Assembly: GCA_951406725.2 (NCBI GenBank)
Contig: OX597825.1
Span: 60,574,001-60,638,000, forward strand
DNA length: 64,000 nt
Source of the DNA: Octopus vulgaris
Lineage: Eukaryota
Reading direction: 5' to 3'
Below are positions 1 through 64,000 of the stretch, piece by piece. Within the stretch, counting starts at the first letter, position 1, and the number at the start of each line of letters is the position of its first letter. The position numbers and the translations under genes were made by a program. The notes beneath the pieces are model-generated. The model had not been told where the DNA came from. It searched no databases and worked only from the letters and a program-made list of their open reading frames with translations.

Positions 1-42
1 CATACATACATACATACATACATACATACATACATACATACA
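1..42. repeat. (CATA)n microsatellite
   Basis: Direct tetranucleotide repeat. Confidence 0.95.
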
Positions 43-624
43 TGCAAAGCCAAATTGCTTTGCACGACACAATGCAAATGGCGCATGAACCGTCTGCTTG
101 TATGCCAAAACGTTTCATACCACTACAAGCTGTCCCCGAACTTGCAAAACACAGACTTTAAAAGATCGTTGAAGCACACGCGCGTGCATTATTTTCGTTC
201 ATAATCGACATGCAGTATGACTGAAGGGTCCTAGAGTCATTGTATTTTCCAGCTGAGCTTTGAATTTTATTTTCCTATTTGCGTCAAAAACTTATGTATA
301 TAATAGTACATTTCGGGTAGTGTTATTTTTTATTCATGTCCTTTAAATCAACGTTCTTTTCTCTGATATCCTTCTTCAGTAGCATAGGTTCTTTTTGAAA
401 TTATTACCTTTCCACATTCATAAATATAATATAAGAAGAAAAGGTAATCAAACATGCAGATACACTTAACATTAACAACACATTTTGTAGAACGATCTGT
501 GTGATTGCTTTCTATATTTCCCAACAAACTCAAAATGTTTCGTCTTATGAAAAAGGATACAGTGCTGAAGCTCTAGTTTCTCTAATAATCCCGCTATCGA
601 AATCTCACCTTCTATGTTAATATA

Positions 625-930
625 AAACGATAAACGTCGCCCTTTTCAAGCCTAGCCAGACTTATGGGCCCGGTTTTCCGGTTTCTGTGTTCTCCCCAGC
701 TGGACGGGACGCCAGTCCATCGCAGCGCTACTCAAGAAACAGGAAAAGAGAGAGAAAGTTGTGGCGAAAGAGTACAACAGGGGTCACCACCACCCCTTGC
801 CGGAGCCACGTGGAGCTTTTTTTTAGATATTTTCGCTCAATAAACACACACAAAGCCCGGTCTGGGATCGAAACCTCAATCCTCCGACCGTGTGTCCGCT
901 GCCCTAACCACTGGACTATTGTGCTTCCAC
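625..930 (-). mobile_element. tRNA-derived SINE, head type C (octopus OR1-like), tail type 1
   Basis: Same head as 10737 and 61947 (A/B-box-like ...cagtggttagggcagcgga...ggtttcgatccc); 14-bp TSD tctatgttaatata at 611-624 and 931-944. Family name from recall only. Confidence 0.9.
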
Positions 931-967
931 TCTATGTTAATATACAAATTATTATATATTATTTATA

Positions 968-1379
968 GGCGCAGGAGTGGCTGTGTGGTAAGTAGCTTGC
1001 TAACCAACCACATGGTTCCGGGTTCAGTCCCACTGCGTGGCATCTTGGGCAAGTGTCTTCTACTATAGCCTCAGGCCGACCAATGCCTTGTGAGTGGATT
1101 TGGTAGACGGAAACTGAAAGAAGCCTGTCGTATATATGTATATATATATAAGTGTGTGTGTATATGTTTGTGTGTCTGTGTTTGTCCCCCTAGCATTGTT
1201 AATGTTGACAACCGATGCTGGTGTGTTTACGTCCCCGTCACTTAGCGGTTCGGCAAAAGAGACCGATAGAATAAGTACTGGGCTTACAAAGAATAAGTCG
1301 ATTTGCTCGACTAAAGGCGGTGCTCCAACATGGCCGCAGTCAAATGACTGAAACAAGTAAAAGAGTAAAGAGTAAAGAG
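968..1379 (+). mobile_element. tRNA-derived SINE, family A (ggcgcaggagtggctgtgtggtaagtagcttgc... head)
   Basis: A box (tggctgtgtggt) and B box (gggttcagtccc), internal TA/TG tract, (agtaaag)n tail; near-identical copies at 11689/17157, 43066 and 62289. Confidence 0.92.
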
Positions 1380-2481
1380 ATATAACATGATATTGCAGGG
1401 ATTTTTTTTTCTTTAAAGTTCAAAAGTTGTTACAAAAAGTCTCCACGGCATACCACTGCTGATATGTATGCCATAGATTCACTTATTCTTGTGTTCTGTG
1501 CGTTTACACGTCGCTTCAACGAACGAAAAATGCTTCATTTTCTTGGTTTTTTTACAAAGCAATTCATCTGCTTATTCTTAACCAAACCATATTATCGACT
1601 CCTATAAATCTACTTCCCGAGTAATGTTGTTGCCTTTGTTCAATGGATGCCGTATTTTCAAACATTGCTAGTGTCATAATTTTTTTCTCATATTCTAGTA
1701 TTGTCCCAAATATACCATATTGTATTTTTATTCTGAACTACATATACTTCCCACAATATCTGAAATGATTAATGAAAATAACTATGTTCTCCACATATAA
1801 CACATTGTGTCTGCGACTTTATATTTGCAGTGAGTTGCATATTCTCCCAGTAGATTTTTCTGGTAGGTAGCTCATGTTACTTGAATGGCCCATACAAGAT
1901 TTGTGTATACAAAGAAAACACTATCAATGCGAGTAATCGATGATTGTTTGAAATAACTGGCTTAACTCTTATTCAAATAATCAATAATTTTATTTTTACC
2001 GTAACAGTTTTTGTAAAGAATATTTTTCAATAGTTCGATCTTGTACCATTTCTCTGAATTGTTCGTCAGTTTATAATATTTTAAGGGAAAATTTAACGTG
2101 AATATATTTAATGTTTGAAATTAAATAAGCGCTTTACTTTTTAACTGTTATCTGTACAAATCTTATTCATAGTCTTAAATTTACATCGGAATTGCCATAA
2201 GATATGCATACATTTACTAAAAGTAATATATTTTGATCGAAACGTATTATTGATTTATTTAACTACAGCATTACAAATTTATAGAAATATTGAAGCAGAC
2301 TATTTTTCTATTCATACATTCCTGGACGGTAATAACGGTGTAAGGATAATGAAAACTGTTTCAATGAACGACTGAAATCGTCTCCCGAAATAGGCGCATT
2401 ATGAATTTATTCCTTATACTTATCGCTTTTAGGTTTCTCCAATAATTTAAAGATTAATATTGAAAACGAATCTAATGAATA

Positions 2482-2650
<169 letters not shown>

Positions 2651-3021
2651 TTCATATTTATTTATTATTCCGACCAAAGCTAAATATATTGCATAATTTA
2701 GTTTTTTCACAGTTAGTGGGCCGCCCCCCAGAGAAGATGCACCCGGTTTTTTTCTATGTATGTCATTAAGTTAGTCATATTTTCTGTTATGTGATCAATG
2801 AAGTCGATATCCAAGTAATTTGCGACTTAAAGCTTTTGCAAGCTGATCAGTATTTATAGAACAATTTTGGGTAGTAATAAAGGACCAAATCGAATAAATT
2901 GCCACAGAAAAATACAGACAGTTTATGAGGACATCTATTTAAAGATTACTAACTTTCTCTTAACCTATTATTTGCCTTACTTTTCAGATAAATAATGTCA
3001 GACATCAGATTGAATCAGCAA

Positions 3022-4191
3022 ATGAAAAGGCACGCAGTAATCATTGCCTTAAGAGATACCTCGCTTCCTGTAAGTTTCCCGATCTTTCGTTATCAAAGTT
3101 CCAAAAGACCTGAAAGCTGTTGACGGTAATCAAACATCAGTTGGTACGCGCAGGGCGCACAGAGATCTAGTAACATCAGAATATATAACATTACCTAAAG
3201 CCTCCAATAAATAAACGATAAGATCTTCGGAGAGTGAATCCGAGCTATTGCAAAGCACTGGTAGATTTCATAATGCACCATCAGACGAAATGTGTATGAA
3301 GACATTCGGTAGGTACAAGTGGTATGTGATACAGAGGATTCAGTTTATGTTGGATGCGATAAGAGGGAATCGTTCGATCGTGTAAAGCGCTTGATAATCA
3401 AGCCGTATTTCGTCTGCCGCTACGTTCTGAGTTCAAATTCCGCCGAGGTCGACTTTGCCTTTCATCCTTTCGGGGTCGATTAAATAAGCACCAGTTACGC
3501 ACTGGGGTCGATGTAATTGACTTAATCCCTTTGTCTGTCCTTGTTTGTCCCCTCTATGTTTAGCCCCCTGTGGGCAATAAAGAAATAGATAATCAAGCTG
3601 AAGCATTGAGAGGCTGGCATACTTTGGTTTTTCTCCGATGAGAAAAGCGTCGATTAGTGCCAAAAGGTAAAGTGGAAGGACAAAAGATGGTTATCCAGAG
3701 ACGCGAATGAGTTCCAATAGTTATGCATATTAGGTTTGCCAGCAACCGTGATGTTTCTGGGAGTCGTCAGTAACGAAGGAAATATCGAAGTTCCAATGCC
3801 GTTGTCTACACAGAAGTGCTGGAAAAAGTCGTGAGACCTTTGATAGAAAGAGTACGCAAAGGAAGATCTTACGTTTTCCACTAAGACTCTGTACCGTCTC
3901 ATAACTCTTGAAGGATCCTGGCGTGGATACGTGCCTATATCTATGATCATGTTCTCTCAGACACATGGCCTCCTGGCTCATTAGACTTCAATCCAATGAA
4001 TTATAATATTTGGGGCGTAGTCGAGAGAGAGAGAGCTCAATAATCACCACCATAATGATATACACGCTCTCAAGTCTGCCATTAATAGCACTTTATCCCA
4101 AACTAATAAAGATCGTATGATTTGGGCATGTTAAAATTTTCGATAGACCTGCATTGAAGCAGAACTCTGATGTTTCATTGAACAGATGTAA
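3022..4191 (+). pseudogene. Decayed Tc1/mariner-superfamily transposase (maT/DD37D-like), interrupted by a SINE
   Basis: Fragments read MKRHAVIIALR (3022), FSDEK (~3630), TWPPGSLDFNPMNYNIWGVVERE (~3963-4030; cf. WPPxSPDLNPxDxxxWG); many stops and frameshifts. Confidence 0.8.
3404..3587 (+). mobile_element. SINE family B, 5'-truncated, Tx1-like tail
   Basis: Central gactttgcctttcatcctttcggggtcgat domain; tail ...tccttgtttgtcccctct...gggcaataaagaaata; 11-bp TSD gataatcaagc at 3393-3403 and 3588-3598. Confidence 0.9.
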
Positions 4192-6409
4192 TAAAACGGT
4201 TCTCCAAATTATTTGTACCGATTTGTCTTTAAATACAGCCTTTCTTTTCGAAATTAAAACAAATGACTTCAAAACCCTGACGCTACCTGCTCTGCAACAT
4301 AAGGGTTAGCTGACAGCTTGTGATACCTGATCGATTTCTTACTCAATCTAAAATATTTCGCCAATAATTAAATCTAACCAAAACACAACCATCTATACAA
4401 TGATTATATAATGCATTCGCACTCAAATGTTATCCCAACAACTCATCGTAGAAAAATCTATTACTGTATAAAACGTGGCTGTGATTATCTTGGTAAGGTT
4501 TACTGTAGCCCGCTTATTGTCTTTGTGATTGTAATTACGTTTATATTTTAAACATTATCAAATCGGTAACAACCTCCCACCCTTAAAATAAATTATACAT
4601 ATATCCATCTAAATGGGCTTTACAAAATCCAACCAATCGCTGATGAATGGAATTAATTTCTGATTATTGTACACTGTTGTTTAATTTCAAGTATTTAATT
4701 TACTAAAACTTCTAGGTACATGTTTAAATTATGCACTGGAAACAACTGTCTATAATATGCCTGTTAATTATCAATATAAGGTGAATAAGATAGCCAATGT
4801 ATGCTCTTGATAAATAGTTTGAAATATCTACCATTAATTATATAAGTGGAGTAGAGAAATTATTAAGTGTTGCTTAACTTTATTCTTTGGCATAGTTAGT
4901 AAAGAAAAGACGACGCCATGTTTGTCACCTTAGATTTCTCCATAGAATCTACTTCTGACACTGTTCAAAGTGATTTGTTATTTCGGAGAAATGTGACTGG
5001 AGAGATTTATTTTAATAACTGTTGAAAGCTTTAGAAATTATCACATTAACGCCTTCACTTTTTAAATGTGTGGTCAATCACCCCATTTTCAAATTAAATG
5101 AAACTATTATTGGCATCAATTTCTCTAGCTTTATAGAATTGAAAGTGACAAGGAAGACTAAAAAGTCAATAAAAGCGAGCATTTCAGGATTGATTGTTTG
5201 TACCTAATATACTGAACTTCTTTGAATTTGCTTTATTAGGTTCAATTAACATCATTATAATTATCTTAGTTAAAGAAATTGTAAAGTATAAATCATTCTA
5301 AAAACTTACAATGATCTATGAATTTGCAAATGGGGGAGGTTTTGTAATGGAGTCTATGAAGCCTTATTTCTATATAGAAATCCTTAGTCTTTTAGTTGAT
5401 CATCTAACACCTTCTGAGAGCGGATATACCTGATAGTACCTATCTGAGAGTGGAGCGGTCACCCTTTCAAAACAATATGTCTATAATTTTTCTGTTCAGA
5501 TGAATGGTTTCGTTCGTCGATTTTTAGAGAGATTTTAAGAGGTAAAAGGGAAATTAGAATTGCTCCGAGACTGAATGTATACTGTAGTTTCTAATTTCTA
5601 ACAAAGAAATTGGATGCAAATGAGCGAAAATAATCAATGCCCTCCACCAGATATTCTCAATAAGAACATCCTATCAGGGTTTCAGTATAAAACCAGATTT
5701 AATTCAGAACATCACACTAATATTTTAAAGTCTGTCGAGAAAATATACGATTTCGAAATTTAGCCAATACACGTGGGAGAAAGAGAAACAGATTTGAAGC
5801 AAGAAATTTCCGCTGTCTTAACACAAGATTAAAGCGGATATCTACAGAGAACTTACTTAGTAAAGCAAATTTTCATTTTCTGAATAAGGAATATAATCTA
5901 GCTGAACTAAACTACGAAAATAATGAGAGAATTGTTTCATGACTGGTATCATTCTAATTAGATTTGCTTGCAAAGGGTTTATATTTGAAGATACAAAACT
6001 AGAAGTATATATTTGCTGGTAACTGGTCGGAAAGGAAACAAAAATATGACATTAAATTGATTACTACTTTCTATCGAAGACAGCTTTCGGCATATATCTT
6101 ACCTGAGTCAAAATCTGATATCTTACAGAATGTTGATTTACCACTCCGGTGCACTGGTGAGAAAAAGGGTTGCGAAATGAATGCATCTTTCTTAACTCAT
6201 GCTAGGATAGATTAAACGATTATATCTATTCCACTATTCTGGCGTTGATTCTCCAAAGCATGTATGCAAAGACTAAGATTAATATAGTTGCAATATAGCG
6301 AACCGTATATGCTGGTTTACGCAACATTTCTCTTATTGTCTCAAGAATAATAAAACACTGATACAGAATCACGAGTTCCTGATCTTAAAAGCAATGAAAA
6401 CTATATAAT

Positions 6410-6664
6410 AAATAAATGCGCCCTTTTAAAGCCTAGTCAGGCTCATGGGCCCAGTTTCCCGGTTTCTATGGCGTATGTGTTCCCCAGCTGGACGGGACGC
6501 CAGTCCATCGCTGCGTTACACATTTTCGCCACCTGAGTGGACTGGAGCAACGTGAAATGAAGTGTTTTGCTCAAGAGCACAACGCGTCGCCCTGTCCAGT
6601 AATCTAAACCACAATCTTACGATCATGATGCTGACACCCTAACCACTAAGCCACGCGACTCCAC
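6410..6664 (-). mobile_element. tRNA-derived SINE, head type D (OR2/CORE-like), tail type 1
   Basis: Homologous to 36921-37183; CORE-like gttgtgctcttgagcaaaacactt; tail shared with 625-930. Confidence 0.88.
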
Positions 6665-6938
6665 TAATAATAACTATACTGGATTTAATTTAGACATCAT
6701 GGGTACAATAAATAAATATTTAGCGAAGGGCAAGAATATTTAGTGAATAAATGAAAATTGTTTATCTGTTACTGATTAAGAAATTTCGCTTTTGCATTAT
6801 CGTAAGCATTAAATATACACGCTTAAAACATATCTCTAAACTCCTGCGGATACAATGAAAAAGAACGGAATTACTGGAAATTTCTAAATTATATGGTTTA
6901 ATTTGGTCGGGGTGAAATTACATTTTCTATAAAATTAA

Positions 6939-7168
6939 TATTTCTTTATTGCCCACAAGGGGCTAAACATAGAGGGGACAAACAAGGACAGACAAAGGGA
7001 TTAAGCCGATTAGATTGACCCAGTGCGTAACTGGTACTTATTTAATCGACCCCGAAAAGATGAAAGGCAAAGTCGACCTCGGCGGAATTTGAACTCAGAA
7101 CGTAGTGGCAGACGAAATACCGCTAAGCATTTCGTCCGGCGTGCTAACGTTTCTGCCAGCTCACAGCC
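6939..7168 (-). mobile_element. SINE family B, full length, Tx1-like tail
   Basis: Homologous to 3404, 35807 and 49627; flanked by attttctataaaatt duplication. Confidence 0.9.
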
Positions 7169-7859
7169 TTAATTTTCTATTTTCTATAAAATTTTCTATA
7201 AAAATTATGTTAGAGACACAAATCGTTTTTTTACACAGTACATGCCCAATATATTAACCCTTTTCTTACAAAGGGGATACTGGTTCTCAGTGTAGTGGAA
7301 TTTATATCTGATGAACGATGAAATGGTTGTACATGTCACACATTTTTTCCATCAAACTTTGCGTTAGACTAACGTACAAGAAACCTCTGTGCCGTAGAAC
7401 AGGGTGTTAGAAATAACAACCTACTAGCAAGATTCTATATGTTCTTGAGTTCATGAAATTCCTAATTTAACACCTTAGTCTATGCAAAAGATATACTCGC
7501 AATAACCAACAATGCCACCGCCGAATACTTTCTTTTAGATAGCGTGTTAGTGCTAGTATCTGCACGTACAACACACTCGTATACATTCTCATATAGAGAT
7601 AAGTATATGTACATATGTGAACGTATATGCATGTGTGATTGTACATGTCCATGTACATGTTTAGCTTTCTATACACATATACATATATAATGACGCGCGT
7701 ACACAGAGATATACATACACGCACATACATACAGACACGTAGACAGGCGTGCACACGCACATTCACACACGCAGAGGCTTGTGTCAATGCGTGCATAACT
7801 ATATCTCTTGTTTTATCCACCAATCAGACCTTTGTCCCCTTTCACTTTGCAATATTTCA

Positions 7860-7937
7860 ATATTATTATTGTTGTTGATATTATTATTATCATCATTACT
7901 ATTACTATTACTATTACTATTATCATTATTATTATTA

Positions 7938-7986
<49 letters not shown>

Positions 7987-8203
7987 CATCATTGTTTTTG
8001 TTGTTGTTGTTCATGGCGATGCATGTAGGCATATATTTGACTATGGCTACATATATATATATATATATATATATAAGCATATATATATATATAAGCATAT
8101 ATATATATACATAAATACATACGTACATACATACACATATATGTATATATATATATGTGTGTGTGTGGAAATGTATAAACATGCATTGATATATTGTCTA
8201 GAT

Positions 8204-8236
<33 letters not shown>

Positions 8237-8292
8237 GTTGTTGTTATTATCATTATTATTATTATTATTATTATCATTATTATTATTATTAT

Positions 8293-8371
<79 letters not shown>
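7860..8371. repeat. Compound (ATT)n/(TA)n/(AGT)n microsatellite cluster
   Basis: Direct repeats; source of poly-I/N/S/L ORFs. Confidence 0.95.
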
Positions 8372-9614
8372 TGCAAAAACAACAGCAACAGAAAAAACAA
8401 CAATGATAATGACAATAATAATAATGATAAATACACACAGAGAAAGCGCAAAAGCGAGATTAGTAAGACAACAGATACAATTACACGATGTGTGTGTGTG
8501 TATGTTTGTATATGTGTGTATGTTTTTGTTCTTGTGAGTGTTCGTGTAAGTGTCTGTACGGGAATATATGTGTGGTTGCATGATCAGGTGCGCGTCTGTG
8601 TGAATATGTGTATATGTGTGTTTGCGCGCGCCTCTGTGTGTGTATGTGTGTGCATCTATGTACATGCGTATGTGAACTTTTGTCTATATATGGCTTGCGT
8701 GAGTGGGGAGGTTATCAATTCAGCAGGAAAGATAAACGAAACATAAAGATGAAACTCGATTCTAGCAGAAAGATATCTCTATAAACATATTGGACTTTCA
8801 TACTCATTCGTTGACTTAGCTACGGGCAGAATGTTCATCAAAGACATCACAACTGTCGAAGCTTCATTGTAAACTGGTCACGAGAAGATGGCATTTGTAA
8901 TATGAGATTGTTTTTCTGTTTACATCTAGCGAATGTGCGTTTGACCGAGAGCTTTTTATTTTATCTACCTTTGATAGTGTTACACTAATATCATTGGGAC
9001 AACAATATTGATACATACGCAAGTAGATATGCACGATAATATACATAAATATGTACACAAACATACACATATACACACATACACACATACGCACACATTA
9101 ATACAAAGTGAATGAAGATGTACATGCAAACATACAAACCAATATATCAATATATATATATATATATGTGTGTGCGTATACACACATATATACATATAAA
9201 TATATACATATATATAATATATACATATGTGTGTGTGTGTGTGTATGTGTATGCAACTTTACAGACCTGCTTGTCTGCCTATCTCCATATTTACCTTCCT
9301 ACCTTCCTACCTACTTACCTACCTAACTAACTACCTACCTGCCTTCCTACCTGCCTACCTACCTACCTATCTACCTGCCTGCCTGCCTGCCTGCCTACAT
9401 ACATAAATACGTAGATAGATAGATAGATATTTAGGTAGATATATAGATTGATTGATAAATACATACATATTTACATAATTACACAATACACACGTACATT
9501 CATAGGTATGTACATACTTATATAACTACATGCAGACACACACTTGCCAAGCAAATAAACTCTCCAAATATGTAAGAATGGATACTACGAGCCATATAAA
9601 GCGCGAAAAAATGT

Positions 9615-9748
9615 AAAACGATAAACGTTGCCGTTTTCAAGCCTAGCCAGGCCCATGGGCCCGGTTTCCCGGTTTCTGTGGCGTATGTGTCCCCCTCCCA
9701 GCTGGACAGGACGCCAGTCCATCGCAGCGTCACTCAGGAAACAGGAAG
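9615..9748 (-). mobile_element. SINE 3' fragment (tail type 1)
   Basis: Matches the tail of 625-760 (aagcctagccagg...gccagtccatcgcagcg). Confidence 0.8.
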
Positions 9749-10203
9749 AGAGTAGTTCCGTCCTACTCGCTGCTTCATAATAAACAGTAGAGAAAAGAAA
9801 CCCAAACCCACTGATAGGTGGTGCTCCAGTAGGGTCACAACCTTGGGGGCTAAAACGTATAAGAAAATAAAAGATTAATAGATGTATGTATGTGTGTATA
9901 TACTCATACATACATACATACATACATGTATACACACACACATATATATAAACAGGTTAAAATTTAAATGCGCTAGAGTGTGTAATGATATATATAGCTT
10001 TTTTTAATTGAAATTGAGGTGTTGATGAATGCCTTGAAATTGATGTGATTGCGTATATATCAGCTTTCTTTCTCTGTATCTGAATAGATACAATTAGACG
10101 TAATAGGTTCGTTAGAAAAGAAATTCCCTTTCTTGAACATCTGACTGTAGACCTTTACTTTTTAAAAATCTGTCATTTTTATTGCACTATACATACGTTG
10201 TAT

Positions 10204-10265
<62 letters not shown>

Positions 10266-10736
10266 CCATACAACGTAAACTTGTGTGCCTTTGTGAGTAT
10301 GTGTATGTATTTTAGTGAGGGCATATGTGTGATTTTACGTGCGTGCATATCTCAATGAATTCAAGATAAAAAAAAGTAATTTCGAAGGGAATCATATTTG
10401 AAACATGGCCTTTCGTCTTCATAATAGCTATTTAACAAACAATTATTCTTGTAGAAGAATGCTGCAGAGAAAAGCGGGGACAGAAAATGTAAGGAGAATA
10501 AAAAATCGGAACAAAAGTTGGGATCTTCTTGAAAAAAGTCGTGGGTGGAGTAAATTTGGATAGTTTACGAATTATGGGATTGGACATACATAGAAGGAAA
10601 AAATAATATAGATTGCAGGGAAAGAGGGTAAAAATTATTATTCATTTGAATGCTTTAAATGGAAGTTGATGAATGACAAGGAACTGATTTAAATATGCGT
10701 AAATTCTCCACTATATCATAGTTCATATAAAGTGCT

Positions 10737-11118
10737 GAGGCGCAATGGCCCAGTCGTTAGGGAAGCGGACTCGCGGTCGTAGGATCGCGGTTTCAATTCC
10801 CAGACCGGGCGTTGTGAGTGTTTATTGAGCTAAAATACCTAAAGCTCCACGAGGCTCCGGCAGGGATGGTGGTTATCCCTGCTGTACTCTTTCACCACAA
10901 CTTTATCTCACTCTTTCCTCCTGTTTCTGTTGTACCTGTAATTCAAAGGGTCGGCCTTGTCACTCTCTGTGTCACGCTGAATATCTCCGAGAACTACGTT
11001 CAGGGTACACGTGTCTGTGGAGTGCTCAGCCACTTAAACGTTAATTTCACGAGCAGGCTGTTCCGTTGATCGGATCAACCGGAACCCTCATCGTCGTAAC
11101 CGACGGAGTGCTTCTAAA
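10737..11118 (+). mobile_element. SINE head type C (OR1-like), tail type 2
   Basis: tRNA-like head; 10-bp TSD ataaagtgct at 10727-10736 and 11119-11128. Confidence 0.9.
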
Positions 11119-11688
11119 ATAAAGTGCTACAATATGAACTGTCATAGACTGGGTAACTTTTCAAGTATACATTTGCCTCCATAAATAATACCAGAAAATA
11201 TGGCATACATGCAATGGTTAAAAATCAATTTTTATAACATTTCTTACACAAAATAATGAAATGTATAGTAAATTTCAGAAGAAAAAATATTTATTGCCTT
11301 AAAACGAAATTAAATAACACAAATATCTCAATGGTATAAATCGTCTCATAACTACTCCGTCATTTACTCTATCTCCTTCTATCCTGTGTCTCTCTGGCTG
11401 TATTTGCAAATAGCATTACTTTACCAGGCAGAATTCGCCTTGCTGTGTGTGATAAAGAATGGGCCGTTGTATTGCCAGGTTCTGTACATTTTCTCTCTAC
11501 CAAATTACGAGCAAAGGATTCTATATGAGTGTCTGCTGCACTCAACTTGGCAGATATCCTAAGTTTGAGGATCTAACTCCTTGATTTCGAGATTGGAAAT
11601 TGGTGTTCTTAACCATTCCTTATTTTTACATGCAAGCTGAAATAAAAGAAATAAGGCAACAAAATGAATGATTAAATAACCTAACATA

Positions 11689-11726
11689 GGCGCAGGAGTG
11701 GCTGTGTGGTAAGTAGCTTGCTAACC
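11689..11726 (+). mobile_element. 5' part of a family A SINE split by the Tx1 insertion
   Basis: Identical to the start of the 968 copy; continues at 17157. Confidence 0.92.
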
Positions 11727-12115
11727 TCACTGACAGAAGAGTGACTTTGCCTACCGTACTACGGTTTGGACGCGTTTTCTTCCCGGTAAGAGTTTTGCTG
11801 TGTTGTTAATTGTTGAATTCCTACTACTGAAAATTTGCCTTTAAACGTTGCTGAACTGTCTTGTTCTCCGGTTTTACCGGGAAATAATTGAATAATTTCT
11901 TACCGTTGAACTGTTAGCCACTGTGGCTTTTTATTTACGTGACTATATATAGTCCTGCCAGACTATTTTCGTGCCCCTCCCCCGAATGGGGGTGGGAATT
12001 GGAATTTTTGAACTGCTTTTTTGAACTACTTTGGAAGAAAAACTTTCTATAGGTTTCCCAGTTTTGTGGGAAACCAATATTCGTAATTTTTGTGTTGTCT
12101 AATTTCAACAGAATA

Positions 12116-13518
12116 ATGTCTGTTGAAATTATTCACGAAAGTAGTGCTCTTGAGGAGAGCAATGTTAAAAAATTTTCTGAGGTAGCCGCAGTGGCTACCG
12201 AGAAAATTGACATCGATGTCAACCAGCTCGTCGAGCTATTTAAAAGAATGCAAGAGGAGGGTGGTGATGTTAAAATATCACCCTCCGCCAGTATCGTGGA
12301 GACCGAGAAGCGGACCGTAGTGTTTAAAACTTTCTGTCCACAAAGCAGAAGGTTCAAACACTTTGAAAAAAGCACCATCGAGAAATGCCTGTCCCCGATT
12401 TGGAAGGACATCGTGTACGTCGCCAGGGGACGGGCATATGGCACTGTGGATGTCCGCTTCTCGGGGGAAGAAATGGCCCGCGGGCATTCTGTGAACCCCC
12501 TAAAAACCAAGGAGGTGGTACTTTTTCCAAGCTATAGGGGACGCAGGTCGTCCCGGGTCAGGATTGTAGAAGCCCCGCCGGACGTAGATCCGGTAGAGGT
12601 AGTGGCCGCCCTGTTATATAAAAGGGCGGACAAAATAAAAATACTAGAAGTAACATGCTCTACCCCTCGATTTTGGCTCGGGCGTAACATTAATATATTA
12701 ATTCAAGGAACAGCGGAGGACCTGCAGCTCCTTCCTGAGAGGGTGCTCGTGGGCGAGAACGTAGCCCTCAGGGTACAGGTCGAAGGCCGAAAACCCACCT
12801 GTTACGCCTGCAGCAAAAAGGGCCACATTCGTGTAGACTGTCCAGACAAGCAAAAGAAACCGCAGACACCAGGCCCCTCAGATAATAAAAAAGTCCCTAC
12901 CCTTGCAAACACACCTACCCCTACAAAAACAAAAAATCCCACTCCTGCTGTTACGGTGCCAACCCCAAAACAGACTGAAGAAAAAACCCAGCCCTCGCAC
13001 TCACAAACCCCTACACTATTAAAACCTCCCACCCCCTAAAAACTGCGGCGCCTACCGAACAAACTATTGCTACCACAGACGATACCATGGAGGTATCAGA
13101 GGGGGGATTTACACCAGTTCGTAAAAGAATTCGTGCAGCATCCCCGTCCACATCCCCTACAAAAAATAATAAAAACAAAGACACACCACAGACACGGAAA
13201 AAAAAATCCCGCTCAACTGGCCCAGAAAAAGAAGACGAAAAAGAAAATGAACTCATATTAATTGAATTCGACACACAAGACAAATACATAAACGATATTG
13301 TGGTTCAGCATCAGTCAGCAAGACTGTACAACAAATACAAAGATCGAAATAGACACGCGTGGATTGCGGAAACAACGTTCAAACAATTAAAAGACAGACA
13401 CCCAAACGCCATCCGGCATGTCGCGAACTTGCCGGACTATCTGAAGAAAGAGGAGAAAGAAGGGGCCCACAAACGTGTGGTGAGGTCGGCCCCCACCTCT
13501 CCAACGAAATGTAAGTAG
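12116..13518 (+). CDS. Retrotransposon ORF1 (gag-like nucleic-acid-binding protein, CCHC zinc knuckle); one frameshift between 12979 and 13036
   Basis: ATG 12116; CYACSKKGHIRVDC knuckle; Pro/Thr-rich linker ends at TAA 13037-13039 and continues in another frame (LKTAAPTEQ...MEVSEGGFTPVRKR...) to TAG 13518, 16 nt before ORF2. Confidence 0.85.
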
Positions 13519-13534
13519 AACCTTTACTTTTGTA

Positions 13535-16500
13535 ATGGCTTCGCTTAACCTTGGTTGTTTAAATGTGCGTGGTCTGAGTTCGAAGTGGAAGCAGGCTTGT
13601 TTCCTCGACGACCTCAGATCACATGATATACATGTGATGGTTGCTACAGAGACCAAGCTGGACAGCCTACAAACCTTCTCGCCTCTCCTGAATGGCTACG
13701 AGAAAATCAGGTCTCCTGGCCAGACCGGAGGGCGAGGGGGCGTAGTGGTACTGATCCGTAAAGACTTGGCTCTACAGACAAGTACAGTCTATGTAGACCC
13801 AGAAGGTGGGCTGGTCATCCTTGATGTGACATACAGCAGTAAGGCCTTCAGGTTGATCGGACTCTATGCACCTTGTGCTAGAGGTTTCCAAACTGATTTT
13901 TATCGGCGCCTAGAGGGCTTTCTCGTGACGTCGAAGACTTTAGTGATGTTAGGGGACTTTAATGCTATCGTTGACGTACACATCGATAGCGTTGGCTCGA
14001 TCTATAGGAAAGTGAACTCACGTCTCGTGGATCTGCTTAAGCGGTTTCAGCTAGCAGATCGTTATAGACTTGACCATCCGAACGTCCCAGAGTGGACCTG
14101 GATGAGTGGCGACGGAAGGTTCAAGTCTTATCTAGACAGGATAGTGATAAGAACTAGAGATAAGTCTAGTTTTAGTTGTCCACAGCTCGTCCAGGTGCCC
14201 TATACTGACCATAGAATGGTCACGTGTAGACTGGACATAGATAGCACACTTAAGATAGGAACCGGCTACTGGAAGCTGAACAAGTCTATTTTGACACGCG
14301 AGGCATACCGTAGCCGGATTAAGGTGCTAGTGCAGAGGGCGTTAACCGGAGCCGTGGTTAATAACCGGTGGTGGTTCACCCTCAAAGAAGCCATTCGATT
14401 CGAGTCCATTAGATTTAGTAAACAACTAAGACTAGATAGGGCTAGAATAGAAGGGCAACTAGTTAAGAACTTAGAGGAGGCGTTGAGGTTGGGCTCTGCA
14501 TCTCACATTTTAGCGGCGAGAACGGCATTAGACCGTCACCTCAAAACCAAACATGAGGGATGTAGAGTCCGGGCTAAAGTACGAGCATTGGGCCGTGAGG
14601 GAATTAATGTTGCCGGATGGGCCCGTACGATAGAAACACAGCGTGGAAACGATGCCACAATTGGGTCTCTTGTTGATGAAAACGGATGCACGATCAAGAA
14701 GCGGGACGAGATGTGTGAGGCACTCCACAAGCACTTCGCCGAGTTGTTCGGGAGGTGCGGGACGCTGGATCATGGTGAGGCCCTTAGGGACTTCCTGTCT
14801 GGTGGCCCGCGCCTCTCGACACGAGAGGCTGAGTGCTGTGAAGGGCCAATCACAGCCGAGGAAGTAATCGAGGTGTTGGGCAAGTGCCCCGGGGAGAAGT
14901 CGCCGGGTCTCGATGGTCTGCCCTATGAATTTTATAGAAGTATGCCAAACTTGTTCGGGCACCTGCTGGCTAGCGTCTACGCCAACTGGCAGCAGAATGG
15001 GAGAATTCCCAAGTCTGCGAGCCGGGGGGCGGTGACCTTGATCAGGAAGGACCCGAACAAGGGGGACGAGATAGGGAACTTCAGGCCCATAACTCTGTTA
15101 AACACAGAGTTAAATATTCTGGCCAAGGTGCTAGCAAAAAGGTTGGCGCGGGTCGTGGACAAACTTGTCGGGGAAGCGCAAACGTGCGCTATCCCCGGCA
15201 GAACGATCCACGACAATCTCCACCTTATACGCTACTCCTTAGAGAGGGTGGGGAAGCTTTCTGGCGCAGGGGGAGCACTGGTACATTTAGACCAGTCCAA
15301 AGCATTTGATAGGGTCGACCATCGGTACCTGGCGGCGGTCCTCGGAGAGGCTGGCCTAGGCCCGACCTTTCGAGGTTGGATCGCTGCTTTGTATAGCGAC
15401 ATCGAGTCTGTAGTCAAGGTGAACGGTTCCTTTTCGAAGCCGTTCAGGATCGAACGTTCAGTTCGTCAAGGGTGTCCCCTGTCCTCGCTCCTATACGTAT
15501 TGGCTCTTGAGCCTTTGCTGCGGAAGTTGGAGGCACTAGGGGGCGCGCCGCATGATCTATGGTGTGGAAGAGGAGCTACGGCGTATGCGGATGACACCTC
15601 CATCATCGTGGCAGACGAAGGCCAGCTTCCAGTGGTGGAAGAGGCCATAAAAAGCTACGAGGCGGTGGCAGGAGCAAAGGTTAACAAGGACAAGTCGGTC
15701 GGTTTGCAACTCGGCACCTGGAGGGGCAAGCCGATGCCGTCCAATAACGTCGTAGGGCGTTGGACGGAAGGTCCTGTTAAGCTGCTCGGAGTCTGGTTCG
15801 GGCCAGACCTCCAGATTGAGAAAAATTGGAGTGAGGTGGCCAACAAGGTGACCGCTCTAACCCAGACCTGGTCTGGGCGGGCGTTATCCCTGCTAGGGAA
15901 GGCGGAGGTGGTGCAGATGTTTATAGCATCAGTAATCACCTACCGTCTGACCGTGGTGCCTTGCCCCGATTTGTGGCTGAACAAGTAGGAGAGAATCCTT
16001 TTCCGATTTTTGTGGAAAGGAGGAAAGCCACTTGTAAAGCGCTCTGTCTGCTGCCAGAAACCGCTAAAGGGTGGGCTAGGGATGCCTTGGCTGAGGATGC
16101 GAAAACTCGCGTTAAGGTTGAGGCACCTCTGGCTTTACCTGGATGGAGAGCAGGTGTGGTCGCCGCACGTCCGGTTCTACCTTCCCCAGTTAACATCCCT
16201 AACGGACATCGGTGCATGGATCAAGCGGAGACCTAAACTGAGTGAATGGCATTTGGAGTGCCGTCAGGCGCTCCAGCTACTATCTCGGGTGGGCAACGCC
16301 GGCAACAGGAGTTCCACCACGGATTTCTATAGCGGGTTAGTGGAGATTAAGTCCGAAGACGCCTTGGGGGAGACCCTGGGCTACGATGAAAATCAGTTGA
16401 TCAACCTGTTCCGGAGGACGTTCGGGCCGGGGTATCTGGATAATTACCAGAAATCCCTAGCCTGGCAGTGTTTCCGTGCGGCTTTACCTGTTCGCGACAA

Positions 16501-16936
16501 GCTGTCAAGGCACGGTAGTGCCGTCTCGCCGACATGCCCGCGATGTGAGCAGGATAGGGAGACCGTCTTGCACGCATTCGTGGAGTGTCCGGAGTTATCG
16601 GGACTGATAGCTTTTGTAGAACAACTGTTGTCAGTGATGGGAAGAGTACAGCTATCAGCTGAGTCTATCATCGAGATTGTGCCGCCCCCTTTCCTTAACA
16701 GGGAAAGAAAGGCTTGTTTTTTCTGTGTAGTAGCCATACTGAAAGAAACAGTATGGAAGACGCGTACGAAAGGTATAGTGACAGGCACCTTTGTCTCCGG
16801 CCAGGGGTTGATTAACTTTTTTAGTTACCACCTCAGTAGCAAAATCAGGCTGGAGAAGAGGTGTCTGTCACGAGATATGTTTGTGAAAAGATGGAAGCCT
16901 GTGGCATACAAGATGGGTATGTTTGGCACCAGGTAA
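13535..16936 (+). CDS. Retrotransposon ORF2: APE endonuclease + reverse transcriptase + C-terminal zinc finger; single in-frame TAG at 15986-15988
   Basis: APE motifs LNVRGL, ETK, GDFNA, YLDRI, TDH; RT motifs KSPGLDGLP, FRPITLLN, DQSKAFDRVDH, QGCPLS, YADD; frame continues NK*ERILFRFLWKG...GGLGMP...CPRCEQDRETVLHAFVEC. GYWKLN and FLW...GGLG are typical of Tx1/L1. Confidence 0.95.
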
Positions 16937-17156
16937 GTGTGACCGGATCAGAAAGTAAAGGTTCTACCCGGATGGCTGGGTGTCCGTCCTTCGACATGAT
17001 CATTAATATTTTTAAACATTGCCTTCGTAAAATTCATTGTTTATAATCTTATCCGTAATTTCATTCGAAAATTGTAACTGTGTTAAGCTACTTCACCCTT
17101 TATATCCTTGTTTGTCCCCTCTTTGTAAATGCCTAAATGGCAAATTATATGAAATA

Positions 17157-17540
17157 AAGTAGCTTGCTAACCAACCACATGGTTCTGGGTTCAGTCCCAC
17201 TGCGTGGCATCTTGGGCAAGTGTCTTCTGCTATAGCCCCGGGCCGACCAATGCCTTGTGAGTGGATTTGGTAGACGGAAACTGAAAGAAGCCTGTCGTAT
17301 ATATGTGTATATATATATATATATATGTGTGTGTGTTTGTGTGTCTGTGTTTGTCCCCCTAGCATTGCTTGACAACCGATGCTGGTGTGTTTACGTCCCC
17401 GTCACTTAGCGGTTCGGCAAAGGAGACCGATAGAATAAGTACTGGGCTTACAAAGAATAAGTCCCGGGGTCGATTTGCTCGACTAAAGGCGGTGCTCCAG
17501 CATGACCGCAGTCAAATGACTGAAACAAGTAAAAGAAAAA
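17157..17540 (+). mobile_element. 3' part of the family A SINE split by the Tx1 insertion
   Basis: Resumes the family A sequence exactly at the duplicated 16 bp. Confidence 0.92.
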
Positions 17541-18281
17541 AAACAAATATGTTGAACGAAACAGATAACAAAATAAAGCGAGTAAATAATTTTATGAAAG
17601 AAGTATTGCAATGGACTAGATTAGTGGTACCAAAATCGACAGCGTGAGTAATGACTGAACATCGCTACTGTGCTAGAATAATAAGGGTTTGCATTCATTT
17701 CAAATTCAGATTTCTAATCCGTCACGATGCAAGGAAATAATTACTTCCCCTGTATTTATTGTCATAACAAAGAGAACGCTATATCTAAAGTTTAATAATT
17801 AGAAGGATAAAAATTATAGGGAACGACTGGACAAATAAACTGATGATTACTGAACGTGTTGATTATCTTATGTATCAAATATACAAAGAAAAAATGCGAC
17901 CGGATTGTGTGCTACTAAAAATCACTGTTTGAAGTTATCGTAATAAGAATATAAAAGTGGTGAAGTTAAAACATTAGGAAAATATGAAAAATCTTCTGCT
18001 GAATTAAGATAAGTCAAAACAGTGCGTCACTTTCAGATTTATTGTATTGCCGAAGTAATTAGAAAGTAAAAGATTTATAATATAGTTTTCAAACAATCTC
18101 TAAATACATTCTTCTTCAAAAGTCTGAATTCCTGACACCCAGACACATTCGAAAAAAATCACTTATAGGTGGTATTATTTCAGATACGGTATAATGCGCC
18201 CGCCCGCGTGCACACACACAAACGCCTACCCGCACGCCTGCGCGCACACACGCACACACGCACACACACATACACACACAT

Positions 18282-18314
<33 letters not shown>

Positions 18315-21300
18315 CACAAGAACAATTAATTAAACAGTCAATTAATTTTGAGTGAGACGAAAATTTTAGTCAGATCGAAATTTCACAACTCTCCTGTGCG
18401 TTTATATTCTGTGGTTCTTCACCTAAAATATATTTTAAGAATGCATATCTAATACTTGCATTTTCCGTTGACTTCACTCTCCTACGGATAACACCTTGAA
18501 CAAAGCTGTATGGGAATCTAACTTTGCATGAATATATACTGCGACTGACCTAATTTAAATCAGTTAAATACACTTAACTGCTACATCGAAAGACATCAGA
18601 GAAAGTTATGCAGCAGAAACTCGTGTCGGGTTGGAATTTTGAAGATATATACATTTCTATTCACTTTATGATATCTATATGTTTGTTTGTCTTTCAGTCT
18701 GTCTAGCTAACCATCTATCTCTCTATGCTATGCGCATATGTCTATCTATGTACTTTTGGTATGTATATATATATATGTATGTGTAGATATATGCGTATAT
18801 GTGAAATCACAGTACAGACAGAAGATTAAGAAGTTGCGTACGCAAGATTAAGATTTGATCGCACTGAATAGCATATTTTTAAAGTGTCATATTCAATGGT
18901 CTCAGGTGCACTTATTCTTTGTGCGTGAATGTGAGGAGACAGCAACTGTATAGTCGGTTGGCTACTAAATTGCTCCTGTTGCTGGAGAAACGTTAGAAGC
19001 TTGTCTTGCCGACTACTCGAGAATTACTTTTAATGTAATGTGTGTGTTTCGAAAGTTTAGCTATTTCCAAGTTAATTGAAAAGCAAATAACTCAGTTGAA
19101 TTAAGACTGAATCTTCAATGTTGAACGACAGTGATTCTGTACCATGTTTATATATACATACACATATATCGTGAAAATCAAAATGTAACACGGAAACGAT
19201 TAACAGGAGAGGTCAAATAACATTCGAAATCCTCTTCTCAGCCATGGAGACAAGAATTAGATTCAGAAGCACTAACGATGTGGAAGGTCTTTACATTCCA
19301 TGATACTTCTTCTCTGGTTGAGATGATCGACGTACAGCGATTAACTCTGTAGCTACTAGATATTGTTCTATATATATATATATATCCAGAATAGTTACGT
19401 GTTCCTCTGGAATGGTTCAAAGGAGGCGGACATCTTTAGGAACACCCCAGAAGAGTCGAAAATGTATCAAGTTTTTTCTTAAGTTTTCAGTCTTCCAAGA
19501 AATAGGCAAATTTCACCGGCATGTAATGTTTACTGAATAGGTCTATGTATGTATGTATGTATTTAAACATGCATGAGTTTGTATGTGGGTGTAAGTGTAT
19601 GGGTAAGTCACAATTTCAGTATAATGTAATTAATAGCTAATTCTATCGTCAGTATTTTCTTAATGGAGTGTTACTAATTACCAATTTGTAGATTATAAGT
19701 AAGTTTAAGAGCCTAATAAACATTAACATGGAATGAAGCAAAAACAATACCGAAAAACCTTCGCTCAATCCCATAGCATGTAAAAGGCAAAGCCTAAATC
19801 GAAAAGAAAGCAAATATTGATGGAATAATTATTCCGAATAAAACAGTCAAGGCCGAACCAAAACTGGTGACCTAAAAGTAACTACTTAATCATCACAACA
19901 ACAATAATTTAAACCTAAACGGACACAGACATTGCGTTATCAGCTGCTCTATTGGAAATCATTATACATAAATATTTAATTAGGTGACTGAACACAAATT
20001 GCCTAAAACTATGTGTTTCATCGTATATTAAAACTCACGTTATTTTTCGGTCAGCCATTTTAATTAAAAATGTTCGACTGAAGATTCAGACGTATATTAC
20101 CTGTCAAGAAACATAGCTTTGGGAAGATTCGTTTCCAAATGACTGACTGTTATTATTTATATCTTATTCTCAGTATTGAGCACGCTTCTATTTTTCGTTA
20201 TCAGCAACGTACACACATTTATTCACAGAGAAAAGCATACGGCACTTCAATATTTATCCAACGTACAAACAAACCTTTCATTCCTACAAACTTATACAAA
20301 TACATAAAATATAATATGCGCCTACTCGTTTCGAAGTTCAACCATAACGCACAGATAAAAAGTCAGCATTAGTAGTACGGAATTTGAGGTCTAATATATG
20401 ATTCGCAGAACATTTCATAGCTCTTCTTCTGCCTATTTGCAAGATCTAGGGACAAGGTGAGGTAAAATGTCTGAAACACAATTTCTTCATACGGCAGACA
20501 CGTTTAAAAACTCAACGTTAGTAGTTTTTCGTCTTGATTCAAAATGGTCGACTAATAATACTGCTCAGTTTTAAGAGAAATGTAAGATTATCAACCAGTT
20601 CCCTTTACGCTGATTGAAATGAACCATTTATTCCGCTGTTGTGTCATTGGAAGCACTTGTATACACAGACATACACATTATATAGGTATATTTATATACA
20701 TACATACATACACACACACACACATGCATGTGATATATTATAGTGCATATAAGTATACTTATAAAGACATATTAACAGGTATACACGATTATATAGATTC
20801 CTATACATAGATTGCATATGTATATACTTACAGATATATTTATACGTATATGTGTGTGTGTAATATGTATACATACATATATATTTGCAAGTATATGTAT
20901 GTGTATGTGCATTTGTGTGTTTGCGGGTGTAAACTACGTAAGGGAAAATGGTAAAAGAGACCCTTTTATATTTTTATAGATTGATCTAAAACCAAAATTC
21001 ATGAAATATAAGTAATGAGAATTTACTGTGGATGTTAAAGTGAGTGAAATCTGAAACAATTATTGTGAAGGAGAATTGATCGTTAAAATTTGAAGTTTCC
21101 ACGTATTGCGGAAAATTTTGATTTACAGCAATTTAAATGTAATGCGTTGTTAGATATTGAACAGTTAAGCATTGAAAGGAGGCGCAGTTATAATGTTGAG
21201 AGGAATTATTTCAAAACATATTTATTTTCTTCGATCTTCAATCCATCTAGTTAGCTAGTCTGCCGCCACGTTATTTTAATGCTTCGCTTCGAGTATATAT

Positions 21301-23023
21301 CTCTAGTGATCGATGAAAATGATCGGCCATCAAACAGTTTTATCTTTATCCCCGTTTTAACGACATTATAGGTGTGTTTTAATGGGAATTAATTGAAAGA
21401 AATAAAAGAAAATGGAGTTCAGACTCAGTAAAAAATAAATTCAATTCGAAAAAGTGTTTCAGAGATTTACGTTAGTCCGTAATGTACATAAAAAAAAATG
21501 AAATGTTTTATAAATGTATGTCTGTGTACCACTTTAGTGTTTAGCATTAGATTTGAAATAGTGTTATTCATTTTATTATGGGATTCCATTAAACATCACA
21601 TGGTCTATTTAATCGTGAGGACATTTATGAGAAAGATGCTTAAATTATGCATCTGAGAGACGGAGGGTATAGAATCGAGGCACGGTGAATAGAAATATTT
21701 GTTGATAGATAGCTTAATTAATTATATGTTTGATTGATTGAAGCTTAATACACTGAATGAGTGATTGATTGTTTTTTTTTTATAGATTGAATGTGTATAT
21801 ATTTTAAATAAGAGTGACAGAATTGAGAGAGAGAGAGAGAGAGAGTTGGAGAGAAGGAAGGCGAGAAAGAGAGAGAGAGAGAGAGAGAGATAATGTGAAG
21901 AAGATAGAAAGGCAGACATATAGAAAACAGTGCCTGTTAAACAAGGTGGGAAAGGTTTACCTTATTCAAACTTAGTAAGACGAAAGCTGAATTTATGATG
22001 AAAAAGCAGAATGAGTGAGAGATACAAGTAAAGGAGCGGAAGATAACGGAAGTAGAAGAGAACTATATAACATGAAAGCTATATGCATTATATATGTACA
22101 TACACGTGCACACAGACACATATATTTGTGTTGGTTTGCCCAAAAGAAACCAAACGCAGTAGGATATATCTAATTACCAAAGAACATATTTCATACATGC
22201 ATAATCAAAATATTTTAGAGAATAAATGAATACATTTTAAGAAATTTGCTCTGCTACTGTGAAAATGGATTAGATATTCAATTATAAGATGCTGTATAAA
22301 TAATACTACACCTTATTGATATATAAATATTAATGATGCTTTACTGATTACTATATTTACATAGCTTGATTATAATATGTGTAAAATTTAAATTAACACA
22401 GTTGCATTTATACATTCCCGCATGAATAAGATGTAGTTTAATATGACAGTATACACTGCACAAGTTATTTTAATATTTATCCTTTCATTAAGGTAGTAGA
22501 CCACTTTAGAATGGTAAATCATTTACGCACTACGTGAAAGTTGGTTAATTTGGCCTTTGTTAATTAGACTTCTTGTTGATTGTACCGCTTGTTTTAGTGT
22601 GCTGAGTTTCTTTTCCGCTGTGAAGAACAGAAACGTCTTGCTACCGAGCGCTAAATACATTTGATTACTAGTTATCACTTCTAGTCAAATTGATTAAGAG
22701 TGAGATATGGAATATAAAATAGCTAACTCTGGAGATTCACTACAGATATATTTTATTGCATGCATACACATGTATTGTCTTCAGGACTGTTAGCTCTTTA
22801 ACTGTACGTAGATTCGTATGTATACATACAATACATACATGCATGTGTTTGTATGTATGTGTGAGTGTAAATATTCTTTATTCATTTTTCTTTTACTTGT
22901 TTCAGTCATTTGACTGCGGCCATGCTGGAGCATCTCATTTAAGGGTTTTAGTCGAACAAATCAACTCCGGGACTTCTTTTTTTAAAGCCTGGTGGTTATC
23001 TACCAAACCTTAAACCTATATTC

Positions 23024-23024
<1 letters not shown>

Positions 23025-23113
<89 letters not shown>
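23025..23113. repeat. (TCTA)n microsatellite
   Basis: Direct repeat. Confidence 0.95.
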
Positions 23114-23114
<1 letters not shown>

Positions 23115-25216
23115 AGTACATGAATTACTTTCCTTAGTAGGTCTCAGAATATTGATTCATTCTGAAATGGAATGAATTTTTTCTCACAACATATTTGGGT
23201 TTTCTAGAAAAAATATTCCTTTCTTCCAAAATTGTTTAGAAATTCACGTAATTACTATATATTCATTATTTTTATAATCAGGAAAATTCTACTTTTCTAA
23301 CTCAAATGCTTGTGGACATGCAATGTTCTGAGTAGTATTCTTCTCTGCTCATAAGAAACGTATTTCCGTAAACAATATCATTTCAGTCGTTTTGCACCAC
23401 TTTGTATTGCAGTAAATGACTTAAGAGGTACTTTTGGAAAACCAGCAACCATATAAGAATATGCCTGTTAAATAGGAGGCTGACAGCTGTGGTCTGGCTA
23501 TGCCAAACGGATTCTATGTACGAAAGTGGTTACGGCACAATCCTTAGACTAACCGAAACAGCTGCCAAGATAAAACATATCTCCTTCCCGATACTTTATT
23601 TTCCGTACTCCGTATTCGGTAATTCATGTATATACACGCATTAAGCCTATTTATGTTTATCCGTCTTAATATATATAGGTTGTGCCCCAGCATGACCGAA
23701 GTCGAAGGAAACAAATAAAAGATAAAATATACTTACACAAACACACTAACACACACACATAGGCACGCACGCACACACAGATACATAGTTTACTGATCTG
23801 TTACAGAATTTTCTCATTCGGTTCTGATTTCATGATGCCTCCTTCACTCCTATACATCTTATTGACTCTCACCTCCTCTCTAACGTACTTGACCCTCTTG
23901 TGCTAGCGACAAAGAAATTCTCACCTCATACAATCTAATCCGTAATCACTTTGATGTATTTCATGAATTCCTGTGAGCATTTTTACCCAGGTTAACACAA
24001 ATATGCATTGCATAGCGAACTTCCAAACGTCCCGACAGCATTCTCCAAGATAGCCAACTGTGGCAAGTATTATTTAGTAAGATATGTTCCTACAGCTATT
24101 ACAGCCATCTCGTTCTATCTGGAATAACCAAACATTGGCAGTTCTGCTTATTTGATTAGAGTAATAATATATCAAAATTAGAATAATCTAAGACAGTTAT
24201 AATGACCTCTCCTAAAAATTCTGAAAGACTTGGAAAATGTACGTCGTACAAACGTTATGTGTGTGTGTGAAGTTGTAGTAGTTATATGGTAGAATTTTGG
24301 TATCATTGACCAACTTAATGTTATTTCAGTGATGAACATTGACCGTAAATGCATTAGTCATTGCTTAAATTATTTAGCTCGTATGTACTACATATTTTCG
24401 TGATAGGAATAGAATCATGAAATAGAGATACACATATATTGCACGTAGCATATTATTGAATATAAGATTAGACGAAATGATATTCAAATTTAATCATATG
24501 AATTAAACTATTTTCTGAGCTTTTTAGATAAATACTTACAATTAATTTATTGTAAAGCGAATGGAATTAAATTTCCTTCACAGACAATGGAATATTATAT
24601 TATTGCATATTGTTTAATACATATCTGTCTTACACACACACATACTCTGAAGCACGCACAAACATGCATATATACAGGTGAACATATATATATATCTATA
24701 AATTTCTTCAAGAAAAATTTTGGTTGCAATGTCTTAGAATTCTCAGCTTCGTAGCTGCCAATGATGACAGGTAGGAGGCCAACACAGCAAAATCCCTATT
24801 TAATTTTTTCTTGAAACAATTGAAAGCTAGGTATTTTATTAAAAATTATTGAACAATCCGTCAGTTTAATATTAATAATTTATAAACATAATAATAAAAA
24901 ACAAGAGCACTGCAAGGCAACACCTACATCCTCTCAACGATTAACCGGAGATGATTTTTAAAATGGGAATATCTGAAATAAACTCGACTGCTCTCACGAC
25001 TGTGTGTCGTCTGCAGTGGAAACAGGGACAGTTTTCTCTATGATGGTCTTATTTTAGTCTATTCACTGATATGGTGTCTTTATGACCACTAGGGTCTATA
25101 GTGAAAAATTTATCCGTGCGTGAAAGAAAACGGAAAGGACCTGCATACGGTACCGTTAACGGAGGTTTAACAACATCGTTGCGCACAAAAACGTGAGTCT
25201 AAGAAGTAAAGCTTCT

Positions 25217-25658
25217 GGATCTTTTCGGTTTGAACGGCAGCTTTTAACATAATTTCTAGGTAACTAAAAAAATTTAAACTTCGTATACTGGTAGAATGTG
25301 TTTATAAAACATCTTTTTCTCTTGGCTTTATTGAGAAAATTCTATAGTTTGTAAGATATTTGTTGTTTTTTTTCTTCAATTTCTGCAATTTCAACCAATC
25401 ACTGACGTCTATTGAGGTAAAAACATTCTGTGGCGTATGAATATGTCCCTCGTTTAAGAAACAGATTGGGTTTACTTACATTTGTGAAGAAAAAAAGATA
25501 CCCTTCCCCCCACCCCTAACCCTAACGCTAACCCTAACCCTAACCGTAAAACATATTGAAATGCAATAGATCGATACTAGGGTCATAATTGTCACCCATA
25601 GGGTGACAATTTCATATGACACCGCTAGGAAAAACTGCCGTTTAAACCGGAAAGATCC
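25217..25658. mobile_element. MITE / non-autonomous DNA transposon (24-bp TIR, 8-bp TSD; Merlin- or hAT-like)
   Basis: TIR ggatcttttcggtttgaacggcag / ctgccgtttaaaccggaaagatcc; TSD aagcttct at 25209-25216 and 25659-25666. Confidence 0.9.
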
Positions 25659-26133
25659 AAGCTTCTTTCAAGCCAGAGCTAGAAATGCAATTGTCAAGCA
25701 GGTAAGAGGTTTTAAACAGGGGAGATATATTAAAAATTGGCAAAACTAAAAATTGTCAAGGATAAATTAAATATATTATTGTTACTGAATATGCTAGTTA
25801 TTTAATTTCTGAACGTTTTACTGCCACTTGTTTATGTAGCTTGATTTCTTTATCCATCAGTTTCTACTAAGATAGAGACGCGAGTAAAAAATTATAATAG
25901 AGAAACGAAAATAAAACTTTGGAAAGAGCAACGCCGCCATAACTTACGTGGACACCATGAGCGTGCTTTCAAGGTAAATAATCAGAGAAAGACTTGAAAG
26001 TGAACGTAAAATCGCAATACTTCATGTAAAGTAAAGCAGATGCAACAAATAATCTAGAATCCTTGTCTATATGTATATATGTATATATGTATATATATAT
26101 TTTATATTTCGAATGGTCATATAGTTTATAAAA

Positions 26134-26182
<49 letters not shown>

Positions 26183-26187
<5 letters not shown>

Positions 26188-26343
26188 ACTTAAATCTGAA
26201 CACTACTATAGAAATATTCTTTTAAAAAACTTTTCTTCTAATTTTTCTAAATTTAATTATTTAATCGTTACAGTTGAAAGGTCTCAAAATGACCGAAACC
26301 GGTACTGAAATGTTCACTATAAATTATTTTAGCATTTTCTATT

Positions 26344-26350
<7 letters not shown>
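26183..26350 (+). mobile_element. Solo pLTR-like repeat carrying a hammerhead-like motif (26271-26307)
   Basis: Homologous to the arms of the 31351-31851 foldback; sits between (TA)n and (TG)n. Confidence 0.7.
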
Positions 26351-26380
<30 letters not shown>

Positions 26381-26383
<3 letters not shown>

Positions 26384-26640
26384 TTCCGGATTCAGTGTCA
26401 CTGTCTTCTGCTATAGCCTTGGGCCGACTAGAGCCTTATTAGTAGCGCACGCTTGTGTGTGCAAGCGCGTCTGTGTCTTTTTGTCTGTGTTTGTCTCCCA
26501 CTAAGGCTTGATAACCGGTATTCGTGTGTTTAAGTCCTCGTAAAGCAGCAGTTCAGCAAATCAGATTGATAGAATAAGTACCGGCCTGAAAATATGTACT
26601 GGGATCGATTCATTCGATTAAAAATTCCTTCTGGTCTCCA
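26381..26640 (+). mobile_element. Degraded family A-related SINE
   Basis: tcttctgctatagccttgggccgac...cagttcagcaaa...gatagaataagtac similarity. Confidence 0.65.
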
Positions 26641-26770
26641 ATGGCTAAGAGTCCTATCATAACTGTTGCATTCACTTATATCTGGTGTTTGCTGCATTTG
26701 CCTTTCTATTACTTGCACAGAAAAATGAGTGTAAGATATATAAAAATATAGCTATTTTATCTTATATAAG

Positions 26771-27075
26771 TAAAGGCGCATGGCTCAGTGGTTAGAGAAT
26801 CGAGCTAACGATCGCGAGGTTGTGAGTTCGAATCCTGGACCGGGCTGCAGGTTGTGTTCTTGAGCAAGACACTTTATTTCACGTTGCTCCAGTTCACTCA
26901 GCTGTATCGGCCCCTTTGCCTTTCCCTTGAATAACACTAGTGGCGTGGAGATGAGAGACCGTATGCATGGGCGACTGCTTGTCTTCCATAAACAACCTTG
27001 CCCGGACTTGTGCCTGGGAGGGTAACTTTCTAGTTGCAATCCCATGGTCATTCATGTCTGAAGGGGGTCTCAGCA
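26771..27075 (+). mobile_element. SINE head type D (OR2/CORE-like), alternative tail
   Basis: tggctcagtggttagag A box, gagttcgaatcc B box, CORE-like gttgtgttcttgagcaagacact; 12-bp TSD atcttatataag at 26759-26770 and 27076-27087. Confidence 0.88.
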
Positions 27076-27267
27076 ATCTTATATAAGAATGCATATTCTT
27101 TTTCGGAGTAAAGCAATCATGGACAATTATCTATCGATCTATCTATCTATCTATCTGTCTCTATCTATCAAACTATCTATGTATCTAGCTGTCAATCTAT
27201 CTATGTATCTATTTATTATCTATCTATCTCCTTATCTATCTATCATATATAGATATGTACATATATG

Positions 27268-27306
<39 letters not shown>

Positions 27307-27425
27307 CATATATGTATGTATATATTGATATAATTACTTATCTGTGTATATACATGCAAACACACTCACACACTTATATACAGGCACACATGTACGTACA
27401 TGTAAATAGATACATCATTAGATAG

Positions 27426-27456
<31 letters not shown>

Positions 27457-27508
27457 GACAGACATACAGACATACAGACAGACAGACAGATTGATAGATA
27501 GATTGATT

Positions 27509-27562
<54 letters not shown>

Positions 27563-28329
27563 CAGATAGATAGATAGAGCAGTAGGGAGACACATAAAGA
27601 AAAAATATACACTCTGATACATAAAAAATTAACGTCAATAGCAGAGAATTTTAATTCAAAATGCTTTTGTTGTTGTGAATGGAAAGAAATTGATTTTCCT
27701 CGATAATTTTGAATGTACTCTTTCAATATTTCTGAATGGTAACAATTAGACAGCAGAGGTTAGAATTAAATGCACTTTGTTGAGCTTATCACCTTGCACT
27801 TGTTTCTTAATAAAATATATAACAATATTCACAAGCATATTATGTACATACATACATACAAAAATACATACATACATATACACATTCATACATACACGCA
27901 CATCATATATGTGTGTGTATGAGAGTGCGTGTCTGCGTATGAATTAAAACAAACGGGAGTATTTGTTCATAAATTGCTTACATGACCCAACTAGGTTTAT
28001 GAAAAATATTCTGCTATTTTCTTTGGCTTTCTGTATGCACTCTAAGTTGTGACCAACTTTAGAGTGCAACGAAAGGCAATTCTGCAGAATGTGCCTTCAG
28101 ATATATGCAAATGCGCATGGAACTCTAAACACTCGCTGTTTGTCGAGCACATTAAATTTAAATAGCAATGCATTTTTGAGTGTGACGAAAAGTAACGTGA
28201 TATCTATCATAAGTGGCGCGATTTTTTCAACGGAGTTAGTTGATATATATGCTTCGGATGTAACGGTGTATACTTTTGATCTTTAATTACCTAACTTTGA
28301 CAGTTTGAATAAATGAGCCGACATCAAAA

Positions 28330-29350
28330 TGACTGCCCTGCTGGAAGCCCGACAGATGTAAAGGAAAGTAATTGAGTTTTTTGTTGCCTTAGGAGAGATT
28401 CCGGTAAACATTCAAAAAATCTGAAGCGTGCTTACAAAAATAAAGCTTTAGACTTGCAATGTGTGGAGATGAGTGAGCGGTCTGAATGAGAATTCAAGAA
28501 AACAAAACGAATTGGATAATTCAACCTTAGCAGACATACCATGTAGTGAACGCCTGTCAACTTGTGTTAACACTGCCAGCAAAGAAAAAGCAGACGCTTT
28601 TGAGCTGGTAATCATATAACTAACTATAAGCTGATACCAGAAACTGTAGTTAGCCATGAAAATGTTCATGATAATATCGAGCCACGTGTAATTTCAAAAG
28701 ATTGTGCTTTCTGGATACCGAACCAACTCAGAGATGATAAGAGACCAGAAAGTGTTAATTGTTGCACCGAACACTTTGAACTCAATGAAAAAGACAACGC
28801 CATCTTTCAAAGGCTCATAAGTGGTGCTGAATCTTGGATTCAGCTATGAACAAAAACCAAAAAGACAATCAATGGAATGGTGCCATCAGACGTATTCAAA
28901 TACAAAGGATTTCAAAGCAGCTGCAAAAATCTTGGTGACTATCTTTTGAATGCTCAAGGTTCTATGTCAATTTGGTGTCAAGTGGTGAATTGTCAACTCT
29001 GAAGCATGCACTAAGAACACCTTTAAAAGTATTAAAGCAAGAACTGCCGAGTAAGACTTAATTTGGAGATGAAGAATGGCCCTCTTGAAACGGCAAAGGC
29101 TTCACTCAAGTCTCTTAACAAGGGAAGCAATCACCTCACTCGCGTGTCGCATCCTCCCTAAGACTTCCTTCTCTTTGGTCTCATAAAAGAGGAGCTGAGC
29201 TGCAAACATTATGCTTGCGGAGAAGTGAAAAATGCTGTTAGTTGTTGGCTAAATAAGCAGCCACCTGACATTTACGAAGCTGGGATACATGCCCTCATTC
29301 GTATGTAGAACACTGCCATTAAAAGAAGTGATGACTATGCTGAGAACTAG
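28330..29350 (+). pseudogene. Decayed mariner (DD34D-type) transposase
   Basis: Fragments CAFWIP (WVP motif), SGAESWI (TGDESW), PKRQSMEWCH, HPP*DFLLFGLIKEEL, YEAGIHALI...DDYAEN*. Confidence 0.85.
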
Positions 29351-29689
29351 GGATCTGAATCTGTAATATATAGCTATATTTTGGTGTAAGATATGTTCGA
29401 TTGTGTTCCTTATTGTTCTTTTTTTTAATATAAAAGGAATTGCATAACATTTGGACTAACCTTCGTATTTGCGTGCATACATACACACACACACGCACAC
29501 GCACGCACCATACTAGCACACATACATTCACGCACACATACATACACGCACACAAATTTGCAGTTAGGACTTCGATTTACCGGAATTTTGGTCCCCAACT
29601 CTTTCACGATTATTGATTTTTCTAACCAGGGGTGATCACCTTGGCCAGCATACTCTAAATTTAACAAATATTAAATGATTAAATAATTG

Positions 29690-29935
29690 CAGCGTGGAAG
29701 GTGTTTATAAGCCATTTAAGAAACACACAAAAACCGTTAAATTCACTTCAACATTTAAATTTAATTTCCCAAAATTTTTTTATCGCTTTCAGACCGCGAC
29801 CTGTTCACTGACAAAACTTCGTGCTGCTTCTGAATGCAGCACGGAATTTTGTCTTATAAACATTTTGCATGCTGCAATTGTTTTCGTTCCAGCGATCTCA
29901 GATCAGGTCACTTGCTATGCAAGTACATCTCCTTA
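29690..29935 (-). repeat. Structured interspersed repeat with a decayed hammerhead-like motif and a strong hairpin
   Basis: Minus strand ttgtca-GTGAACA-g-gtcgc..gcgat; plus-strand hairpin gacaaaacttcgtgctgc / gcagcacggaattttgtc. Confidence 0.45.
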
Positions 29936-30648
29936 AAAATACTTAAATGAACAAGTGTTACTTGTACATTAGAGAAAATCAATGCAGATTATACAAGGTT
30001 CCCGGTCATAGTGTCTGGAAATTCGGTGTTTCAAGCGTGCATGATATAAATAAATGAAAATAACAGTCAAGCTACATACTAGTCATAATTCAAACATGCT
30101 CTCTTCTATTTCACGCGCATTTTTATGCTCTTCCGTTGCTACTTTTTATCCTATTTCCCTGTTATCTAATTTGTCTACCCTGAACGATCTTGATAACACT
30201 TATTTTGACATTAATTAAATTCTTCTTCCGAACAGGTTCACTTCTTTCTATCACTTCCGCACAATAACTTCTAGGAATTTCCTCTCTTTCATTCTAGCGC
30301 CATATACCTTCACTTATATCCTATTAGTAATTGAATCCTTTATTTTCCTCTTATGCGTCTTATTTTCCCTCTGTCATTTTTCTGGCTGTTAGTTTTCTTT
30401 CTGTTTCTACAAAGTAAATAGTAATTTAACTATATACATGTGTGCATGTAAACAAGAAAACACAGAAAAAAACACATCAACGCGAGGACGTGGAACAATT
30501 AAAGTATTATTTGACGCTCAGGAAAGAAGGGAAGGAGGGTTTAACGTTTTGAGCGGAGCTCTTCGTCGGAAACAAAGGAGAAGGAAAGATCCCGAGAAGG
30601 GAAGACAGAGGAAAAATATTTTTTTTTTGCTGGTGGTGCTCAAGAGAT

Positions 30649-30693
<45 letters not shown>

Positions 30694-30777
30694 GTGTGAG
30701 TATGTAATAATAACAATGATATAGGTAGTTGCAGGCATTAAATAGTTGTAGATAGTTATAGAATTATAGCTTATATT

Positions 30778-31313
30778 TATCAAAAGGGCACACGAGGTGC
30801 TAACCTGCTAGAAATAGGAGTTAAAACCCCAAGTAAACCACAAATAACACTGACAAATACAGCAGGAAACAACATTATCGGGCGAACGGGTAAAGAATTT
30901 AGACGTACCTTCACAGCTAAATGCTATATCTTCTGTTACCACATCTGATAATAACAATAATAATATTTATAAAAATATTCGCATTTGAATATTTACTCCT
31001 TATAAAAATATTTACACTGAAGCTGTTCTGATTTTGGCGCCAAACACTTCAGAACGCCGGCAGACTTCAACGTGACGAGTTTGAATATGTTCACTTGGTA
31101 AATATTGTTGATGAGAGTTGAGGGTTTTTCGCCAGAACTCGAAATCATGATACAAGAGTATCCAAAATATGGCATTTAGCTGTGATGGTATGTCTAAAGT
31201 CTTCACCCGTTCGCCCGAATACTGTTGTCTCCTGCTATATTTTTCAATGTTATTGGTAGTTTACTTAGGGGTTTTAAGTCCTATTTCTATCAGGTACTCG
31301 CCTCGTGCACCCT

Positions 31314-31320
<7 letters not shown>
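30778..31320. mobile_element. Foldback element (~150-bp imperfect inverted arms) with internal hammerhead-like motif; Penelope pLTR-like
   Basis: Arms ~30778-30930 and ~31167-31320 are reverse complements; right end abuts (TA)n. Confidence 0.75.
31105..31155 (+). ncRNA. Type I hammerhead ribozyme-like motif (C3U variant)
   Basis: ttg-TTGATGA-gagtt..aactc-GAAA-tcatga-TA-caa: stems I and II plus palindromic stem III. Confidence 0.6.
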
Positions 31321-31350
<30 letters not shown>

Positions 31351-31353
<3 letters not shown>

Positions 31354-31851
31354 AAAAAAGTCAGGATAGAAAATGCTAATATAATTTTATAAAAAAAAAT
31401 TACCGGTTTCAGTTATTCAGACTTTTTCAACTGTAAGTATGGAAAATAATTAAATTTTGGAAAAATTAAAAGAAAAGTTTTTCAAAAGAATATTTGCATA
31501 GTGTCCAAATACAAGTGCCATTTTCATAGTTTCTGCCTGTTTTTCTCTCTCTATCTCTCTCTCTCTCTCTCTCGTTGTGAATTCTTGGTAGAGATTCTTC
31601 CCTACCAAGAATTCCCAACGACCTCGAACCCACAAAAGTAAACAAGTGAGAGAGAGAGGGAAACAGCCAGAAACAAGGAAAATGCCACTTGTATTTGCAC
31701 ACTGTGCAAATATTCTTTTAAAAAACTTTTCTTTTAATTTTTCCAAAATTTAATTATTTTCCATACAGTTCATAAAGTCTCAATGACTCAAACCGGTACT
31801 GAAATTTTTTTATAAAATTATTTTAGCATTTTCTATCTTGACTTTTTTCCA
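31351..31851. mobile_element. Foldback element (~200-bp inverted arms, central hairpin) in a TA context; each arm has a hammerhead-like motif
   Basis: Arms ~31351-31570 and ~31648-31851; central 13-bp stem gaattcttggtag/ctaccaagaattc. Confidence 0.8.
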
Positions 31852-32438
31852 TATATATCAACTTGTGTGTTCCTTTTCAACCTTCGACACACACATACAC
31901 ACACACACACTCACACACACACACATACATATATGATGTGTATATGTTTATATATATTGATAATGGTATTTCTATATAATCTTAAAAGTTTATGGCGATC
32001 ACCGTGCAATGACTAAGAAAAATAGTCTAATAAAGTGGTATATATGCCTTCGCAAAAAAGAACGCTTTTCTATCCGCGTTCGAAAGCATATATATATACT
32101 TACATATGCATACACGCATAGACCTATGTAGACATATGAAAATTACATGCATTCTTTAATAAAAAAAGGTGAGTGAACTCTAAAACAATTATTTAGAATG
32201 AGAATTGTACATTAATATATTTGTACCGAACAAACATTACTGAAAATTACATCTTGAAGTAATTAAATGCAGTTTTGTTTTAACAACTAGAAATGAATGA
32301 TTTCAAACGATGTGTGTGTGTGTGTGTGTGCGTGCGTGTGTGTGTGTGTATTTCCAGCTTTGAACTCTGTCTCTTTCTACCCACCATGTTTACAAGTTTT
32401 CCTCAATTTATATTTCTAAAATGCTAATGAGAGTAATC

Positions 32439-32501
<63 letters not shown>

Positions 32502-32510
32502 GTGTGTGTG

Positions 32511-32555
<45 letters not shown>

Positions 32556-33579
32556 GATTTATAAAAGAAATTTAGATTTTACTTTAATAGTATTTATCAG
32601 GATTTAAGGAGATTAAAATGTAAGAAATTCAGTCTCAGTAAAATAATTCAATTCGGAAACACCCTTCAGAGTTTTACTAAAAAATATAAAGCAAACGTTA
32701 CGTATAATACATTTCATCGAATAATGTTTGTATTTCGCATCACTCGCCACATTAAATTTCGCATATTATTATTTATTTTTCGTATGGAATGCCATTAAAA
32801 AGCACGTAGTCTATTCAGCTATGAAGACATTTAACAGTTTCAAAGAATGGCGATTAATGTATGTTGCTGCGATATCCAGTAAGAATGAGCTAAAACAGTG
32901 AAAATAAGAATTTGTTGATAAATTGATAGATTGATTATATATGATTGATAGATAACTTAATAAATTGACTGAGTGATTGATCGCTTGGTTCATTGATTGA
33001 ACGTGTGTATATAATGTAATTAATAATTACTGAAGAGAGAAAGAGGGTGTGGAATTTGGGAAGCAGAAAACATTTAAACTGGGTTAGATAAAACTACACA
33101 AATGTAAATGGAGATATTGAGATGATAGCTAATATGTCATGAATGCAATGGGAAATTAATACAAAGTATGTTTGTAAAGATTTTTAACGATAGAGAAGAA
33201 ATTGTGACAAGCAGAAAGTTCATAATGGGAGAGCGTATGTGCTATGAAAGAAAGAAAGACATAGAGAATAGATATATAAACTAAGTGCTGAGGAGCAATG
33301 TTGTAAAACTCATATAGTAACACAAAACTGAAGTTGTATTACATTGACTTGATAAATGCGTCATGAAATATACGGACATCTGAGATACATTAAGAGATAG
33401 GTAGTGAGAAAGATATCCAGACATGCAGACAGACACGCAGAGATATTTACATGAATAGCTAAACTTAAGATTCTGAGATAAATATTTGTACACACACACA
33501 TTCACAAAAAACACATTCATATATGTATATAGAAAGATGCATATATATCTATATATACATATACGATATATATGGATAT

Positions 33580-33584
33580 ATCTC

Positions 33585-33663
<79 letters not shown>

Positions 33664-33705
33664 CTCTATCTATCTATCTATTTATCTATCTATCTACCTA
33701 CCTAC

Positions 33706-33749
<44 letters not shown>

Positions 33750-33770
33750 GTATATATATATATATATATA
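33580..33770. repeat. (TCTA)n/(TA)n microsatellite
   Basis: Direct repeat. Confidence 0.95.
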
Positions 33771-34757
33771 TAACAAATACGGAGAATTATGCTCCTTATA
33801 TAGCACAACTATTTAGTGTTAAAATATACATAAAAACATACATACATATATGTATGTATATATGCATGTATATATGTATATATATACATACATATATGTA
33901 TGTATATATGTATGTATATATGTATGTATGAATATATGCACCATACGTATTCCTCGCTTTCGGCACAAAGGGATACCCTGTGCCTTTGTCGATGCTTTGC
34001 ATATTCTAGATAATTAAACATCAAAGAATATTGCGAAAATAAAAATGGTGCAGAAAATAAAGAGTACCTACGTAGCCTTTATAGAGTGCTTATGTTACAG
34101 TGTAAGAAGTGATAGGAAGGAAAATGAATAAAGCATTGCTGAAAAAGTATATGACAATTCTGGATCTCAGGAGTAGGTAGAGAGACCTGCGTGATTACGC
34201 TGCCATCTTTTATATAATATGAAATTATAGGATTGTGTCACGAAGACAAAAAAAATGAAAGCGAAAATGACATAATATCCGTCTGCTGGATTAGTAACTA
34301 AACATACCGAAATATATGTGATTATCCGTATAATGTGATTATCCGTATAAAGACATTATATAATCAGATTATCATTTTACCTTCTTCATGCTATGCAGAT
34401 TATAACCTGTAACTGTTTTATTGAATATTGTAAGAATTATCCTAACCACTGTAATGCATTGATGAGATTCAACAGCCGTCATTATACAGCGCTACACATA
34501 TTTGCATAAATTACATAACAGATGGTAAATGTGACTAAGTAATATTTCATGCATATACACTGCATATACCTTGAATTCTCCTTACATACTTTACTTTCCA
34601 TTTCCTCACGTAGAACAATTTTAAATTAATGTACATAATAAATGTTACCAACAGCGTACTGAATAATACATTATATATTGTTAGAAATATAAGTATATTT
34701 CTGCATCTCTCAATTTCTCGTTCCTTTACTCTTTCAGTTGTTACACACACACACACA

Positions 34758-34912
<155 letters not shown>

Positions 34913-35259
34913 GCGTGTTTGTGAGTGTTTTGAGAGAGAAGGGGAGAGAAGGAAAGAGAGAGAAAGTGAGAGGGAGGGAGATTAAGGCAAATGCTAAGAT
35001 ATGCATATGTTATAAACCATATGTAGCTGTCTCAATACTTTGTAAGATTAAGTTTCCACTAACTCTCCATTTGTCTATCATGTTATGTTATGCACACTTT
35101 GTGATTCTATACAAGGAGTTAGGTCTTAGTCTGGCCATGTTTATGTCTCCTTTTTAAAGGAAAAGCTTTAAGTTGGTGAATATTATGATTAAACGTTGTA
35201 GTTCAGAATAATAATTTGACTTGGATGACTGGAATCCATTTGATTATTGGAAAGGAGCT

Positions 35260-36278
35260 ACCAGTATCATGATCATTGGTGCTGGGTATCGAAATTCCGA
35301 CATAATAATCCCCGTTCAATTCTTTGCGAACAGTATGAAGGCGGTACGACGTGACGTGGGTAGTTGCCACGAAGATTACGAAGCTGTGACTGGCAGGAAA
35401 GGATATGTTAGACGTTCCAACTGCATCAACACGCCGGAATTCATACCAACATATTTGAACAGTGCCTTAGGCTCAGTTCAGATGGTTATGTGAAGCTGCT
35501 GGATAACATAATCAATGTCTGGTTAAAGAGTGTTGCTGTTCAAGAATTTATAATTGGCAGCAGAATTCAGCACCTGGTCCATTCCTCCGGAAAGAATCAG
35601 GTGTGCTTCTCAGAGTATTTCTTATTTCTTTATTGCCCACAAGGGGCTAAACATAGATGGGACAAACAAGGACAGACAAAGGGATTAAGTCGGTTACATC
35701 GACCCCGGTGCGTAACTGGTACTTAATTTATCGACCCCGAAAGGATGAAAGGCAAAGTCTACATCGGCGGAATTTGAACTCACAACGTAAAGACACACGA
35801 AATACCTATTTCTTTACTACCCACAAGGGTCTAAACACAGAGAGAACCAAAAAGGACAGACAAACGGATTAAGTCGATTACATCGACCCTAGTGCGTAAT
35901 TCGTACTTATTTAATCGACCCCGAAAGGATGAAAGGCAAAGTCGACCTCGGCGGAATTTGTACTCAAAACGTAACGGCAGACGAAATACCGTAAATCATT
36001 TCGCCCGGCGCGCTAACATTTCTGCCAGCTCGCCTGCCTTCTCAGAGTATTTCTACGAGTTCACCAGCCCCAATTTCCTCGATTTTAATCCCGTGTATTG
36101 CTATTATGGGATGTGGCTGAGAAAGACACTAATAGCTGTACATGCAACACCAAGGCAGAACTGGTGGTCAAGATAAAGATCTTCCAGAATTTTCCCGGAG
36201 ACCCAGTGAGGAATGTACGAGCAAGGTCCGAGTCATCTTGAGGCCTTGATGAAGGTTGAGGGTAGCTACTTAGAGTAA
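35260..36278 (+). pseudogene. Decayed Tc1/maT-like transposase C-terminal part, interrupted by a SINE dimer
   Basis: EFTSPNF-LDFNPVY (WPPxSPDLNP remnant), AEKDTN, SHLEALMKVEGSYLE*. Confidence 0.6.
35623..36037 (-). mobile_element. SINE family B dimer (full unit 35807-36037 plus headless unit 35623-35806)
   Basis: Two tandem bodies and tails; one 17-bp TSD cttctcagagtatttct at 35606-35622 and 36038-36054. Confidence 0.9.
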
Positions 36279-36920
36279 ATTGTTATCCTTCAGCAACAAT
36301 CTATTTGATATTTTTAAATTTTGTTTTTAAATACCTGTAGGTTTGGCTGGAATATTGTTTTCATTCCTTTTTATGTAAACCGTGAAATTTATCCCGAGCA
36401 AATGGCATATAGTTATACGTGTGTATGTCTGTGCTTTTGTGTGTGTGTGTCTGTGTGTCTACGCTCTTTGACTATATATATATTTATGTGTGTGTGTGTG
36501 TGTGTGTTAAAGAGACAGAAAGAAAGAGAGAGAGAAAGACAGGAAGAAAGAGAAAGAGTAGTATATGGTAAATTTATTTATTAATGTACATAATTGAAAA
36601 GCTAGTTACTCATGCTTCGACATGAATACGTATTTCTCTTGAGATGGTGTTTTAAAGAGCATATTGGGTAATGTAGCTTTAGACGCACATACCATGAATG
36701 ACACCTCTATGATGACAGGTCATACCTGGCTAAACATAAGTCACCAAGACGTCATATTTGTATATTTTGAACATACATATAATTATTTACCGTGTTTCTT
36801 GTGCATAGATTATAAAATAACTGCATATTATTCACGTCTTCAGGCAAGTCACCTAAGAATTCCGCGTTTACATTACGCATGGTAAATATTTTTCACGTAG
36901 CTACAATAATGTAATATATA

Positions 36921-37183
36921 TAGAAAAACAAATAAATACGCCCTTTTAAAGCCTAGCCAGGCTCATGGGCCCGGTTTCTCGGTTTCAATGGCGTATGTGC
37001 TCCCCGCTGGACGGGATGCCAGTCCATTGCAGCGTTACTCATTTTTGCCAGCTGAGTGGACTGGAGTAACGTAAAATGAAGTGTTTTGCTCAGGAACACA
37101 ACGCATCGCCCGGTCCAGGAATCGAAACCTCAATCTTACGATTATGATGCTGATACCCTAACCATTAAGCGACGCGCCTCCAC
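36921..37183 (-). mobile_element. SINE head type D (OR2/CORE-like), tail type 1
   Basis: 13-bp TSD aatgtaatatata at 36908-36920 and 37184-37196. Confidence 0.9.
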
Positions 37184-38529
37184 AATGTAATATATACGTG
37201 ACCAATATCTCATTTTACTTAGTCGTTTAATTAATATTTCAATGGAGCTAATTCTGAATTTAGTGAAGACCCCATTTTAGTTAATATCACATGATGTTTT
37301 AAAGAACCTTTTACTTGCGATATGCGCCTAATCGACCAAGTATTCGTTTCAAGTAAAACCTTATCCACATTCGCCTTGAAACGTATCGTGTTATAGATCG
37401 TTGGCAAATTTGGTTCCCGTTGGATGAACAAATTCCTCCGATGGAAATAGTAACTTATTAAATAGTGTCGTCACTTGAGCGAAGTTTTAAAGTATACAAA
37501 CGTCACTAAGAAGGTAAGGGAATCAACGGTATAGGGGACAATTTGGGTTAGGTAGGGTGTAAAGTATTATCTACGGAGGAAGCCTACTAACACGTCTACG
37601 TCAAATGTCTCTATTCTCACAACATTTCTAATATAAATCATTAGAGGTAGGTGATTCGGTGACAACTTGACTGAAATAACGAACTCCTAAAGTTATCTCC
37701 TCTACAGGCATATTTATAAATGTCACGAAAAATATTTCTACGGAATTTGTATTTCTTGTAAGTTATTTTTTTCTTCCGAATATACCTAAACGGTGTAAAA
37801 ACTTGAAAGCATATAACGTTAACGTTAGCAGTATTTTTCAAGTCAAAATGGCTCAAAGTATTAAGGTCAACAACTAATACCATCAGGATTGTTCAACCAA
37901 CCCAATATACTCACGGTTGTCGAAATCGATCATCGAGTAGCTAGTTACTTGCTGAAACTAATCTGTCTTTCCTAAAGCATGATGAATGGAGCTTGACTCA
38001 TTTCACTAGAAAATAAACAAAAGAATTATTAATGATTTACCAGCAAAGACTACAAAGAAATATATAAACAGTATCTTCAATCCCGTTAGCGCATGATGAA
38101 AACCCTTTATTATAAAATATTGTGGTTACTTCGCAACCTAGAGCCTGGTTTCCCAATTATAATCTAAAACGTGGCCAATAGAAACACAATTGAAGTCGCA
38201 TCACAGACAAATAAGAATGATATTTCGGCCTATGTCGTGTGCTGTTGTCCGCATGAATTATGATGTAACTGAATTCAGCTAAAACGATCCAGTTCTACCT
38301 GTGGCTAATAAAAAGTTGATGATGAAGCAGGGTGCGTCGAAGGACGCGAAAGTATGAACGGTTTACTAATGGTTTCTTTCCGATAAGCAGATGTTCTAAC
38401 TGCACCACAGATATTACCAATTCTCCATAGAGTACTGAGTACCATTTCCCCGTCTGTACACACACACAGTTGAGTTGAATGACACTTGACCATAGAATAC
38501 AATTTCAACAATGTCGGATAATACCATGT

Positions 38530-38810
38530 CTTTCTTTTTTCTTTCGTTCTTTCTTTTCCCTTCCTTTATTCTTTGTTTCTTTTCTCGTTGTATCTTTTCT
38601 CTTTATTTTCTCTTTCTTTCTTTCTCTTTCCTTTCTTTCATTCATTCCTTCTTTTAATTTCTCTTTGTTCTTTCTTTTTCTGTTTCTTCTTCTTTCTTTC
38701 CTTTTCTTTTTTTCTTCCTGTCTTCCGTCCTTTCTTCTTTATTTCTTCTCTTCTTCCTTCCTGTCTTTTTTCTTTCTTTCTTCCTTCTTGTCTCTTTTCT
38801 TTCTTTCTTC
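38530..38810. repeat. Polypyrimidine (TTTC/TTC) low-complexity tract
   Basis: Direct composition. Confidence 0.9.
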
Positions 38811-39144
38811 CACGTTCATCTCTCTAACGAAGTCTCCCAAAATTCATCACTCACACATCCTTACACAAGCATACACACACATGTACGCATACACACACAC
38901 ACACATACACACACACACACGTACACACACACATAGCTTTAAAATAACAAACAAATATACTCTTCCCAGTTCAACTCCAGATTTTTCCAACTGGCTCTCA
39001 CATATCTCCATAAAAGGCATAAATGTTCTGTAAAATATCATTCCTAATGACAATCTGAAACTAGATTAAAGTATTAAATATATAATTATCCAAAATCCTG
39101 ACTACTTCCTTTTTCATACTATATAAAATCTATACACAACTTTA

Positions 39145-39186
<42 letters not shown>

Positions 39187-39771
39187 GCACATATATACAT
39201 ATATATATATTTATATATTTATATATATATATTTATATTTATATAATTATATTTATATTTATATAATATATATATACATATATATATATATAATTACATA
39301 TATACATACAGGGAAACAGAAGAGAGAAATGAGAGTGAAAACTTGAGAAGAAAGGTAGTTAGAAGGCATGAGTGTATGTATGAGAGTGTGCGACAGAGAT
39401 AGAGTGAATAATAATGAATGTGAGTGTGAAAGAAATAGACATTAAAAGAGACAAAGAGAAAGAATGTGGTGGAAAAACGGTAAAAAGCAACGAAAATCTA
39501 AGCAAGCTGTCCTCAACACGATTTAGAAAACTTAGAGATTTAATTAGCCTGGAAATGACAGCTAGCACACATTTCACGCAAAGACATGAATAAATATTCG
39601 GCAGAAATAGAAATAAATACGGTAAAAATAAAACTATAGCGAAATAAATAAAGGAATTATTACACGAATTTCTAAGGAATAAAATTATCAAATGCATAGC
39701 AAACACAAGTTACAAATATAAGAAGGTGAATTTTTTTAGGTTCATGTCTGTATGAGCGTACGGCTATGTGT

Positions 39772-40049
39772 GCATACGAGTGTATGTGTTGTTACTTTTG
39801 TAGTTGTATCTTTGAAGGTATATGCGTATATGCTATTATGCGTGTCTCAGTTTTTATTCACAAACACACGTATATATACATACGCACATACATACACACA
39901 CGCAAGCATATGAGTGTATGTGTTGTTACTTTTGTAGTTGTATCTTTGAAGGTATATGCGTATATGCTATTATGCGTGTCTTAGTTTTTATTCACAAACA
40001 CACACGTATATATACATACGCACATATATACATACATACACACACGCAA
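39772..40049. repeat. Tandem duplication of a ~135-140 bp unit
   Basis: gagtgtatgtgttgttacttttgtagttgtatctttgaagg... occurs twice in tandem, nearly identical. Confidence 0.9.
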
Positions 40050-40369
40050 GCACGCACATATTCATATACTGACATTAACTGTACGTTATATGAATTAGTG
40101 TTTGGGTGAACAAAAGTAGGCTTACGGAAAAGACAGAGAATAGATTTAAGAAAAAAGGTTGACAGAATGTCACACACACAATGATATTCATACATATTAT
40201 TGAAATGTACTCACAGACATGTATATTTACGTATACATACAGGCACATGCATGTGTGTATAGGTTTAGTAGAAGAAACAGAAAAAATAGAATTCTATACA
40301 TGAGTATATATATTTTTCTATTTTTAATCGACAAGATGTTTTAAGTGACTGAAATGCGAAATACATACA

Positions 40370-40412
<43 letters not shown>

Positions 40413-40416
<4 letters not shown>

Positions 40417-40810
40417 TATATAAAATCAGTTCTGTCTGTCTGTGTGTCTTCTCGGATCTCGGGTATCCTCCATCCGATTGCACTCAAATTTGATATGTAG
40501 ATACCTATCTCTTTAGTACCCACAAGGGACTAAACACAGAGGGGACAAACAGGGACAGACAAACGGATTAAGTCGATTGCATTGTCCCCAGTGCGTAACT
40601 GGTACTTAGTTTATCGACCCCGAAAGGATGAAAGGCAAAGTTGACCTCGGCGGAATTTGAACTCAGAACGTAACCGCAAACGAAATACGGCTACGCATTT
40701 CGCCCGGCGTGCTAAAGTTTCTGCCAGCGATATCAGGGCGTGTATAAGTCTTGAAAATTACAAAAATCGATTCCAGGTGAGAATGCGATCGATAAAGCCG
40801 TTTTTGCCTT
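40413..40810 (+). mobile_element. 5' part of a non-autonomous Helitron-like repeat, interrupted by a family B SINE
   Basis: Starts TC-ttatataaaa then (gtct)n after (TA)n; ccgattgcactcaaatttg motif resembles 44913-45439. Confidence 0.5.
40506..40728 (-). mobile_element. SINE family B, Tx1-like tail
   Basis: Homology to 6939-7168. Confidence 0.88.
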
Positions 40811-41180
40811 GCTTTTCTGTCGTCAACCTGTACATAGCTGCCCCTCCATTCTTGTTGTTTTTATACTGGTGAAAGGCACGTTTCTTTCCTGCCAAGCTTA
40901 CTGTTTAGCCTATGTTTGTGTTCTCCCAGTCAACAGCCATATCATTACTGGTACTTTAAACTCTTCAGTTTCATATTTGTGTGAATAAAATCGTTTTTCT
41001 TTGGAATAGAAAAAAATCTATATTTCTTCTTTTGCTAGTGTCTCAAATTTAGGTTAAATCAGTGTTTCTCAAAGAGGAGGCATATGGGACGGTCGGACAA
41101 GTTGTTTTGAGAAAATTTGGTTTATATGTTTGAAAACTCAGCGCCGTCCATTGGACGGGGGGCGTTTTGCTCGTATATAT

Positions 41181-41236
<56 letters not shown>

Positions 41237-42134
41237 ATATATGTATGTGTATGTGTGTGTGTGTATGCAAATACACACAAACACACGCACACTATACATA
41301 CTATTTACTTCCCATTTTCACTCTGAAGCGTTAAAGCGACAATAAGCCATGCAAAATACATTTCTCGATGATGCTTTGAGTTTGGATTGAATCCGAAATA
41401 TCTTCATTGTAAAATAAACTTCTTAGCCATTGGTGGCTGAAGTCCTAAATTTGTGCATGAAACTCGAGTTGTGTTCTCTCTGTCGTTGTATGTGGTGAAG
41501 ATTTTCAACCTATTGTTGCAGCACATAGCGTTATGTAGACAACAACACAATTTACACAGAATTTATGCATCATATTTCTGCCGTGACGGCATACGTGTAA
41601 TGACACAAAAAATAAAGAAAGAACATATGAAATCACTTGTTGAGTGATTCAATGATATTCAACGATTTATATTGAAGACATTTTGGAAATATTTAGATTA
41701 AATATATAGACATGCACTATTCCGGGTAATTATAGTAATTCAGGTTAATAGAAAAGTGACTTAATCAAAGCAAATGCATTTATAAAACGGACGATTGTAT
41801 TATCTATTTCCTAAACACATGATATCCATAAATTCATAGAAGTCTGCAATTATTAGAATTATTGTCAGTCAAATTTTATCTGATATTTACAACTCGTTTG
41901 ATAAAGCCAGCAGAAATATTTTGATAGCATTTTTCAATTAGAGAATAAAATATTATATGATTATTATAATTTTTTTCAAGGTTATTTTTCCATCAAACTA
42001 TATTTATTTGTTTGAGTTTCTTTTACTGAGTTAGTAAAGAAGACATCCAGAAATTACACAGCACTTGCTCCTAGCAAACGGAGCACTCAGTGATATGAGA
42101 TCTATTTGTTTACTTCGTAAATTGAGCAGCTTGT

Positions 42135-42290
42135 ACATGGCTGTGGTAAGAATTTTGCTTTCCATCCACATGGTTCTGGGTTCAGTCTCACTGCATGACA
42201 CCTTGGGCAATTGCCCTCTACTATAGCTCCGAGCCGACCAACGCCTTGTAAGTAGATTTGGTAGTCCGAAATTGGAATACGTACATGCAT
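42135..42290 (+). mobile_element. Degraded family A SINE head
   Basis: tggctgtggtaag...ccacatggttctgggttcagtctcactgc similarity. Confidence 0.75.
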
Positions 42291-42345
42291 CTATGTATAG
42301 ATGTATGTAGTATTCATGTAAGTATGCATTATGCATGTATGTATG

Positions 42346-42396
<51 letters not shown>

Positions 42397-43065
42397 CTCT
42401 ACACATTTTGTTTTCATTCTCTATTTATTTACTCTTATTCCTTTCAACCGAAGAGCGTATGCTCGAAACGTAGAAGACTTTTCTATTTTCCCTAGCGTCA
42501 AACTAATATACTTGTTTGTTGTTCCTACACTTGTCTTCGTCTTTAGTTTTTCTATAAATTTGAACTATATGCATTTATATGTATACTCATAGACCAATAT
42601 ATATGTAAATATATTTATTATTTTTAAACAGGAATTTTTTGTTTAAAGATGATAAATATGTACTCTACAAAAGTAGAGAGTAACCCATCACATTAATGCA
42701 AATTACTTTTTATTTTAACTGAAAATAAAACCAACCATATACACGTATATGTACTGTATACATGAGAGACGTTATACTATCAAACTATTGAATTGAAGTT
42801 AGCACAGACATCATAATGGGATGTTTTATGGATTTTAATCGGTTACGTGTGTTTAAATATTAAGTTAAAATAACACTCATATCAATAAAATATATTACCT
42901 GAATATTCTGATCCATTATAATCACTGCGGCGTTGCATCAAAAAGCTTTGACTATGAATTGAAAAGGGGGAAATTATTATGTATTTTTGGTGCCATGTTT
43001 ACATAGGTATTTATATATGTGCGTGTTTGTGCTTGTGTGTATGTGTGTGTGTGTGTATGCGTATA

Positions 43066-43285
43066 TACTCTTTACTCTCTTTTACTCTTTTACTTATTTC
43101 AGTCATTTGACTGCGGCCATGCTGGAGCACCGCCTTTAGTCGAGAAAATCGACCCCGGGACTTATTCTTTGTAAGCCCAGTACTTATTCTATCGGTTTCT
43201 TTTACCGAACCGCTAAGTGACGGGGACGTAAACACACCAGCATCGGTTGTCAAGCAATGCTAGGGGGACAAACACAGACACACAA

Positions 43286-43332
<47 letters not shown>

Positions 43333-43497
43333 TACGACAGGCTTCTTTCAGTTTCCGTCTACCAAATCCACTCACAAGGCATTGGTCGGCCCGGGGCTAT
43401 AGCAGAAGACACTTGCCCAAGATGCCACGCAGTGGGACTGAACCCGGAACCATGTCGTTGGTAAACAAGCTACTTACCACACAGCCACTCCTGCGTA
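43066..43497 (-). mobile_element. Family A SINE, full length
   Basis: Near-identical reverse complement of 968-1379. Confidence 0.92.
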
Positions 43498-43879
43498 TAA
43501 TATATATAATGTATAATATATCCGAAAAGAAGCACACTCTAAAACAGAGTGCGGTAATATATTTATATGCAGTTAAGTCTATGCCCGGTCATAGTGTTCA
43601 GTGGTTTCGCATCCACTTAGGACTTAGCTCCATGGACGGTTCGACAGATCCTAAAACAGAAGGCAAATGTAACTCTTTATCTCTGAGAGGCTGGAATATG
43701 TTACGGCCAGTTGGTCAGTAAGTCACGAAAGAAGAAATAAGCTGGATCGGCGAGTACAGGTTATCTCCCTTAGACCAGTTCATCTGGGCCAAAGTAGAAG
43801 GAATAGAGAATTTTCCCTCTGAGTTGTTTTTAATTCGTAAGGACCTTCCGGGTCTAATCGGAAAACAGAATCCCATGCT

Positions 43880-44240
43880 TCCGTCAAGCAGCGCTTGAAA
43901 TGAATGCAGGAATTATAATTTTCGTAACGAATGCTCAGTGATCCAGGCTTCAAGGAGTCTTTGAGTATCCTTTCTCACTCAGCTATACAAAGCTTACAGC
44001 GTCCACTCTCGTTAATGTAGGGTCCTGGCCCCTCTAAGTTCTTACACTTGATATCATATGGGGCCCCTTCATCCTTGAAATATCATACGTGGTTGGCCAG
44101 TGATATGACGAAACGTCTTCTCCAGAATCTTGAAAGAGGACCTGTGGTTGTACACCGCCGCTTGAAGGCTGCCCCGGTTGACCCGATATATTTCCAGGCT
44201 TTGCTGTTGGTTGTGCTTACATTACTGGTACATCGTGAGT
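43880..44240 (-). pseudogene. Penelope-type GIY-YIG endonuclease remnant
   Basis: Minus-strand fragments KYIGSTGAAFKRR/YNHRSSF/SLANHV*YFKDEGAPYDIKCK...PYINESGRCKLCIAE...NSCIH match the PLE pattern YIG.T...FK.R..NH..SF...CxLC..E...C.H. Confidence 0.85.
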
Positions 44241-44693
44241 TGGCTCCAAGCCATGAGATGTTGTTGCCACCGGTGATGCTGGAGCTGCTATCGATGCTGT
44301 TATCATTTGCGAAGCGTGGATCCAGTGATATCGCTGTGGCTGTTGTCATTGTGGCGGTCATCCCTGGCGTGGTATTGGCGCTACTGTCGTCGATGTGGGT
44401 GCTGTGGTAGATAATACTGGACCTGGGGGCCCGGTGGCTTTGCTAGTGCTGCTGGTGTCGGCCTTGTCGTCATCTCCGGCCGTGGTGCTACTTACAAACG
44501 GAAGTCTATTTATAAACTAAAAGCAGCCCAAGGGAAAACTTCCCTGTTCCCTCTCTACTGGCCCAGATGATCTGATCTAAGGGAGACAACACGTACTCTC
44601 CGACCCTGGAATATGTATTCTTTGGTCTCTTACTGACCAACTAACTGCAACGAATTCGAGCAAGAGATGAAAAGTTACATTTATCTTCGGCGT

Positions 44694-44757
44694 TAGAGTC
44701 TGACGAGCCGCCCAAAGAGCTAAGCGCTTTGTGGATGTGAAACCATTGGTCACTCTA
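44694..44757 (+). ncRNA. Type I hammerhead ribozyme, canonical core
   Basis: Stem I tagagt/actcta (6 bp), core CTGACGA, stem II (caaag/ctttg etc.), GAAA, stem III acc-att-ggt, GUC cleavage triplet (cut after C44751). Confidence 0.85.
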
Positions 44758-44787
44758 TGCCCGCACGTAAACATAACTACATACATA

Positions 44788-44828
<41 letters not shown>

Positions 44829-44875
44829 CTGTGTGTGTGTATGTATATGTATATGTATATATATGTATGTATATG

Positions 44876-44912
<37 letters not shown>

Positions 44913-44916
<4 letters not shown>

Positions 44917-45439
44917 CAGCATAGCCCGGCGTTATTTGCCCGGGTGTGTAAGAGACCCTAGTAGGCAACGACTAATCCCAATCTTGTCCTTTCCCTCTAA
45001 TTTCCTGCCAATTTGTGAAAGATATTGTCGAAAATATGTCATCTTGAATTTGAACGCGATTTCCTAACTTGGCATGATTTTAGCGATTTTTTCTGATGGT
45101 AAGGTATTGCATGGAAAACTAACGTCAGAATTAAGTTTCTTGGGGTAACATTAAGCTTCACCATGAGTTGGTGAAAATCGATTGCAAGTTGCGAAAACTA
45201 CAACAGAAAATGTGTTGCATATAAAAAGCTTAGATTCTCGACCCCATGTCGAATTTATCGATTTTTTTCAGAACTGGGGGAACTTTTCAAAATTTTCGCT
45301 GCGTTAGTTTTGAATTATGACATTGGGCTATGTGTGAGTCAAGTTTCATCAGAATCGGTTGAAAGCTGTGGTCAGGGTGAGGGTACAACCTGACAGACAC
45401 ACAGACACACAGACAGACAAACTGCCGTTTATATATAGA
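44913..45439 (-). mobile_element. Non-autonomous Helitron-like element
   Basis: Minus strand starts TC-tatatataaacggcag-(gtct)n and ends with hairpin cccgg..ccggg followed by CTAT (CTRR-like); no TSD; in a TA tract. Confidence 0.75.
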
Positions 45440-45580
45440 TATATATATATATGTGTTTGGAGAGAGGAAACGTATTCTCACGCACGACAAAATATAAGGG
45501 AATTTGTTTTGAGGTTTGAAAATGCGCCCAAATCTCAAAACGTGTAGTCGTTTTAAAATTTTGTAATAGATTGTTTCAAA

Positions 45581-45619
45581 TACCAAACCAGTTTCGTCAC
45601 ATTTTGTTCATCAGTTGTA
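45581..45619 (-). ncRNA. Decayed type I hammerhead-like motif
   Basis: tacaa-CTGATGA-acaaaatgtgac-GAAA-ctgg-TT-tggta; 5' strand of stem II appears partly deleted. Confidence 0.45.
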
Positions 45620-46474
45620 CTAATAAATAAATAAAGGGTTTAGGGGAGCTTAAAGTTACAAGATAAGAATCGAAGACACATGTTTAAACAATCAAGTGTT
45701 CACTGAAATTTCACATGGATGGATAGAAATATAATTATAAATGTTCGTTGAAGATCATAATAACGTACATTATTGAATTTTTATAAAAAAAAAGGGTGGG
45801 CGGAGAAAGAAATAAAGATGAGAAGAAAGAAAAAGTTTTTTAATAAATTTTGTCGTAATGCATTTAGTTCTTTTCTAAATGCCAGTTAAAATGTCCTTCT
45901 TTTGGTCTTACTCTTCTGATGTATGTCTAAGATATTGGCTGGAAGACACTATATGCAGGAAGGTAGAAAAGAAAGAAGGAAGCAGAAACTTGTTCCTACT
46001 TGATAGGAAGCTGACAGTCACCGTATCTAGAAGACAGATGCAGAGAGATCCAGAAAATATAACCCAGACATATCTGCGAAAAATATGTTATCGTTCTGAT
46101 TGAACAGCGGTCGTAATAAGTTTCGGGTGCTATGAATTTAGGCTTATATAACTTTAAAAGTTTTAGAGGAGAAAGTCCATACACATCTCATAGACTGATA
46201 CAGAAAATATATTAGAAGTTAGATCGGAGAATATTTAAATACCTCTGGGACAGTTCACTTTATCGACGGTTGCTAAACGGCATGTACTCGTCTAGGTATA
46301 GTATTCATGATAGTTGTTGATGTGTAGCTATAAATGTGCGAACAAGTGATACAGGAATATAGCCAAATAATAACCGTCTGGGAGAGATAGTTGAAAAGCA
46401 TCAGCGTGGTCTACAGAGACATTCTCAAGTGGAATAGTGGAATAATTAAATAAAAGCAACAATATATACATGCA

Positions 46475-46538
<64 letters not shown>

Positions 46539-46539
<1 letters not shown>

Positions 46540-46668
46540 TAGGGTGTCCCCAAAAATGTATACACACCTTAAATAATTGTAAATTTGTTATTCGTTTTAA
46601 GCCTAGTACTTATTCTATCGTTCTCTTTTGCCGAACCACTATGTGTATACATTTTTTGGGACACCCTG
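46539..46668. mobile_element. Tc1/mariner-type MITE (~27-bp TIR, TA target)
   Basis: agggtgtccccaaaaatgtatacaca / tgtgtatacattttttgggacaccctg, embedded in (TA)n. Confidence 0.85.
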
Positions 46669-47128
46669 TATATATATATATATATATATACATACATACA
46701 TATATATGTGTGTATATACAATATATACATACACGCATATATATACATACATGTGTGTGTGTATTTGTATATGTATATGCGCATGTATAATTGTGCATGT
46801 ATATATTAACATACACACACGCACGCGCGCACGCACGGACACCCATATGACTTTCATCGACACTGGTCGACATACATCATATACATATAGATTTCTGTAT
46901 CTATTTATATGTGAGTGCGAATATGTGTAGGGCTTACAAGACGTTTTGAAAACAAGAAATAGTAAAGCATCAACAATCAGTACTGATGTAAGTTTAAATA
47001 TCTCCACATAAAATAATATAAGGATTACGAAATTTAGCCAGATTAGCCAATAACCGCTACGGAGATAGAATTGCAGTCAACTGATAGCTGTGAAGCTTTG
47101 AAATCATACAAACATACAGAAATGCGCG

Positions 47129-47170
<42 letters not shown>

Positions 47171-47349
47171 AAATTAGAAAATGGAGAAACATACTTAAAT
47201 CAATAAAACATCAACTATCAGATGATACCCAAACATTACTTTATTACACCATTACATATCAGTAAAGGCATTATACAAAATATACAGTAGATGTAAATAG
47301 ACAGAGATATAAGTATAAAATTTCAAATATAATATGTAATTAAATCACA

Positions 47350-47459
47350 TCTGACAGCTGTTTCGGCAGCGAGGGCAGTCATACCTCATTTAACCTATAA
47401 GCCATAAAGGCAGGTATAAATGAGGCATTAACAAGGATGCCCCACGGCCTCTTCAGAGA
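47350..47459 (-). ncRNA. Type I hammerhead ribozyme with long stem II
   Basis: Minus strand tct-CTGAAGA-ggccgtggggca...tgccctcgctgcc-GAAA-cagctg-TC-aga; palindromic ACAGCTGT stem III, GUC site. Confidence 0.8.
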
Positions 47460-47795
47460 ATTAAATTTGTTATAATTGTGAAAAAAATTATTTTTCCATA
47501 TACATATAAATATAAAAATATAAAAATGTAAAATATAAAAACTTATGCATAAACTTCATAATGCTACACTTATATGATATAATACTCATTGGTACAATAA
47601 TGCAAGGTAAACAAAACAAAATAAAACAAAATATATATCAGTGTATATATTAATATTAATAAGCACAGTTATTATACATATTTGGCTAATAGTTTTAAAA
47701 AACTAACACATAGGGAGATGAAAAATAATAATTAAAACCATGGTTCAGTTCATAAAATTATAAAGCTATAAAAGTCAATAAAAATTACTATTAAT

Positions 47796-47832
<37 letters not shown>

Positions 47833-48000
47833 GATACAGTTATGTTTGCACCAAGTCCATCCTTTCAAGATCGAAATAACTATGAGTTTAGAAATTCTGA
47901 CCACTAGGTAATGATTATATAGATTAATACGATTGGCTAGTAGTTTGAAATTTAAATCACAAGAGAAATTTTCCGATTCTTTTCTTGATATATATATGTA

Positions 48001-48329
48001 TATATCAAGAAAAGAATCGGTATATTCAGGAGTCTTTTAAAAGTATTTATTAACTCAACTGGTTTCACTTTGAAAGATTTTCAAAATTAAAGTATGAGGA
48101 TTTGTGTATCCTCTGTAATGAGTAAAAAAATAATTTTGACTCATCAGAGAAGATACACCATATCTTGAGCTTTATCAAAAACTCTATCATTTGATTTGGT
48201 TACATTTATGTAAAGTAATTTTTGATATAAAATGCCTCACACTTTACTTCTGAAAATTCTTTTCAAATAAATGAAACCAGTTAAATTAATAAATACTTTT
48301 AAGAGACTCCTGCATTTTCAGATTCTTTT

Positions 48330-48340
<11 letters not shown>
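48001..48340. mobile_element. Foldback element between TA tracts
   Basis: Arms ~48001-48105 and ~48228-48340 are reverse complements; internal hairpin ctctgtaatgagt/actcatcagag. Confidence 0.75.
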
Positions 48341-48377
<37 letters not shown>

Positions 48378-49015
48378 GTGTGTGTGCACGCGTATGTGTG
48401 TGCACGCGTATGTGTGTACAAGAGTGTATATACGCACTCATTTTTAGCGTTACCACTTACTTATACGCAAACTTGTTTGTATTTATCCTTTTACGTCATA
48501 TCTTGAAAGGTCGTTTATGCCCCTGCAATGCTTTTGGATTTTTTTGCCATCATAGTCTATGTTTATGCTTCTGTTCTATTATGGTTCATATTTTACGTCA
48601 TAACTCCAAAGGCTGAAGCCATTGGAAATGCTCTTTAAAATATGTCCAAATCGCAGTTATAACTTGTCTGTTGTTGCTCCAGGAACTATGCATGTTGTCA
48701 TCCTTTGATTGTTATATTACATTTTTCTTTACTTTTGCCTTACCTTGCTCACCTTTCTCTCCCTCTCTCTTTCTCTCCACCCCATACACTCACACACACA
48801 TATACACACATATGGGCGAATGCATATAGACATGAAATATTAATCAAAACAATTTTCTTGAACGTTCTTTTCAAGAAGCTTAAATTATTAGAGAATATTA
48901 TATATATATATATATGACATCAAATCGTTTGTTATCGAACAGTAAATGTTCCAGTGTGCGTGTGTATATATGTGAACACAACAGGAACACATATGTATAT
49001 CTAAATACATACATA

Positions 49016-49061
<46 letters not shown>

Positions 49062-49626
49062 GTATATGCCTTTATATATGCATGTATATGATGTGTGTAC
49101 CTTTTTCATAGAAAAACCATACTTCGTTCGCTGAAGACCGTCAAAATCTTAATTAATCGAAGTGCAAATGTTAAGCGATACTCAAGTCTTTCATCCTCTT
49201 TCTTTGTACCTTTGTTGCTATATAGGTCTTCAGATCAGCCAGCTATGAACATTGAAATGGTGGATGACAAATCCCTAGCAGGTATTTTCTAGACTAAAAT
49301 AAAATAAAGAAATGCAAAAGAAAAAAAAAGGAAGGGACATTAAAGAAGCAACATTTTGATGGCCTTCTTTGAACGTAATTAGATTAAACGAAGAACAAAT
49401 CTGAGAAAGAACCAGGTGTGTTGAAATTCTGTTTTATAATTAAATGCAAAGATTAATTTTTTTATGTTGTAGTATTTCTAATTTATTTGTTCCCTGTATT
49501 CTAGGATTACTACGAAATTGGTCTTCATCGATGTCTCTTTAAAATACAATAGCAATGAAACCAGTTTCTTTTGCAGTAGCTGCAGTCTTTTTAAAATTTT
49601 TATTCTCATTTTGCTTTTATTCTTCT

Positions 49627-49871
49627 TATTTCTTTACTACCCACAAGGGGCTAAACATAGAGAGGACAAACAAGGACAGACAAACGGATTAATTCGATTA
49701 CATCGACCCCAGTGCGTAACTGGTACTTAATTTATCGTCCCCGAAAGGATGAAAGGCAAAGTCGACCTCGGCGGAATTTGAACTCAGAACGAAATACCGC
49801 TTAGCATTTCGCAGACGAAATACCGCTTAGCATTTCGCCCGGCGTGCTAACGTTTCTGCCAGCTCGCCGCC
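49627..49871 (-). mobile_element. SINE family B, full length, Tx1-like tail
   Basis: 16-bp TSD ttgcttttattcttct at 49611-49626 and 49872-49887; internal 24-bp duplication acgaaataccgcttagcatttcgc. Confidence 0.92.
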
Positions 49872-49989
49872 TTGCTTTTATTCTTCTACTACGCTGGCAG
49901 AAGTGTTGGTGCATCGAAGAGATGCCTTGGCAAGTCTATTTCAGTTCATTGTTCACATTTCACGGAAGTAAATTTTATTACCTTTGGTA

Positions 49990-50350
49990 CACATTATTAA
50001 TCAAATCACAGAGAGATAAAATGCAAAAATGTCTTCGGTGGTATTTGAACTCAGACAGAAAAAAGTCGGAAAAAATTCCACTAAGCAATTTATCGACGTG
50101 TTAACGATTCTACCAGCTCACCACCTGACATAAAGTTTAAGAATGGTTTCAAATTTTGGCAGACGTCCAATAATAAGGAAGGGATAAGTCGATTATAACG
50201 ACTCCTATATTCAACTGGTACTTATTTTATCGACAACGAAAGGATGAACGGCAAGTCAATGCTGGCGGCATTTGAACTCAGAATGTAAAGACGGACAATA
50301 TACTACTAAGCATGTTGACCGGCGTGTTAACGATTCTTCCAGCTTGCAGC
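49990..50350 (-). mobile_element. Two degraded family B SINEs (the 50143-50350 copy has the older tail gccaaaatttgaaacca)
   Basis: Diverged homology to family B head and body. Confidence 0.7.
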
Positions 50351-51209
50351 ATCTTATTAGGAATTAATATTTTTCTACTATTCTATTATGAATTATTGTT
50401 TCCTTTATTTAATATGTTTTAGTTGATTTGTTTACAAGGAAACTAGAAACCCATTTCTCTTCCGCGACCTGTGAAATATTGTGGTTTTCGTCCAATTTAT
50501 GAAGACATATATGTGCTGGGTTTTCTCTACTTAGCCGACAATGTTCTGTGATACTTTATATCATATTACACACTGTTTAAATGTAACAGAAGTGACCGAT
50601 TTAGTAAAGGGTGGACATGAGAAATCTCGTGCAGCCAGGTCATTTATCAGAAAGGAAGTCAAATTTTTGATTGCTGCAGAATTGATAACGACAGGAATTA
50701 GTTGTAACACTGTAGACAATAAATTATAGTTACCCAGTAAAGAGATGTTGCGTGATTTTCTGAAAATTAATTAAGGTTTGATTCACAAACATACTCTCTC
50801 TCCAGCACACACACAGAGACACAAATGACACAGATGCATACACATTCACACACGTATATGCATAAACACATACATATTTGCATGTATAAGTATATTTCTT
50901 TATATGCTTGTATATCATATATCTTTGTGTGTGTGTGTGTGCATACGCCAGAGGGGGTTAGCGAGAGAAACAGATAAACACAAACAGGCAGATGCTTACA
51001 AATATATATATATATATATATGCACACATTCAGAGACATATATGTTACAACTAGACCCACGAGAACTTCATAACTCTCAACATAGTGCGTCAAATCTAGG
51101 CATTTATTCACTAAGTATGCCTGCTCTATAGATAAACTGCAATTAGTTGTTTCTATGCCAATGTCTGTCTGACATAAATAAAAAGTAATACATACACATT
51201 TACAGACAC

Positions 51210-51493
51210 ACATATATATATATATACATATATATACATATACATATATATATATATCCATATATATATACATATATACAGATACATATATATATATAGA
51301 TATATACATACATATATATACATATATATATATAAATAAACATATATATATACATGCATACATACATATATACATATATATATATGTATATATATATACA
51401 TATATATACATATATATATATATATACATACATATATATATATATACATACATATATATATATATATATATACATACATATATATATACATAC

Positions 51494-51572
<79 letters not shown>

Positions 51573-51620
51573 TAGATAGATATATATACATATATATACA
51601 TATACATATATATATATATT
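51210..51620. repeat. Long compound (TA)n/(TACA)n microsatellite
   Basis: Direct repeat. Confidence 0.95.
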
Positions 51621-53220
51621 ATGTGTGTGTGCTCACACACGTGAGTGTCTGCGTATGTGAGTGTGTATGTGTCGGTATCTCTTAGTGCGTATACGTTTAT
51701 GTATACGTGTGTGCATATCTCTCTATGCTTCTAAGTACGAAAACAGTGGAAATTATTATCTGGAAATAATCTCTAGGCTGAATTTTTATTTTCTATTTCA
51801 ATTCTAAAGTTAAACTAACTGTAAAGTCGTAATTGTATATGTGGCAATTATTAGTGGTTAATTTCACACCGAAGTGTTTGCTGGTCATTGTGAATTAAAG
51901 ATCACGCCTCCTTCGGCAATTATTTAACTACGCGCAGTGGTGCCATTATTAGTACTGTCCAATGTTTTGTTACATTTTTTAAAATTTATATATATATTAC
52001 ATTGTATTTCAGGACTGGTCTAAAGCGAAGGAGGTGGGAGACGTAATGAATTATAGATTGTCTGGCTTTAGACGTCCGTAATTGCTGAATCAATACGAAT
52101 CATTCCAGATAACGTCATTGTGTAGACGAAAAATCATTTCGGAAAGAACTTAAATGCAGATTATCAGCTACTGGGAATAACTCTAAAATATTTAGAACAA
52201 AACAGAAGCATTGCTATAGAAATAGAGAGATATTTAAGATGTATGGACAAGCATCAAGTTTTACTTATATGGCATGTTCTAGGCAAGATTTTGTTGTAAG
52301 TAAAATATCGATTCCTGCTGGAAGGTAATTCTGATTAGATACAACACTTTTCACCTTTAAAGATGCATTACGCAAAAATAGATTAACTGCAACATAATTA
52401 AATAGATAAGCTAACAGATATTTCAAGATATCTTGCCTATTGACAAGTATATCGATATATATTTAAGGTCAATATATATTAAAGGTTTTGTATGCCTTCT
52501 AATACAGAATCGTTTCTGCTATCAGTTTTACCTGGTACTATAAATGAAGCTCTACTATTTTGTATATGCCACAGACAGGCAACAACAAATCTTAACAAAA
52601 AAGGATTCACTGAACATTTATTCTTAATCGAAAAAAACTCTCATACATTATATGAGAAGATTGAATATACATATACATGTGCCTAATAACAGAAATCAGG
52701 ACGTTGGTGTTGCCTTGGCTGAGGTTTGCGCTCTTTGAGTGCTCTTGTTTAAAATTATTTCACTTATGCTTTCGGCGGATTCAATCTTATAGAAGAGTTA
52801 ACTCTTTATCCTTTGGAACTAGTTATTTATTCATATCAATAGGTTTCTATATGTGTTCTCATGTATGTCTACATATTGAGATGTGCGCACACACACACAC
52901 ATGTGTGTGTGTATATGTATGTATATAGATGCGTAAGTATGCGTACATTTATAAATACGATAAATATGCATGTAGGTTTGCCTTTATATTGTTTTATGTT
53001 TGTATTTCTTCATATATGAAATCAGAACTGTGTATGTGTGTATGTATATGTATTTGTCTACATCCACCTTATATATATATATATTAATATACACATATCG
53101 GTCAATATGAATTTGTTAAATATATATATGCCTGTGTTTTGTTTTGTGTGTGTCTTTTTTGTTATATTTCATATAGTATCTATCTATATGTGTGTTTGTA
53201 TATGTATGTATGTATGTATG

Positions 53221-53280
<60 letters not shown>

Positions 53281-53846
53281 CATACATACATACATACATA
53301 CAAACAAACACACATATAGATAGATACTATATGAAATATAACAAAAAAGTCATATATATATATATATATATGGCGGTGCCCCAGCATGGCCACAGCTCGT
53401 GAACTGAAACTAGATAAAATATAAAAAAATAAAATATATAAAATACATGCATATATGGGATGTCAGTTTGCACTCTGTATTTTTATAATTCTTGCACATG
53501 TTTTTTTTTTGTTTTCTAATCCTGAAGTTCATTGTGTTGGAAATTATATTTGAGGTGTGGCTGGAACGTGTGACTAATGAGTATTTACGGTCCATTTGCT
53601 TCCTCTTCACCTCGTATAACAGTTCACTCTTGTTGAATACTAGTTCTTAATTTTATTTGAACTGCCGTTTCAACTATGACCGCTGTGGAATTTTATGTCT
53701 CCTGTTAATTCTGCCCCACATAATTACTATGGTTTAACTTTAATTTATATTATATACTTGTACTGTATTTATATATTTACTCTATTAGTTTTGTAGTTTA
53801 TTCATTTTACTTCTCAGATCTCTGTGTTATATATACATATACATAT

Positions 53847-53922
<76 letters not shown>

Positions 53923-53941
53923 TATATATATAATATTATAT

Positions 53942-54000
<59 letters not shown>

Positions 54001-54577
54001 TTTTTTTTTTTTTTTATTATTATGTATGTATATATATATATGTATATATATACATACACACATACATTCATGCTTACGCACTTAAAGCACACATACAAAA
54101 CGCATACATATATACACCGATATGCTAATATATATTTTTGTATGAATATTTTCATGTATAAATATAGAATTTAACTAACATGGATGAGTTCCGCCACAAA
54201 ATCGTCGTATTATTATACAGAAAATTGCTACGTTTGTATATGGGGTTAAAAAGATCCTTAAAAACTCAACTACAACTACAATATTCAATATTGGAAGACG
54301 AATAGAGAAGTTTTTTTATTCATTTACATCATATGTTTTTGGTTATTAAAGTATAAGATATTTATCTAACTTTCAGTTTCTCTATTAATCTCAGATAGGT
54401 TTCTCTGTCAATCAATTTTCTACTTTCTGTCTCTCTTTAAATAAATATGAGAATGAAGGAATGAAGACATAGTGACGATGGTATATGTGTCTATATATAT
54501 TACGTAGTTTAATATATGCAAATATGGTCTGTAATATGATCTGTATATATATATAAGTATATCTATATCTGTCTCTC

Positions 54578-54610
<33 letters not shown>

Positions 54611-55389
54611 ATGTGTGTGTGTGTGCATGTCTGTGTATATGTATATATATGTGTGTGTGTGTATATGTATATGTATATATATATGTATATGTATGTATAT
54701 ATATATGTATATATTTATGTATATATAAATGCATGTATGTATATGAGGGGAAGGACTTTTATGTACAACGAAAAAACGAGAACAAAAAGGAAAAACAGTG
54801 AAGGAAATATAGTTTACCTGCATGCGTTATTTTGGGTCTGTATATACAGGTGTATATTCATATAAATGTATTGAGAATAGTTGAGCTTAAGAGTGAGCCA
54901 AATATAATCGATGTCTTAAAAACAATAGTCAAGAAACTATAATAGAATAAGTAAAGCTACAAATACCTCGAGTAGAGTAAGCATAAACAGGAAGTCTATA
55001 TGAATTCAAACAAGGGCACACACATACCCATAAACAGGTACATGTATGTATTCTATATACATATGTATTTGTATATATATATATGTACATTGACACACAT
55101 ATATATATAGTTATATGTGTGTATATATGCATAAACTCATAGAAATATATACGTGCATGCCTATTTATATACATACATGTATATATACATATATATTTAC
55201 ACATATGTATATGTATATATGTCGATGTATGTATATATATGTATGCATGTATATATATATATATATGTATGAATGTATATATACATATATGTACGTGTAC
55301 ATATACGTATACATACTTGATAATTCGTAAGGCTAGAAATTCATAGTTTTTATAAATAAATAGATAAATAAGTGTATATATATATATAC

Positions 55390-55459
<70 letters not shown>

Positions 55460-56322
55460 GTGTATGTACATCCTTGGGCAAATGTGAAAAATTCTCTAGA
55501 ACTTTTAGGATGTCATAGTTTGTGTGACTCCTTACATATATAAATGCAAAAATTAATGCGTATATTTGTGCATGTGCATGCGTCACATAATAAAGATAAA
55601 CAAATTTCGATGTTAATAAAAAAAAAGTAGAATATATTATTAATTCAAAAATAAAGGAATAACAACACATCAGGAAATTAGAATAAAGAAACTCCTGAAA
55701 GTTGAAGCGTTGTTCAGAATATATATGGAATAATATAGCACAGGAAATGCATATTAATAGCGATGAAAATCTGTACTCAGGTAATGGTGTGTGTGTGTGT
55801 GTGTGTGTGTGGAGGGGAAATGTTTATAGAACGAAATAAGAAAAACAGGAAATATACATTAATTAAAAATATTCTGTTGGAATTGAAAAACAAAAAAGAA
55901 AGAAAGCGAAAATCAAGAGAATATAAATGTAAAATCTTTTTATAAATTTCCAAACTGTGAACAAAAGCCAAAAACCGCAGTAACAATAATAGTATTCGTG
56001 TCAACATCTTTATTTCTAAGAAATCTGGTGCTGTTGTTGATACGTAGGGAAATATGTCAGAAGCAATCACAGCATAAGAATGTTTTTTTTTTGTATTATT
56101 ACCTATTATTATTTTTACAATGCATAAGATTACACCGGCGTGCCTAGGAAACGATAATGGTTGTTTACATCGCCGCAAGTAATTTAATGCTGTTTACATT
56201 ATCGATTTTTCTTGGATATGGCCCCAGACAAATTAGGGATAGGATAATTCTCCAAAATATTTTGACCAGCGTCGTAGCGTTCCTGCTAATTCAGCATCCA
56301 TTTCGTAATCCTTGTTGAAAAT

Positions 56323-56930
56323 GCGGCGAGCTGGCAGAAACGTTAGCACGCCGGGCGACATGCGTAGCCGTTTTTCGTCTGCCGTTACGTTCTGAGTTCA
56401 AATTCCGCCGATGTCGACTTTGCCTTTCATCCTTTTCAGGTCGATATATTAAGTAACAGTTACACACTGGGGTCGATATAATCGTCTTAATCCGTTTGTC
56501 TGTCCTTGTTTGTCCTCTCTGTGTTTAACCCCTTGTGGGTAGTAAAGAAATAGGTATTTCGTCTGTCTACTCGATCTGAGTTCAAATTCCACCAAGATCA
56601 ATGTTGCCTTTCATCCTTTCGAGGTCGATAAAATAAGTACCAGTTGAGTACTGGGGACGATGTAAGAGACCCAGCCCCTTACTCGAAACAACTGCCAAAA
56701 TTTGAAACCAATATAGTTACATGAGCTGGCTGAATCGTTAGCACACCGGGAAACTGCTTAGCAGCATTTCGTCTGTCTTTACGTTCTAAGTTGAAATTCC
56801 GCCGTGGTCAACGCTGCCTTTTATCTTTTCAGAGTTGATAAACTAAGCACTAGTTGAGCAATAGATTCAATATCAACGACTTATCCCCTCTCTTACAATT
56901 ATTGTCCTTGCACCAAAATTTGAAACCAAT
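56323..56930 (+). mobile_element. Cluster of three family B SINE units (first with Tx1-like tail, next two with older tail)
   Basis: Units ~56323-56552, ~56553-56715 (headless) and ~56722-56930. Confidence 0.85.
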
Positions 56931-57743
56931 ATAGCGACATGATAAACAGAAAGCCAACAATGACGATCCCGTCTTTATTTTCACTTATAAACATAAGAGC
57001 GGGAACGAATTTTATCAGGAGTAAAATACTCAGATCCAAATTTTTACAGGCAAGGTCAATTTCTTAAATCTTAGCATCAAAGAAAACACAGGTATAATAC
57101 TCCTTCTTACTAAAGACACAACGGCTCGTTTATTTTGGTTATGAAGGTTTGCAGGACAATTTTCGAAGTGTTTTCATCTCCTTCGCCTCAAATGTTTCAT
57201 GGGATGCCCTTCCACTTCCAGCTCTTCAGCCTATCTCTATCAATTACTGGCCTTTTGCATTAATTAAAATCTTACTTATAAGTAGTTTAGTATCGGTTTT
57301 GGGTTGGGAGAACTGGTAGAAAATGAGCGAGAGACTTTGTAGCATCATGTCCGAAGTTCAAATTCCGACGAAGTCAGCATTGAATTGTATTCAGCTGAGG
57401 TCAGTACAATTAAGTACTAGTCAAGTTTGGTAGTCGAGGTTATAGACTAGTATCCCACCTCCCCAAAATTGCTGCATTTTCATTATGCACGTACACACAC
57501 ACATCACACTCACATATAAAGTGAATAGCTACGTTGGAGAATTTTTACCTCCATGAACGGTGAGTTTTAAGAAGCTATAAAAAGAAAACATCCACGGCTT
57601 GCACATCGTTTGCTTAAATCTATTTCATCTCAGTAACTGCAACACACGACATAATGAAAAAAGACACCTCATAAACTTTGAAACAGCTCTATAGACTCAG
57701 CTCAATCATGTGATAGAAATTCAAATCTATTTATCTATCTATC

Positions 57744-57846
<103 letters not shown>

Positions 57847-59620
57847 CCCGCGTGTGTACCTCAAAATCTTCAGAGGTTGAGAAAACTCATAAACGTGTAG
57901 AATAGGTAAAGGTCCAGGTGAAGCCGGCAGCAGGTACAGATCTTGGGTGTAGTAGCAATAGTTTAAAAATCTGCAAGCATACTCGAAAACGCTGTGGCAA
58001 AGTTTATATTTAAACTTGCGTGTAAAAGAACTTGTTTTTTGACCTGGTTGAACTCACTCTCTCCCTCTTGGACAATCAACAGTATCTACCGGCAGAGAAA
58101 AAATTAATTTTTTTTGTAAATAACACAAATCCATACAGGTATTATAATCCATACAATTAGCTATTACATGCTGTAGTACTGATATATTCGAAGTAGTTGA
58201 CTCGTCGATTGTGCATGCGTACCACAGAGTTACATCAACTATGAATGATGTAAACTAAATGCCAACAACACTCTCACATTTTGAAATCCTTGAAGCGGTA
58301 ACAAAAGTCAAATGCTAATGCAAGCTGTGTGTACAAATAATAGAGAGGAAAGTGTCCGTAGAATAATTAATGGTGAATGATGTCCTTGTCTAAAAACTCT
58401 GATATTTTGCATGTTACAAAATCATGGAACGCTATTTGCTGCATGCCACAATGACATTTTGTCGATGCAGGCCTTAGCTAATCGCCTGAAGCTCAAAACA
58501 TCATAGAAATCGAATACATTCTATTCTATTCCTTTTCTGTTGGGCCTCATGCTTTTTACCATTTATATAAACTTCAACCTTAGATTTAAATTTTTGTGCA
58601 TCATTCTTAGTATTTTGCTTGTTCATTAATTTGCGTTTACTCATTTCCAAGACACATTTCTCCGCCGCATTTATTGAAGTGTGAGTCGTAAGTCATTTAA
58701 CTTGAATTGATATATCGACAAGCGCTCTTTCATCTACGATAATTCCAACGTTTTATATATTTTCAGAAAATTTATTCACGATATTCAAATGATATTATTT
58801 TTCTTCACTTAAAGCATGCAGTTTTATGGGAAGGCATTATAATACTTACATATATATACAAATGCATTCATACACGTATATATGTAAGCGTATGTTCACA
58901 CATATACACACACAGATATATATATATATAATATAATATAATATACATTCACACGCATGCTCGTACACATATATACATACACGCGTTTGTATATATATTT
59001 ATATATATATATATATATATATATACGTAGTTTCGTGTTTGTGCTTGTATGTATATATATATGTAAATATTTATATTTGCTTTTATGCATAGTTATATAG
59101 AAAAATACTAAACATTAATTGGAGAATCAATACTTGTTGTAAGTGAAGTAAGACATTTATTTTATCTTAAAAGGGATAGAGTTGTCAGTGTCTTCAATGT
59201 ATGCAGCTCACTTTCCTATATGGCCGTCTGTGTAAATACTGCATAATTATAGCTGCAATATTTTTACGTTCAAAGACATTTAACTTAACTGTTTAATAAA
59301 AGAGAATGGTATCAGATTTGGAGCAATAAGACATCCAATTATTCATATATACATCTAAATTAAAGAGACACAGGAAATTTAAATGGAGTAACATACTGAA
59401 ATAATATAGCCACAAATTCCCCACTCACCTGATAACATTATATGTCTGTATAATGCTTATATATGTACAACCATGTAAGTGTAGCATTAAATTAATGTTC
59501 GAACTCGTCAAATTCTTTAAGTTTCAACTTCTCAGTAGATTAGGAGTTGCCTATAAGAAATAAAATAATTAAATGAGAAATAAAGAGGAAAGTGTTGGCC
59601 TGCAATATTAGATGACACTA

Positions 59621-59838
59621 AAGCGGAGAGCTGACAAAAACGTTAGCACGCCTGGCAAGATGATTTGCGGCATATCATTGTAGTTACGTTCTGCCTTCAA
59701 ATGCTGCCGGGGTTGACTTTGGATTTTATACTTTTGGGGGTCGATAAAATAAATACCAGTTGAGCACTGGGGTAGATGTAATCGATTTACCCTCTCACTC
59801 GAAAGTTTCTGGGCTTCTGCCAAAATTTGAAACCAATA
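59621..59838 (+). mobile_element. Degraded family B SINE with older tail
   Basis: gcggagagctgacaaaaacgttagcacgcc head; gccaaaatttgaaacca tail. Confidence 0.8.
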
Positions 59839-60100
59839 TTAGTTGATACTAATTCATTTATAAAAGTTGTTACATACATAATCATTTAAAAAAATTAGTA
59901 TACATGTTTGTATCTGTTTGGAAGAATTGGCAACTGGTTGATGCTATTTATGCAAATTGTGCAAAATTTAATTAACCACAGCAAAAACCATTGTGGAGAT
60001 ATATAAAATGTATTTGTAAATCTCAAATACATGACTTCTTACTATATGCAATTATCTAAATTTCTACACATAAACGCACACACAAATATATGCATATATA

Positions 60101-60144
<44 letters not shown>

Positions 60145-60341
60145 TGTGTGTGTAAGGCTAGTTGAGTTAGCGGTTGGAATAACCATCTAAGGAATAAGAA
60201 AATGCGTTTTACTACCGGTATAACTTACCTATGTTAACCCTGGGCATACATATGCAAGCATATTATGCTCATAGGATACAGGCAATAACAAAGATAAACC
60301 AGAGTTTATTAGGAATCCAATTTAAATTAAGCAGAAAATAG

Positions 60342-60876
60342 AGAAACCTTGATCAACACCAATTGACTAACATCAATTATTATTTTTAATACAAATCATT
60401 ATCCCATCTAACAGTCACTTCTGCTTCCAATGTCCTACGGTGTTGCCAAGGAACATTTTGAGAATAATATTCGTTATATTTTGTGACACATCCGACCTAC
60501 AGCGTGGAGCTTCATCAGAGTGAAGAAAAATGGATAAAGGAAAAGAGGAATAGCCTCTAGAAGAACAATGAAGATTTAGTATATTGTCTCAACGTCCTGA
60601 AGTGTTACACTGCAAAATGTTATGATTTAAATATATTAAGCCTTCATTCCTATTCTCGAAGCTCTTCCTCTTTTCTATTTTTTTATGTATTTTTCTTCAC
60701 TCTGATGAAGCTCCATGTTCCAGATCGGACGTGTTACTAAATGTGACGAATATTATTCTTAGAATTTTCATTGGCAACACAGTAAGACATTGAAAGCAGA
60801 AACAGCTGTTAGATGGGATAAAGTTTTGTATTAAAAAATAATAATCGATGTTAGCCAATTGTTGATCAAGATTTCT
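60342..60876. mobile_element. Foldback element (~220-bp inverted arms) with hammerhead-like motif in each arm
   Basis: Arms ~60342-60560 and ~60655-60876; right arm ttcact-CTGATGA-agct...agca-GAAA-cagctg-TT-agatggg (60696-60817). Confidence 0.8.
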
Positions 60877-61050
60877 GTCTGTCTGTCTATCTATAGATAG
60901 CAGTATATATCAGAAATAAGGATGCATGCAGGGTTTATATAATACGTCTTGTGCACACATTTGATTGCTTGGAGTACTGGAATAGATGTTCGGAATGCGT
61001 AACCACAACGGAACAGGAAGGAAGGCTTTATTGTATTAAGTTACAGATCA

Positions 61051-61349
61051 ATCGATCAATCCAAGCATTGCATCAATTTGAAATACACCGCCATCTTCGG
61101 ATGCATAGGACCATATAGGTTTTCAACATACAGGATGCTCCATTATAATTTTTTTTCACAGAATTTTCATCAGAAAAGAAATAGAGAATAAAAGGATTAC
61201 GTTATTCCCTATTTCTGATGCGAAATTTGCAAAAAAAAAAAAGAGAAGAATTATAATTGAGTACCCTGTATGTTGAAAACCTATATAGACTTATGCCTCC
61301 AAGGAAGATGGTGTATTTCAAATTGATGTAATGCTTGCGTTGATTGATT
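61051..61349. mobile_element. Foldback element (~125-bp inverted arms)
   Basis: caagcattgcatcaatttgaaatacacc...ataggttttcaacatacagg versus its reverse complement at ~61265-61340. Confidence 0.75.
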
Positions 61350-61946
61350 AAATGGAGCCGCCTGAAACGGCCGTAATGCGCTAACACCTTGACATCTTTA
61401 TCTTTGAATTATATATATATATTTATATATATATATGTATGTGTGTATGTATGTATGTATGTATGTATGTATGTATGTATGCATACACATATATTTAAGA
61501 GGTGAAATTGAGAGAGAGAGTAAACAGGTGGGATCCAGATAATCTTCATACAGAAAACTTATAGTATTGTTCAAATGATTTGAAATTACACCCTGAACAC
61601 TTTATCGTGGTGTAAGTCCACTGGTAATGAGTGTGGCTACAAGTGGAATCCAGGTGTGCTGATATGAACATAGAAAAACGATTGGGCTATATATATATAA
61701 GATATAAGCCTAAACACGAATATCAGAATATTTTTAGCTTTTGTTTCTCTCTATATATATGTATCCTATATATAGTTACATTAGTATATTTATGTGTATA
61801 TATTTTTGTATATCAAGCCCAAGCGTGTTTACCTGCATCTCTCTCTGCCTATTCGTGACAATTTCGTGACAACTATAGCTTTCCTCTTTGGTGAAAAAAC
61901 ATTACATACTGCTTTGTATATTAATTATATATATATGTGTGTATGT

Positions 61947-62250
61947 GGAGGCGCAATGGCCCACTGGTTAGGGCAGCGGACTCGCGGTTGTAAGATCGCG
62001 GTTTCGTTCCCCAGACCGGGCGTTGTGAGTGTTTATTGAGCGAAAACACCTAAACCTCCACGAGGCTCCGGCAGGGGGTGGTGGCGATCTCTGCTCTACT
62101 CTTTCACCACAACTTTCTCTCACTCTTTCTTCTGTTGGCCTGCTCGCTTAGCGAGCGGGGTGGCGTTATTTGAAGGCTAAAACAATGGGGAGCGCATTGT
62201 GTCCAGCGATATGTAGCAACATCTGATAGCCTGGTCGGTCACGGTGACGG
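61947..62250 (+). mobile_element. SINE head type C (OR1-like), tail type 3
   Basis: Same head as 10737; different 3' ~115 nt ending cacggtgacggtg. Confidence 0.88.
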
Positions 62251-62251
62251 T

Positions 62252-62288
<37 letters not shown>

Positions 62289-62290
<2 letters not shown>

Positions 62291-62702
62291 TCTTTTTTTC
62301 TCTTTTTACTTGTTTCAGTCATTTGACTACGGCCATGCTGGGGCACCGCCTTTAGTCGAGCAAATCGACCCCGGGACTTATTCTTTATAAGGCCAGTACT
62401 TATTCTAACGGTCTTTTTTGCCGAACCGCTAAGTGACGGGGACGTAAACACACCAACATCGGTTGTCAAACAATGCTAGGGGGACAAACACAGACACACA
62501 AACATATACACATATATATATATATATACATGTATATACGACAGGCTTCTTTCAGTTTCCGTCTACCAAATCCACTCATAAGACATTGGTCGGCCCGGGG
62601 CTATAGCAGAAGACACTTGCCCAAGTTGCCACGCAGTGGGACTGAACCCGGAATCATGTGGTTGGTTAGCAAGCTACTTACCACATAGCCACTCCTGCAC
62701 CT
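62289..62702 (-). mobile_element. Family A SINE, full length
   Basis: Reverse complement of 968-1379. Confidence 0.92.
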
Positions 62703-62720
62703 ATATATATATATCTAGTG

Positions 62721-62813
62721 AAGGTGCATGGCTCAGTGGTTAGAGCGTCGAGCTTACAATCGTGAGGTTGTGAGTTCCATTCCCGGACCGGGCTGCGTGC
62801 TGTCGTATTTATG

Positions 62814-62854
<41 letters not shown>

Positions 62855-62972
62855 ATGTGTATATGTTTGTGTGTCTAGGTGTGTCCCTCCAGTATCGCTT
62901 GACAACTGATGCTGTTGTGTTTACGTCCCCATAACTTAGCGGTTCAGCAAAATAGACCTATAGAATAAGTAC
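62721..62972 (+). mobile_element. Chimeric SINE: type D head joined to family A 3' half
   Basis: Head like 26774; after ctgtcgta-(TA)n the sequence follows the family A body. Confidence 0.7.
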
Positions 62973-64000
62973 AATGACAGGTTAATCCTAGCTTCCCCCA
63001 CATGTATTTGATCATAACGTCTACTTAAGCAGGATAATTTGTGACTAAACAACAATAATATCTGTGCTGTCCTTTTGGATTGTATCCAACGTAACACACA
63101 CTATCATATATCAATTAAATATTTCATGATGGCACAAAACAAAAATGTATCATATATTTTTCACTTAATACAACTGAGATTATCCGCCAGATTAGCATTG
63201 TATTTTTGCGTTTTTATTCTTAGGTTAGCTTAAAGGATATCAAACGGTTAGAGACCGTTACCCTCTTATCATTTTGAAATCATATCGTATCTGTTTATTA
63301 TACTCGTTATTCTCTACATCCATTATATGCATGCATTATCTTCTCTAGCAATCTATTTTGTAGTGCATACAATCTTATTTGAGGTAGATTTAGCTATGCT
63401 ACTAGTTTTAATAAATCCATGCTTGCTTCTTCGCTGAGTTGTGAACATTCTTTTGGACATGATGATCAGTAGAAAACTTCAGTTCATCTATGTACGTCTT
63501 TGTCTGGACTTTTAAGCAAGCAATGCAGTAGCGTCTGCTTTTGGATCAGAGAACAATGCAATTAAAGTGTCAGTGTTTATAATTTTATGGAAATCCTATT
63601 GTTTCATACAATATTGTAATATTTCAGCCACCCACTTAACAATTATAACATCGCTGTTTACGTTTAACTTTTAAATGTAACCAATCGCTACTCGGAGCAA
63701 TGTTATTTTTTAACAAAAACGTATTTGTCATTTAAGTGAGACAGTATGTCTATATAGTACCCTTAAAGTACATCAAAATTGACTTCCCACAAAGTAAATA
63801 ATAAAGTAAATTATAATGAAGAAAAAACAAAACAGGAATACTAAATCAAACTAAATATTCTGCGTAATATTAAAAAAAGAAAGAAAACACCTCGACTTAA
63901 AAGCTTCTATTGGAATGCAAGAAGTTAGAAAGTTTCTGTCACAAATGACATAGCCATAAGTATTTAATATCTCCGAGTGATGGATTAAGGAGATTTCTCT

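What the first reader, a model, noticed from the sequence alone, without database searches (positions are those of the whole stretch)
11689..17540. Full-length Tx1 retrotransposon inserted between the A and B boxes of a tRNA-derived SINE head
Seen: removing 11727-17172 restores an intact family A SINE like the 968 copy; 16-bp TSD aagtagcttgctaacc. Known: many Tx1-clade elements are target-specific for multicopy small-RNA sequences (Keno/U2, Mutsu/5S, Dewa/tRNA arrays). Inference: this may be a Tx1 family that targets a very abundant SINE (or its parent tRNA) and disables its Pol III promoter. A single copy cannot show specificity, and SINEs are abundant enough here for a chance hit.
Basis: partly seen in the sequence, partly recalled or inferred. 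Interest (0 to 1): 0.75.

Follow-up and report, generated by a model that had tools for sequence, protein, structure and literature searches.

The report
LINE aimed at a SINE promoter
A 5.4-kb jumping gene (a LINE, this copy disabled) sits exactly inside the tRNA-like promoter region of a very common short repeat, probably in an octopus genome; its family likely aims at that one site, and its RNA tail carries a short reverse copy of the site that may help it do so.

Summary
A 5,430-bp L1-group, Tx1-like LINE (11727-17156) lies between perfect 16-bp duplications and splits the A-box and B-box motifs of a SINE that is whole at three other places in the window. This copy is full length but dead (ORF1 frameshift, ORF2 stop).

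New evidence for targeting:
(1) In 1 of 4 public runs laid, a 1,941-nt contig at family depth, lacking this copy's private mutations, begins exactly 30 nt into the SINE head, so it has the same 5' junction.
(2) The 3' UTR holds the reverse complement of the first 9 target bases (1 of 2,000 shuffles; 0.24-0.5% of window positions), unchanged in all four runs.

Limits: no 3' flank of another copy was seen. The contig could be a graph chimera with this locus (6-25% at the estimated depth). The motif was found post hoc. Tx1 membership had no tree.

Verdict: likely (about 0.68) a SINE-head-targeting family. This is a known habit (Tx1 families target other repeats) with a target class I did not find in print. 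RNA-assisted targeting is a testable long shot. A 16-nt inverted repeat also brackets ORF2.

The parts
11689..11726 (+). 5' piece of the host SINE head, ending in the left target-site duplication
   Evidence: identical to the intact copy at 968
11699..11709 (+). A-box-like motif of the SINE head (10 of 11 to the recalled consensus)
   Evidence: sequence; consensus recalled
11711..11726 (+). left 16-bp target-site duplication
   Evidence: D8, 100%
11727..12115 (+). LINE 5' UTR (389 nt); no B-box-like motif seen near its start
   Evidence: run X1 contig joins it to the SINE head
12116..13518 (+). ORF1, about 467 codons, frame change near 13031; zinc knuckle at residues 228-243; N-part resembles RRM + CCHC proteins
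   Evidence: searches (PF00098, E 3e-4; feature score 0.91-0.93), 18 table 4
13515..13530 (+). left arm of a perfect 16-nt inverted repeat; covers the ORF1 stop and the spacer, ends 4 nt before the ORF2 ATG
   Evidence: (I6)
13535..16936 (+). ORF2, 1,133 codons: APE endonuclease, reverse transcriptase, C-terminal zinc finger; premature stop at 15986-15988 in this copy
   Evidence: (human L1 ORF2p E 2.5e-58; R2 E about 1e-19)
16952..16967 (+). right arm of the 16-nt inverted repeat, 15 nt after the ORF2 stop
16937..17156 (+). 3' UTR (220 nt); no poly(A) tail, the AATAAA at its end runs into the first two bases of the duplication
17084..17097 (+). antisense copy of the target: 17085-17093 is the exact reverse complement of 17157-17165; predicted 10 + 3 bp duplex with the target top strand across the insertion point
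   Evidence: unchanged in contigs of all 4 runs (records 8, 16, 24, 32)
17157..17172 (+). right 16-bp target-site duplication
17188..17198 (+). B-box-like motif of the SINE head (10 of 11 to the recalled consensus), now about 5.5 kb from the A box instead of 43 nt
   Evidence: sequence; consensus recalled
17157..17540 (+). remainder of the host SINE; 1.2% from the majority of four window copies
968..1380 (+). intact reference copy of the SINE (empty site); other intact copies at about 43060-43500 (-) and 62280-62704 (-), a degenerate one at 42142

Best explanation
This is a full-length, now inactive copy of a young L1-group (Tx1-like) LINE family that likely inserts by preference at one nucleotide of an abundant SINE head, just 3' of the A-box motif. 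Shown: the architecture, the 16-bp duplication, the split SINE, and a same-junction contig in another sample. Inferred from target-primed reverse transcription in L1-group elements: the APE endonuclease nicks the bottom strand opposite the T|A step at 11710/11711, the freed 3' end primes cDNA synthesis at the RNA's AAUAAA end with only two A:T pairs (or on read-through target sequence), and a second break 16 nt further on gives the duplication. Most likely the protein reads the site, as Tx1L endonuclease does; the antisense 3' UTR segment would either fold back on read-through RNA to mark the 3' end or pair with the top strand and free the primer strand. The SINE would be a safe, very plentiful landing site, and the hit SINE copy would lose its internal promoter.
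For: (1) table 8, run X1 record 1: 1,941 nt, depth 20.4, fits 11697-13636 end to end. 11697 is exactly 30 nt before the element, which is where a 31-mer graph would leave the SINE. It differs from the window by 5 letters and 1 gap; 4 letters are the majority state in the other three runs too, the gap in 44-100% of their depth, and the fifth letter in a third of X7 depth, so it is the subfamily sequence and not this allele. (2) Scaled depths give about 17-33 full-length copies per sample and a 3':5' depth ratio of 1.14-1.87 (rests on one guessed single-locus depth). (3) The 3' UTR antisense 9-mer starts exactly at the insertion point: 1 of 2,000 shuffles, 0 of 503 window tiles; 284 of 117,032 window positions (0.24%) have such a match, 568 (0.49%) on either strand. 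(4) The site is G+C-mixed, not an L1-like T/A tract, and there is no poly(A). (5) Precedent: Tx1 families target piggyBac, Mariner, Harbinger and LTR elements, U2, 5S and microsatellites (PMC4494074); Tx1L endonuclease alone nicks almost only its site (PMC1950540). (6) Weak: relatives at 27-43% identity come in clusters, with near-consecutive locus tags in Patella caerulea and at least three copies apparently on one 26.3-kb contig.
Against: No 3' junction of another copy was seen; one search showed 24 of 1,786 loose-end rows and 15 of 450 joint rows, none informative. Only 1 of 4 runs showed a junction contig; the longest 5' contig in X13 starts at 11736, inside the element, and says nothing on flanks. 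A contig is a graph path: junction words from this very locus could be joined to the family consensus, with probability 6-25% at the estimated depth of 0.6-1.2 and 51-58% at 2.4. X1 may be RNA. The antisense motif was found after the fact; a second 9-nt antisense match lies elsewhere in the SINE (2 of 398 positions), and by free energy the site duplex (-15.9 kcal/mol) is not among the 15 best of 374 SINE tiles. SINEs are 11.6% of the Octopus vulgaris genome (PMC13282606), so one hit in some SINE is cheap. The endonuclease hairpin loop is about L1-sized, not visibly extended (by eye).
Confidence: 0.68

Rival explanations
1. Chance insertion: the family has only a loose T|AA preference and this copy happened to land in a common SINE; the X1 junction comes from this same locus in another animal, and the 3' UTR motif is a coincidence.
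For: Four to five copies of this SINE per 64 kb; the nick sits at a T|AA step like L1's (PMC1950540); chimera probability 6-25%, more if X1 is deeper or RNA; motif post hoc, 0.5% either strand before allowing for several looks.
Against: Needs two separate coincidences (junction contig and motif). The exact site is 4 of about 128,000 strand positions.
Confidence: 0.15
2. The true target is a tRNA gene family (or another SINE family) with the same D-loop/anticodon-arm sequence; hits in this SINE are look-alike insertions.
For: The site corresponds to about tRNA positions 20/21 (numbering inferred from the box motifs). Target-specific elements inside tRNA genes are known: Dada near the A box and anticodon, NeSL-1_TV, LIN15_SM, LIN25_SM.
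Against: The X1 contig matches the SINE head over all 30 nt with no listed difference. No parent tRNA was identified.
Confidence: 0.12
3. The SINE head travels with the element as its 5' end (transcription from upstream after one founding insertion), or whole loci were duplicated; the shared 5' junction is then inheritance, not repeated targeting.
For: Only the 5' junction was seen twice. Crocodilian Tx1 families carry snRNA-derived 5' ends (PMC4758252 passage citing Kojima 2015).
Against: This copy has a whole SINE on both sides and a perfect duplication, so it is itself an insertion into a SINE; it carries at least 17 private substitutions, so it is a descendant, not the source (table 3).
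Confidence: 0.05

Closest known systems
Tx1L in Tx1D (Xenopus laevis); crocodilian Tx1-Mar, Tx1-9_AMi, Tx1-8_Crp, Tx1-4_AMi (PMC4494074 passages and section 15; PMC6719617 passage)
   Same: Two-ORF L1-group LINE with APE endonuclease that uses another interspersed repeat as its landing site.
   Different: Those targets are DNA transposons or LTR elements; here it is a SINE head between the box motifs. Specificity here rests on two junctions, not a genome survey. No sequence comparison with these families was possible.
Keno (U2), Mutsu (5S), Dewa (tRNA-Leu spacer) of the Tx1 clade (PMC4494074, PMC3706591 passages)
   Same: Target is a multicopy small-RNA-type sequence.
   Different: Those are functional RNA genes or their spacer; Dewa sits in the spacer, not inside the tRNA sequence.
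Dada DNA transposons in tRNA genes (PMC3706591, PMC8869645 passages)
   Same: Insert at fixed positions in the A-box or anticodon region of tRNA sequences.
   Different: DDE transposase with 6-7-bp duplications; unrelated enzyme; true tRNA genes.
SART1Bm and R2 RNA-target pairing (PMC7265360 passages; PMC5035012 passages; PMC3636483 abstract)
   Same: [quoted passage not shown]
   Different: In SART1 the RNA pairs with the nicked bottom (primer) strand; here the segment is antisense and could pair only with the top strand or with read-through RNA.
Human L1 ORF2p (PDB 8uw3 and others)
   Same: Colinear APE-RT over query residues 6-810, E 2.5e-58; catalytic motifs align.
   Different: L1 needs a long poly(A) and T-rich sites (PMC10830416 passages); this copy has neither, and its ORF1 has a zinc knuckle.

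Membership tests
L1 group non-LTR retrotransposon | ORF2 with N-terminal APE endonuclease, RT and C-terminal zinc finger, no RNase H or restriction-like endonuclease | tested here: met
   Pfam PF03372, PF00078, PF13966 only; L1 ORF2p 201 bits against 67-74 for R2 proteins
L1 group non-LTR retrotransposon | target-site duplication of roughly 7-20 bp (range recalled) | tested here: met
   16 bp, perfect
L1 group non-LTR retrotransposon | 3' poly(A) tail | tested here: not met
   ends in AATAAA overlapping the duplication, no tail in this copy; other copies not seen
Tx1 clade | RT phylogeny groups it with Tx1L, Keno, Dewa, Mutsu | not testable with these tools
   no named Tx1 reference protein among the hits looked up (27 proteins); no tree built
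Tx1 clade | ORF1 with RRM-type domains and CCHC knuckle (feature recalled) | tested here: met
   zf-CCHC E 3e-4; ESM Atlas neighbours 0.91-0.93 incl. ZCCHC3 RNA-binding domains and RRM_1; RRM not found by Pfam itself
target-specific Tx1 families | most copies share one insertion site | tested here: inconclusive
   same 5' junction in 1 of 4 runs; no 3' flanks seen
target-specific Tx1 families | endonuclease nicks the target sequence specifically | not testable with these tools
   needs a nicking assay; catalytic motifs are present
tRNA-derived SINE (host) | A and B box motifs at tRNA spacing | tested here: met
   978-988 and 1021-1031 in the intact copy, each 10 of 11 to the recalled consensus
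tRNA-derived SINE (host) | detectable homology to a tRNA | tested here: not met
   ARAGORN 0 genes; no Rfam tRNA match to E 10; no cloverleaf in the fold, z -0.23
tRNA-derived SINE (host) | short, dispersed, high-copy, non-coding, simple-repeat 3' end | tested here: met
   4 near-full copies in 64 kb; summed depth of the bin holding the head about 2,000-3,700 times that of the LINE 5' contigs
named octopus SINEs (OK, OR1, OR2) | sequence identity to the published consensus | not testable with these tools
   only citations of Ohshima and Okada 1994 were seen; no SINE library on hand

The most novel reading that the evidence does not exclude
An APE-type LINE whose 3' UTR acts as a built-in guide: a 10-13-nt antisense segment pairs with the top strand of the SINE site right at the nick, displaces the primer strand, and a neighbouring stem holds the RNA 3' end beside it, replacing the poly(A):T-tract pairing of L1. 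Target choice would then be partly reprogrammable by changing the UTR segment, and the LINE would be a dedicated parasite of SINE promoters.
Probability: 0.1. Interest if true: 0.85.

Novelty: new variant of a known kind. Interest (0 to 1): 0.5.

Why it matters
A LINE that targets a SINE's internal promoter is one parasite using and silencing another, with a target supply in the tens of thousands or more (inferred from 4-5 copies per 64 kb), unlike the limited rDNA or snRNA arrays. The family is young and other copies read open where this one is broken, so specificity is testable by counting flanks and by a nicking assay. If the antisense UTR segment takes part in target choice, it would be a new way for an APE LINE to pick and open its site, of interest for RNA-based gene insertion. 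Without it, this is one more target for a clade already known to switch targets; the scan's own notes list about ten similar, unchecked cases in other genomes.

Tried and rejected
No genome is held for the window, so flanks could not be tabulated. No second fragment of the element in the window by blastn or tblastn. Exact-pattern scans found nothing: element 3' end in metagenome contigs, SINE head in viral contigs, 5' junction in prokaryotic genomes. 79 metagenome loci with relatives were all distant (23-37% in the best segment); 58 of the 79 were scanned for tRNA, 1 had two tRNA genes about 2.3 kb past the match, not followed. A peptide read across the 3' junction found no protein. ORF1 found no homologue among 1,926 candidates. 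No RNA holder is on record among the listed runs; not used as evidence. The absence of a loose-end row at 17156 was rejected as evidence because 1,762 rows were hidden. An apparent exon at about 11425-11636 (-) has stops in all three frames, so 'intron of a host gene' was dropped. The inverted repeat around ORF2 is not general: 5-10 nt in 26 of 26 distant relatives that could be tested among the 79 loci. The 11-nt sense match between 3' UTR and SINE body is weak (8 of 200 shuffles). Ranking SINE tiles by duplex energy did not single out the site. No structure or complex prediction was run; none would bear on specificity. Supplements of PMC4494074 could not be read; they list Tx1 targets and may include a SINE. 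Repbase was not available.

Full report
1. Observation. The finding is in the sequence as described. A 16-bp direct repeat stands at 11711-11726 and 17157-17172, and the same 16-mer occurs once in each of two intact copies of a dispersed repeat, at 990 and 62679. 11686-11726 matches the copy at 965-1005 in 41 of 41 letters, and 17157-17536 continues it. An alignment of the window's copies shows the host SINE is whole apart from the insert and differs from the majority of four copies at 4 of 339 columns. The head has A-box-like and B-box-like motifs 43 nt apart in the intact copy (consensus recalled, 10 of 11 each). The insertion point is two bases after the A-box motif ends. ARAGORN and Rfam see no tRNA there, so 'tRNA-derived' rests on the motifs alone.

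2. The element. 11727-17156 has a 389-nt 5' UTR, ORF1 from 12116 with a zinc knuckle and features like RRM + CCHC proteins, a 16-nt spacer, ORF2 13535-16936 with endonuclease, RT and C-terminal zinc finger, and a 220-nt 3' UTR with no poly(A). ORF2 aligns with human L1 ORF2p over residues 6-810 (E 2.5e-58) and far less with R2 (E about 1e-19); the endonuclease motifs are in place. This copy is dead: ORF1 shifts frame near 13031 and ORF2 stops at 15986-15988. The closest named relative is from the octopod Argonauta hians (50-52% identity), so the host is probably an octopus; this is an inference. 'Tx1' fits the ORF1 type but no tree was built: none of the 27 hits looked up carried a Tx1 name.

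3. The family. No genome is held. Twenty of 24 listed public runs, from 7 studies, hold half or more of the element's sampled words. Four runs from four studies were laid on 11640-17215 (all are assembled contigs). At 17 of the 40 substitution rows shown (676 hidden), at least 60% of depth in all four runs differs from the window, including the stop codon, which essentially all depth reads as a sense codon. An extra base at the ORF1 frameshift is in 44%, 97%, 100% and 100% of depth. So the window copy has private damage (at least 0.3%) and the family likely has open members. Scaling depths with one guessed single-locus depth (27.7 in X13) gives 17-33 full-length copies and a 3':5' depth ratio of 1.14-1.87, so most young copies look full length. 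For comparison, PMC13282606 (passages) lists 13 recently active L1-Tx1 families in Octopus vulgaris with 421 insertions in 2,288,644 bp, or 5.4 kb each by my division; whether their filter favours full-length copies was not checked.

4. Test of specificity, first line. In run X1 one contig of 1,941 nt at depth 20.4 fits 11697-13636 from end to end. It starts exactly 30 nt upstream of the element, as expected where a 31-mer path leaves the huge SINE graph. It lacks this copy's private changes (four substitutions and the frameshift) and sides with the window against the other runs at several subfamily positions, so it represents the subfamily, about 17 copies by the scaling. Under targeting this is the expected picture. 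The caveat is real: a contig is a path, not a molecule. If the animal carries this locus, its junction words could be joined to the consensus while other copies' flanks are trimmed as tips (assembler behaviour recalled). A simulation puts the chance that one locus supplies all 30 junction words at 6-25% for word depth 0.6-1.2 and 51-58% for 2.4. X1 may be RNA. The other three runs showed no junction contig among the 32 records displayed, and no row bears on 3' flanks (24 of 1,786 loose-end rows and 15 of 450 joint rows shown). I count this as a roughly fivefold shift.

5. Second line. Folding the 3' end with the downstream target showed a 10-bp helix. 17085-17093 is the exact reverse complement of the first nine bases of the duplication, starting at the insertion point; a wobble pair and, after a one-base bulge, three more pairs extend it across the nick. 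It is unchanged in 3' UTR contigs of all four runs (records 8, 16, 24, 32), so it predates this insertion. One of 2,000 shuffles and 0 of 503 window tiles reach it; 0.24% of window positions have such an antisense match and 0.49% a match on either strand. Against: it was found after the fact, allowing perhaps fourfold for other places I might have looked; one other SINE position has an equal match (2 of 398); the duplex is not outstanding in energy; and the inner stem that would hold the RNA 3' end next to it forms only when the target is present (pair probability about 0.6 against 0.01) and borders an 8-nt indel seen in other copies.

6. How it most likely works. Shown: structure, duplication, split SINE, one further junction. 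Inferred from L1-group biology: bottom-strand nick at the T|A step, priming at the AAUAAA end with two pairs or on read-through RNA, second break 16 nt on. Protein recognition of the site is the default, since Tx1L endonuclease alone is specific (PMC1950540, passages). The antisense segment has two possible roles: folding back on read-through RNA, or pairing with the top strand to free the primer. It may also be a relic of an old insertion at the same site, which would still imply repeated use of that site. Loss of the SINE's promoter follows from the geometry but was not measured. Odds: SINE-head preference 0.68, chance 0.15, tRNA gene as true target 0.12, inherited 5' end or duplication 0.05.

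7. Comparison with what is known. Tx1-clade families target Tx1D, Mariner, Harbinger and LTR elements, U2, 5S, tRNA spacers and microsatellites (PMC4494074 passages and section 15; PMC3706591 passages; PMC6719617 passage). Insertions inside tRNA genes are known for NeSL-type LINEs and Dada transposons (PMC4640811, PMC8869645 passages). RNA-target pairing is known or proposed for SART1 and R2, with the primer strand or through co-transcribed flanks (PMC7265360 passages; PMC5035012 passages; PMC3636483 abstract). Human L1 needs a poly(A) tract and helped duplex opening (PMC10830416 passages). PMC3747384 and PMC4758252 (passages) gave only background. Nine searches turned up no paper on a LINE that targets a SINE head or on an antisense target copy in a LINE 3' UTR. 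The library lacks most subscription papers, Repbase, and the supplements of PMC4494074; Kojima and Fujiwara 2004, Christensen 2000 and Ohshima and Okada 1994 were seen only as citations. The scan's own notes hold about ten unchecked LINE-in-SINE same-site cases in other genomes and none for this genome or sequence. They suggest the habit recurs and lower its rarity; they are not support.

8. A side finding. A perfect 16-nt inverted repeat joins the ORF1 stop and spacer (13515-13530) to the start of the 3' UTR (16952-16967). Seven of 300 shuffles of the element reach that length anywhere; the same regions of 26 distant relatives give 5-10 nt. The commoner subfamily's change in the left arm would leave a wobble pair. 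It may close the RNA around ORF2 and control its translation or hand the protein to its own 3' end; untested.

9. Verdict. Real feature; probably a target-specific family with a SINE promoter as target; a new variant of a known kind. Interest 0.5, carried by the testable antisense segment and the young family; held down by two junctions only and by precedent.

Noticed in passing
window 13515-13530 and 16952-16967: Perfect 16-nt inverted repeat bracketing ORF2, covering the ORF1 stop and spacer; predicted duplex -33.4 kcal/mol with flanks; absent from 26 distant relatives.
   Followed up: partly
window 17109-17119 and about 17349-17359: An 11-nt stretch is shared in the same sense by the LINE 3' UTR and the SINE body; 8 of 200 shuffles reach it, so it may be chance.
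   Followed up: partly
window 13500-16850: Summed depth over ORF2 is 5-100 times that of the 5' UTR in X13 and 2-20 times in X16, with loose ends that read as related coding sequence: many older, related subfamilies exist in this genome.
   Followed up: no
P0054 cluster (Patella caerulea); P0051 cluster: Relatives with near-consecutive locus tags (SNE40_003393-003415) and five proteins from at least three copies apparently on one 26.3-kb contig: clustered or tandem copies, as site-specific LINEs often give.
   Followed up: partly
L078 4731-5126: tRNA-Pro and tRNA-Phe genes lie about 2.3 kb past a distant relative's RT match, on the opposite strand.
   Followed up: no
window 30772-31858, 60342-60876, 61050-61349: Long imperfect palindromes (300-1,100 nt, 73-85% identical arms), possibly MITE-like or foldback elements.
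   Followed up: no
window 3401-3591, 6939-7170, 35620-36040, 40500-40730, 49627-49890, 56320-56660: A second abundant family of about 190-230 nt, with head-to-tail pairs at 35620-36040 and 56320-56660.
   Followed up: no
window about 11425-11636 (-): Exon-like stretch with acceptor and donor signals 50 nt from the SINE, but with stops in all three frames.
   Followed up: partly
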